The translations under genes and the position numbers were made by a program. A stretch of DNA of 64,000 nt from Raillietiella orientalis (taxonomy: Eukaryota): contig JAYWIR010000010.1 in assembly GCA_036172245.1 (NCBI GenBank), positions 4,712,001-4,776,000 of the forward strand, written 5' to 3'. Below are positions 1 through 64,000 of this stretch, piece after piece (positions within the stretch are counted from its first letter, which is position 1; every line of letters begins with the position of its first letter). The notes beneath the pieces are model-generated. The model was not told the DNA's origin. It ran no database searches and worked only from the letters and a program-made list of their open reading frames with translations.

Positions 1-345
1 ACCGCAGAAAGGGGCCGTGAGCTGAATTCAGCACCTTCCTTTAATGAATGTCACATCTGCTTGCAATCCTGTGATCCCTCTCCTCACCACTCTGTTTCAG
101 TGAACCACCATCTGTTCTGTGGCTGATTCGATGCCTGTCCCTTTTGGCAATTGGTTGTTTTTGCAGTATCTGGAAATTGTTATATATCCATGAAAAGTGC
201 CAGGATGTAGGCTGCAATGCGATTTTCTTTCATTCAGTTCATGAATGATACGAGTGGTTCCAAGTAACTTGCAACATTAGGCAGTTGTTTACTCCTCCTT
301 TCATGCAAGGAACGCGACACCTAATAGCGGGTAACTAACACAACC

Positions 346-381
346 ATCGCTTCTCGGCCTTTTGGCTGAGATCAAAGTGTA
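346..381 (+). pseudogene. 3'-truncated U2 snRNA fragment (first 36 nt), probably retroposed
   Basis: ATCGCTTCTCGGCCTTTTGGCTGAGATCAAAGTGTA matches the U2 5' end (one A>G change) and stops inside the branch-point recognition sequence. No downstream GTATCTGTTCTT. Flanked by direct repeat ACCATCG (343-349, 381-387). Confidence 0.9.
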
Positions 382-479
382 CCATCGTCAAGACCCGTTC
401 CCGACAGAAAGGCATGATTGAATTCCGGTTCCGTGAAATGGGGAGTGAGCTTCAGAAGGTGGGGAGATGCAATGCCTTC

Positions 480-2914
480 GCTTACACGTGAGGAACGCAC
501 CGGAAAAGACAAGTGAACAGCTGACCCAAAGAAATGCACACAAGAGAGCGTACAACCAAGAATGCGAACGTTTTCCCTTTGTAAATGTCTTCTGTGCGAA
601 GGGTGAGGGACTCCAAGCTGCACCTCTCTTTCCAGTAAAACGTAGCTTCTTGGATCGTCATCTGGACCTTATGGCATTTCGGCGCTCTCATCAGCCAAAT
701 GCATGCGCCCCTTTCGTGTCCTTCAGGTGTGGCTATCGAAGTTTCTGTTGTCAATTCTCCTCCGCAGTCCAGCGGATTGGGTGCTGGGAGAAATTCGCCA
801 GATTCAGTGGTTGCTTCGAGCAGTCAGAAGCAGGGAAGGCTGAATTCAGTGTTGCGGTTTATGATTTTCAGTTAATCGGAATGAGAGGTGCGCCCAGAAA
901 AGACTTCCTCAAAGGAAGACCGGCGAAGAATCGAAACCAACAAACACTGCCCCACTTACGATAGTATTCGCCTATTTTCCGTTCACATTTCTTTCCTTGC
1001 GTTCCACGCGGACAAACACACCTGCATTCTGGTCCGGAGTAGCCATCGTTCAGGCATGGATCTCTAGATTTCCTGCATTGCTTCAGCCAGAGATCTTTCT
1101 CACAAATATCGCTTTTTCCAGGAGAGCGATAGGTCTTACCAATGCAGCCATATGCTTTATTTACTAGCAGTTCATCATAGTGACTTTCGTTGGCTCCCAG
1201 AATAGGCTGCTTAAGGATATCTTTCGTCACGATGGCCTCAGAACCATCGACGCTAAAGGTCTGAAAATCAGTTCAATTTGTCTTTTGTTAACCGCTGAGA
1301 ACTCGAAGATCACTGATTTTTCGTTCTCGTGTGCATGTTCTAGGCGACGATGAATCTTGCATGGAGTGCACAAAAAGTATGCAATCGCTTCGAAACAATT
1401 CGCTTCGAAAATTGGGGAAGGTTTAGCCTTCTATTTTGATATATCATTAAGCTAGAACAGCAAAGAATCCGTCTTTTCCAATCCGGCGTGGATGAAGCCT
1501 CTTGCGTTGCATGAGAAATGCTCTTCTTAGGTAGACTGAGGAAAAGGCAAATCGCCATCGGCCGACTTCCGTACCGCGAGGCTTTGAAGACTGTAAGCAA
1601 ATTAGCAAAATGATCACTGGAATAAGTGCAGCGGCTCGCATGACAAATCTGAGGTACTAGGGATTCTTCAGGTCAGAAATTTCTTTCAGCCTGGTTCCAG
1701 GGCAGAAAAATAAACTTGTCCCTCTGTCGCAATTGCAAAGTTCGAGATGGGAAAAAATCAAATAGTCGGTCATTTGCAGGTTAGAATAGAGAATCCAACG
1801 GTTGTTTTATTTTGGGTGCTTTTTGGGGTCAGAGAAGGGCATCCGGAAACAGTGCATGTCTTCGGGAATTTTCGAAAAGAAGAAAACCAAAACATGCAGT
1901 AATATGCCTCATTTAGAACGTTACTAGTGATACACCAAAACATTTCGTGGACTGCAATTTGCTTAACGACGGAATTCTTCTCGAATCATGCAAAGAGCCG
2001 TGAAGATGATTCGTACGGAAGAGCAGCGACGCAAAATATGCCCGTGGTGTCCTAGTGTATTTTCGCGGGGTGTTCACACTCATAGTCTAGAAATGGCGTT
2101 CGGAAAGCACTACTATCTCTATTATTAAGACAGAAGATCTCCATTATCTGCTGGATAATGGAGAGCTGCATCCGAGTACTTACATTGAATCTGTACTGCA
2201 TAATGCTGTAGTAGTCGTAGGGCACGTTGTAAGTGTTGCACTGCTTCATATCGTAACTATACCTATTTTCTGGTTTTACATTGTCTATGTTGACGAATAT
2301 GTACTCATCCCGGTAAGGACGACTTTGTTCGTGGCTCATTCCAGTGCTGTGACCAAGCTCGGAAATGACTATGCCCACCTGACATACAAGTAAAATGGTT
2401 AGCAAAGCAGCTGAAGGGAATTTGTAAGGGATGATAGAAAGGAAGAGTTTAAATTGTATCCCTCTCCCGAGAAAATAGGGAGTTTGTCACGAGCACACGT
2501 AGAAGATTATGCTCTGCAAAAATAAAGAAAATTGTCTCCACGGAGAATGGTTTTGACGGCTGCATCCTAGCAGTTTGTCACCTTATAGGTATTGCCGTTT
2601 GAACACAACCTTTTCCGAAATGGAATAAGGTGACATTCTGCGTGCACATGTATGGCACTCGATTGCATCACGGATTCTCCTAAAACACCATGACTCAACA
2701 TTAATTACCGATTTGCACTCCGGTGCCAGGTTGACAAATTGCTGATTCCCAACACCAAAATAGCCTCCGATGTACCCGATGTTGGCGCTACCGCCAGTAC
2801 CATTGCGGATTATAATGATGATAATCAGGATGGTCGACATCTACTTTCGAAAATCGTATGCAGGTTTTATCATGGTAGTTGTTTATAGAATCACCTTCAG
2901 AACGTCAGGGCGTA
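480..2914 (-). pseudogene. Astacin (M12A) metalloprotease with EGF-like and CUB domains (BP10/SpAN-like), disrupted
   Basis: Exons: 2914-2709 (YHDKTCIRF...GSANIGY...ECKS, needs two frameshifts); 2378-2184 (SELGHSTGMSHEQSRPYRD...PYDYYSIMQY); 1260-960 (TFSVDG...YGC plus EGF DPCLNDGYSGPECRCVCPRGTQGKKCE); 783-~570 (CUB CGGELT...CIWLMRAP). The first Zn-binding His is Ser. Possible upstream exon at ~4107-3968 and a CUB tail to ~300. Confidence 0.8.
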
Positions 2915-5900
2915 CTGAAAAAATGAAGTTGAGTAGATTGCATTTCTCCTTATGAGTATCGTCTAACGGATTTCTTACGCAGTTCATTGAGCAACTCTCG
3001 GGCAGTTTGGAGATCTTTCAGATCTGGTCATTTACTAGCGCATGTTCCTCTGCAATTTCAATGAGGACCTTACAAGGTCACAGTGAGAGCAAGAGCCGAG
3101 AACAGCATCACAACCAAACTTCAGCAATATCCCCAAAGTCATGAAGAGATATACTATATTTTTGAACGCTTCCGTCTCTGTGGGCTTCGCCTACAGTCAT
3201 ATTTCTCTGCAGAAGTTCCCATAACCGCGGGTTAGGCACTTCCTCCTCTGAAGGAAGCATCCTTCGAATTCATATCGGGAAGTTTATCCTTGCAGATGTG
3301 CAAGCGACCGTTGTCAGCGTATTCTCTCATCATGGCTTCTCCCACCAAACTTATCGTGTGGCATCAATAAGAAGAGCGCACGTTCTTCCATGTAAAGTTC
3401 ATGCTAAGTCCGTTCGAACGCTTCCCGACATCACTCCCTCCATCACCGGCAGCAATCGCGAATTCAGGAGAAAGATTTTCAGTTGGTGCTACCCACTGAA
3501 AGAGGTTGCATCGACTACAGATCTGAACAAAATTAACCCCCAAGATCTCAGACGAACGACCCTGCCCTCTCAATTCTCTACAGTAGAAGACAGTGTTGCT
3601 ATGATTCGTCGAATTTTCTGATTAACCAAAGTGACCGATTTGCGTAGAGCTTCATTTGCACTTTCAGATTTTTTCACAGTGTCTCGTACAATCGTTCAGT
3701 ATGGGAATAATAATGCACGTACCATCGGATTGAACTCCATAAGAGATTTGTACGAGTCAAATTCGAAGATGGCCACAAAGTGGATGAAAAGCAGGATTTC
3801 TCTTGAATTGCTCGCATCTGTTCCTTTGTCAGGAGGAGGTCACCAACGAACAGTTTGAAAGGCTGTTGCTAAAAAAGAAACGGCCATTTTGCACTCCAGA
3901 TTAAACGAATGCACACTCCAATTTTTAGATGCTGAGAGGATTTTAATGAAGTGAGCAGCGCAGTCACCTGTTCCAGTTCTCCATCTGCCAGGTTCTCCAC
4001 TGTTCCATCGAGAGCTTCATCCTCGTTCTGTGTACCGTTGAGGACTTCTGGACGGAGGGGAGGGTCGTATGTTAAGCCTCTCGGAAGAAATCTTCGAAAA
4101 TTTCTTTAAGGAATGAGGGAAAGCAATCGTGCATATTTTCGGTTCTTATCCTTCGGGGATAAAGAAGCAAGAGATCTCCTGGAGTGCAGGACGTCGTGTT
4201 CTGTGAGTGGAAGAGGAAAATCGGCGAAACGCAACCGCCAATGTAAAAGCAAAGTACCAGAATGCACATATTTCGTCAGGAAGGGGTCATCGATTAAGTA
4301 TTCGGAGAAATGAATTTAGAATTCAAAAGCCTGAAGACCTTCAGATGGATGAATCCCGGTGGAAAGCCTATCTGTCGCAGAATACGCAGACTCCTTTAAG
4401 CCATCCTCTTCCGGCGCTCGTGCTGTTCCCAGAGAACTGACCGACCATTGCTGTAACGAAACGGACGTAACTTGGACTACCGGTTCTCACTATCACAAGC
4501 ATTCTGAAGAAAGCTATCCTCTGGTGGCATAAGCACGAGTCCTTTGTCTCAGGAGTTCGTGACCTTCGTATTCGAAAACGGAGCTGCATTCATGGGATTG
4601 GAATGGAAGGAAGGCATTTGTTTTCACTACAATTTTAGCTGGACTCCCCTACGAGCCAAGATGTTCCCCCTCATTCGTCTCTCGAAGATGGAATTCACCG
4701 AACTGCAACCGCAAGAGCTGTCCCGTGAGTCCCTCCAAAGAGGTCCTTGCCTAGCGTTTTATTATTCATTCGAAGGTTCGAGAAAAGCGTGTATTAAGAA
4801 GCTTCGACTCGTAGGAATCCCCTTGATTCTCCAAAAAACACGAACAAGAAAGCTAAAGGAAAGCGCACCTGAGGCCAAAGATCGGTTTCAGAGTTTTTCG
4901 CGCATCCATCCGAATCTTCTGCGCAGGAGGATTCGCGAGACACCGTACGAGATTTCGTTCGTTGCTTGTCAGCGAGATGCACATCCAGGAAAGATAGACC
5001 GATATCCGACTATCGCTACTAAGAAGAAAGGAAAAAACTCAACGACCTCATGTTCCAGTGATTATCTTCTATTTGTACAGCATCAGCAAGAAAGGCTACC
5101 GCTATCTGAAATAGCGGTCAATGGTTGGCAGCAAGCATTCGTTTACGCACCTGCGGCAACAGAGACCACGGAAACATGATGTCTCTTGCGTGGAACATTC
5201 ACAAACCGATGGATACGAGAGACACCTGAGTTTATGTGGTATTTGAGGAGGATATGGAAGTCACAGCTGGAAGTTTCTCTAGAGTGTTTTGTAAATATTT
5301 GTTTCTAATTACTGGTGGTTCGGAGTGCACAAATGTTCTCATTGCATTGGTACATTCTTTGATGATAAGCACCCATTCCTTCCTTTGCTATCCGACGAAA
5401 CTTCGTTGATTGTCTGACTAGTCTTGGTACAAGGGTTGCTTTCGAAACATTTGCATGTTTCTGATTACGGATGGTTCAATGTGCACAATTGGATTGCTGT
5501 CTTTCCAATTCGCTTCCTTGACCTCCATCAGCAAGACATTTTCCTCTGAATGGCGGTAGCGAATCCTCGAGGCATTGACGATGGCGACATTCACTTGCAC
5601 ACCCTGAATGCAACCAGCAAAATGCGAGCAAGGTTCATTATCGAGGAATAGGGAACTTGTAAGACCTGAAGACCTGATGAGTCTACCTGGAAAAATGGTA
5701 CTCTACGTGCAGTCGGTAAATTCCATTGAGAGGTGTTCCTGCATGAAAATTCGTCTAAAAAGTAAACTTCACTACACAAAAGATCAAACATCCAGATTGG
5801 TACAGCTCAGAGTTTTGCGTGCATTTAACACGTTTTTCTGCACTGAAGAACTCGCGAGAAACTATACGAGATTTTTACTCTTTGCTTATCTACGAGATAC

Positions 5901-6099
5901 GGGTCCAGGAAGCAAGGATCAAATCAGTGATTTCGCCATCGTCGTGCAGAATGATGGAAGGATTCAGTGACTTCATGATCTAGCTGTCCTATTTCAATTG
6001 CACAGCAGCAGTGAGAAAAATCTGGATTGCCAATGGGCGTTGGGTCACTGATGTCATGCAAAAATGTCACTCAGCTCTCGATGGGGACACAGAAAAGCT

Positions 6100-7340
6100 C
6101 GAATCTCCAAACGCCTTGGATGTTTCGAATCCAACACCCATGCTGGAGTACCTTGAACCACAGCCTAAGAATCAGAGTGCTCTGTGCATGCCCTACATGG
6201 TTGGCAGACCAGCTGTGGAAATGAAGCTGGCCACTATGGACCCACCACACGCCAATGCGCACTCTAATGGAAACCATCACGGTCGTGCCTCTATGCGACT
6301 CGGCTACCTGCACGCAGAGTTTGCTTAATTTGGTCATACCCATGGGATTCCTTTGGTGAGGTCGCCAAAATCACGCCTCGAAAAAATATGGTACTCTGCA
6401 TCCCACAGTCATGTCTGGGGAAGGCTCTGAAACCGTGCTTTGGTGTCTTACATCACAATGAATTTGTAATAGACAGAAACACGTATGCAAGTAGTGCCAT
6501 TCACCAGAATTTTAGGCTATGCTGACATGTGGTTGTGGAAGCAGCGAAGGAATTCGTTCCTGGTTATAATGAGCTGAGTTGTTGCACTCTGCGCTCGGTT
6601 TCGGTTTCAAGCTAGTACGAGGAGCAACGTTAAAATTCTTCGTCAAGTTAATCGTATTTTCAGAATCATTGAGGGAGATTGCAAGATCCTAGGTTTCCAC
6701 AGTAACCTATTCACGAGCTGCAAGGACTTCTGACCGTTCGCCAGAGACCAGGAACGCTTCTGTGAGTTGTGTGTGTGTTTTTATTTTCCAACACGGGAAC
6801 ATCATGTCCTCCTCCGGAGCAAGTGAGGACGTCAAGGTAGGAAATTTAGAAGGGAAGCAACCAAAGTTGGGATTCCACCTGCAATGGAAATATTCGAATG
6901 GAGGAGAATGGCAAAGAGCCTGCAAATGATCTTTTGAAATTGAGCCTTTGACCGCAATCGATCCCAATAAAAGCACCTTCAGCTGTCTCTCAGTGTTAGA
7001 AGCTAATTTTTGTGCCCTTTGGGAGATTCTCCCAGCAGATTTTGCAAAAGAGGCCAGTCGCAACGAGCCATCACATATATCTGGTGTGCCATTTTATTGT
7101 CCTCACTGCCCATCTTGAGTTCAATTGAATGAGGTTTTCGCCGGGAAGGTACAAGAACATTGCGTCTTCTCTCTGCTTCAGTCACGAATAGACGAGCAGA
7201 AAATGAACGGTTTCTGCATAACCAAGGAAACGGAGCCAGAACTCTTTCGTTCCCAAGCAGCCATTAGAGCGCTAACGCGACACTCGGATTCCATTTCAAT
7301 CGGTCGCGCACGTCGACAGCCTGCATCTCCGCGTTTGTGA
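6100..7340 (+). mobile_element. Decayed RTE-like LINE reverse transcriptase remnant
   Basis: Broken-frame motifs in the expected order: EPQPKNQSAL (Q.GF-like), LGYADM (~6513, YADD-like), IEGDCKILGFHSN, AITYIWCAILLSSL. Many stops and frameshifts; boundaries approximate. Confidence 0.35.
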
Positions 7341-7491
7341 GTTGACTTTGCTACCGATTTCCAGGTCTCAACTTGTGGGAAAATTCAGCGCTGCCTTCTA
7401 CTCCCTTTCAGTTCTGGCAAGAGTTCCCAGTGGAAGATTCGTTCTTGCCACAGAAGCATCTTTTTTCTAGTGAGGCGAAGGATTTTCTGGT

Positions 7492-7534
7492 GTCTCATTC
7501 GCCTATTACGTTCATCGCATTAGGCGAATGAGAC
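7492..7534. repeat. 14-bp perfect inverted repeat with 15-nt loop, followed by CTAG-T
   Basis: gtctcattcgccta / taggcgaatgagac, then t-CTAG-t at 7535-7540. Confidence 0.85.
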
Positions 7535-8239
7535 TCTAGTCCATCGAGTTTCGCACTCGATATGGAGAAGATTGTTCGACGCACTTTATATATTGATGCT
7601 TCGCACGGATTCTTCAGGAAAAAAAAAGCCTCGTGGCTACAATGCACTTCGTGAGGCAGGCAAATGCTTCCGGTCTCTGGGCGATGAAGGATCAGCTGTG
7701 CAAAGAAGGATTGGCACTTCTTATACGACTATCAGCAAGACGGCTGTCCTTTTTTCACCTTGACCGATAGAACTTCGACATCTGACCTGTAGCTTTTGAA
7801 ATCAGCACAACCATTTTTCCCTACTGACTACTTGTGCGCAAAAATGATCCACTGAAAGGAGTCGAGAATTTGCTATGTCTACCTTAACTGCATATGCCAG
7901 ATTGCCGGCCGAGAGAACAGGGGAAATTCTTCACGAGGTTTTCCTCGGACCAGAGGAGCCAAGAGGCAATGAATTCTTTCCAGAGGCGGAACTAGCAATA
8001 ACAGCCATGCTACATGCTGCGAAGTACCTTCAAGGCAAAGAAGGCCTTGTTAGAACCTGAGACCACTGACCAAGAATCTTGCAACTAGAATCTGAAGGGA
8101 GAAAAGGCCAGCGTGAGCAGCTGCCTTTCCGTTTGCGTTGAGAACGAACGTTTTGCTGTCTTTGCTTTTGTGCGTAATGCTTTGCCTGCCTGGTCCTCGT
8201 GTGTGTGACGGTGCTCCGGGATTGCAGAAGAATGACCAC

Positions 8240-11200
8240 CCATGAAGTTACGGATATCCGGTAAGAAGTATCTGCCGGAACTGCGGAACAGCTGGCAAAC
8301 TGTCCTGAGGATTCTGCCTGGCCGACAGAGAGAATTTCCGAGGATGTGGTTGAGTCCACGGCAGCGCACGCAGGAGCTCTTGACGACGGGGAGCAGCATG
8401 CACATGCAGCTCATGTCTAAAAGCCTGCTCTCAAGTATCAGACAGGGCATCATACTCAAGGCATGTGGCAAGGGAGATCGTGGACAAACCACGCCGTTTT
8501 TCCTCTCCTTCATGACCTACCAGATTCCGTTCTGCAAGGACACCTTCCTCTCACAGCTACTGCCGCGAACGCCATGACGCCACTTACCATTCAGGTGTAG
8601 AAGGTCCAATATAGAGAAGCAGAGGCCCACACTGGCGATCGCCAATTGATCTCAGCTTTGGATCTTTTCGCCACTCTACACGTCTTTGTGGAGGAAAACG
8701 GGCTTTGCGGAGGAGTTGCTGTATGTCCTCTGCAGACTCGCCACAGTCTTCGACTCGCCACAGCCCATGGCATGGCAGCAACGGGAGTTTCTGTCTCAAA
8801 AGCTGCAGTCGACCACGAATCTGATGGCCTGTGGTTCTTAAGGAAGCTGCTCGCTTGCTGCCGTAAAGGCAAAGGGGGGCATCACACGAGAAAGTGCCCT
8901 TTTTTCCTTGTTGCTGTTCTGATTTCGTGCACACCCTAGACAGACCGTTCTGTCCGAGGCGCATGTGGGAGAACAAATTGAGGAAAAACGCGAATAGCGT
9001 GCGTGAGAAAAGCCCGCGCTGGCAAGTACACACCCGAAATCGCCTCCTGGCGCGGAACCTGGAACTGCTAAAACGGCCTCAAAACCTCGGTTGTCCATGT
9101 CTATGGTTCCGAAGCCATTCGCGGACAGCTGTTTTTTGTTCCCTCTGTAAAAAGACTGAGGTTTTCGTCGTAGATTAAGGTCATTTGAGTAATCTGCAGC
9201 GATTCCTGGGAGGCAATGCTGGAGAACACAGCTTTGGAAGGTCAAGGAAGAGAAGTTTCCTCGTTTCTTCACCCTGTGAATGTGGGGGCGTTTATCCACA
9301 TGGAAGTGATCTTCTCCACGGGTAGACAATAAAGTGCTGTGGATGCTGTGCCATCAGCAGCATCCAGTGCTGAAGAGTGAGTCCATAAGGCCCAAGGATA
9401 CGTGCCGGCGTTGCTACAGCAAGGTAGGCCGACTTTATTTCGTTAAGTCCTCCGCGAAAGACTTGCTCAGGCTATAAGTCAAGGATAAAGAGGTTGGATG
9501 GCTCCGGATACGCGGTGAGGGTCAGCTCAAAGAAGTCTTGCTCAGTGAATTTTGAAACGAATGTAGGTCACAAGTTTTTCCCAGTCACGGTGGACTGCTC
9601 GGTGGTGATCCACCTAACTAGCGTAACACTGCACATGGAGAAAGAAGGCTGTCGAAGTGTGGCACCATTCATGCTCTGTGAACAAAAACCATTCCTTTCG
9701 AAGGTGCGACAACTTTTCAGGAGTCATGCCGTGGCAATTATAACGGTTCACAAGGGAAAAGGGTTGCCCCCAAACTAGGAGAACTGTGGTTTGCGAGGAA
9801 ACCGAAGTACTGCGAACACTGCAATGTCACAATAAACCACCAAAATGGGTGCCAAAACATTCAGTATCACGAATGCGGGACCAAGAGAAGAAAAATTCCC
9901 GAAAATAGAAACCAAATGAATTAAATGTTTCGGGAAATCCAAAATTTTCCATTAAGAGCGTTTGCTCGGCCATAGCTGTCAGGTGGAAGCGGCGCGCAGT
10001 TTCGTTTCGACGAGAATAGACGAGTCGGCAGACTTGTCAAATGGTCGAATTCGATCGATGCCGTCTCCACAAACGTCTAGGCGCGGTGTCATAGAAGGGC
10101 GCTCAGCAACATTGGATTTCTTCGGTATCCTTCGGCTTACTGTCCTCACTCCGGGAGTGGCGCTTCTTGTGGGACAGGGCTTCAATCCCTACCTGCCGTC
10201 AAACGAGACCAGCTCTCTAAGGGGAAGGTCCTTGCCAAGCGAGGTGTGCAAGTCCGTGCACCACGGAAGTGGCTGGACAGTGAACTTGGGATGAAAGGCT
10301 CGCCTGAAGACGCCTTTATCGACGAGCACCTGCTCTTTCAAACAGAGACGAAAGGTAGAGTAACATTCGCTCCTTCCAATCATTTCAGGTTAAGGCTTCT
10401 TCCTCCCTGGGAATGGGTTTCCAAACAATTTTGGAGGATGTTAACGGACTGCTTCAGCCAACCAGTGGCGAGGGAGTTTCTCTTCCAGTTCATTACTGTC
10501 TTCTCCATCTGAGAACTCGCGAGCAGGAATGAAATGAAATGCTCCGTCCGCAAGTTCTGCCGCCGGTTCCCTTGCATCTGCGTTCCGCGCGGCTTCTAAG
10601 AGCGTGGTCAACATCGGAGCTTTTCCGGAGGCGCGTTGCCGCCGCTTTGCGGGGGACCTCGGAAAAGTGCTGAGTTTTATGAAGACGAAGACTCAGCGCC
10701 AGGTATAGCATTCCCGAGCAGCCGCTTATATCGACGAAAAGAGCCACGAATGCTCAACCTCAGCCGACGTACCCCGCTGGGTTAGACGAAGGCGGAGAAC
10801 TCCGCCATTTGAACAACTGGAATCCAATCACCTTGGTGCATTCGGACGTCACGTTGTTCTCGAAGCTGTGAGTCGCGCTGCTAGGAAGGATTGCAGAGTC
10901 CGTGATAAGCCCCGGATATACCTATACTGTCCCCAGATGCCCCATGAATGCTAACTTCCTGTTCTTATGGACCTCATTCCAGCTGCTTGATTGCGTTGCT
11001 CTAGGCAGCCATGAAACAGCGGAGCTCGCCTGTACGCGTAGACCCAGACAGCAGGGCGGAAGACCCGGTGCGTTGGCGGGCGCGGTCGATCTGAGCGATG
11101 CATTCGACCACGTCAACCAGAAACTTTGCTCAAGGGCGGTTTCATTGTCGGGGATGCAAACGGAGACGTAATGAATGCTAGTTGAAATTCCATTTAGGAA

Positions 11201-12545
11201 CTCCTGGAGCACCGATATCGCTATGGCAAATTGCCTCCATACTGCACCCTCATCGCTGGGTCTCCTGCTGTAACTTCCATGTATGGCGGCACAAGATGTG
11301 GACACCTGGGAATCTACATTCCAAGTGAACCCAGAAGAACTTCGTGCTTTAAAAGGTGTGCGCAGCAACTTCTTGGAAGTACTGCTGTCGAACTCCAAAA
11401 AGTGGTCCTAACTGAACTTCACACCTAATGCTGCAGTGCTGTCTGTCCTCAACACATGCAGTGGCAGTAGCCGACATGAGGAATGGGAGCACTCTTGAAC
11501 CACTGCAGGAGTGAACAAATTTCAAGACTGTTGGAGGACAAGTGAGGCCGTCGACACCGCCATTCCAAGGCTCACGGACTAATGACTCTTCGGCATCTAC
11601 CTCGCAGAACTGGTGTTCCCTACTCTTTGCACGGACGCTCTAGTGTTTGTCTTCAAGTGGTAACATGAGGTGGTGTTTTTCTGCAGAAGTTTCCAGTGTA
11701 AGGAGTGCCTACACGTCTTTTCCGAGAACATCTTCTAACTATTTCCGATGCGGGGGATCGAGTCGTTCCAGCATCTGTTATTGGGCTGCGATGTCCTTTA
11801 GGAACTGTCACGGAGGCTGGCTTCAACGCTGCTTCATCCGGATGGACACTGCGACGCTTCTTCGCACGCGACCGGGTTTCATGTGGTGTACCGATCGCAA
11901 CGCTGGGCTGCTTCCTCGCAATCTTGGAGACACGCGTCGCGATTGAGCTATCCTCTCAGCAACGGGAATTCACTGATCTAGCTGGCCACCGTGGTGAGGA
12001 CCGTAACGAGGCAGATCCACTTGCCTCAAGAAGTTGCCAGGGCACTCACCTACATCTTGCAAAGGCTGTAGAGAAGACGGAATGTCCTCTATCAAAGATG
12101 TCTTTGTAATAGTCCGTCTCTCCCTCTCCGTTTTTTTGTTTATTCATTGTCTCCCTTTCTTTCCGAACTCTTTACTTGCCCCACCTGAGTTTCGGGAACC
12201 CTTCCTGAGGTGGGCTCCTGTTTGTTTGCCATGCTAACTTCTCTCCCAAGTTTTTTGTGTGTTTACTTTTGTTTAGGAAATAAACTTCTTGGGTAACCAG
12301 GTGAAAAGAGATGTCCATGAAAAACACGTTCGGACTTCATGGAAGTCGGAGAAGTCTCTTGTTCTGTTCCTCCATGGAAAGTCTTTTTTGGCGGAAAGGG
12401 CTGCCGTGTTGAACATGTTCGTGACCTCCCTTTTGTGTTCCCTGTTTTTTGTTTGTTTTACCTCCAATGGGATTGGGAATCATGGACCACTAAGGGGAAA
12501 CCCTTTGGCATACGAAGGTCTTGTTTTCTCTAAAATGACTTAAAA
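8240..12545 (+). mobile_element. Decayed Tx1-type (L1 clade) non-LTR retrotransposon: gag-like ORF1 plus EN/RT ORF2, internally deleted
   Basis: Zinc-knuckle remnants CCRKGKGGHHTRKCP and CCSDFVHT..CP (~8855-8960). Endonuclease remnants VIEGR..LD, LLVGQGFN (GDFN), PSNH (SDH), FWRML. RT remnants GELRHLNNWNPITLVHSDVTLFSKL, VISPGYTYTVP, AVDLSDAFDHVNQ resemble Xenopus Tx1 ORF2. T-rich 3' UTR after 12109. Confidence 0.75.
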
Positions 12546-12829
12546 GCTTTGTGTGAGGATGGTGGACTTGGCCACCTGATGCTGAAACAAATGGAGCGAC
12601 AGCTCCAATTTCGAAGATGCCCTTGAAGCCAAATACTGATGGATGCACTGCTCAGTCCATGAACACCTGCTCACCAAGAGAACAGCCAGCTCCGAGTAAT
12701 TAACATCTTTCCTAGTGTACAGGTACCGAGCTTAGCCTGATGAGGGTACCAGCTACGGAAGATGGTTGTCTTGGTGGAGGACAATGTTTGAATCTCCTGC
12801 CTGCCCAAGGACTGTAATGCTTAGCTTCA

Positions 12830-13180
12830 AGTGACAGTTCAAAGGTGTGCGAAAAAAAATGACAATCAATCGCAGTGTCCCGATGTTTCAATTACGCCCA
12901 TTGCTGTGTTGAGGAGATTTGTAAACAGTACTAAGATAAGGGTGTGGGCGCAAGGCACCCCACTGTCAGCAGCGCTGTCAACGACTACCTGCACTATGAG
13001 AGGCTGCAGAGAAAAACCCATGGCCTGTGTCAACGATCCCTTTTCCTTCCGTCTCTATCTTTTTATTTGTTTGTTGTCCCCTCCCTTCTGCTTCGGATTT
13101 TGTACCTGGCGGACCTGGAGTCTCTGACGGTCCCTGGCGAACTTTATACCTTCCGTTTTTCTTTTAAATTTGCATTATAA
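12830..13180 (+). mobile_element. Second Tx1-like 3' end fragment
   Basis: TPIAVLRRFVNSTKIRVWAQ resembles the C-terminus of the adjacent element (VPIATLGCFLAILETRVAIE) and is followed by a similar T/C-rich 3' UTR. Confidence 0.45.
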
Positions 13181-14258
13181 TTTTCCAAATCGATGCAATT
13201 TGTCAAAAAATGAAATTATCTATATGCTTCTGGAATTCATTGGAAAACAGCGAGCTTTTTGCTGCTGCCATAGAATGTAAGAATCTGGGAAAATAAGATG
13301 GTACAAGAATACTTCAGGTATGTGCAAATACAAAAAATTTTTACTTGATTCTCAGAGCTGGTGCCAGTATCCCAGTAGAGTGCAGTATGTGGTTCTTATG
13401 CTATGGTAAAGTTTGAGAAAAATTTTGTAATATATTAGATTATCAAATAGACAAGTTACTTACGTGGCAACACTTGTTACAGTTGCACATTTTTGTTCCT
13501 GCAGTGTATGTGCTTTGACAGTCCACCCTGTTGGAATCGTATTTTCCAGGATTCAAGTTGTTCCTTCGGAAATGCTGGGCTTACAGGACTGTTGATAACA
13601 CGAAATTAAAAGGCAATGATGCTTTTTTATTTAAGCAAGTAAATTTTGCATAAAGCAGTGTTGGACACTTTCACGTTCCCAAAAATCAGGGACAAGTGAT
13701 GTGATTATAAGTAAGAATTTGAATAGTTAACGGATCTGTTATGAATGGGATGTAATTCCATACGTGTGCGTGTTTTCTCCCCTTAAATTAGTAATTCACA
13801 AGTAGTCGCATCTATCATTTACAGTTTGAAACTTTAGCAATTCACTTGATTAGTCACATCATTCCATGTGATAGCAGGACACACAAATACGCAACGTGAA
13901 GAGATTTCATTTAGGTCCGATCATAATCATAAGCTTGGAAAAGTACATAAAGATGGCAAGCACTTTCCATTTGATTCTTGTTTAATAAATAAATGCAATC
14001 GTATCCTGCAATTGGATATTTGGTGTACACCCTTGATTTCCCTAGTGAGAAATAGATTGAAGACAAAAGTAAATTTCCATATTAATTCCATCGATTATCA
14101 ATTTCCTCATGAGTTTATGATTTTAATATATGCATGCTGAATCAATACTTTATGAATTGATGGTGATCTCATGATCCCCAGTCACTTGAACACATCTTTT
14201 TGATAATTTAATAACCAAGGTTATTCTAGAGCACACACCAACTTTAGAAACATAATTC

Positions 14259-14264
14259 TTTATT
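14259..14264 (-). promoter_or_regulatory. Probable polyadenylation signal of the UQCRC2-like gene
   Basis: AATAAA on the minus strand about 100 nt after the stop codon. Confidence 0.5.
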
Positions 14265-14366
14265 TAGAAGTTTGTGAAAACACACTGCAGGAGCAGTCTA
14301 TTGTGCTAACTAGAATGACTGAAAATCTGTTTTTACATAATTGTTTTTGAAACTAGGGGATGTCAA

Positions 14367-16277
14367 TTATCTCAGCTCATCCATGTAAGGTACATTATGT
14401 AAACATCCCAAAGCAGCCATACTGGGTCTTCCTTTCTTAATTCTATGCACCATCTTAAACAAATGAAACACAATAGGCCAATTCATTCAGTAATTCAGAA
14501 CCTACTTCTAGGATGTCAGCTGAAGTTACTTCTTTGATCTCCTCTTCCAGTTGGTGTGTAATACTGCCACAAAATAAAGCAGATGGTATCATACTGTCTA
14601 AAACACTCCTTCTAGACTCTTTCTCCATCAAATATGCAGCTAGAGCTTGATTCTTGGCTTGACTAATGATATCTTCTGGAAGTCCTACGTTCAAGATTTT
14701 GCAAAAACAGGATTTCAAATGTTCACACAACTGAAAGCAAAGATGTTAACAAGCAAAAACAATCTTACATGCTACTTGCCTGCCTCTCATGAATTTCTTC
14801 TACGGACAGAATGAATCCAAACAAACCACTATCACTGTAGCTAACATACAAGCAAGACACTGCAAAAGGTGAACTACATATTTTTGCAGCTTCTCTGCTT
14901 AAAATTCCTGCATGACATGCTCCCCATTTCATTCTTGGGCCACAGCCAAGTGCTTGCTGTAGCACCTTACATGTTGCAACATCCTTAGCTACAAGCATCC
15001 TTCATCAGTTGATTGTAAAATTAGTGACTCTAGTCTGCAGTTTACCCAGGACATTCCCATGCCAATGCTACGTGTGCCAAAGATCCACCAGTTTCTTTTC
15101 GTTCTTCACCAGCTTTGTAAGCTGCATCAACAACAGGACCAGTTCCAGTAACAAGAGGAAGATTTTCTGCAAACTCAGTCAGCATTGTAGTATCTACTCC
15201 TAAGCCAATGACAGCAGTGCTATCAGCTTTGAAATGCTCTTTTAAAAAGTCTTGAAGCTGAATCAAAAAATGCATTTTAAACTTTAACCTACAGAGAACA
15301 TCTTTGTTACCATAGTTGTATCATGGTTTCCAATCATAAAACTTGGACAAAATAAACTATGACCAAGATTCCTGTTTCTATATGCTGCATGGTGCAACAT
15401 TTCCACAACTCTTAATTGTGGGTTCTGTTTCATGAATGCTCGATCTAGCTTTAAGTGATTAATGACTTCATCACTCTTCACTTCCCAAGGTTTGAATGAT
15501 GGGTTACAAATAGCTGAAGTAACATATGGCAACCCACTTTCACTATAAAAACAAAAGCATTAATGATAACTCAAACATAGAAAACACAGGAAACTCACAC
15601 ATAATCCCTCAAAACTGTGAAACAGTATGCAAAGTATTCCCTTGTAGTTATAACATCTAGAGAACCACCAAATTGTTGTATATTACGTACTATTCCAAAA
15701 TTGGTGAATTCTTTCGAAGCAAGCCCCGCACATACTCTTAAGCAATGTGTGATTCCATAGTTTGTACAATTTTCAAATTTGCTTCCTGCTCTACAGTGCA
15801 CAGTAATCAATATTAGTGTTTTGTTGAAAGACGCATACACATATATATAAAAATACAAATACATAAAAACTGTTACTTGAAGACAACTGCAACAGTGGCA
15901 ACAGGTGCATAGCTCTCCACAGCATAAACGGATATTCCGGTAAGACTTTTAAAAAGTGTTGCCTGTTGGTCAATTGGACGATGCACCTGGACATCAAATT
16001 TTTGTTTTGCTTGGGTGGAATAATTTCTCTGAAACAAACAAACTGCAAACGGATTGAAATATGTACTTCCCACTTCGTCGTTTCCTTAACCATCAATCAT
16101 GTAACATGATGATACCATATCAGTACATTATATTCGTAAAGATATTTAATTTACGTGTTTAGCAACATGAATACATAAAAAATCACATTATGAGAGACGC
16201 CGATAATTACATTTTCAAATTATCATGCTTACCGTTACAAAACTATAAAGCTTATTTCGATGAACGAAATTTCTCAT
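14367..16277 (-). CDS. UQCRC2: Cytochrome b-c1 complex core protein 2 (mitochondrial, M16 family), 8 exons, 454 aa
   Basis: Exons 16277-16233, 16028-15877, 15790-15599, 15542-15311, 15257-15046, 14999-14780, 14730-14506, 14453-14367 join in phase (1365 nt). Presequence MRNFVHRNKLYSFVTRNYS. Motifs AGSKFE..GITHCLR..AGL, GIVRNIQQFGGSL, PSFKPWE, LHHAAYR, SYSDSGLFG, C-terminal MAALG.LHNVPYMDEL. Lacks the HXXEH of MPP-beta. Confidence 0.92.
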
Positions 16278-17399
16278 TTTTTCAGAAGCAGAAACCCAAG
16301 TGCGCAGGATATCAGCATGATTCGGTACATAGTTGTGATTTTTCCTTACAATGGGAAGTTTAATTAACAATATACGAACAGTTCTTTAATAACTTAAAAA
16401 CAATAAAAAAATTTTAATTCAAATATTTATTTTGAAGACAAAACCACAAACGACCATGTATGATTATTTATCCGATTATCTGCTTTATCTTGATAATCAT
16501 GATTACACTACATTGTAGCAGATTGATCTTGATCACAATTATTATTTAAACTTGGGCGTGGAGGTGCTCAAAAAATATACATTTCAACAAATACACATTC
16601 ATGTAGTTTCTTGTAGGAGTCTAAAACATTCCTATAAAAACAAACCGATGACAAGTATGACATGATCCGGTTCCTTTTCCAATGAGTTCAAGAAGATGAA
16701 TAAATTGATCGTACAACGGACACTAAATCTAAAGTCAGTTTTGAGTAAATGATCAATGGTAGCATACTTTCGGGAAATGCTTTGTTTTTTTTTTAAACCA
16801 TTGCTACTAATGACATTCCGAAAAGTACTGCGTTTTTCATAATTTCAGCGCCTATTAACTTATTAAGATTTCAGATATAATGATTGAGATTTTTATCAGG
16901 ATGTATAGTCCCAGTTGTTCATTTTTGAGAGGAAATGATTCAGCAGTCACAGTGCATGGAATTAATTGCATGAGTTTTGCTTACAATATAACTGCATAGT
17001 AAGCAAGGACATGTGCTGCTAACGGTGTTTTTTTTTCTTTCTCACAATTATCTCATCCTTATAGACATGATGTGTATTACTGACACGAGGCTGCATTTTT
17101 TGAAATCATTGTCTAAGGGAATGAACGCCAAATACTGGCTTTGTTACATGAGTGTTACATTCGCAGTTGATCATAATGTAAGCAGATTCATGTTGTAAGC
17201 AGTAACGTGTTGAGGGCCCTTTTCGGTGGTCAGCATCATGAGTTCAATTACGTGGAAAGGGACCATAATAATAGAGTACTCATGTCAAGGATTAGGAGCA
17301 CAATATCCAAACCACACAAAGATTTCTTATAAAAATAAATCTTAGGTAATTTGCTTGCTTTGGGCAAGTTTCTTCGAGAGTCTGAGCTCTCTTGACAAC

Positions 17400-19900
17400 T
17401 TTCCAGCTGATGCTGAATTGCAGTCTTAAGTTTTCATCTTGTAATTCACAGAGAATGTTTGCGATTAGAGGAACGGGGGAGCAGTTTTATCAATGTATAA
17501 TTTTTTTCACAGTTCGTAGGAAAATAGCTAATGGACTTCTTAAGTCATAGGAGAATGGAACACTGTCACTATATGACCGTTAGTTGAAGCGCTCATCACT
17601 CCCTTAATAACCTCAAGGATGGATCTGCATACGAGTTCTTGAAGGTTTCTGAAGGTCTTTGAAGCTCTTGCAACAGGTTTATTGAACTGCAAGCACATTC
17701 CGAAGATTGAGTTGTTTATGAAGATTTTAGGTACGTCTTATGGAGTCTTATGGACTTGTTCGTCATTTTAACAGAAATGGAATGAAGCCGTTGTCCATTT
17801 GTATCAGAAATTTTTTCATTTGTGTGGTTTCAGATGGAAGGCTAGGTTTGAATGCAGGCAAATTCTAATCACGATCTATCCAATCATCTAACTGCTTAAT
17901 TAATTTACATAAAATTCCCTGCGATGAATTGGAATTTGTTAAGAGTACTTAGAGACGGAATCCTCGATTAGAATCTCGAATCTGGGTCCTAGCGCTGTCG
18001 TCACCAAAACCTGATGTTGGCTGAAGAAAATCTCATCAAAACCAATCATCTTTAGTCATCTATCATTGGCAGAAGACTGGAAACATTTGTGACCTCTATG
18101 CCCATGGATTCTGAAATTATGCCAAAGGTGTCATTTCTGTGATATTTAAGTGTGAACAGTCAATCAGCTGAGAAATCGCATCAGCATATCTTCTAGGATT
18201 TGGACTGAACGTCTGAAAGAATGTTTTTTTCATGGATAATGGCATTGGGCGGCTATTAGGTATCAGGATGGGAATTATGCCTCTGTACTCATTGAATGAA
18301 TATAGAGAAGAAGCTACGAGATTAGGAAGATAAGTTCTATTAAGAAAATATGTTGAATCAAAAGTACTTGGTGCTACCACTAAAAACAAAAGAAAGTCAC
18401 TGTTTCTCTTCTCTCACGACTTGTGATGTATTACAAAAAAAAAAAAAAATTCTCTTAATTTAGGGGTTCATCAATAGAGGGTAAATTAGAACACGAAAAC
18501 GAACTCATAATATTTCAATTTGCTAGGATTCCAATGAATTCACTGTGCCAGTTTTCACAGTTCCACAAGCATGATGCAACAAGGTTCTCTGCAGGACATT
18601 CAGGACAACAAGGTTCGCTATGCTCGCGTTATACTAAATTTTCTGCAAGACTCGCTCCCATAAAGCGTTTTATCTTGCGGTGGATTTGTGTTTTTCATTT
18701 TTGAAGCAGTTTTTAGGAAATCGTGTTTTCATAATGCATGGCTGTGCTCATGTTGGTTAGCCAATTTGGAAACGTGTAATGTCATGTTCTACTTTCAGAG
18801 ATCATATGGAAGGCACAGTCTTTTCATATTGAGGCTGTCATTTTTCCCATCAAAATGAAAAAGGAAATGATGATCATGGGCATGCAAACTCTGCCCAATA
18901 ATTGCAGTCAAGGAAAGAATTAGCGAATATCAATGGTATGAAGGATGTTGATTATCTTAGGATTATGAATTGTCCAGGTAGACTCCTCAGATCCTCAGGT
19001 CTTAAAAGTTCCTTATATTTGGATAAGAAACCTTCCTCTGTGAAAACGTATTGAAAATCTTGTCAATAAAAGCAAGAAATGAGGCATAGACAGGAAGTAG
19101 GGAAAAAAGAGTATATCGTAAACTGTAGCCAAAGAAGTTGCATGGAAGGTAGTTTAGCGACTTGAAGCTTGACTTCAGCACGGAATCCCAATTAACTGGA
19201 TAGATGTTTCATATGAAGATTCATTCACTTTCTTAGAATCAGTGTCGAAGTGATTGAAAATTCAGAAAAAATAGGTGACCTTAGATGGAATTGTACTCCT
19301 CTGGCACAATTTTCCAAAACAAGCAAATGCAGAAAGCATGCTTTGTGTTCCATCGGCACCAATGATACTCTCCGAGTCCATAATTAATTTCCGGGAAACC
19401 CTGAGAAGCAGAACATCCAGTTTCCAAAATGGAAGGGAAGAAGACGTGAATTTGCAGTTGCCTTCCAGTGCACTGAAAATAAGGCTTGAAAGAAAAAAAA
19501 TTGAAAACTCATATCCCCAAACCAGTCCCTAGGCACACTAGGGTAAGAATGATCATTGTTTCCTATTCCCTTATTGAGGATACCAAGAGGTTACATCGGA
19601 ATTTGCTCATGGGAGATATCCACTTGATAAATGATGATAACACAAAGCATCCAAGAAAGTTTCATTGCCTCTTTCCGGTGACTGTATATGTTTGCTTGAA
19701 ATACCATTCTGTTAGCAGCAACATAAAGCTGGTTACTAAAGTCAGATTGTAAGTTTCTCTCGTGAATTTTTGTAGCTCTGTATTTACAAGATAAGAAAGC
19801 AAAAGAGGATTTTAATAAAGGAGATCTCCTAAATCTTGATGATATTCTGAGAGCATCTTAACGGAAAATTTAACGAAGACTATTTCTGAGAATAAACAAC
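17400..19900 (-). mobile_element. Heavily decayed CR1/L2-like LINE ORF2 remnant
   Basis: Weak ordered motifs across frameshifts: LCQRSTIPS (~19300), ILSDVQSK/RRYADA (~18190, YADD-like), LVCRSILE (~17620, VRPILEY-like). Confidence 0.3.
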
Positions 19901-22277
19901 ATCAGCTGGCACAATGTTCAAAATTTCAGAAGGAAAGTTTTTCTAAACAATCCTATCCCTTCAATCTATCAAGAGGAAGGAAAAAAAAAAAAAAACCATT
20001 CGATGTTTCCAAGGTGAATTTTCGAATCGCTACTCTAAAAGGTAAACAATCCAAATGACAACTTTTATAGTACCTCTTCTATTGACATTGCATATGCAGG
20101 GCACTCCTATCGACCCGTTTTTGTGCATTCTGAAAAAATCTAGAGACATTTAAATTTGCCTTCCCCTGTGCAGTACTTCAAGACCAGAGTTGCTGCTCTA
20201 CGCTTCCCAAATTCGTTGCAAACCGTAATTTAACTAATGAATTCCGAATCTCAGGAAGCCAAATTACATTGCTGAGCATTCAAGCTAAAGAAATTATCAT
20301 GGATGAAATGAACTTTCCATTCGAAGCTCGCATGCAGAACCCGGAGTTCAATACGCCCGTGTCAAGTGCATCCATTGCATCTGACCACTTTCCGTAAACG
20401 GATGCTCAAAGCAATCAACGTACTCTGAATGCGAAAATCACAGCCACAAGTCGGTACCTAGCATGGAACTTTCGGAACCAGAAATACGTGATGGAGAACA
20501 CGATTCGTTGAAGTATGATCATCTTACAACATGATCTGTCATGTAACCTCAAAGAGTGACTGTTTTCTGCTGTTGCTTTAGTCATATGTACTAATCGTAA
20601 TAACAGCAGAACCTGCTTTCTTTACGGTTTTGTTTCATAAAGAGCATTATCTGGAAGTTCCTCTTTCATTGTGTCACCGATGAGAAAGGAAGACGGAGAG
20701 AAATGGTAAGAAATTCTCTGATTACGGTGAGCATAGTGGCTTGTATCCTAAATGAGAAAGGCAAAAACAGAAAGCTTTTGATGAGAAGCTAAATGATTCT
20801 TTCCAGAACTTCACAAGGCCAAGGAGATAATGGGAAGGCGCCTCGAAAGTCTGTTGAGAGTTCACTGCTTTGGGCCAAAAGCACACGACCATCCAGATTA
20901 TGTCTACGACAAATAAAATTTTAAAATAGGTGTTCTCAAGAGTCCTCTGGAAAACTGAACAGAGGAACATTCACACGTCCACTGAAAGAAGAATTATTCT
21001 AGCCAGCGCCTCATTACGATGGCTCCCTGAATCGAAAATGCCTTCTTTTAATTACAGCATGTGAAAACGGATGCCGAAGAGACACTCAGGGGATTCTCCT
21101 CTACTTACTGGCTTCTTTTCCACGCTAGAAGGCTCTACCGGAGGTTTTTTCATTTTTTACAAAACCTTTTCTTACAAGCATGTTCAAGGGCTCTCGATAA
21201 AGCCAAATTAGTACAGGTAAACAAGGATACATTCATGTTGAAAACCGGAATGATCTCGAAATTTCTTCATCGTGCCCTCTGTCACCCTCTGATTCTTTTA
21301 TTCTCAGACTTGTCATTTAAATACTAAGGAACGTGCATGAATTCTCTTGCAGTCACACATATCGGAGTTACAGTGGGTGAGATGCGTTTGGATATGTGCA
21401 CTCAATGGATTACAATATCTAACTGATTCTTATTTATATCGATTAGGGCCTGTTGTATTTACTGATTTTGGCCATATTTACTGGTATTTATATTTAATGT
21501 ATTCATTCTTCAGTAGTTTGCTCCAGATCCACAAGAAAGTTAGCGAGAATCTCAGCTTACGATACTGAACAATTTATCAACAACTGCCAAGTAGCAGAGC
21601 TAAGAAATCCGTTACTAGAAGATTAGAAAGGAACCATTCATTCAGGATGCTTTTTCGTTTATGAACACATTCTAAATGTCAGAGAAGCTGGGTCGCTCCT
21701 TGTTGAGCCTACACGTGCTGATTCTATGTGAGAACGTGAATGTACAAGCAGAACCTTTGTATTTCAACGAAGAGGACCAGTTTCTTGTTGGTGAACCGCT
21801 GCAATTGATTCTGATTTCTCGACTTTCGATGTCTTCCAGCTTCTAAGGACAGCAACTGATGTACTCTAGTCGTATCAGATCAGGAATGAACTCTGCTTTT
21901 GTTCGTGCAAGCTGATGATGTTTTGTGTGTTCCCCAAGCTTAGAACATTAACCGGGAAATCATCATGTAAGATGATTCCGTAAGCATTCAATGACAAAGA
22001 AAATAGATTTCGCGTTTTTATTTAACCAGTGCAGGAGGTTGCGAAGTGCAAATTTGATTTCTCGAATATTGGTTTACACCAAATCTGAATACTGTGTCAC
22101 TATAAATCAGCGAGTTTTTAGTCTCAGGAATCCCACTGGTTGTGTATGTATGATGCTTGATTCTGAATCCGAAGCTATGACTGTACAACCACCTGAAGCA
22201 TTGGCTTAACGCGTAGCTTTGGGTATATAGGTTGGAGCGTGTGACCAACTCGAACTAGTAGAGAGTGACAGTTAATC

Positions 22278-25200
22278 ATGAAGCAAAAGTATCAGCTTGA
22301 CAGTGCAGGCTTGTGGCCTCATCCGGATAAGTTTGCCTCAACCATCGAAGTGCGTTCCTACCCAAAGAGATGGCTTTTGTTAGTACTGTTGATGCTGGTC
22401 ATATTGCTAAATACCTTCTTGAGCACTCAATATTTGCTAACGACACAGTTGATGGATGTGCTCTGTCCAATATCTGAAATCCTTTCCACCAAAATCTTTC
22501 TCCTGTATTCTATAATACCATTTTTGTCCATCATACCATCCTGCTGGATACTGCATTCATGGGTGAGTCAATTCTGCCGGTTCAAAGTAGTGTGAGCGGG
22601 AGAAAAAAAAAAAAAAAAACGGTTAACATTTAGTGTTTGTTATGACTGCTGTTTTTTTCTGAATGCCAAGGTTTTGTCGAATGCCTCGCGAAAGTGTTTG
22701 TATCCAGTGGGAACTGACAGAAGTGCTTCTTGTCTGTCAAGAAGCAGGATTTGTTTGTGCACTTGACGTCGGGAAAGAATGGCAAGAAGATGCTGTCGGT
22801 TGGCTGTCCGTTCCCCCAGACACAGCGTGAGGCACTGTGTAGACGTGGGAAATGGAAAAGTCCTAAATTTCAAACAAGAACGGAGTTTGCATCCTCGCGA
22901 AATGGGACTGCCTTCATGTGAACTCTTTGCCATACCCATGAACAAAGGACCGCATTGGCAAGAAATGCACATCCCCTCAGCAAAGGTCATGAAAATGTGA
23001 CAGAAAGCTTCAGCATTGCATATTGCTGAGAGAAGCATTTGGCCACTCGCTTTCAGGTACTTCGATGGGAAGACCGCCTAATATCGTGGATTATGCACAC
23101 GCTTCATTGAGATTTCTACTAGTAATAATAATGACGCGCGATTTTCAAAAGTGACCAACGCCATGCAGCCACTGTTTTACTACTACTGATGGAGTGCAGG
23201 GAAATCGACGCATCCACTTTCTCATTCACTTTCTTTTGTTTTCATGGAAAGTTGCTGACATCTTTATGTATGCTTGTTCTCAAGTGCGCTGGTTCTGGAG
23301 CAAAAGAGAGAGCCGCAATGGTGTAACGTACAGAGAGCTGTTGCGATGGTGTGAAGGTGCTGCAAACCCTGTGTCTGAGGAACAGAAGCCGTTTTCACAG
23401 CACCTACCACTATCCTAAAAATAGGGAAGCACGTACTAGTTATTGTGGACCTGGTTTTCACAAGAATTCCTGCGCAACATCAGGTCATTTTTCATGGAAA
23501 ACCAGAAGGAAGCTCCAATGGAAGCTTCAATGCTGTAAGAACGTATGACGACTGAATAAGACAGATAAGAAAAAAAAGTAGCTTAACGATACGCCAAACG
23601 GAAAACATCTGTCCCATGAAGAACACGCTGCTTATGGGCTCAGTCAACATCTTCACTTTACAAGAAATACGCGTGCAATTACAATCAATCTTTGCAGCCT
23701 CCGAGACCAATTAGCTCTCTCAATCAAAAACCAAACTAAGAACTCATTTCGATGCCATTACCGTACTTGAGAATTAAAAAGCCACCATGGTTTAGCTTTT
23801 GTTCTCTATGAGAAGGTAGAAAATGACCATCCATGTTTGCATTTTGAATATCAAAAGTGCTCCAACTTACCACTTTGCCTTGGGCCTTGATTATGGCATT
23901 GAATTCCCTATTCCCTTCTGGCAGTGCTTTCCATCCAGTCTTGCTCATAATTAAATTTATGAATAATTTCAATGGAAAGTTCGGATGGCGAGTGACAGGT
24001 GTTCAGTTTTGACTTGTCCATAACGAGTGTGATTAGTCACACTAAAGAAAATAATGCAAAAAAAGGATATTTGCATTTTGTTTGAGCAATGTGTTCACGA
24101 GGAGAACGTTCTTCTCAATGTGTACAGTTGCACTCTGACATTCTCGAGTGCCTTAACGTTCACCACTACCTAGCACTGTTACCGTTCAGATTTACAGAAG
24201 AGTGTGGTGGACACCCTCAAGCACCACGTGTGTTCCAAGTGCAGACTTGGGCGCCCTGAAAAGGGACCTGTTGCATGTTCCTATCAGTAGATGACACTGC
24301 CATTCTGAATAGAACGAGAGCTGCTTACAAGGTTGCGATAATTCCAAATTCTTGAGGCGTTGGGGTGATTCGAATGAGGGATTTCGGGGACTCCCGGAGC
24401 ACAGTACGGCTGCACGGCTGTACGCATTGCCGTTCTCCGTGCTTTCCCGAATTCTGAGATAGGACGAATCGCAGCAAAGTTCTCATTAGACCACGCTTCT
24501 GTTAGCACGTCTCTCTGCAAAAGAGCTCTGTAGTTGGTGTCTTCCGACACCTCGTTTCTGGCCGATTACGAAGCAGGGGCTGAGTGCTTGCCTTCGGTTC
24601 TGCGGTTTGAAAGCTCCAGATCAGTGGAATGCTCGCATTTTTTCTAGTGAATTTTCTCTCTTCTTTCTAGCTCGCTTCTCTTTTCTATTTGTATTCTGGT
24701 TCATTTCTAACAGGACCGAATCGCCCGCGTTGGCGGCTGTGGCTACGGTCTCCGCACATGGTACCGGACCGCAGCCACACAGCAGCCCAGGCTGAACGTG
24801 GTACCAAGAGTTGCGGGTTCCAATACGCAAAAAGGATCGACGCCAGAGAAGTGGGCTTGGAGTTGCCTTCGCAAGATGACGCTGCTTGTCCTGTAGACTA
24901 CAGGTGCGGCACTGGTTGAAGCCGGATTCTCCTTTTGACCAATTGGAATTGAACCTTCCGGGTCCCTTCCAGGAAACAAGGAACCGTTTTTCTTTTGGGT
25001 TCCCCTCCGGTTGGGCAAATGGAGATGCCCATCGAGTGCCATGGAGCAAATATGTGCTTCTGCAGAGTGTCAAGAAGTGAGCTGTCCCCTTCGAGGAGAG
25101 ACTCTTCACAGAAATGAGAAAGCGTTCCTTCATGGTTTCCTCCAGAGTAGAAATTCAGGAGCGCGAATCCTTTTCGGGTTCCACTCGGAGAGGACACGAG

Positions 25201-28200
25201 GAGTGACCCCTAGAGGGGGATCCCCAGAGAGAATAAGGGAAAGGATGCCTTCGGATTTCCTTTCGGAGACCACCAGGGCAAGCTTTCCCTTCGGGGTCCT
25301 CTCCCAGCAGTAAGAGGAACTCACTCCTTCCTCTGGAGCCTTCCTGAATTCATAGGGTGGTTCTCCCTCGGGCACCTCCTAACTTGAAGAATGAACACGC
25401 CCTCTCGAGTGGCGCAAGCAGTGTTAAGGAGCTTCATAAGCAGCCAGACGAACGGTTCTTCCGTACTTAGCGAACCCCAAAAAAAGGTCGACTCTGGAAG
25501 ATCGTAGAAAGCCTCTTCTCTCCGTAAGCCAATTCGAGCAAGTTTGTCAGCGTAACGAGGTGATATAGCGCGAGTGACTATCGATGGTAATGGTCTGGCA
25601 CGATCCAATATTACTCTTTCGGAGCAAAAAGAAAAAATGGTGGTGGTTCATGCATTCATTTCTCAACAGCTTCCGGAACTCAAAAAGTCGAGTTGGGAAA
25701 GACGCGTCCAAAAGGAGTGCAGCGGAAGTGGGAATCGGTGCATGTGGCTTCCGTGTCGCAGTCTCCCCAACTCTTCGGAAAGGGAGAAGAAGAAGAAAAA
25801 AAAAAAACCACAGACAAAACTGAGAGATTTTCCAAGGTGGAGAAGTTCTCATTGCAAGTTAGTGAGATCAGAAAAGATGGAGCTCTGAATTCTCTCCCGA
25901 AGCCTCAACGAGCATTGCACGAAGAGCCACGCGAGGTGCGCATGCGCTCTGCTGTACAAGACAAAAAACCCTTTGTTTCGAATCCACGAATTTCATCCTA
26001 AGAAGTATGGCCGTCGCTCTTTGGGGTGGACTCCAGGATGCGAGTGCTTTCGCGTGTCTAGGCAAATCAGTACCCTCGGCATCTCAATCAATGAAAGTCT
26101 GTACAGTCTATACAACCGGTGATTCGGGAGGAGTCCATGCTGATGGCAGAGATCTTGTGCTAACTCAATCTCCGTGGACATTCTTTCCGATCGCGCAGAT
26201 GGACTTGATAGTTCCTCAAAACGTGACGCCGATGATCCCTCCGGCTGGCCGCACGGAATCAAACGCATCCGCCCTGCTCCAAGCACCCTTTCAATTTATG
26301 TGTCACGAAAGTTCGGTTTGGAGAGCCAACCTGATGCTTTTTTTTTCTTTTTGCTTTCCAGGGATTTCGAAACACGTTGGTTTTGGCGTCCTTCTTGAAC
26401 GCTGCCGGTGCATGGATCAGATGTGGAATCTCATTACCTTACCTTTTCTATATTGTCACTGCTGGGCAGGTGTTCATCACTTTTGCCTACTCCTTGATCT
26501 TGGTGCTTCCATGTGAGCTATCGAACAGTTGGTTCTGCATCAGGGAGTCTTCCATAGCCACCTCTTTTGCGATGATTGGATATCAGGTATCTGTGTGCCC
26601 ACCACGAGCAGTCTGAAGAGATTGCTGGCTCCGGTCCGGCTGCGGGAGTCGATTGAAAAGCTGCGATCTCTCCAGTTGTAGGCGAAGAATTTCATGCTGA
26701 ACCGGAAAGGTTCGCTCTCTTCCGGCTGACGCTTTGCTAAGAGGGAAGCATCGGAAGTTTTGCGCAGGAGAACGACGAATCGCCGTCGGTGCTCTCGCAG
26801 ATCGATCTAAGACCCTGTTGGGAAAAAGTCCTACATAGCTTACAGCCATGCCATGCTTCCAGTTGCATGAGCCCATACCTTGCACTGGAACGAATTTTGC
26901 TTTCTTTCAAGAAAGAAAAATTCCCTTCATTGCTCCCCTTTCGGTTGCTTTCCTTTGCGTCTCCCGCTTGGCTTCTTAATGTCTGCATGACGTTTGCTAA
27001 TTTTCAGCTTCCCAATCTGAATTCCTCCATCGCTTGTCACTCGAGCTGGAGAGTTGATGAATACCGCCGGATGTTTCGCGGAAGAGATGGCAATAAATCA
27101 GCCATCTATGTAGTTATCATTACGTATTGAAAGTCTCTTTCAGATTCTGTGTGTTTACTAGTAGCATGTCAGGAATTTTTGCTAAATGAAACGTTACAGG
27201 CACCTTAAGCCTCATTCCTGGATTACCGTTAACTTGCTCATTATGAAGTCTAAGCAACTGTACACCATAACTGAGCCACAATAACAACTTCCGACTTTGT
27301 CGAGAATTCGCCACTTAACAAAATGAAAGAAAATAAGTAAACATCACGGTCTGGGCAATTTTTTGCAGTCATCGCATGCACTGTGGATGATGCCTTTTGT
27401 CGCAGCGTGAAATTCCGACGAAAACCAAGTTAAAATTACATAGAAATTCCTGCCATTCTCAAAAATTCATAATTGCAGTTGGGACCCATGTTGGGCATTT
27501 TCCTTCCTAATGCATTAACGACGATAAACCTTCAAATATATGAACCTAATTTCAAGTACAGCGAAATGAATTACATTATAGCTGCAACCAGCACTGTCGT
27601 CTGCATACTAATACTGCTAGGTGTGGCAATTAATCTGCGGAAGGCTTTTAGTACTAACGTGTTTTCCAGTGTCTGAAGAGCATCCTCCACATCATCCTAG
27701 CGCGTCAAAGGCTATCGTTGAAGACATCTTCAAAGATTACTTCTGCCGGTGTCTGAACTGGATTCTCAGAGAAAGGACTGATTTCTTCTACTTGATGCTA
27801 TCAGCAGGAATCCTGTCCGGAGTGCTGACTACAACTCTACTTGAATTTCAAAGGTTCCTGAGACCTAACTTTTCGAACGTAAGCCTCTAAGAATGTTGAT
27901 CACAGTCTGGACTTAACCAAGCTCTCGTGCTGTTCCCAAAGTATCACAATTTTAGCAGTCGCTCTGAGAGCCTTTCAGAAGCTCCTATTCTCTGAGAAAT
28001 TGGAAACACGAATCCTCGGTGCCACAGAGAATCACTTTAGAGGCACTTGCTAACTTGTTTTATCCCGGAAACTACTCTTGTGTACAATCAGCGTACTGAC
28101 CTTGCGCGCACTTTGGATCGTGATTGTTTTCTTGAGCGTCTTGCAGGATTCGAATCCATAGGATTTTCCTAAATGATCAACTCGTTCTTGCGTTTTTCAA

Positions 28201-31200
28201 CTATCGATTGGACAGTGATACTTCTTTAGCGAGAATGTCCAGATGTCCTCAATAAGTGTCGAAATCTTCAAATTCTTTGGAATTCAAAAATGTACTCGAA
28301 TGCTTCCAGGCCCTAAAGATGCTTTTTGCTTTCCTCATCCCAATGCAGTCTCCGGAAATAACGAACGCACTGGAGCAAGGTTTCTTAACTCGAACTCGCT
28401 CTTCCGTATTTCGAGGGCGTTAGTAGATCGCGAGTCATGTTCGTAACACTCCTCAAACTTTGTAGTTACTGGCATCCTTGCTTATGTCCATCATCTTCCT
28501 GTTCTTTTAGTTTTATCTTTCGTTTTCTTTTGTCTTTTTTCTTTTTGAATGTAACAGCACGCCCTTTAGAATTTTAGCCGCTCCCGAAAATGGTAATTAG
28601 CTTTTCTAGTCTAAGATGAAGGTGTTCTCTGGTTCGGAAATTTCTCTACAGAGCTCACTAGCATCGTCTCATGGCCTCTTAGCAATTTCACCACAATGTG
28701 ACCGTCGCGGAACATCGAAATGAAGTTCCCACTAGATGAATGAATGTTGGTTTCCTGCGAGTCATCTCAGGAAATGTTGCTGTCTCAGCGAACAAGCTGC
28801 AAGTGACTTTTTCACATGTCTCCTGCCACCAAGCTTTGTTACTGTGTGTTCACCTTCATTGATAATCTTCAAAGAGGAGAATCTCGTTGAAGACTTCAAT
28901 CTACATGTGGCACCGTTAAAGGTCTTTTCTTTAAGGCTGCCGGCTAAAGCAAGAAGCTGCAGTTCGGTTTTGCTGATGTTTGCAAAGAGTCTAATAAGTT
29001 GCTCGAGAATTCGCTGGTGGTGGTGAGCACCGAGATTTGGAAAGGGACGGTGCTTCAACAACACCAGCAATCATGAAAACAGAACTGACAATTGCAGGCA
29101 TTGCAAACATTAATTTCGATGATGTTTCAAAGGTTTCTCTTTTTTCGAGTGTCATACTTCTGTAAAGACTGATCAACAGGTGTTCGTGTCGATTGCGGAA
29201 GACGCAATCGAAACGAACACTTCCTGGTTTATAACAAGAGCAACGAGTCAGAGACAAACGCCCGCAGCAAAACAGAGATAGGGTAGAGAGTGAGCCGATG
29301 CGCCAAAGATTTGAAAGATAGAATGAAATCACTGAAGCTCCTTCTTTTCATGGGATGATATCACTCAAGGAGGAAACTGAGCAAAAAATCAAATAAAAGA
29401 AAGAAGTCTGCAGAAAGAAGGAATTTTGTAGTCATCAAAGCATATCTGAGGAAAATTTGAAGAGCACGAATGCTATCTGGACCTTTACTCGAAAGTTATC
29501 TTCAAACTCATCCAGTCGATAGGAGCTGACACGAAAAAGCGTACAAATCCACAGCTGCGACAAGGTTTTGTCTGTGATTCGAGTGAATGTTTGTCTGCTT
29601 CCAGCAGATAAACATGAAAGTTTCAGTTTCATTCTCGGTCATGAGTAACTCTGAAGGTTTCTGAAACTGAGACTGCAAAGAAATCAATGAATCGCGGGAA
29701 AATCTCTACGTTCGAGTTCATGAGAGCTGTGATGTTTGATACTTCTTTAGCGTGCTTTCCGTTCAAAAAAAGAAAAAAACAACCGGAAAACACGGCATTA
29801 CTTCTTGAACGAATAAGAAAGAAGACGAAAGCATCTTTCTTCTTCATCTAGAAGGTGATGCTGCAATTCTGAATTTACCGTTTTCAGAATCTCATTAATT
29901 TGATGGCATTGATGCAATTCTTCTGTCTTCAGGTAACTCTGGAAGAAGATCCATGCTTTCTAATTGCCAAAATGCTTTTACTGGGTGCTATAGGGAGTAT
30001 GGTATCTGGAATCTGGTTGAGCTGCACTCATTCTTACAAGTGAGTTTGCTCAATATTTCCATCATCAGTCACCGGATCTCTCGATCTTGCCAAGCTACTG
30101 AAACTTTTCATTCGCCTTTCTCATCATCTAACCTTAAAGAAAGTGTCATCTTTCATTTATAGGAGATCGTGCATCGGAATCTACGTGTTCTGTTTCGCAG
30201 GGTTCGTTTCCTTTGCAATCCTGATGAACTACTCTTCTGTCGACATTGCATCCATCATTTTGATGATCAACGGGTGAGTGTGATCATGCACTTTTTCGTG
30301 GGGGAGGGGGGGGGGGGGACGTCAGGGATTCGGTACGAACATTCGAGATGGATTTATCCATCCCGATTTATGCTCGAGATGTTTATTCATTGGTGTTGGC
30401 AAGCGCGCAGAGAATTTCATTCAACCATCTAACAAGAAGCGCATCCAAGAACTGTCCTCTTTCCGCAACCTCCGAAATGGACGCCCTCCGTTGAATGCGC
30501 AGCTTTCGTACATCGTGGAATTCGGAAAGACGGTGGTTCCATGTAGACGCTGCTCATAAGTCCTGCATATCTAAATCTGTTACACAAGGCAGAGTGGAAG
30601 TTGTGAAGATGAACCTTTTTGTTGTCCTTGTGATGCAGATTCTGTTCCCTATCACAGACTCAATCCAGGAGAGAAAAACTTGGCGAACCGAGAAGCGTGG
30701 AAGTCTGCGTTGCTCCAAACATTGTGGAATGACCTGCCCATTCCAACTTCGTGCATTTTTGAGCATTTCTTTTTGGGTTCCTGGAATTCTTTCTCTTCGG
30801 GTTTTAGATCTCTTACCTCCGTGGAATTCTTCATATGTGCTCACATTTTCCAATCGTGATGGAAATACAGCAAATGTTACATAAGCAGCGAAAATGGTAA
30901 AGAACTACTAATAGTGACGAGGTTTTCTGCATCTTGAGAAAAGGCTTTGGATCTGCGTACAATCAGAACATCATATCTGATGATAAAATCTTCCAACAAA
31001 CTCTGACAGGCTCTTCTCAGAAAGCGAGCGAGGGTGATGATTTCCTCGTCATCATTCCTCAGCATTCGATTCAGACTCGCGGGCTGGACCTGTGTGCGGA
31101 ATTATTTACTTTCTGCCTTAGCTGCCGCCGTACAAGCATTATTTGCAAAATGCTGCATCGTAGATTGCTGCATCGTTGGTTGGATGCAGACAGTTGCTGC

Positions 31201-32168
31201 GCGCGACTTTTCCGAAGAAGCAGATCGGTGAGCCTGCAAAACGAAGAAAAATGGAAAAATCTATGATCATCATCAGGACTGATGTCGATTCTTGAGTTTG
31301 TGTGTGAGCTCGTAAGATTCAGTCAGCCATACTGCTGTCTAGTGGACTTTTGTCGCCATCGAACTTCACCATCCACTCTTCTAAACACACAGTCCCACAT
31401 GCTGTCGAGCGGTTGGCTTCCTGCTTGGTAAACGAAGAATTCCTAGATCGCCTCCGTATGTGCGCATCCATTAGACACCATATGAACGTGCCAGCGACTG
31501 TGAAGAAGAGAATTGAATGATTTGGAAGGTCACCCAGAGTGCGTCCTTCGCACCAACAGAGTAGACTCGTTAGGACCATGTCAAATGAGAAGAATTGGAG
31601 ATGAGATGCAGTAGAGACACAAATTGAGAAGAAGGAGAAAATGTTGCTCTGGAGCCAACAGAGAAGACGATAGGTTCCTTTGAATTCCCCTTCTCCCTGA
31701 AACCAAGAAGCAGATGCACATTCGTGAGTAACCAACCGACGAGACAGTCGCGAGTATGCGTTTCAAAATGTTAGGGTACACCTCGTTCCTCCGATCGCAC
31801 TCACACCCTTAACGTCCATCCACTTGTCCATTTGTCATTCTTAGGGCATCGATGCTTTGCTTTTTCCCGCTTGCAGCTGAATTTGCCATTGAGATCACCT
31901 ACCCCGCAAGAGGAGGCATGGCAGCCGGAATGCTGAGCGCATTCTCATCGGTATTTGTTCTCTTTGCCAGAAAAGCTTCAAAGCATCCGTGCAGATTTCA
32001 GGCTCCCTCATCGCATTTTCCATTCAGTGGTTTCTGGAGAACGTCGACACAACAACGACCTTTTGCATCATGAGTGGGATATTCCTGTTTGGACTCATCT
32101 TGCTTCTTCTCATCAATCCGAACTGCTGGCGGCTCAACCACGAAAGAGCCGTGAAGTATTCCCTCTGA
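22278..32168 (+). CDS. Divergent FLVCR/SLC49-family MFS transporter, 8 exons, 452 aa
   Basis: Exons 22278-22562, 26362-26586, 27479-27620, 27670-27878, 29933-30039, 30163-30273, 31845-31950, 31995-32168 are all GT-AG, in phase, with no internal stops (1359 nt). FLVCR-like motifs: YPKRW, GFR..LVLASFLNAAGAWIRC, AGQ, LP...SNSWF..RE.S.A.S...IGYQLG, PP..PS.S, GSMVSG.WL..TH.YK, EFAIEITYP...G.AAGML. Confidence 0.88.
24721..25485 (+). mobile_element. tRNA-headed hairpin-array SINE-like element, copy A (FLVCR intron 1)
   Basis: Head TCGCCCGCGTTGGCGGCTGTGG...GCGGGTTCCAATAC is homologous to copy B. Tandem hairpins follow. 3' end GAACGGTTCTTCCGTACTTAGCGAACC plus A-run. Confidence 0.75.
31380..31700 (+). 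mobile_element. RTE-clade LINE 3' ORF remnant (FLVCR intron 6)
   Basis: VNEEFLDRL...TVKKRIE*FGRS...SRLVRTM resembles the RTE C-terminal pattern NEE+L.R...RL.W.GH+.R. Confidence 0.45.
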
Positions 32169-32566
32169 GGCACTCGGCGTCTCCATAAGCAAGGAACTTT
32201 TCTCCTGTTATTAAATAATCTTTAATCTTTTACCATACCGGTTCCTATGACTCTCACGTAAGCTCAGACGATCCTGAAGGCTGAACTCGTCTGCTGGATT
32301 GACTATGATTTACCTTCAACAGAGGATTCCAAGTGATCCAGGCTCATGGTGCATGTCTTGTTTCTGTTTTGCTGAAGGTTTCTTTGGTTGGACGGAATTC
32401 TCTATTCTTTCGATGACTTCCATCTTTGGACAGCAGAAGTGCAAAACTTCTGGTGACTATTAGAAGTTTCATGCCGAATTCTCCTTCAGAAGTTTCACCT
32501 TCGTTCTTCTGCTACTCCTTTTCTGTCAAGAAAAAGAAAATCTTTAAGCCACCTCATTCCTGGGTG

Positions 32567-32597
32567 TGTCTCAGGCTCTTAGAAAGAGCCTGAGACA
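32567..32597. repeat. 14-bp perfect inverted repeat, 3-nt loop
   Basis: tgtctcaggctctt-aga-aagagcctgagaca, about 400 nt downstream of the FLVCR-like stop. Confidence 0.9.
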
Positions 32598-33786
32598 TAT
32601 TAATATAATCTATTGTGGAGAAATGCGAACGTCGGGCAAACCGTTTCTCAACCGTACCATCATGGTTTCCGTGCTTCCACAGATGAAGGTGCCATGCAAA
32701 CAGGCTTCTGATGTTAATCCCTGAAGCATCCTGATTTTATTTTAAAGGATTTTCATTTTAAAGCAAACTGATTCCCGTTGGCAGAAAAAGCAGCCTCGTT
32801 TTTTAGACGAACGTGTTCTTCGTGATAACTTCTTGCTTCCTATCATCCCGTTACAGCTCCATCAGCCAAATAGCTTTGCCATCGGATAATGACAAAGGAC
32901 GTATCAGGCGATTTTCGTGCTCCGTCAAGGAAGTGCCAAGCCTAACATTAGGGCCTCATATTTTGTTTGAGTAAGCGTCCCGAAGAAATACAATTTAGCC
33001 ATACTGAAGGCGATCAAAAACTGCTTACATATGGGAAGAAGTAAATGAAGGATTCCTCAACAGAGAAGACAAAATTCGTACAGAACATCATCATTCAGAG
33101 AGCGCCATTCTGAGGTGCATGCCATGGGATCACTTAATTTAGTATCTCCGGTTCAGAGTTGTTAAGTACATCCGTATGGAAGCCTTTCCTTACCTTCTTT
33201 ACAGTCTTTCAGTCTTTGATAGGCCAGGTTACAACAGTCTCTGCAGAGAATGAGGGTTCCAGGCTATCCTTATCAGAGCAGGGAGAAGGGAGAAGCATCG
33301 CGTACATAAGAGAAGAGATGACCTGGTTAACTTCTGGTGGAAAACTGATTTAAGGCAGTACCACCCAAGCCTTCTCTTTCACCAAAAAGGCACTGACAAG
33401 AACAGGGTGACTCAATGGTCTGAAAGGATTCGGACTGCCACAGCTTCCAGGACCTCAGATGCACATGGTGTTCCAGCAAATTGAATCTCCTACTGTGGTA
33501 TCATGCTGGAAGGAGCATTCTTGATATGAAATTATCTGGGGGAAATGAATCGGTCAAGACACATCCGTTGCCATGCTGGCACAGGCCTTCGACTTCATCC
33601 TGTTCGACTTTCCTAGTTTGTAGAGAGTGTGCAAAAGATACAATGTACAGTGATTGTGTTAACGACATCGGTGAGCCTTCCCGTAAAATTACCGATTTTA
33701 TCCTACGACCACAGAAGGAACGCTTCACTGCACATGAAGCAGAAATCAATTACCCCTCGAGATTGTGAGACACTAGAAGGCAGTCG

Positions 33787-34769
33787 TCCGCGTCGGAGGC
33801 TTTGTGGTTAAGGCTTCCGCGCGTGGCACATGCGTCGCGGGTTCGAATACTCCGGCAGAAACTGACGCCACTGCGTCGTTGGGTTCCGATTTCCTCCTGC
33901 AACGGCGCTGGTTGGCCTAATCATTCGGGCGTGGCACCGGCGGTGGATTAAGCCGTAAACCACCGATGAAGGCCGGAACAATGGGAGACCTTCGGGTCCT
34001 TCCAGGAATAAAGGAGTGGGGAGTTCCCCCTCCGGTCGTGCAACGGAGAGCGGGCCCCCCTCACCAGGGGTCCCCTCTGGTTTCAAGATGGAGCAGGAGC
34101 CCTCACGGACACCTCTCCAGTTGTTCAAAGGAGCGGACCCTCCATGTTGCGGGGTATCCCTCCGAGTCGTCGCCTCTTCACAGAGTGCAAGGAAGCAAGC
34201 GAGAGCGATTCCCTGCAGGAAGCTGCAGCGCCGCTTCTAAGTTTCGGAAGCGTTCCTTCGGGGTTCTCTTCAGAGGAGTGAACAGGAGCGGTTCCCTTGT
34301 GGGTTCCCACCGGAGAAGAAATTCCTACTAGCTTCATACTTCGGAGAAGTTGAAATGGAGAGGACAGTCCCTCCTTATTGGGGAGGTGTCCCTCCGGAGA
34401 GAATGAGGAAGGAGATTCCCTTCGGGGTTCCCCTTCGGAGACAGCCAGGGTGGGAGGTGCGATCCCCCCCATCCAGGGTAGACCCCCTCCCCAAGCGTGA
34501 GAGGAACGGACTCCGAGCCCTTCCTGGATTCATAGGGCGGATCCCATCTCGGGTGCTCCCTATCCTGAAGAATTGCACTGAAGCCGATTACACACGCCCC
34601 CCTGCGGGTTGCCGCAGGCGAAGAGGCGTGGAAACAAAACTGTGTGTTTAAAAGAGCCAAGTGCGCCGCGAGGCACGCGATCGGTTCTGAGGTACTTAGC
34701 GAACCAAAAAAAAAAACGACAACTCTTAAAAAAAAAGGCTGGAAGGAAAACAGCGAAGACAGAAGAAAA
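33787..34769 (+). mobile_element. tRNA-headed hairpin-array SINE-like element, copy B (full length, with TSD)
   Basis: A-box-like GAGGCTTTGTGGT (33796-33808) and B-box GGTTCGAATAC (33840-33850); at least 8 tandem hairpins; 3' GGTTCTGAGGTACTTAGCGAACC plus poly(A)/A-rich tail; 12-bp direct repeat AGAAGGCAGTCG at 33775-33786 and 34770-34781. Confidence 0.85.
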
Positions 34770-36799
34770 AGAAGGCAGTCGCACAGAACTTCTGCGGAAA
34801 GATCTTATTCTGAACAGGAAGAGGGATCGAGTTGCGCCAGTGAGTTGGCAGATGTTGTGGAGCGCTTGTTTGTTCCGAGGTACCGAGAGGGTGCACCTTT
34901 TGACTGAGCAATTATAAAGTGGGCAGTGCAGTGTGAACCCAATGTGGCAAACTGGAGTCGAAAACGGATGATAGAGGGAGAGAGATGATAGAGGTTGCTC
35001 CGTTCTAATTTATTTTTTGCAGGGTCTCGCTGATAATCTTATCGTTCTCTCCCGTGGGGTGGTGCATGGTGACCGAAAAATTCAATCTCATGGCACATCT
35101 GAAAGGTGATGAGCCACGTATCAAAAAAACTACCCAAACCTCATTTTTCTGCTTCCTTCTTTCAAATCGAACTTGTTGAGCTTCAGAACGAGGAAATTCA
35201 AGAATCTGCTGCACACGAACGGAAGGCTTTCGATTCACTGATGATTAAAAGCTCCGTGTTTTTTTTTTTTTTTTTTTTTCACATAAAACCTCTGCTCCCA
35301 GGACTTTAGCATAGACGATTCGAGTTCCTCCGAAAGAGGAATGCATCAGGTGTTTCACACATCCAAAAGGTGGCTGGAAAGAGGGCAGAAAGGGAGATTT
35401 GGGCCTCCCCAGTATCGATTCTAAATGGATGTGTCCTGAAACAACAGATCACAGTTCATACTTCCTCCTGTGTGATCCGGTGGCGATTAAAAGAAACAAA
35501 GAAAAAAAAGATTAATCAAAGTTTCAAATTTTTATTCTCCTAATAATAAAAAAATTGCCGAAACATTACAGACTCTGAAATTCAGTGGGGTTATTCATCA
35601 GACAAACTCGAAGGAACACCATCCTCATGAAAAAATGGAAAATTCGTAAGTAGGAATATAAAAAACTCTGCGAGATGAATGCGTGGATGCTTTCGATACT
35701 AAAGTGCTCCCGGTTCGAAATGTAAACCGATGAATTCCATCCACATCCGACTGAAGTGTGCTAAAAGTTCCACGGGAGTGTTCTCACGGTGTCCTCCTCC
35801 TGATCGTGGACAGCAGCTTCGCTTCCGGATGTGGACAGGCAAGTCACATCTAAATTCACATTTGGAAAAATATCTAGAAATGGAACTCTGTAGCGCAAAA
35901 TTGTCATCTCCTACATCCGATAGGCAAAAAAGGGGGGAGAGGTGGAAATGAAAGATTCTTCTAAATCTCAAAACTCGACCGAAGGAATATGAATTAGCTG
36001 TGAATATACTTGAGCTTCCGCTGTGCATAGTGGCAGGTGCTTCAACAGAATCTATAGTGGCAATATTTGGGTTTCTTTTCTTTGAAGCATTTCGAATGAC
36101 TTTTCTTGTTGCGCGTGCACAAAGGAATCCTATTTGTTCTCATCGTTGATTTCCTCGGAGCTGGGAGAAGCAGTCTTTGCTTTCTCGTCTACCTGAGCGT
36201 TCTCTGGAAAAGGAGGCGCCATTAGCACAAGAATAAAATCAGGAATCGGATCAAAAACGTTCTTATCAACAGGAGAAAGCACGCGTGCAGATTTCGGAGA
36301 TTATGATTGCAAATCCAGGGATGTGAGCATCAGAGTATTGGAACACATCGCATCCACCCTCAATCGTAATTTTTAACACGGAATTCCATGCCCAGGCGGA
36401 GGGGCATCACCCCCCTAAAAGCGTCGCTCCCGAACGCTGAACGATATGTATAGTCGTGCGGAAATTCTTACGAGTGGGTTATTCTTTGAAACTCCTGAAG
36501 AGTAAACGTCATCAGGCGCTTCCTGATGAAAAGGTACTTGAAACAAGTAAAGAAAGGAAGATTTTGGAAAATTCTAGTGAAACTTCAAGATACTCGGAAA
36601 TTTCTCCACGAGTCTCTAAAGAGATCTCTTTGGACTTTCTTGATGGACACTGGGCTAAACTCCACACTGCTGTCCACTTAGTTTTTCGCGTTCGGTATTC
36701 TCCTTGCGAATGCGGCACTTTCCATGGCTTTTAAAAGGTACTTCGGAAGGTGGGACACACTGGTGCAATGCATCCAGCTGCTCAAAGATGGACAAGGAT

Positions 36800-38000
36800 G
36801 CAGGCAGAACGATCAGAACAATCTCTGTATCGCACCTACAGCAAAACCGTCTGCACAAAGGACTTCGCGAAAGCAATCGCTGCGCTCAGGTAAGGAGATG
36901 TACTAATTTTCTGTCCGTTATTGTCCGAGAGAACCAATACGCCCCAGCTCAAGAAGAGAATGGGATTTTCTAGTAAGAAACGCACCAAGATTCGTTCATG
37001 GCAGTGCCAAAGCATGCTTTGCCATAATTCGTCGAGAGAATGGCTACTGAGAATGGGACGGTGGCACCTTTTCCCCAATCCAAACACCAAGCAGCAGATC
37101 AAAGACTGAAATTGTAAAAACAAGGAACTCCAGGGTCAAGTAAGTGCAGATCTGACCAGGTGAACCATACGACACCATTTTATAATCAAAAGGATGCGAT
37201 CTTTGATGGATTCTCTTGGATCAAAAAGAACCATAGCGTCTCGAAGGTACAGAAGCCCTAACAAAGCTCTAAGGCCTGCTAAAGAGCAGAGAGTTGAAAA
37301 ATGCTCACGTCTGCCTCCTTCAAGTCGTTCCATTTTGTGCAATATTCTGAAAGGAAAATTCTTCCTACTTTTCAACGTCCGACATCGCACCCATGAAACC
37401 CCGTGCTATGGAAGTTCATGTTCTTGAGCGACGAAAAGTTTGCTCAGAGGCATTCAAAATCAAGAGAATCCTGACAACGAGGAGTGTTTCACTTGAGGAC
37501 CTCATTGAGTAACAGCTTTGCAGGTGTCTCTGTGGATCAGATTCAGTTCCATTTCTCTCCTGTTTTTGAAAGAGGATTGCGGAAAGCTCAGTGATGCGCC
37601 CGTAACTTGAGAGTGATTTCACGGTGCACATGCAGTACTGTGTAACAGAGAAATCTTAAATCATGGAAGCCACCTAACCGCTCCTCAGGATCTCAAGAGA
37701 TATCAACAAAATGAAGACATGTTTGATTTCTTGCTCACAAATCGTGAGCTACTGAGAAAGCGCGAACATTCTTTAGCAAGTTCAATTCCTTCTTTTAGCT
37801 GAAGATGAATGCCTTCGTAGAGTGCACGAGTGGGAGTCTAAATGTAAACATTCCCTTAGTGATTGTGGAGTATCCGTCTCCCTCCTTGGAGAAGTTCGAT
37901 ATTAAAAAAAAAACCCAGCAGGGCAAAATGAAGAAAAAGGTCATCAACACTGCAACCCTCTAATCGCAAAGGGGTGCCAAATTCAGGGTCATCCAATGAA
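36800..38000 (-). mobile_element. Decayed LINE RT C-terminal remnant (I-group-like)
   Basis: Ordered weak motifs: LYL..MVLFDPRESIKDRI (YLG+.FD..L.+..HI), ISVFDLLLGVW, GAFLT....LLELG. Confidence 0.35.
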
Positions 38001-38618
38001 GAACAGTTCTGCTACTCATCAGCTGACCAGTATGCTACGGCCTGGGGGTCGAAGAAAGGATTGGCAGCAACATGGTCAAAAAAATCTCATTAGCCGAATT
38101 TTTGAAAGGCAGGACGTTTAGTGGATTACACGCCTTTCCACCCATCGTGAAACATTGTGAGGCGTTTCGCCACTTTTTGCGCTGAGTTTGCTGGAAATTC
38201 ATCGATGTTGCGTTTCTGCAGAAAGGCACTTTCCAAGAGATGATGAGCTGTAATCTCGCTTTTATGACCACGGTCGAAGCTGAAAGTTCATCGTGCATGA
38301 TTTCCGCGCCATAAACAATGATGTCATTATGGATCGCTTTTTGCGCGTTCGGAACTGGTATCCTCATTTCCGAAGAGCACAGAAACCGATATCTCGGAAC
38401 CGAAATCCTCAAAGAGTGGTAAAAATAGATTTCAGTTAAATGGCATCCCTGTTTCCCTTCAGCTTTGCTGAAGGACGCGTGGATGAATGCATTGAATTCC
38501 CCCAACGTCCGGAGACCAATTACTGTTATGAAAATCATCCCTGGATTTGCTCTGGGCAGTGCCCATGAGTTATCCATGAAACAGCACAATGGGCAGGGAG
38601 ATAGGGGCGCTAATGAGC

Positions 38619-41600
38619 TCATCGTTCAAGTGCTGCAGCAAGCAAGGACGCAAAGAGAGGGGTTTCCATCTTACCTTCGGCTGCTGCTTTGTTTTTCCAA
38701 AGCTGTCTGTTTTCGCAGATGTGTATTTTCCACGGCTGAGATTTCGAAACGTGGGAAGAATCTATGAACGCAAATAAACTTCCAGATTCGGGAGGGAGCG
38801 AAAGACTGCCTTGCCGATTACTCACTTGTGAAGGATTCCTCAGAATGAACGCGACGAGTTAAAGAACTGCCGTGCTCCGCGACTTGCAAACCGTTTATCT
38901 GGAGGATTCTGTCGATCATATCGTAGCAGATGACAGCGCTTGGTTCCAGGATGAAGTCGATGAATCCTGGAAAAAAGATTGCTTCCCTTTCCTGTGATAG
39001 TATGCAAACCTATTTGTGATTCTGCAACGTGAGTGCTTTTCCTGTCGCACAGTGGACTGTAAGGCAATCCAAGCTCCTTCTCCATGTCTCCCTGCCGGAA
39101 GAACTCTTCCAGAAGGAAACCAGTCCATTTGCTATGCAAATTCCAAGGTTTCGAAGGATGGGATATGTCACAAAAGTGTAAAATCAGGCACAGAGCTTTA
39201 TCCTTATCTATTCTGGAATAGAGATGGCGCTTTGAGAGGTCGCATTGAGAACGAGGATTCCATCAGTGTTTTCACTTTGCTTCCCGCAAAAGATTCGATT
39301 TTGTTCTTCCATTTAGTTAGCAGTTTCGATTTTTTTTTTTTTTTTGACCCTCCCATAGCAGTAAGAGGAAATGACATGAAACTTCCAAATCCTCCTACTG
39401 GCGATTTTGGGCAACCAGTAGTGAACTGCAAGCGGTTGTCTCATTGCACTAAAATTCACTTTAGAAAAAAAAAATTTGTTGGGTTTATCTTAGCGTTTCA
39501 TCAAGGCGTTCCGTAATCACAGTTTTATGATTGATTGTGGCTGACGTCCATTTGTGATAGCAAGTGTTGTAGGACTGTATAGCGACCTGCTTGTCCTCTG
39601 AGAAACAAGCACACAGAATCCTTGGGCACTGAGCGCTCGCCTCTCGTGCCTAAAGGATTCTTTGTCCGCAGAAATGCAGTGACTGATTAGTGGGTATCAG
39701 TAATCAGCGGCGACGGCAGCGCACCACTCGTAGGTGCCCGAAAACGTGTCATCAAAGTTGACGACTGATTCTAACTGAAGGTGCGGAGGAGTGTCCCTCG
39801 GCATGCAAACACACGAAATTAGATTTGCTGTGCAGCACGTACAAGATCTCCGGAAGCTGCGTGGAAGCCATCATATCACCCGACAGAAACGAGGAGGAAG
39901 AAAGAGGACAAATGATACTTCGGAGGTAGAGTGCCGGATTGTTTCGGAGTGTGACTAGGGAAATTTCCGAGTTGTCAGGAGAGAGCGCCATCATCCGTGG
40001 AATGTGACGGTTACAAGATACGAATCTACACAAAAATGCTACCACCGTGGCGACAGAAATGCAAGCAAAGGGGGAGGAGACAGCAAATAACGAACTGTTC
40101 GTGAGAGAATATTTGCTATTCTAAGGGATCCTCAGTTTTTGGATAACATCCTGCAGTGCATGGCATCTGTTTACACAGATAGTCAGCGTCTACAAAAGCC
40201 CTTAAAAACAACGAACAGAGTTGCGCGGGAGAAACCCCAATCATGTGATAAGGGCAAGAGTAGAGCGACGCGGACAATAGAGTGAAACTCTCACGTAAAG
40301 TAAAAGTCGTTCGTAAAGGTCACGCTCACATTAGAACGGAGGATGATGGATGCAGAGTCTGGGAACATAACAGATATAACTTCTATGAATAGAATACAAA
40401 TTTGTGGCAACGTCGTTCGACACCCTACGAGAGTGCTTTCAGTAAAGATTTGGAGCATTATGACATCTGAAGAATGATCTCTTCATTTCAAGCTTACTTG
40501 TAGGCCTTCGTCCCTACGATTGAGAAATTCTCAAGCTTCCCCTATTCTGGGTATCTTACTTTGGTTTTCCAAAGCCCGTTGGAGCTCGGTCGGGTTTCCC
40601 TCATCATTCCTTTCCGCGAACTTTGACAAGGAAAGCATGAAAACGGACGCAAGATGCATGAAACAAAGTAGCAAGCAGAGGATATTTAATGATTTTTGTT
40701 CAGTTTGGTACTCTAATTCATTATTATTCCCGGTAAATCTTTCTCGATGCTGTTTCGTTCCGAGAGGAAAGGATGTGCCTGGCGTTTTTTCTTCATTCAA
40801 AAGCGCGTGCTTTTTGGATGAGCAGTGAAAGGGGCAGAAGATTTATGTGTCTCGTCACTTCACCCAAATGCACCTGCACTACAGAGGAAGGCGAGCTTCC
40901 GGATGCTCATCACTGCAACTGCTTTAACTTTCGATAGAGTAGCTTTTACTAACAGCTACCTCAAGTAGGAAATGATATCCCTGTGTTGGTTAGAGAATCG
41001 GAAAGGAGAGAGGGGGGAACCTTCTCGTCCCTTTGCAATGATGCAGAGCACCTTCAACAATTTTATTTTATTTTTTTAACCCCGTTCAACACCCCACAAA
41101 TATTACATATTCAGCTAGCCGTGAGTACATACCCTGAATCAGGCACTGCTAAAAGTGATTTCATGGTTTTTATTTGCTGAAAGTGAGAGCTCATGTCGGT
41201 AGCCAACACCATGTCGATCACCAGTGCACGGAACTCCCTGTATTCTTCTTTCGTCACATTAGCAAGAATGTTGTATTCTTCTTGTTTCAGAAGTCTGCAA
41301 TGAGCGAAACAAACAAGTGGTACAACTTTCACAATAGATGAACGTGCGTTTATTGCTGTGTGCCCCAAGTCTCAACTCATACGAACTCACCAAAAGAGGC
41401 GATCTTAATCTGAAAAGCTTGTACATTACGAACCAACTTAAGATCAGTGAACGTCCCTTAGTAACCGTCCGTATCCTCGTCTGGATAAACAAGAGGACAT
41501 TCGACTACAGGCAATGATTTCGCGGTGCTGAATGCATCGAAATTCAAATGGTGGATCTTTATGAATAATGAGAACATGGTTCCCTTTTGAATAGCTCTGC

Positions 41601-44600
41601 TGCCGTAATTCTGAAGCTGGGACGATAAACAGAGGAACTCGGGGCGTCAGCATGAATTTCTGGTTCTCGGACCGAGAAAATCGAGTTGCTGTTCAAATCC
41701 ATGATTGCCATGGGAACCACGAATTCGTCTAACCTGTTTTTCAAATATCACCAAGTAGATTTACCATTCTGGATTCAGAGATTGCTGCGGGTTTCAAGGT
41801 AGCAAATAACGGCTTCCTTTGATTCCGCTTGAAAATCGTTTTTGTTTTTTCGAATGCTGCAAATTAATCATCAAAAATAGCAGAATGATTTCGGAAAACA
41901 TAACAAGAGGAACGGAGTTTTTTTTTCAGGCGGTTGACTTCTGTCTCTCACCCATGGATACCACGAATAGTGCTTTAGCTCAAACGACTTTATAAATAAA
42001 TATATATATATATATCAAGCTAAGAATTGCTTTTCTTCCTTCGTTCAGAAAACGAATCACAAAAACAGCTGGAAATGCGATGATTGTCAATATGCTTTTC
42101 AGGTGACTGATGTCCCTAGGACAGCGGAAACCGATTTTTCCAGCAGAAGGCGCACGAGTTATTTAGAGTATGGTGAAGGAAACCTTCAGATTCCAATAAT
42201 CATGTTTAGTAATAGTTATTAGCGTCGAAGTAATTTCCTGTCCATCCGTCTGCGTGAGTTCCGACCATCCTTTTTAGCACATTCAAATTGACATACTGAT
42301 AATGGAAAAAGCAGAAACATCTGAACCTGAACTCTTGAAGTGGCTTCGATTCCACGAGCTTAAACCGAAAAGACGATTTGCCAACAGCACTGGCAGCGAG
42401 AACCAAAACGTTTTCTCGTCATCACCATGCCTCCTTTTCAATGGAAGAGTCTAAAAGGCTCTCCAAAGTACTGAAGAGCTGCAATTGGTCCATATGGAGC
42501 AGCCAAGTTCGACTCGCTTTCCCCTTTCATCATGAAGGAGACACGTCCTGACGGCACGTGTTTGCAAGCTAGAGGACCAAAACCCTTAGGATGATAAAGA
42601 AGGGTGATAGCGCGGTGCGTAGAAAGCTGTAAGCGTCAGAGGGGAAGTGCGTGGATGGCAGAATAAACGTGGTTGACACAACGGCGATCCGGCCGTCCGA
42701 CGACTGCGGCAACAGCAAGAAACGCTAACCAACTCAGTGCTGCTGTTCACAGCCAAGCAGGTCTTTTTCTCCTGCTCCTACCGCCTCTAGTTCCAGACCC
42801 GGGTACCTGAACATACATGAAACCTTTGGAGCATTTCGGAGTTCGATCTGCAAGCGCCTCACAGGTTGAGCGCTAAACGGAAACTCGTGAAGACAGTGAG
42901 CGCAATTTGCGCAACGGCAGTTACGGAGAAGAAACCGGGTGGTAGTCAACCGAAGACCGGAAGTGAAGATGTGCCTCTACGAACTTGAAAGCTAGCAGGA
43001 ACATGCATTGCAAAGACGCGCCTTCCTTATTGTTCAGTGCCATCAGTCGCCTCAAAGGCTGAGAGGCGATAGCCTCTCAGTATTGGAAGCCACGTGGATG
43101 TTATTACGGTATTTGAAATATCTGAAGATCATAAGGACAGTGGAGAAGTTAGAAATGCAAGGCACTGTGCCATGCTAAAAGAAAAACTTGCTGTGATTTA
43201 TCAAGTGGTACTCTGTTGCAGCACGAGAACCTTGTTATGCTGATACGACCGTGAAATCGATTCGGAAACTCTATTTAGAACCTCTCTGCCTCATCTAGAA
43301 TACAGTGCTGGACTCTCTGCTTTTTGACTACCTCATTTGCGGCCTCCCGAAAAGCCACACTGCGTGAATTCAAAGGGATACGCAGTTAGCTTGATGGGAA
43401 AACCGTTAAGCCGTTATCTTAGACGACACGGAAGGCATCTCGAGAAGCCAGCGGACGCTGCAAACATGCTGCAAGCTGTGTCTCCTTCATGTGATCGAAC
43501 ATAAATTGACCAGCAGTTCGCCAATTTACTCACATCAAGGTCGGCAAACCGGGAGAGTCCTACAGTGTAGCGAGGTGATAGGAACTTGGCAAAGTGCACG
43601 GGAAAAGTGATCCAGAAATTTACATTACGGCAGTAGCCTGTCCAGCTCATCCCGGAACGAGAAGGAGGCGAGTGGTAAGATGAGCAGTTTGTGAGTTCAA
43701 AGCTGAAAGAGGACGTGCTCTCGTCTCGATGCAGCATTTGAAAGGAATTTCGACAGAACACAATCAGCCAATGGAAACGAACGCACAGGATTTAAATCAC
43801 CCCCATGACAACCTTTGTGTCAGACGAACTATGATCATGCTGGAAGGAAAAGAATACGTTCCCAGAAATCGAAATCTTCAACGAGGAAAGGGATTTTACG
43901 CACGTTCGGATCTAGCAACGGAATTCATTTTTCGCAGCATTTGTGGGGAACGGAGAGTCAGGATTATCAAAAGCCCCCTCCCCCTTCCCCCTAAAATGGC
44001 AATTGCTCCTCTGGATGTCCGCCTGATGAGCGGTCGTTCTCCTGACCAACAGGCCTTGCAGTTCGTCGTCCTCTTCTGGGAGACCGTACGTCAAGAGCGC
44101 CATTCGGAGCCACTTACAGCACGCATCGGAAGAGTTCTAAAGCAGCTCCAATGAATGTGGAAAGAGAAGATTTAATAAGACAGCTTGCTGCGCTGTCAGT
44201 TGTCCGTCGCTTTTTAGAGAAAAAGGATTCTTGAGAGCTTCGCCTGACTGCACCGCAGCCTGAGAAAAGGTATTCCAGAAATAGCCACATGAAGCCGTCA
44301 CCCCCATTTCAGGGGGAGGACCCTCCATCTAGCATCATTGAGCTGGTTGATGCCTCTCCAGAGTGTCAGAAGCGCGCTGCTCCCTTCGGGAAGCGCCATT
44401 CAGAGAAATTCCGAAGCGTCCGTTCGGGGTTCTCTTCAGAGGAGGAAACAAGGAGTGGTTCCCTTGCGGATTCCCTTCGGAGAAGAAATGAGGGTCGGCT
44501 CCCTTCGATGTGTCCCCCGGAGAGAACAAGGAACCTTCCGGGTTCCCTTCGAGGTCTCCTCTCAGGAGTAAGAGGAACGGACTCCTTTCTCCGGAGCCCT

Positions 44601-47600
44601 TCTGGATTCATAGGGTGGTCCCCTTTCGGGGCAGCCCCTAACATGAAGAGTTGTCACACGCACCCTCTGTTGGCGCGGAGCATGCTGAAGAGCTTCGTGA
44701 GCCGCCAGGAGAACGGTTCTTCAGTGCTTAGCGATTCAAAAAAATGAAAACCAGAGAGTATAATAATAAGAAAAAAGAGTTCTACTAGCAGGGTGCCTTT
44801 CGAACGCAATCACCATGGGCTCTCGGAACCGTCTCTACGAAGTGCGTTGGAGAATCGGCTACTGGGATTCCGGAGCAGAGAGAGAGAAGCGTGTGTTTAT
44901 GAAGAGCTCAGAAGCTCCCGTTATTACTTTGTGGATACGCTGCTGCTGCTGCTTTGCAGGGCATTTTCGTGGCCTTTTTCGTGGCCAACCAGTGCCCTGT
45001 TACTTTCCCTTTTGTTCACTATTTCTTGATGGTTCCTCATAGAACCTCAGCTGCCTAATCAAGCAAGGTGCAGACCAATCCTTTCACAAGGAGCACAAAA
45101 AGCTGACCAGCGTGCCAGCACACGAGATTCGGCGCTCTCACGGAATGAAGATTGCTCAGCCAGTTTTCCGGAACGGAGTCATCCCTCTCAGCTGCATTAT
45201 TAAGGAACCAGACGAACATGGATAGTCTGCAAAGCAATCGTTTTGAGGCACTACCACTTGGTTTCCCTGAGAGAAAGCTTCCCGAACCGTTGGGCAGGTG
45301 GGTCAGAAAGCCAAGTTAAGTGGATGAACCCAGCAGGACTTGCTGGCACGAAGGAAGGCTTCTGAAATCCCTTGAATGTAGAACAGCATAAGCTGCGTTC
45401 TTCTTCAAGCAGACTTCAGCTGACTGATCGCGTGGTTTCCAGAAGCACCAACTTTAATTTTCTCGAGCTGGTTGCATGCCGTCTCCAGGCAGCAACACAT
45501 TTGCCAGATACTAAAGCTCAATTGACAAAAATGTTTCCATTCAGTTATCGGATGAGGCTGCAACATCGATAGGATCAGCTGTCTTACGAGTTTATTTGAC
45601 AATTTAAGGAGAACAGCATCCGACTTCTCGTCGCCAAGACCACCGAAGTGATCACGGAATGTGAATTTCAGAATTCCAGTCCAGAATAGACTTTTAGAAC
45701 CTGATCGGATCTCGGTCTCCAGAAACGGCTCTGCGCTTTTCGTAAGAATCGGACTGCAGGAAGTGCTTTCGTAGGAAAAACACTCGGGAACGATCGGGAA
45801 GAGCAGAAAAGGCAGGCAATTCCCGTTCCAATAAAGTTCTGGGTCATCTGTTTGGAGAACGCTGAGGTCTTGTTGTTGAAGGACCTGTGACTAAGTCACC
45901 AAGGTACAAGGAGCGAGACACGCCCAAAGTTAGCAGGCCCTTACAAGGAGGCGAGACTCGGGAGAGTGCGCGCCCTGACCGCTTCGATTGGCGATGGAAA
46001 GAGATAAGCTGATGCGCGAGTGATAGACACACCTACAGGGAATTATGGAAACTGCGGATGCGCGGAGCAAGAGATGCAACGACATCGATGCAGCGCGGAA
46101 GCAGAGTACCTTTCGGAAAGACTTTCGATCTTAAGGGATTGCATGGAAGATCGAGTGAGCGTGCTGCTGTCAAAGAAGGGCAGCAATCTTTTAAGCAAGA
46201 TGGAGGGCTCTCTTGAACCCGGGAGCTCGATCGTGAATGAATATGAATCACCAGATACGGGATCATGGAGGCGGAGCAAAACACCGAGAAGAGTGGAAAC
46301 CCTCGTATCCAGCAAGATTCGTCAGTCAGGACCCAGGAGGACGGGAAGCAGTGAGGGACGCGCAGCTTCGAACGGGGATTCATCCATCTGCTTGCTAGGA
46401 AAGAAGACGCCTTCGTGTCTTCCGGCAAGGACCCGACCTCTGAAGAATCGTGGGTTCCAGAGATCACCAGCAGGATTATGAGAGCTGCTGTTCTTTCGAA
46501 AGAGATAGAAGCTTCCTGGAACACCATCGAGATGAAGCGGGTGATGGCCAAACGGGGAAAGGGAAAGAGGAATCGACCGATGCATCAGGCGCGCGTGACC
46601 TTACGAGAGACGCATCTGGCAAGGAACAAGAGGCGGGAAGGTGTGCTGGTCCGGAAGGGAATTCTGGGAAGCTGCTCCCGTTTTCGCGGAGCAGATTTGT
46701 TAATATCATCTATTACCTAATAGAGCTTCGGACTGCGGAGCAAAGAGCAGTTGACTAGGGAGAGGGACCTCTGAAACTGGCCGAGGCAGAAGCAGTAAAT
46801 TTCACTTGTCATCTAATTGGATGCTGCAGACGAAGACAAGAAGCTGCTTGCTCTTCGAGTAGCAGACAGGGGGAACACGCTAGCTTGGGATTTATCCGTG
46901 TGATCCCAAAGATTCCTCCGGAAGACTCTACGAGCTTGCAGCAGCCTAACTGGAGCGTCACGCGTCGTGCCGAAATCCGCGAAGGGTGACCCCAGGCAGC
47001 GAGTCCGCGGAAAGCAATACCGGCGGATCTCCGCGTCGCGACGCGAGAGCGGTGGGCGTTTCCGGTGACGAACAGCTTCTGACGGCTCCTCCTCGGGGCC
47101 AACGGCGCGGCGCGGCTAGGAACAAGCAAGTCCCCTAGGTGTTAAGACAGTGGGAGACACACCAAAGGCTGCCTTGGAACAAGGAGTCTGTTGCCTGGAG
47201 AGTGTTGCCCGAGAAAGGAGTGCCAGCCTCGAGATGAGTTGAAGAGGCACTCGAGCCAGCAATGACCCACAGACACGATGCACAGATACAAAGCGGCGAG
47301 GTTCCTTGAAGCAGCGAAGCTCCTTTGCCTGTGGTTGCCAAGTCTGCCGCTAGGTGGCATGTGACTTCCTCGAAAGTTGTAGCTCCGAGCTGCAAAGTGT
47401 CCTTTCGCGCTTCCGGCCCATGACGGAAGGCGCTTGGAAACAGCATCCCGTATCTGGATCCTTGGGCACGATTTCCTTTTCTGCCTTTCTTTCCTCATGC
47501 CAGTCTTCTCGTTTTGTTCAGTGTGACGCGCCTCCCACGCAAGGCAGTAGCTGGACCCAGTGCGACAGAGTGCCGAATGTGGCTGTCCTTCCCTTCGGGA

Positions 47601-50600
47601 GCGGCTGCAAGTCCCCAGCTGTAGGTCTGAAGTTTCGGGAGAGACGAAACGGAACCAGGAAGAAAGAAAAAGAAAAGTTAGTCCCGGACACCAGGAAGGG
47701 GAGAGCCGCTCGAAGGTTTCAGTTTGCCAGGTATCGGCGGAAAGAAGGTGGAGCCGCGGTGCCGCTTTTAAGGAGTCAAAGTTCCCGCTTCTCGGAGGGC
47801 ACGAGATGCAGAGAAATGGAGTCAGATGACCACCTCGCAACGGCGAGATTCCCCTGGCCAGGAAAAGGCTTTCCGACAGAAGGGAGCACTGTTTATCCAG
47901 AAGCTTAGAGGAGAGAACAAACGGCTCCCACCGTCACTGGACACTGCGTGCAGAAGCTCAGCATAAGATTGCCTGAAGTGCAAGACGCGGTCGCGCAGCA
48001 GTGGGGTCGAAGAACTCACTATCGTCTATGTCGGCAGCGATGACCACGGAAAACAATCTCCGCGACTTCGACTGCCGTGCTCGTTTCCGCTCGCCTCACC
48101 CATGCTTACTGTCCCACTGCCTATTCCGTCCCGCTGGGTGGGTGTGCTTCAGGCCGGCAGGCCCGCTCTTTCGTTGGAGCTCCACGGAGCCCTTCGTAGA
48201 GGCGCTGGGGATTTTGAGTCCCCGGATAACTCCCTCGCCATACACTTCGGCCAGTAGGCAGCGTGGGCCGCTTCTTGTCGGTTCCTTTAGAAGGCAAGGG
48301 ATGCCCCCCGTCTGGAGCAAAGCCACAGGGGCGCCGCGGAACTGAGACGAGACCCCTGGTCCTCTCTCCGACTTCTGGGGAGAACACCTTTCGGTGGAAG
48401 GCCTTTTCCCTTTTCCTGAGCCCGCCGTGGCCCATTCGGACGGACCCCGCCGGCGAGACCGGGGCCCTCGCCGCATCTTCGCGGAACAGCATGGGCTCCA
48501 AACTCAAAGCGCCTCCAGAGACGCGCCTTCCTGAGGAACCGCGTTCCCTATAGTGACCGTCTTCTGCAGGCACTCGGAAGTTTTCTCGCTACCTAGAGGG
48601 ACGACGGATTTTTATCTCCGGGAGAGAGTTTTTAGCGGTAGGAGACTGCCCAGTGGACGCTCCGGCTGGGCAGAGGCGGTGGCCATTTCGAGATAGTCCG
48701 AGGATTACGCGAAAGTGGAAAAGTGAAAAGGATAGAAATGTAAAGGAAGAGAGGAGAAGGTGGAGGAAGGAAGGAGGTGAAGGAGAAAGAGAGAAGAAAG
48801 GGAGGAGGAGGAGGAGAAAGGGAAGAGGAGGAGAAAGAGAGGAGGATTTTCCGTTCCCAGGACTCCGTCCACGGTCGCTTTTTGACCCCTCGAAAAAAAG
48901 GGAGAACATACGGGAGTCCCATGAGCAGTCGAATTGCCTGGGAGTTTCCGTGGGGAAAAGATGACGCGGTCTCTTTTTGGATCACCTAGCAACGAGGAGG
49001 GGAGAAAGGAGAGGGGAATAGCCTTCTTTCCTTCCGCCATTTTCCCTCCCTCCCTTTCCAAAGCAGCCCTTTCTATGCAAGCTCCACACCCCTCCCTCTC
49101 GTCCCGGCGGGCGCCCTGCTCACCTGAACGCCGCGCTCACGTGGTGATTCTCCAGCACGGAGCGGTCGTTGTAGAGGAGCGCCGTGGGAGTGCCCGACAT
49201 CACGTGGAAGTTGTTGGTGGTGCCGCTGTGCTCGAAGTCGTGTATGAGTGCGGCGAAGAGGGTGGCGAAAATCTCCAGGTCGGAGAGCCAGTTCTGTGGT
49301 GAGGCGGGGAAGGAACACCGAGGGAGGAAAAGCAGATGACACGGACTTCCTAGACGCTGGTCGTGCGCTTGGGTGGGCAGATTTGTCCCGGAAAATCTTA
49401 GGAAGGGAAAGGACGACAGGAAGGCGCAGGAGCGTCCCCGCGTGCCGGGACTTTCCGGGAAGTCCCGGAAAGTCCCGGCACGCTCCTCTGGAGTCCCGGA
49501 GCAGAAGTCCCTCCTGCGCACAGCAGGTCGGCGGAGAGAGGAGTGCTCCCGCGCCTCGGGCACAGAAACCGAGGTCGGCACCTGGAAGGCGCTCGAAGCG
49601 ACCTCCGCTCGCTGGGCCGCGCAGTCGAGAGATGGACGGGTCCCCTCCCTTTCGTGCGCCTGGGCCGGATCCCCATTACTATCTTCGCTTGCCAAGGGGA
49701 CCAGAGAAGGGCTGCAAGGAGCAAGCGGGAGCCGGCGTCGTCGGCCTCTGGTCACCAGGGGACGACGACCAAGGAGGAGCGGGGTCGCGCCTGTTACGCG
49801 CGACGCCGACTTCACGCGCGCGCCGGCCCTCGGTTATGAAACTGCGCGGTGGCGAATCGATGGCGGCCTTCAAAGAAGGGTTGAAGATGCGGGGGAGGGG
49901 GTTACGGGCAGAGAAGCGCTCGCAAGTGCCACTCATGCGGACACTGTGAGTTTCTGGACGGCAGCTGCTGGACCGAAAGCTACCCTGAGGTTTCCTTCTG
50001 TCCGCCTGCCATCGTCCTCGGCGCCGCCTCATGGCACTCCGGGAAAAGCCCACAGCCGACAACGCAAAGAAGCGGGCTGCTGCGCTTCCGGCGATACTGA
50101 CCATCAGGCCTGAGCTGGACAGGATACAGTGGATGGTCTGGGTGACGTCTGCTGCGTGGATGTTGTTGTGGTACGGGTTCTTGTGCTTGCAGTAACCCTC
50201 CTCCAACTGATTAAGGAAGCTGTCGAGCGCCGCCGGAGGGATCTGCAAACCGAGACGGTTATGTGAACAAACGGAAAGCAGGGTCACTCGCAAGGAGGGG
50301 AAATGCCTCGGGGGGAAGCCACCGCCCTCGGATCTCGGGAGCGACGCGCCACGGAAGTCTGCGGACGACCACGGAAACGGAGGTGGTGAGCTCAACAACG
50401 CGGGTGGAGGGAGAGGAACGGTTCCCCGATCCTTCTGGTCACCTCTGGATCAACGTCTCCACCTCTCCGAGATCTAAGGGGGTCCGACGCCCTCCTCTCG
50501 GAAACCTCGCCGGAGGAAGGGTTCGCTCCCCTCCTGCAGGCGGAGGCCGCGCCGTTCTTTCGAATGTTCTCCGCGCCAATCCGAGTGCATCTCAGTCGAG

Positions 50601-53600
50601 ACCGGATGAGTCGCAGCTTCCGAGTGTCTGAGGAAGCTCGCTCTCGCTTCTCCAGAAGGCGAGCTTGCTGGCCTGACCGAATGCTCCTCCCTCCTTCCCC
50701 GATTTCTTCAAGGCAGTGAGCTGGGAAGTTCCGCGTGAGGTCGCAGCATGAGGACATTCGCCCATCTCTCCGTCCTCCTGCCTCTCCGGGGCTTCTCTGG
50801 AGGTTTCTCTGTTTCAGGAAACGAGGAGGGCTCGGATACGCAAGCAAAGGAGATCTCAGAAGCGGATCGCGGAGATCACTGTGACAACACTAGAGGATGC
50901 GTGAGCGAGAAGACAATCGGCTCCTTTTCTTCGCTCCACAATTCATGGAGGGTCGCGGGAGCCTAACTGTTGAGCTGCCGAGGTCCACTTGGAGAACGAG
51001 CCCTCCGATCCAGAGTCATCCAGTTTCATCCGCAGTTTCGTCCGGCGGCCGGACCGACGACGGAGGAGGTTGCTCTGGTGCCGGTAGGAAAGGCGACTCA
51101 CGTGGACGCATAAGTGGTGTGAGCTGGGGTGATAGTCCGCCTCCCCGCCCCCTTCGCCACTGTCCCCAGCTGTCGAGGGTTCCGACCTGTGGGTCGCCCC
51201 CAGGAGTAGCAGTCCAAACCCTCAGAGATAGTGGAGCCCCGCCACACGTGTGCGAAAAGTGCCTCGTCCTCAAACACCATTGCTAAGGCGGAGGGGGGTG
51301 GCAACCATCCGGAGCGGTTGCGACCCCAACTTGAGGTCTTATGGGCGCTCCTCCTTCCGGACAGCTTCCAACATCACCCGGCGCGCTTTCCCAGCTGCAG
51401 GCTAACTGAACAGAAATTCGGCAGTCGAGAGGTAGAGCTTTCCCTTCCGGATTTTCGCATTGTCTCGCCCCGGATCTGGACCACAGCCGTTTGCACACTG
51501 TTCCGCCGGTTTGCGCGCAAACGGCCTGCAAGCATCCACGCGCGATCGAAGCGGGAAGCTGAGGGGCGAAGAAGGGGAATGCAAGACTGCCCCGAGCCAG
51601 AATCGGATCCCGGAATGAGAGTGCATCTGGAACAAAGAAATGCGGCGAAGCGTTTTCTGCATCCTCCTCCCTTCTCCATTGCAACCGGCTCGTGCTCATG
51701 GTAGAACACGATGCGTGCTTCGCGGATCGCTGCTGCACTTCCTCGTCAGCACACCAGCAGCGTTCTTGAAGCTTCTCTTCCAGAAGTATCCTTGAAATAA
51801 TCGAAAATGACGCAGCGTCCGCACGCAGGAATCCCACGACGGGTTTGATTGCCGCTGCCGATTCCCTGCTTCAGGAATCCCACACGAAAATCATCAACTG
51901 CATCTTTTCCCCCTTTGAAGATGCGGTGTAGTGAAAGCTTCGTGGCTCGTTGCATGCCTGCGATGATGTGATCCCCCCGGAAGGATCAATCGCTTCCAAC
52001 CCGAGTAAGGATCGAAGAGGGGAGGCAAGGAGCCAGTAGCTCCTGGTTTCTGCCAGCGGAGCAGAGCGGTCTCCGACGGTATGGAAGGGAGAGTAAGCAG
52101 GTGCTGGGAATACCACCGTGCCCATGAACCAATCCGAGCCTCACAGGAAAACTCTTCGCGCCAGCTGACGGTTCGCTTAGCGTGGAGTATTCCGTGTGAG
52201 AAGTTCCCTTGGTAACGGTTGTTTCCAGCCCACATTCCTGATATGCAAATTCTTCTGGAGAACTCCTTGAAGAGAATCCGCAACTGTGGCTACTATCTGG
52301 TTAGGGTGAAGCAGAAGGATTAGAGGAGTTGGGATTTGCAAAACCTTTGCTGCCAAAAGAGGAGCCAAAAAAAAAGCGGACAGGAACCTGCGAACACAAG
52401 AATTCGACTGTCGGTCCAGGAATGCGCGTTTCGGATCTTTGAGACTTTTCTGAATCTTTAAAATAGGAATGTTTTCAAGACTACACGCAAACTGATGAGG
52501 AAATTCCGAACATGTGCCGGAGAAAATGGGATCCATTCCAGAGGACGCGGAGTTAGATGCTATGGCTCCAGGTTTTTCCAAGGAACGAGCAGCCCGTCTT
52601 TTCGTTCAAGAGCGAAGCTCCGCGTGATCTCCTAGCCTGGTAGGAAAAGCCTGGGGCGCACTGAAGACAAGTTGAAAAGACCCGGGACTGGGTTTCGGTA
52701 CTCCCATAAGAGCTATGCGTCTTCCAAGTCCGGCCTGGTCGCCATGGCTACGTGTTGAATTTTTTCCACTCTATTGTTTGGAGAGCAAGTCGGCATCGAT
52801 TCTCGATCCAGCGCTCTTCGAAAAACAAGTCGGCGTCGCCAACGCAACGGAGAACCTCACACGACGGAGCTGACCGGTGAAGTTCCCACCTGTTCCCGTT
52901 ATCCGTAAAAATTAGGTGATCTGGTAGTTCGTTTAAATGCCGGCGCAGTAACTGCAATCAAGAAGCCCAAAGGAAACTCTTCTGAAATCAAGAAATTCAA
53001 ATATCTGTCGACCCAACATGTCTAGTAGAAATCTAGAACCCAACTGTGTTTTACATTCCTTCTAGACATGATTGCACAATCCCTAGGGATATTGCCAAAA
53101 TCGTTACAGCCAAATAAGATGAGAAAACCAACCAACCAACCTACTTATGACCATCCTCAGCAGAAGCACCAACTGTAAAGGAAGTAGGGAAAACCCGAAA
53201 TTCCTAAGAAGAACAAATCAAATAAGCATACCCCATGATTTTACCACCTGCAGAAGATATCGAAAGCTGACGTCTTTGACATGAGCCCTGAGGGGGGAAG
53301 AATGGTTTTATAGATTTTTATTTCTAGAGGCAAGAAACAGTTTGTAAGTTTCCTCGGCCTATTAGGTCCACCTTGACAAGCATATTTGGCGTTTTTCAAA
53401 ATACCTATTCGATCTGCCTATTCATAGATCACGGACCTGACTCTTGCAACAGCAAGAATTCATCAACCCAGACCAACTTGACAGTTCGCAAGAATACAGA
53501 AATCCGATTTACGAAAAGTATTTCAGAGTTCGTTCTGGAGACTTGCCTGGAAATGGAAGCTGCATTAGAACAGTTAACCTCAAGTATGGAAGCGGCTGAC

Positions 53601-56487
53601 TGCAGCACTTACGGCGTATTTGCAATGACCTTGACCAAGTTTTCAAATGCTTAGTCTCTTTACAGGAACAGGATGAAAATCGGTCAAAGATTCTAAAAAA
53701 GTACTTCTTATGGATCATTCCCTTCCTTCCTGATCTAAAAATCGATTTTAACTTGATGTAAACACGAGCTTTCAATTGGGTGGTGTGCGGTTAGAGGAGT
53801 TTCTCAAAAATCCGCTGACGTCACTAAGAGCACGATAAGTAAATCACATCTACAAACTGCTCTCCATAAAAGCCACCGACGTTCAGCATGAATTGGGACG
53901 CTGCTATTAGCACATTGAGATTAAGAATATTCTGTATTCTCTGAAAACAACAGTTTTCGAGTCCATTATCTTTTCTTGTGTATTTCATGCGGAGCACGAA
54001 ACAGATATGGAGATGTTTTCATGCTCGATCCTTCTGAGCTGCCCAGTGCATTCACATTCGGCTCTGCGCGGAAGATCGAATGCGATGGTCACGTCTGTTA
54101 ATTGCTGCGATCTGTGGCTCATGCCATAATGCCTTCACAGCTTCACGAGTCTTCCCCTAGACGATTTTCAAGATGTACTGTTTCGTTGACCACGGTTCTT
54201 CGGTGCATCATGAAATGATTCATCCGAGTCCACAGAGACACCGACTAGTCATTTCCCCGGGATCTCATTTGATCTCCTATGCCCTGTCATAAAGGTGTCC
54301 CGGAGTCTCGTCAGCAACAACGTAGAACAGGAATGGCAATCCCACGGTGAATTAGTTGCAGATAATTAAAGTAAGGAATTTTTTTTAAACAAAGTACACT
54401 AATCAGTTCTTGTACTGTACAGTTATAGTGCGCACGTAAAAGTACGAAATGCAACTAAAAGAATTCTGCAACCGGATTACCACTAAACATTCGATTATCT
54501 GCTATTTCCTGTTCTGATTCTTTTCATCCGTATTACTGAGAAAAGATTCTTATTAAGCCTGCAGATTTTCTGGGACAGCTTTTGCCCTATCACTTGTACG
54601 AAATAGAAGAAACAGCACGAAAAATTTTCGCATCTCATTGGCACTCTTTCCAAACGCAACTCTGCGCTCATGTCACGATCGGTTTCATTTTCTCCTTAGC
54701 TTTTCTGATCACGCATCCTTGTAAAGGGTATGAATTGCCAAGAAATTCTCCCTGAATCCCTCCTAGTTTCGTGATTAGCATTCCTCCTCTCCATCTCCGA
54801 TGATCCTCTCAAAAACAGAGAGGCATCGCGCTTCTGTGCTCCGAGATAAATATTTACCAGTTGCTACTGCTCCCTTCTGGATTGAAAATCTTGCTTCTCT
54901 GATCATGAGAACTCTTGGTGATCAAGAGTCCTCTTATGCAGGTTTCCTTCGGCAGAACCGTACATTAATGGATCTGCGTGAAGATCCATCTCGTCTGTTG
55001 GTAGTAAAACACCTCAACAGTATCGGTCTTCAGCACCTATTCGGGATTACATTGGCTCAACAGATATTCAAATCTGCTTCATGTTCGAAAATCTTTGCTC
55101 ATGAGTTCTCGGAATCTCTGCTGATGTTACTGTGAGCAAGTGTTGAATTCCTCCCAATGAAGACGAATCCGGATCTGTCCATGTCGTGGCTGCAAGCTTT
55201 TCGTTCTCACGAGACGAACTCCAAGGTTCTCGTCTTCTGATGACAGCTAGACATCCACTTCAGAGACATGTAGCTGGAGAGTTTTGATTTCTTCAGGTCT
55301 CCTTCCGAGTCCTTGCTCCAAGCGTGCCCAGGCATCGCTTCATCGGCAATGAAGCACGAGATGTCTCGCGCCGGGTCACATTGAGTTTCTCCGGAAATTC
55401 TCATTGGGATTCCCCTTCACCTTGCAGTCGCGGTTGCGAGCCTCTCTTCGCTTTCGTTCCTCTTCGCTGCAGTACAGTCCGAAGATCTGGCGACCCACTG
55501 CGAAAAAGGATCTAAGCATCTGTTTCCATCGACCTCCATGAACTCTCTCCCCCCCTGCCTGGCCTCCCTTCCACACACACACATACACACACACACAAAG
55601 CACTTTGAAGTTGGGATCTCATTGAGTTTGAAACCTAGGTAACTTGTGACGAATGCCTCCTGCTCGTACCCGCCGGAATCTACCGAGGGTAGATGGTGCT
55701 GCGCTTCACTCGGAGGCTGCGAAGAGTCAAACAGACCTGTGGTGGCGCACAGTCGTTTCTCAATCTCTGAAATCAAGTCTTAATTTCCGACATTCGACCT
55801 TAATCCAGACTTGCGCGTGTTTTTCATTTTTTTTTTTCTCAGTACGCTTCCCTCAGATATTCTGACCATGAGCTATCTACCGGAGTGCGAACCAATTAAT
55901 TGATTTTCAACCTCTGTAAACTACTTTTGATAGCCGACTACTAGCAGAGTCAGCATTTCGAAAATCGGTTTTTCTTCTCGAAAAAACGAAAAAAGGAAAC
56001 ATCATAATGAACCGGATATGATTACCTTGAATTTCTCCAGAATCTCATAGCGACTCAAGAGCTCACAGGTCAGGTATTTCATTGGGAAACCACCTGACTG
56101 GTGGGACAGACTGAAAACGTCGAACTCCCACTTATCGACATTCTGGAAATCAAAAATGAAGTGAACATTCCAGGAACCCTACTGTTTGTTCACCGCACCC
56201 GCAAAAACGCACCACAAGGACATTTTTCCCTTACCTTCAAATTCTCGGAAACCCCGGGGGGAAACTGCAAGCAGGAAGGACTGGTCACCCTCCTATATAG
56301 TTTGTCCACCAGTATACCGGCTCGGATGGCATTTGCTACAGAGCGAAATTTTCTTCTCTCATCACTCTTCTTTTTTTGCGCTTGATCCAGCTGCCTCGTG
56401 AACGTGGATGCTAGCCACTCCCTGACCTCGCTGGGCACAGAGTGTGGTTCCACTTCGGAGAGTTCATCTTCAGAGTCGGTTCTCTTG
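38619..56487 (-). CDS. PDE1: Ca2+/calmodulin-dependent 3',5'-cyclic nucleotide phosphodiesterase 1 (5'-partial; 9 coding exons in window)
   Basis: Exons 56487-56235 (EDELSEV..VPSEVREWLASTFTRQ..KFRSVANAIRAGI), 56142-56026, 50242-50102 (NPYHNNIHAADVTQT), 49293-49124 (AALIHDFEHSGTTNNF..LYNDRSVLENHH), 41294-41133 (VIDMVLATDMSSHF), 39212-39010 (DISHPSK..EEFFRQGD..PLCDR..ESQIG), 38966-38826 (FIDFI.EP), 38761-38675, 38632-38619 (stop). All GT-AG and in phase. Confidence 0.95.
42900..44744 (+). mobile_element. Decayed LINE ORF2 C-terminus followed by hairpin-array 3' segment (copy C, ~44290-44744) and A-tail
   Basis: Motifs YLKYL, RKLY../PHLEYS, CGLPKS, RGKGFYARS, a degenerate zinc finger (ICGE), ORF end RVLKQLQ*MWKEK (~44175). 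Then the same hairpin units and GAACGGTTCTTCAGTGCTTAGCGATTC-A7 end as copies A and B, with no tRNA head. Confidence 0.6.
45050..48590 (-). mobile_element. Decayed L1/Tx1-like element (ORF1 knuckles, EN, partial RT) in a PDE1 intron
   Basis: GHFAAR and CHLAAD knuckle-like remnants (~47340-47410); ALIILLVIS (GDFN-region-like, ~46470); MLFYIQGISEAF (D.EKAF-like, ~45370); GC-rich 5' region. Highly degenerate. Confidence 0.45.
48742..48846 (+). repeat. 105-nt polypurine (GA-rich) tract
   Basis: Only G/A apart from two T (48761, 48778). Confidence 0.9.
49441..49482. repeat. 20-bp perfect inverted repeat (2-nt loop) containing three phased kappaB-like decamers
   Basis: cgtgccgggactttccggga-ag-tcccggaaagtcccggcacg. 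Confidence 0.9.
51100..52960 (-). mobile_element. Decayed tyrosine-recombinase retrotransposon (DIRS/Ngaro-like): RNase H and YR remnants
   Basis: Ordered motifs: HLIFTDN (RNase H TDN), HRIFKG, AAAIKPVVGFLRADA (FGFLR.SE box), FLCSRCTL...IPLL (LCPV..L..PLF), SLRVWTAT..GDP.....SWGQWR (HSLR.G.AT...G+W). Frameshifted. Confidence 0.55.
55572..55597. repeat. (AC)n microsatellite
   Basis: cacacacacacatacacacacacaca. Confidence 0.9.
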
Positions 56488-59400
56488 CTGGAACATAAAT
56501 TTATTGGAGTTCTCTCGTAAAGCCACTGCCGCATGAATGAGTGAGATTTCTACTGAGTTCTCATTGCCGGAAACGTGCCCATTTTCTCTTTGCTAGCCAC
56601 TTCCTTTCCACTCTCCCTCCCACCATACTCTATCATTTGATTCCGTCTTCCCTTGGAAGGCAACAACAATGCAGCGAGATCTTAATGAGAACAACGGCGG
56701 ATGAATTTGAAGGGGAAACCGCAAGTTCCTCTAATGAGAGAAGCAGTATTAACTGGATGGGTTTTTCTGATGTCCACAGTTCTTCTAGACACGAAGATGT
56801 ATGTAGCTTTGAAAAGCTGGACATCTACTTCGGAGTGATTTTCGTTCCAGAAGAGGATTTCATTTTTCCAATGTCGTACATTCCGCGGAGAATGTCTTTC
56901 CGAAGACTTCTTTTCCTCTATAGCTTCTATTGCTTACCGGTCATGCACTTCTTGCCATCTAAAAATCAATTCCTGCACGAAGAGAGCGAAAAAACAAACA
57001 AATAAACAAACAAGCAAAGAATTTGCATCGTTCAGCTCGTAAGATCCTCTCAGCGGTGTACTCTAAAAAAAAAAAACAGAAAGTCCTAAAAATTTCGGAT
57101 CTCCAAGCGCTGAAGCTTTCCTCGGTATCTAAACTATGGCAGCCAGCACCGAAACCAGCACAGAGAATGCTTTTTCGATGAAAGATGTCTATACCGGTGA
57201 GCGAAAGAGCACACAACTTTTGGCTCCTTGAGAAAAGAACGGAAAAAAATTGTGAATTTCTTCAGATGAGGATTTTCTGCTTTCCATTTGGGAATGTTTA
57301 TGTGGTTCTCGTTCACTCAAATCTGTCTGAGAAAACATGGGGATGGTCACCTCATTGCATTTCGCGGGCATTCCAGACCACGTGTGCTCCTCTTGCAGCC
57401 ACGTGAGCTTTGGAACAGATCGATCACTTTCGAACCTTTGGAAGATGATAAGAATGAAAATCACAGGTAACGTGTCAGGGGTTAACAAGTCAGTCATGAA
57501 GTCAGTTGGGACACGAACAGGCAGCAGAGAACTGAGCAAATAGGTGTCAGTTTCTGAAGCAGCCTGCAACAGTAAGACAGAAGGATTAAGAAAAGATCAA
57601 AACCCCAATGATGTTTTGCAAGAGATGATGGAAGTGCTGTTTTACCCTGTCAGTGAGCCAATTCATGAGAATAAATGGAGACTTGGATAGAAATAAGAAG
57701 ACGGTGTTGTGAATGAATGACACCATTGTGAACTCACTAAATTCTCAAATTTTTACAAGAAGCAGCAAGATGACTTGCATAAAATTAGAAGAAGTCTCTT
57801 AACAGTTTGGTGATTCAGAAATCACTCAAGTCTTGTAAGAAGAAAGAAAGCAACTCACAAAAAGAAGTGCCTGAATGACGAAAGGTTATGTTTGCTGAGA
57901 CCCCCAGCCATTAATCGCAATTGCTGGAAGGTTTACACTGATCCTACCTAGTCTTTACCTCTAGCCCAGATGGCGATTCTAATTGCAAGGGCTTGCATGC
58001 ATTCCCAATTGCAAACGTTGTAGAGCATTTCCTAGAGACGTGCCTGATGGAACGGTGAGTGCCGAGCCGGATACTAACTGTACCAAGTATGCGGCATTGA
58101 TAGAAGGAAAAATCACTAATCTCAGGATGGATGAAATCTTTAGAAGAAACCTCTTATCTGAGAGCGAGTTTCTATCGTTTTGTATCCTTCCTTGACCTTG
58201 GATGAATACTCCAGCCATCGAGACAATGATTTAGATACGTATTCTGCTTGCTGTATGGGATTCTAACCGGTGTCCGTTGCACTTGAGTTGCAGATTCCAA
58301 TAAGTTTGGAGAAAACAAGCTGGAATTGCTTTCAATATTTTTTGTTTTAAACGAGAAAAGGATAACAGCAATGATCTATCATGGAATGCAGATTCGATAG
58401 GAAGGATTAAGTTGCATAGGGAAGGCGTATTCGTTTCACATCTGCTGTAAATGAAAAGAGAGAAATCAAAGGAACGAAACGTAGGACTAAGGGTAGCTGT
58501 GACTTATATGAGATGGTGATCAACGTGGTGAAGCATGCATCCATGTGATTCAGTTTTTCCCTATAGATTGGTTAGACTGGGATATACTGTGCCGAATTCA
58601 CGGGGGTGCCAGTTGCCTCTAGCAAAAGAGACAATCCCAAGAACAACCTCTGTTTTAGCTCCTTTTCCCGGTTTCTCAACTTTCAATTTTTGTTACCAGG
58701 CGCATGCCAGACTCGTCATAATTAGAGCTGGAAACGACTACATCGAAAAGCGTGTGTGTGTGCCATTCGAAAGCAAAACACACACACACATACACAAAAG
58801 AGCGCTGTACACTTTCAATAATATCCATGTTCATTCCTGCTCCAGGTAGAGTGGAAAATTTTGCATCTTTCCAATTTTCAGTGAACATTCATCCAAACCC
58901 AGGGGTTCACCAATTCTTCACTCTTATTTCGGTACATTATGCTGTGACCCTGCAAGCGTTTGTATCTGCTGGATGATTCCTTCCTTTTTTGCCGTGTCAT
59001 TCTTTAATGATGAGGACATTTTTGACACAGTTTGAACCTGCTATGCTGGTTAATGTGAATCTTACATTCCACATACAATCCTTACTATCCAGGAATCGTT
59101 TCTCGGACTTTTTGGCCAAGATCAAAGTGTTCTGATCAAAGTCCACATTTCAGTTTACTGTTTAGATGTAAAGAAATGTTAGATGTAAAAACTGTTCTTA
59201 AGTGTGCTTGACTAAAAACACAGGATCCACTGAAAGCCTGCTAAGCAAAAGCACTCTAGCGAAAGGAAACTAGGGCTGCAGAGTATAAGGTTTCTTAGTA
59301 ATCGCGGTTTCAAAGACGTTCGTACTCTGCGGAAGATGATTGAAAGTTCTAGAGAGAAGATGTTAGTTGTTCTCTCTTTGTCCTTTCCTAGGCTTCCGAT

Positions 59401-61399
59401 TTCCGAGCTCTGTTAGCATCATTCAATCTTTGTTTACTGAGAAGTCTTTTCACTCTGAAGAGTAAACATGCCATCCATGATCGCGGAATCGATTTTATGC
59501 TGTGACAAATAAAAAAGAAAAGAGGAATATTTCGGAGGGTACTGAGAAAATCTTCCTGCTAAAGCTGCAGCTTGACTGACAAACTTATGAGCCAATGATT
59601 AGGTTTTGTGAAAGCGAACACATTTTATCCTCAAAATTATCCCTTATTCACTTCCCACTTTCAGACACGACATGCTATTATCTGAAAAGTAAGCCAAGCT
59701 TTAAGACCAAATGTGACACTCGGTAAATAAAAGCAGATGTGTATGCCGGGAACATTTTCCGATTTTGAATTCTTCCTCTCTAAACCACCAGTTTCAAGTC
59801 TGTCAGATTGTTTCTCTGACCAACGAAAATGCTATGAGAATGTTTCCTTCGTTAGTGCTCTAAGAGCAACAGCAATATGCCTGCATTATAATTTTCACTT
59901 TTAACAGTCGTTATTAGAGTATTCATGAGTAATGATCATCCTAAACACGATGATAATCGAATTATCATTGGTACCGTTCATTCTCATCAGTATTTCATAC
60001 ACAAAAGTATATAGCTAATGGTCTGTAATACCTGCAACGTCTTTTTTCTTCCAAGATAACTTCCTTTCAGCTGCAATTTTAACTTGAGGAAACCTTTAAT
60101 GTGATGCAGATGCCCAGAAATGACTCGTCATCCCACTCGTGTCAGAACGGTCCAGTTTTAAATTGCGCAAGTAGTGTATGAACCCATGTACACTTTCACG
60201 CTTGAGACTCCTCAGTGGACATGGCAGTCACTTATGCGAAAAGCACTCTCTCCAGTTTCACTGAGAACTTGAAGGCGCGGAACGAGTCGGCAGCCTTTGT
60301 GCTTAGATCGGAATCCTCTTCGGGAACGTTTGCCTCAGAAATTCCCAATTTTTGCGGACAACGGAGATAAGAGCATTTCATCAGAAGTACTCGAAAAACA
60401 CTCTCCTCCTTCCGGGGGGACTTAATCTGCTTACCAGTGAACCATCAGTAAATATTGGTATTTCTCTCCGAAAAGGACGAAACCGTGCGTGGTTTTCGTC
60501 CTTGAACTCACTCGGCGAACAACCAGATTTCTGAAGTTAGGCGTTGCTGTTTGTTCAGCTAGTGGTCTGATAATCTGATCCCTCTCATTTGCTGCCAAAT
60601 TAAAAGAACTCCCCTGGCTCGAGGGGCTTCAACGTTCCTGTCCGCACGGAAACCCAGCGGATGGTGCTGTGATCCTTCTGAAGACTGACCTTGATCGGAG
60701 TGACCGTCAGCGACACCATGGAATCGACACCCCGAAGATATAGTTTTCCCATAAACTGCATTCTTCTGTCTAAGGGTCTCGTCTGACTTTTAGGTTGCTA
60801 GGAGCTCACGTCGTCGTTCACTTATTAAAACGGAACGCAAGAGAAACCAACTTGAGGAACGGACGCTCACACGTCGCAATGGAAATATGGAAATGACGGA
60901 GTTTTCAGAAGTTTTCCCCCGGCAGCTTCCTTCTCATGATATGACGTGAAGAATAGACAATTCTGACACGCTTCGGAATAAAAGTTGGTAATGGGGTGGT
61001 TTTATGAAAATCCTGCGAAAAAGCGGAACTTGCTAAAATTTACACAGTTGTGGTAGTTTTGACCAAGTGTCCGCTCTAAAGCCTCTTCGTATAATAACTA
61101 TTTTTTGCTAAGCCGCTGTTCTTGGGAAAACAAGTGCGGAAGCTAACTTGCTTTCCGGTCAGCATCCTTATCCTCGTCTGTCACTTGCCCTGGTGTCTCC
61201 GAGAATTTCTTGTACTTAAAACACACCTTATTTAAGAAAGTTTCAAGATCCTCTACCCATTTTGCCATAATATTTTGGAATTGATGGACTGAAGTTATGT
61301 AAGAGCAGTTAGTTATTCATCTTGTCACCGACACAGTGCTTCTCGCTATCCGTAGATGTGTTCCTTGTATTTCTTTTAGTGTTCTTTACTTCTTAATCA

Positions 61400-62520
61400 C
61401 TGCTATTCAAAAAAAATGTCGAGATTTTCATCGTTTCTATCTTTGTCTTTTCGTAGAGTTTTTACATGAAATTCATTCGTTACTCCTACTTATTCATCTT
61501 CCTCTGATCTTCACTCTGTTTTTCATACTTCTATACCATCTTCTTTTCTCCGGCTGAGTTCAGCAATTGCCATGGCTTGGCTCAGTAGCAATCCATGGCA
61601 TGAGTTTCAGGTTCAAGAGACCAGACTCCTTTGTACTCAGTACACCTACTAGTTCGCCTTTTGTTTGATCTCTCATCTGACCCCCCCTTTGCAAAAGAGA
61701 TAGGTTTTCCAGTGATAAAGAAATGCTCTTGTTCACGATACTGGAGCTTGTTGAAAGAGAACTCCTTGAAATGATATCCCTTCGAAAGACCTTCTCTGTC
61801 TGCGCATGTCTTAGCAGCATTGTGTGTATCCTGTCGAGAATGAGTGTACGATGAACTTTCCCAGGAAAGGCCTCCTCAGGGCTGCCAGATACTCTTTTGC
61901 GATGCATGAAATAATGGCAACAAATTTCTCATGCAAGTAAAAATATCGAAAACTGAAGATAAAAGGCATATGGGATCAGTTACTGGATGATAGATTTCTC
62001 TCTACTCCGGCCCCTTAGGGAGATGCTTCGCTTGTGTTCAGCATCTTTCGTCAACATGTCGAAGTGCCAAGCTCAGTGTATGTGTGCTTCCAAGAAAAAC
62101 ACGGCGCCCTTCCTCAGCGTACACGCGATGATTCAAAGTATCAAGTCACTTTTAACCGCATCATCCTAAATGTTCTGAGAACCCTTAGGCAATGCGTGTG
62201 CAGTTTCTGTTTAACATATAGTGAGTGAGGTTTGAGAACAATCTAGCAAAGGTGGAATGATGAGTGGGTTCCCGAATATAAAGCTTGAAAAAAGTTCACA
62301 AGGATCGAAAGTCCGCTCATAAGGAAACGAGCATCTTGCAGTTGGTATTGCACCATTTCATTGTGTTTTCTCTTCTGATGATATAAATCAATTGCTCCTG
62401 TCTCTCCGGAAGAGGAACTGATGTGTACGACAAAGTTCTCAGGGGAACTATGCAAGGGTCTGCATTAAGCTCGAGGATATAACAAGATAACAACCAGGAA
62501 TACTTCCAAGGTTGCTGGGG
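61400..62520 (-). mobile_element. Decayed R1-clade-like LINE ORF2 C-terminal remnant
   Basis: Ordered motifs: CYILELNAD (YLG+.+D), ALYSG..SS, LRVLRTFRMMRLKV, GKVHRTLILDRIHTMLLRH (GR.T..LIP.I..W+.R.H), YLFCKGG (zinc finger-like). Confidence 0.45.
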
Positions 62521-62899
62521 AAGCGAAATCACAGATTTCATGGAAACGTTGGGTTCGAATCCGCAGTGTCATTAAGAGCAGTGCGAGTTGGGTAGTGAAC
62601 GCGAAGAAGGAAGCAAGAAAGCCATTCGTTGAACCGATTCCAACTCAGTGCATTCACCAAATAGCAGATGGAGTTGAAGATGCAAAAGAAATCTTTTTCG
62701 TTGGATACCTATGCTCTCCAGACGGTGGCTGATTAGAGATTCTGAGAATCAGACCAAAGATTAGTAAAACTCAACTACTGATGACGTTCTCGCTGTTGAC
62801 CAAGTGGTTTTAAAGCCCGATAATATTCGGGAACTGTCTCTGTTTTCAACAATTCTGAGAAAACAGGGAGGATGGAGATGTCTACCGTCTGCGATTCAT

Positions 62900-63340
62900 C
62901 ACCATAGTCTATAGTCTAGTAGTCCACGAGCTATCTATCCAACTAACTATAGTCTATTCATCTATCTCCCGTAGAGCATGAATAACTTCTACAATCAATC
63001 CATCTACCACCATATGATTAACACGTCTGACTATTTGATCCCTAAATGTAGATGGATGCAGATTGTTCCTCAAAAAACAAACACACACCCATGCACTTTA
63101 TCATACCCTGTTTTTTACCAGCTTTTCATCTCTTATATCTTTCATGATGCTTATCCTTTTATAAGCACACCTTCTGTCCCAGAATTTCTATCCAAATGAG
63201 TATCTTTAGAATTAATTCCCATTTCACCTGCAATCATACCCATCTCATCTTCCTCAATTTCACTCCTCAACTATCTCATCATCACTCACCCTTTTTGCAT
63301 TAATCAAACTTCACCATCCTCATGCTCCTTCTCTTATTCC
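62900..63340. repeat. Low-complexity G-poor (ATC/CT-rich) tract, degenerate microsatellite
   Basis: Repeated atct/tcat/ctat words with a strong G deficit on the + strand. Confidence 0.6.
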
Positions 63341-63399
63341 TCCTTGCGTGAATGAGATGCAGCCTGTCAAGAGTTAGAAATCCGACGTGCAAGAATATT

Positions 63400-64000
63400 C
63401 ATGCCTCGGGGCAAGCATGCGCACCCGTTCGGTCAGTAGATGAACTTGCATTAATCAGAGAAGCCAATTATCGGAATGAAAAATTTTCGTTTACCGAACT
63501 GTGGAGACCTGATTTCGGAACTAGCTGACCATCCCACTCAGCTTGTATTTTGAACTAGGTGAAGGGTTGAAGACGGCAAGTGTCAAGAGCAAAAAAAGTA
63601 ACCACACGGATGTCAAAAACTCCATTGTTTTTAGGGTAAGCATCAGATATTTCAATTTTGTTCCGCAAAATTGAAAGATACCATGGTTCTGCACCGCAGC
63701 AGTTGTCCAGAAATTCGGGGCTTTCGGTTAACTGGTTGCTTGCAACCTCTTCAGATTGGCAAAGCTGTTGCTGCAAGGATTTGAGATGGGAACCATAATG
63801 GCCTGATCTGTGCTCTGGTAACGAATCATGCTGGAGGATGCCGGTCGTTTGCTCCAGTGACAGGCAAATGTTCTCACTAAAGAGAAACTGCCGATAAGAG
63901 GTAGCACCAAGAGAAAGCATTCCATTGCTCGAACCGCGTGGTTCCAGCAAAGAAATGCTTTCTGCTGTTCATTCACCGGAAGAAGCATGTCAAGTCTTGC
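63400..64000 (-). mobile_element. Possible DIRS-type reverse transcriptase remnant (runs off the window)
   Basis: LPVNEQQKAFLCW, MLSLGATSYRQF (LPFGL.SAP.+F-like), ILRNKIEISDAYPKNNGVFDI (+N..KS.L.P...+.FLG-like). Confidence 0.35.

Follow-up and report, generated by a model that had tools for sequence, protein, structure and literature searches.

Our analysis of a 64,000-nt stretch of host DNA (the window) indicates that a repeat present there in three copies, A, B and C, is almost certainly a tRNA-derived SINE. The best explanation overall, which we consider probable, is that this SINE is mobilised by an L1/Tx1-type LINE and that the fold of its body, a long array of hairpins, has been kept by selection on its source genes. 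The element is unusually long because a hairpin of 40 bases is repeated ~14 times inside it. As originally predicted, the window holds three related copies: nhmmer finds exactly three members (24725-25497 for A, 33787-34775 for B and 44110-44768 for C) with pairwise identities of 63-69%. The 12-bp target site duplication (TSD) proposed for copy B is an exact direct repeat, and motifs resembling the A and B boxes of Pol III promoters are visible in its head, judged by sequence (Table 1). Elsewhere in the window, a near-perfect 50-nt palindrome (49437-49486) lies in an intron-like GC-rich stretch of a phosphodiesterase gene and resembles mir-193 weakly, with a match on each strand that stays under the gathering score.

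Table 1. Coordinates of the SINE copies, their parts and neighbouring genes in the window
Feature	Position	Strand	Remarks
Copy A	24723..25485	+	old subfamily; 5'-intact; decayed; stops at first A-run; aligns to old consensus 1-787
Copy B	33787..34769	+	young subfamily; 5'-intact; 3'-shortened in A-rich tail; 89.7% to young consensus
Copy C	44289..44773	+	old subfamily; 5' part missing or decayed; appears 5'-truncated near 44289
TSD of copy B, 5' copy, 12 bp	33775..33786		exact repeat at 34770
TSD of copy B, 3' copy, 12 bp	34770..34781		exact match to 33775-33786
tRNA-derived head	33787..33861	+	60-64% to host tRNAs over 75-78 columns; 0/200 shuffles reach score
Head hairpin (long; first 42 nt refolded)	33788-33827		predicted fold
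Box A-like motif	33805-33813		in head, by sequence
Box B-like motif	33840-33850		in head, by sequence
Post-head region	33862..33975	+	small hairpin; candidate second box-B-like motif 33881-33894; long bulged stem 33913-33975
Hairpin array, 14 modules, one of them mostly deleted in copy B	33982..34569	+	UUCG loops at 33991, 34257, 34421
Last array module, 3-nt bulge	34529-34569	+	
Two further hairpins and GGTTC..GAACC stem (34683-34705)	34593..34705	+	
A-rich tail segment (A-runs, small hairpin)	34706..34769	+	copy B stops before the family's last two hairpins
Astacin with EGF-like domain, exons	868-2486	-	
Cyclic-nucleotide phosphodiesterase, exons	49073-50449	-	

The SINE assignment draws on the family as a whole. 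All 40 scored candidates match copy B, most of them near full length at 83-88% identity, and copies A and C match other genomic copies at 65-81%. A survey of twenty evenly picked 10-kb stretches (200 kb, from the nine largest contigs) gave 8 matches, 6 of them of at least 200 bp, covering 1.9% of the sequence, with one match per profile in the reversed control; extrapolated from this small count, the 210-Mb host genome would hold roughly 6,000-8,000 copies. One 17-nt tail motif has 288 exact matches against 0 for its control, SINEBase asking for at least 100 copies. At least four subfamilies can be separated, here called old (56 copies, median 16.5% from consensus), I1 (20 copies, 11.5%), I2 (20 copies, 8.3%) and young (50 copies, 4.6%); because they were drawn from the best matches these sets favour long copies, and 11 duplicates of 121 copies, plus 4 more from the old set, were left out. 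Up to a truncation hot spot near the 3' end the lengths are ~790 (I1), ~870 (old) and ~970 nt (I2), and the full-length young element measures ~1090 nt including internal A-runs, which places the consensuses, at 790-1090 nt, on the borderline of the SINEBase limit of <1 kb. The same 5' start is found in 80 of 90 young and intermediate copies, a set biased to full-length matches, and this fixed end, the TSD and the A-tail are those of a non-autonomous retroposon; no Met-initiated conserved ORF was noted in the SINE, in which stop-to-stop frames reach at most 156 aa. The freely accessible article literature that was searched contains no description of the family, and a metagenome scan with a 22-nt conserved motif from the window returned 0 matches.

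Similarity to tRNA is concentrated in the head. The old consensus is identical to host tRNA-Arg(CCT) at 50 of 77 positions (65%), a score that 0 of 200 shuffles reach, and identity to host tRNAs is 62-65% for young and I2 and 59-64% for I1, with 0-2 of 200 shuffles reaching the scores across the consensuses and copy B; SINEBase asks for at least 60% over at least 60 nt. The isotype is tentative because 30 of the 62 listed host tRNAs were compared. Windows of the body score at shuffle level against tRNA, and ARAGORN calls no tRNA in the element. The prediction of a tRNA-headed SINE with a hairpin array is supported for the family and for the head of copy B, but not for the head of copy A, whose tRNA likeness is not separable from shuffles (50/200 reach its score). 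A 4-nt insertion would allow the first 42 nt of the head to fold as one long hairpin, which is retained between subfamilies with several wobble and compensatory changes, and the pairing of the T-arm decays in the younger subfamilies. A derivation of the array units from this T-arm was rejected, with scores near shuffle level.

The array comprises ~12-14 palindromic units across the family, and the tandem repetition claimed for them is confirmed by a 4-mer autocorrelation of 21-29 against a shuffle maximum of 11-18, the period being 40 nt for old and 42-43 nt for the younger subfamilies. Each unit combines a basal G(G/A)AG/CU(C/U)C stem, an upper stem of C/G runs and a purine linker; a bulged C is frequent, and some units have a U·U internal loop. 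The units had been described as UUCG-capped, and TTCG does lie in hairpin loops at 33991, 34257 and 34421, but these are just 3 of the 14 modules of copy B; the remaining CTTCGG occurrences fall at an arm/linker junction (34434) and within the mostly deleted module (34340). CTTCGG occurs 5 times within copy B (984 nt), compared with 31 times in the entire 64 kb. It is the basal stems that are conserved, not the UUCG loops. Subfamilies differ by the gain or loss of whole modules, and the two arms of a hairpin often grow longer in step, in C/G runs.

On the predicted structures, the fold has probably been kept by selection in the source lineage. Copy B folds better than its shuffles (z -2.3 global, -3.5 local), and copies A and C barely do so (z -1.9 and -1.2). 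Once inserted, copies mutate alike in stems and loops (non-CpG rates of 0.152 vs 0.159 in old and 0.040 vs 0.049 in young copies), so the original claim that copies diverge but keep their fold has to be divided: inserted copies decay blind to structure, and the claim is supported for the source-gene lineage as recorded in the subfamily consensuses. Between consensuses, all 12 directed contrasts, which are not independent, show roughly half as many differences per site in stems as at unpaired positions (p 2e-8 to 0.018), with substitutions at 45/316 paired vs 84/365 unpaired sites from old to I1, 35/329 vs 79/401 from I1 to I2 and 10/398 vs 33/461 from I2 to young. Because folding a tip sequence biases such a stem/loop comparison, the contrasts were repeated with outgroup structures and neutral simulations. 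With the structure of the outgroup consensus the difference gave p=0.002-0.037 in 4/4 contrasts, and a bias-calibrated neutral simulation through the same pipeline gave p<=0.033 for I2/young and 0/150 for I1/I2. Broken pairs are fewer than in the neutral simulations for I2/young and I1/I2, old/I1 being marginal (p 0.06-0.23). The young branch carries 23 derived changes, 5 at paired sites and 1 breaking a pair; against selection, the I2 branch carries 8, with 3 at paired sites, all of which break pairs.

The kinds of change speak partly for selection and partly against it. G·U states outnumber A·C states 16:4 among pairs predicted on both strands (p=0.012), but the excess drops to 19:8 with antisense-defined pairs (p=0.052), and decayed copies, at ~1:1 in old and I2, also favour G·U in I1 (134:94) and young (281:184), at 1.4-1.5:1. 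Across subfamilies, two A-U or U-A pairs have become G-C or C-G by way of a G·U intermediate. Within the young subfamily, one near-identical duplicate having been dropped, shared variants lie at 6 paired and 23 unpaired sites vs 203 and 212 for singletons (p=0.0035), an avoidance of stems that is absent in old, I1 and I2 (p 0.4-0.9). The proposed covariation check had a divided outcome: double-compensatory counts are not above a base-matched shuffle in any of 8 contrasts (p 0.05-0.80), with p 0.0003-0.08 when measured against decayed copies, and the positive signals are those in stem rate, broken pairs and G·U states. The structures were predicted module by module, with soft consensus calls in C/G runs, and since units can cross-pair, whole-molecule folds differ from module folds. 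On the best reading the selection serves the element itself, with nothing that shows service to the host.

One alternative, unlikely but deserving serious weight, is that this is an ordinary SINE in which a palindromic unit was duplicated and pairing was held by template-switch repair of quasi-palindromes or by gene conversion between the units, with no selection on RNA structure. The strong 40-nt period, the joint lengthening of arms in C/G runs and the lack of excess double-compensatory change all agree with it, as does the near strand symmetry of folding, sense and antisense modules folding about equally well in I2 and young. However, the G·U excess and the long-lived wobble intermediates speak against it, and the bulged C and U·U loops persist and are not perfected. 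Stems are also unprotected after insertion, so that any repair would act only during the copying of source genes. Were the fold merely a by-product, the element would be an ordinary repeat.

The original prediction had also raised a multivalent role for the hairpins. We regard as doubtful a modular array in which the 40-nt units are docking sites, unit number is selected and copying follows two routes (one poly(A)-primed with TSDs, one from behind a stem-loop without them), and a putative specific multivalent protein scaffold in general as quite unlikely. The version in which each basal GGAG/CUCC stem with its bulged C binds one specific protein and module number tunes mobility, by analogy with SRP9/14 binding for Alu, appears improbable; the candidate binders would be a LINE ORF protein, a dsRNA-binding protein of the host or a factor of germline transport. 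In its favour, basal stems and bulge recur between units and subfamilies with varying loops, two central modules are identical in the old and young consensuses, and module number is higher in young than in old. Yet both I1 and I2 spread although some of their modules are changed or lacking, and the common descent of the units also predicts conservation of the motif. That the family consists of retropseudogenes derived from a working Pol III RNA of the host, and is not a selfish SINE, is barely credible, for although source-lineage stem conservation would suit it, as would the short U2 and U4 5' fragments in the same genome, one U4 with a flanking repeat, the four successive subfamilies differ by whole modules, copies run to thousands, and no Rfam family scores above its gathering threshold.

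At the 3' end, full-length copies show the last hairpin, a T-run, an A-tail and then a TSD mostly starting with A's. The GGTTC..CTTAGCGA stem taken earlier as the terminus proved to be internal: full-length copies run on for ~130 nt, and I1 is without both this stem and the hairpin just before it. Early stops occur after the GGTTC..GAACC stem, inside the A-runs (as in copy B, which ends at position ~1010-1018 of the 1086 in the young consensus) or at the hot spot, which lies just past a small stem-loop common to all four subfamilies. TSD-like repeats flank 9/19 full-length vs 2/26 hot-spot copies (p=0.004), a contrast partly confounded by copy age, and 7/13 vs 0/6 among young copies (p=0.04); 11 of the 56 tail-bearing copies in this survey had no findable head. 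No convincing TSD was seen for copy A. By analogy with tailless retropseudogenes, internal priming by a relaxed L1 would explain most truncations (PMC5322556), and a second pathway may make the hot-spot ends.

One hot-spot-ended copy (locus L240) has an unusually long, imperfect target duplication of ~27 bp. Short 5' snRNA fragments comprise U2 at window positions 346-381 and at loci L004, L054, L154, L176, L231 and L240 (7 in the ~1.05 Mb examined, three within ~40 nt of a SINE hot-spot end), and U4 at L174 and L183. The last loop of the SINE tail has what we take to be a resemblance to an HDV-like L3; a tail ribozyme was rejected, as inspection by eye shows no sign of the remaining HDV-like fold and Rfam reports no ribozyme there. 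Rfam has no match in the window copies of the SINE, and an antisense NrsZ hit at another locus (L009) reached 32.6 bits against a gathering score of 76.9. The idea that the hot-spot motif pairs in antisense with LINE ORF2 mRNA was likewise rejected, the matching runs (7-9 Watson-Crick pairs, or 9-14 with G·U) being mostly equalled elsewhere in the SINE.

As mobilising partner we infer an L1/Tx1-type LINE, which A-rich targets and A-tails fit. The best reverse transcriptase (RT) matches include many elements with open frames, in tandem arrays, and the translated elements mostly encode APE+RT proteins of ~1,200 aa, with relatives carrying zf-RVT, and some of the elements are of RLE type; from their sequences the APE+RT elements would be L1/Tx1-like. 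Few LINEs of other clades were sampled; for PF14529-type endonucleases, 32 candidates included 4 weak matches. A stringent SINE/LINE pair would share its 3' end, and the score of the SINE 3' end against five Tx1-type 3' UTRs is reached by 127-939 of 1000 shuffles. Homology of the SINE tail to a Tx1 3' UTR was rejected, the one look-alike being 22 nt long and not significant.

The LINE survey brought further observations. L1/Tx1-like LINEs stand head to tail with a spacing of 5-6 kb at loci L151, L152, L153 and L162 and on contigs C71, C114 and C189; many such tandem LINEs sit on small contigs or close to the end of a contig, and one 3' terminal hairpin is common to several of the families. Where two tandem Tx1-like LINEs meet (L151:5150-5289, minus strand), there is a U4 snRNA match of 75.6 bits, above the Rfam gathering score and directly before the next ORF1-like frame, which we read as a U4-headed or U4-targeting LINE. 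At L161:4005-4677 the 3' end of a Tx1-like LINE borders directly on a SINE copy of the old subfamily in antisense, apparently through insertion of one into the other. At two loci (L155:2571-5464 and L159:4125-6700, both minus strand) the 3' end of an RT-bearing element is fused to 28S rDNA, with an identical junction base at both and in orientation opposite to the rRNA; it is possibly an undescribed rDNA-specific element, its motifs presumably RLE/Utopia-like and its junction lying, we assume, ~17 bp before the R2 site.

For most tRNA-SINEs neither the origin nor the function of the body is known, and it is an open question in what way tRNA-SINEs without an SRP-binding domain compete for LINE proteins. 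For the reading we prefer, an L1/Tx1-mobilised SINE with a selected fold, the mechanism may be pictured as follows. Pol III would transcribe a few source genes from the internal A and B boxes to the terminal hairpin and T-run, through a body that appears almost free of T-runs (TTTT is absent before the terminal run in 3 of 4 subfamily consensuses). The A-tailed RNA would then be reverse-transcribed at A-rich nicks by the LINE protein, leaving the target duplications, of apparently ~10-17 bp, and the ends seen in the copies, and internal priming would give 3'-shortened copies such as B. The body, as the comparisons document, grew as a 40-nt palindromic unit was duplicated in tandem, and entire modules were later gained and lost. 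Purifying selection acting on the source genes would retain the hairpins, in keeping with the moderate statistical signal, probably because folding makes the RNA longer-lived or easier for the LINE machinery to capture; inserted copies, as their mutation pattern documents, are dead and decay neutrally. Four age-ranked subfamilies with discrete module gain and loss form a natural series for measuring stem conservation and testing module number.

Known systems offer partial parallels. As summarised in the SINEBase account (PMC3531059), SINEs there have a tRNA head, are non-autonomous and retroposed, are transcribed by Pol III, are interspersed, number at least 100 copies and stay under 1 kb, with lengths of 75-662 nt without tail. 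Our family resembles those tRNA-SINEs with a body of unknown origin in its tRNA head, non-coding body, A-rich tail, high interspersed copy number and subfamilies, whereas its consensuses are 790-1090 nt long and its body is a hairpin array; it makes up ~2% of sampled DNA and is longer than any family in the 2012 list as given there. Among other folded SINEs, the sources describe V-domain SINEs that retain one conserved stem-loop (PMC4758252) and plant L1/SINE pairs with compensatory changes in the 3' hairpin (PMC3747384). Alu with SRP9/14 is a precedent for a SINE that depends on its fold to hijack L1 ORF2p (PMC11760393) and SINEU with Tx1-Mar for Tx1-mobilised SINEs (PMC4494074), but these have 7SL or snRNA heads and are analogies without homology. 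Tailless retropseudogenes and SINEs are likewise 5'-intact and 3'-truncated at preferred points through internal priming by a relaxed L1; as described in PMC5322556, however, they belong to therian L1 and carry TSDs, and the main hot spot here is mostly without a detectable one (2/26). The plant SB1 SINE RNA has similarly abandoned the tRNA fold for bulged stem-loops, three of them as against ~20 predicted here, and binds dsRNA-binding proteins (PMC2408557, citing Sun et al. 2007). The quasi-oligomeric CHRS SINE, within the same SINEBase account (PMC3531059), repeats a degenerate internal motif >10 times, with variants differing in repeat number; the unit here is 40 nt and palindromic, and the likeness drawn is one of architecture. 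By analogy, CHRS would be the nearest architectural precedent for this family, and SB1 the nearest for refolding and for binding of dsRNA-binding proteins.
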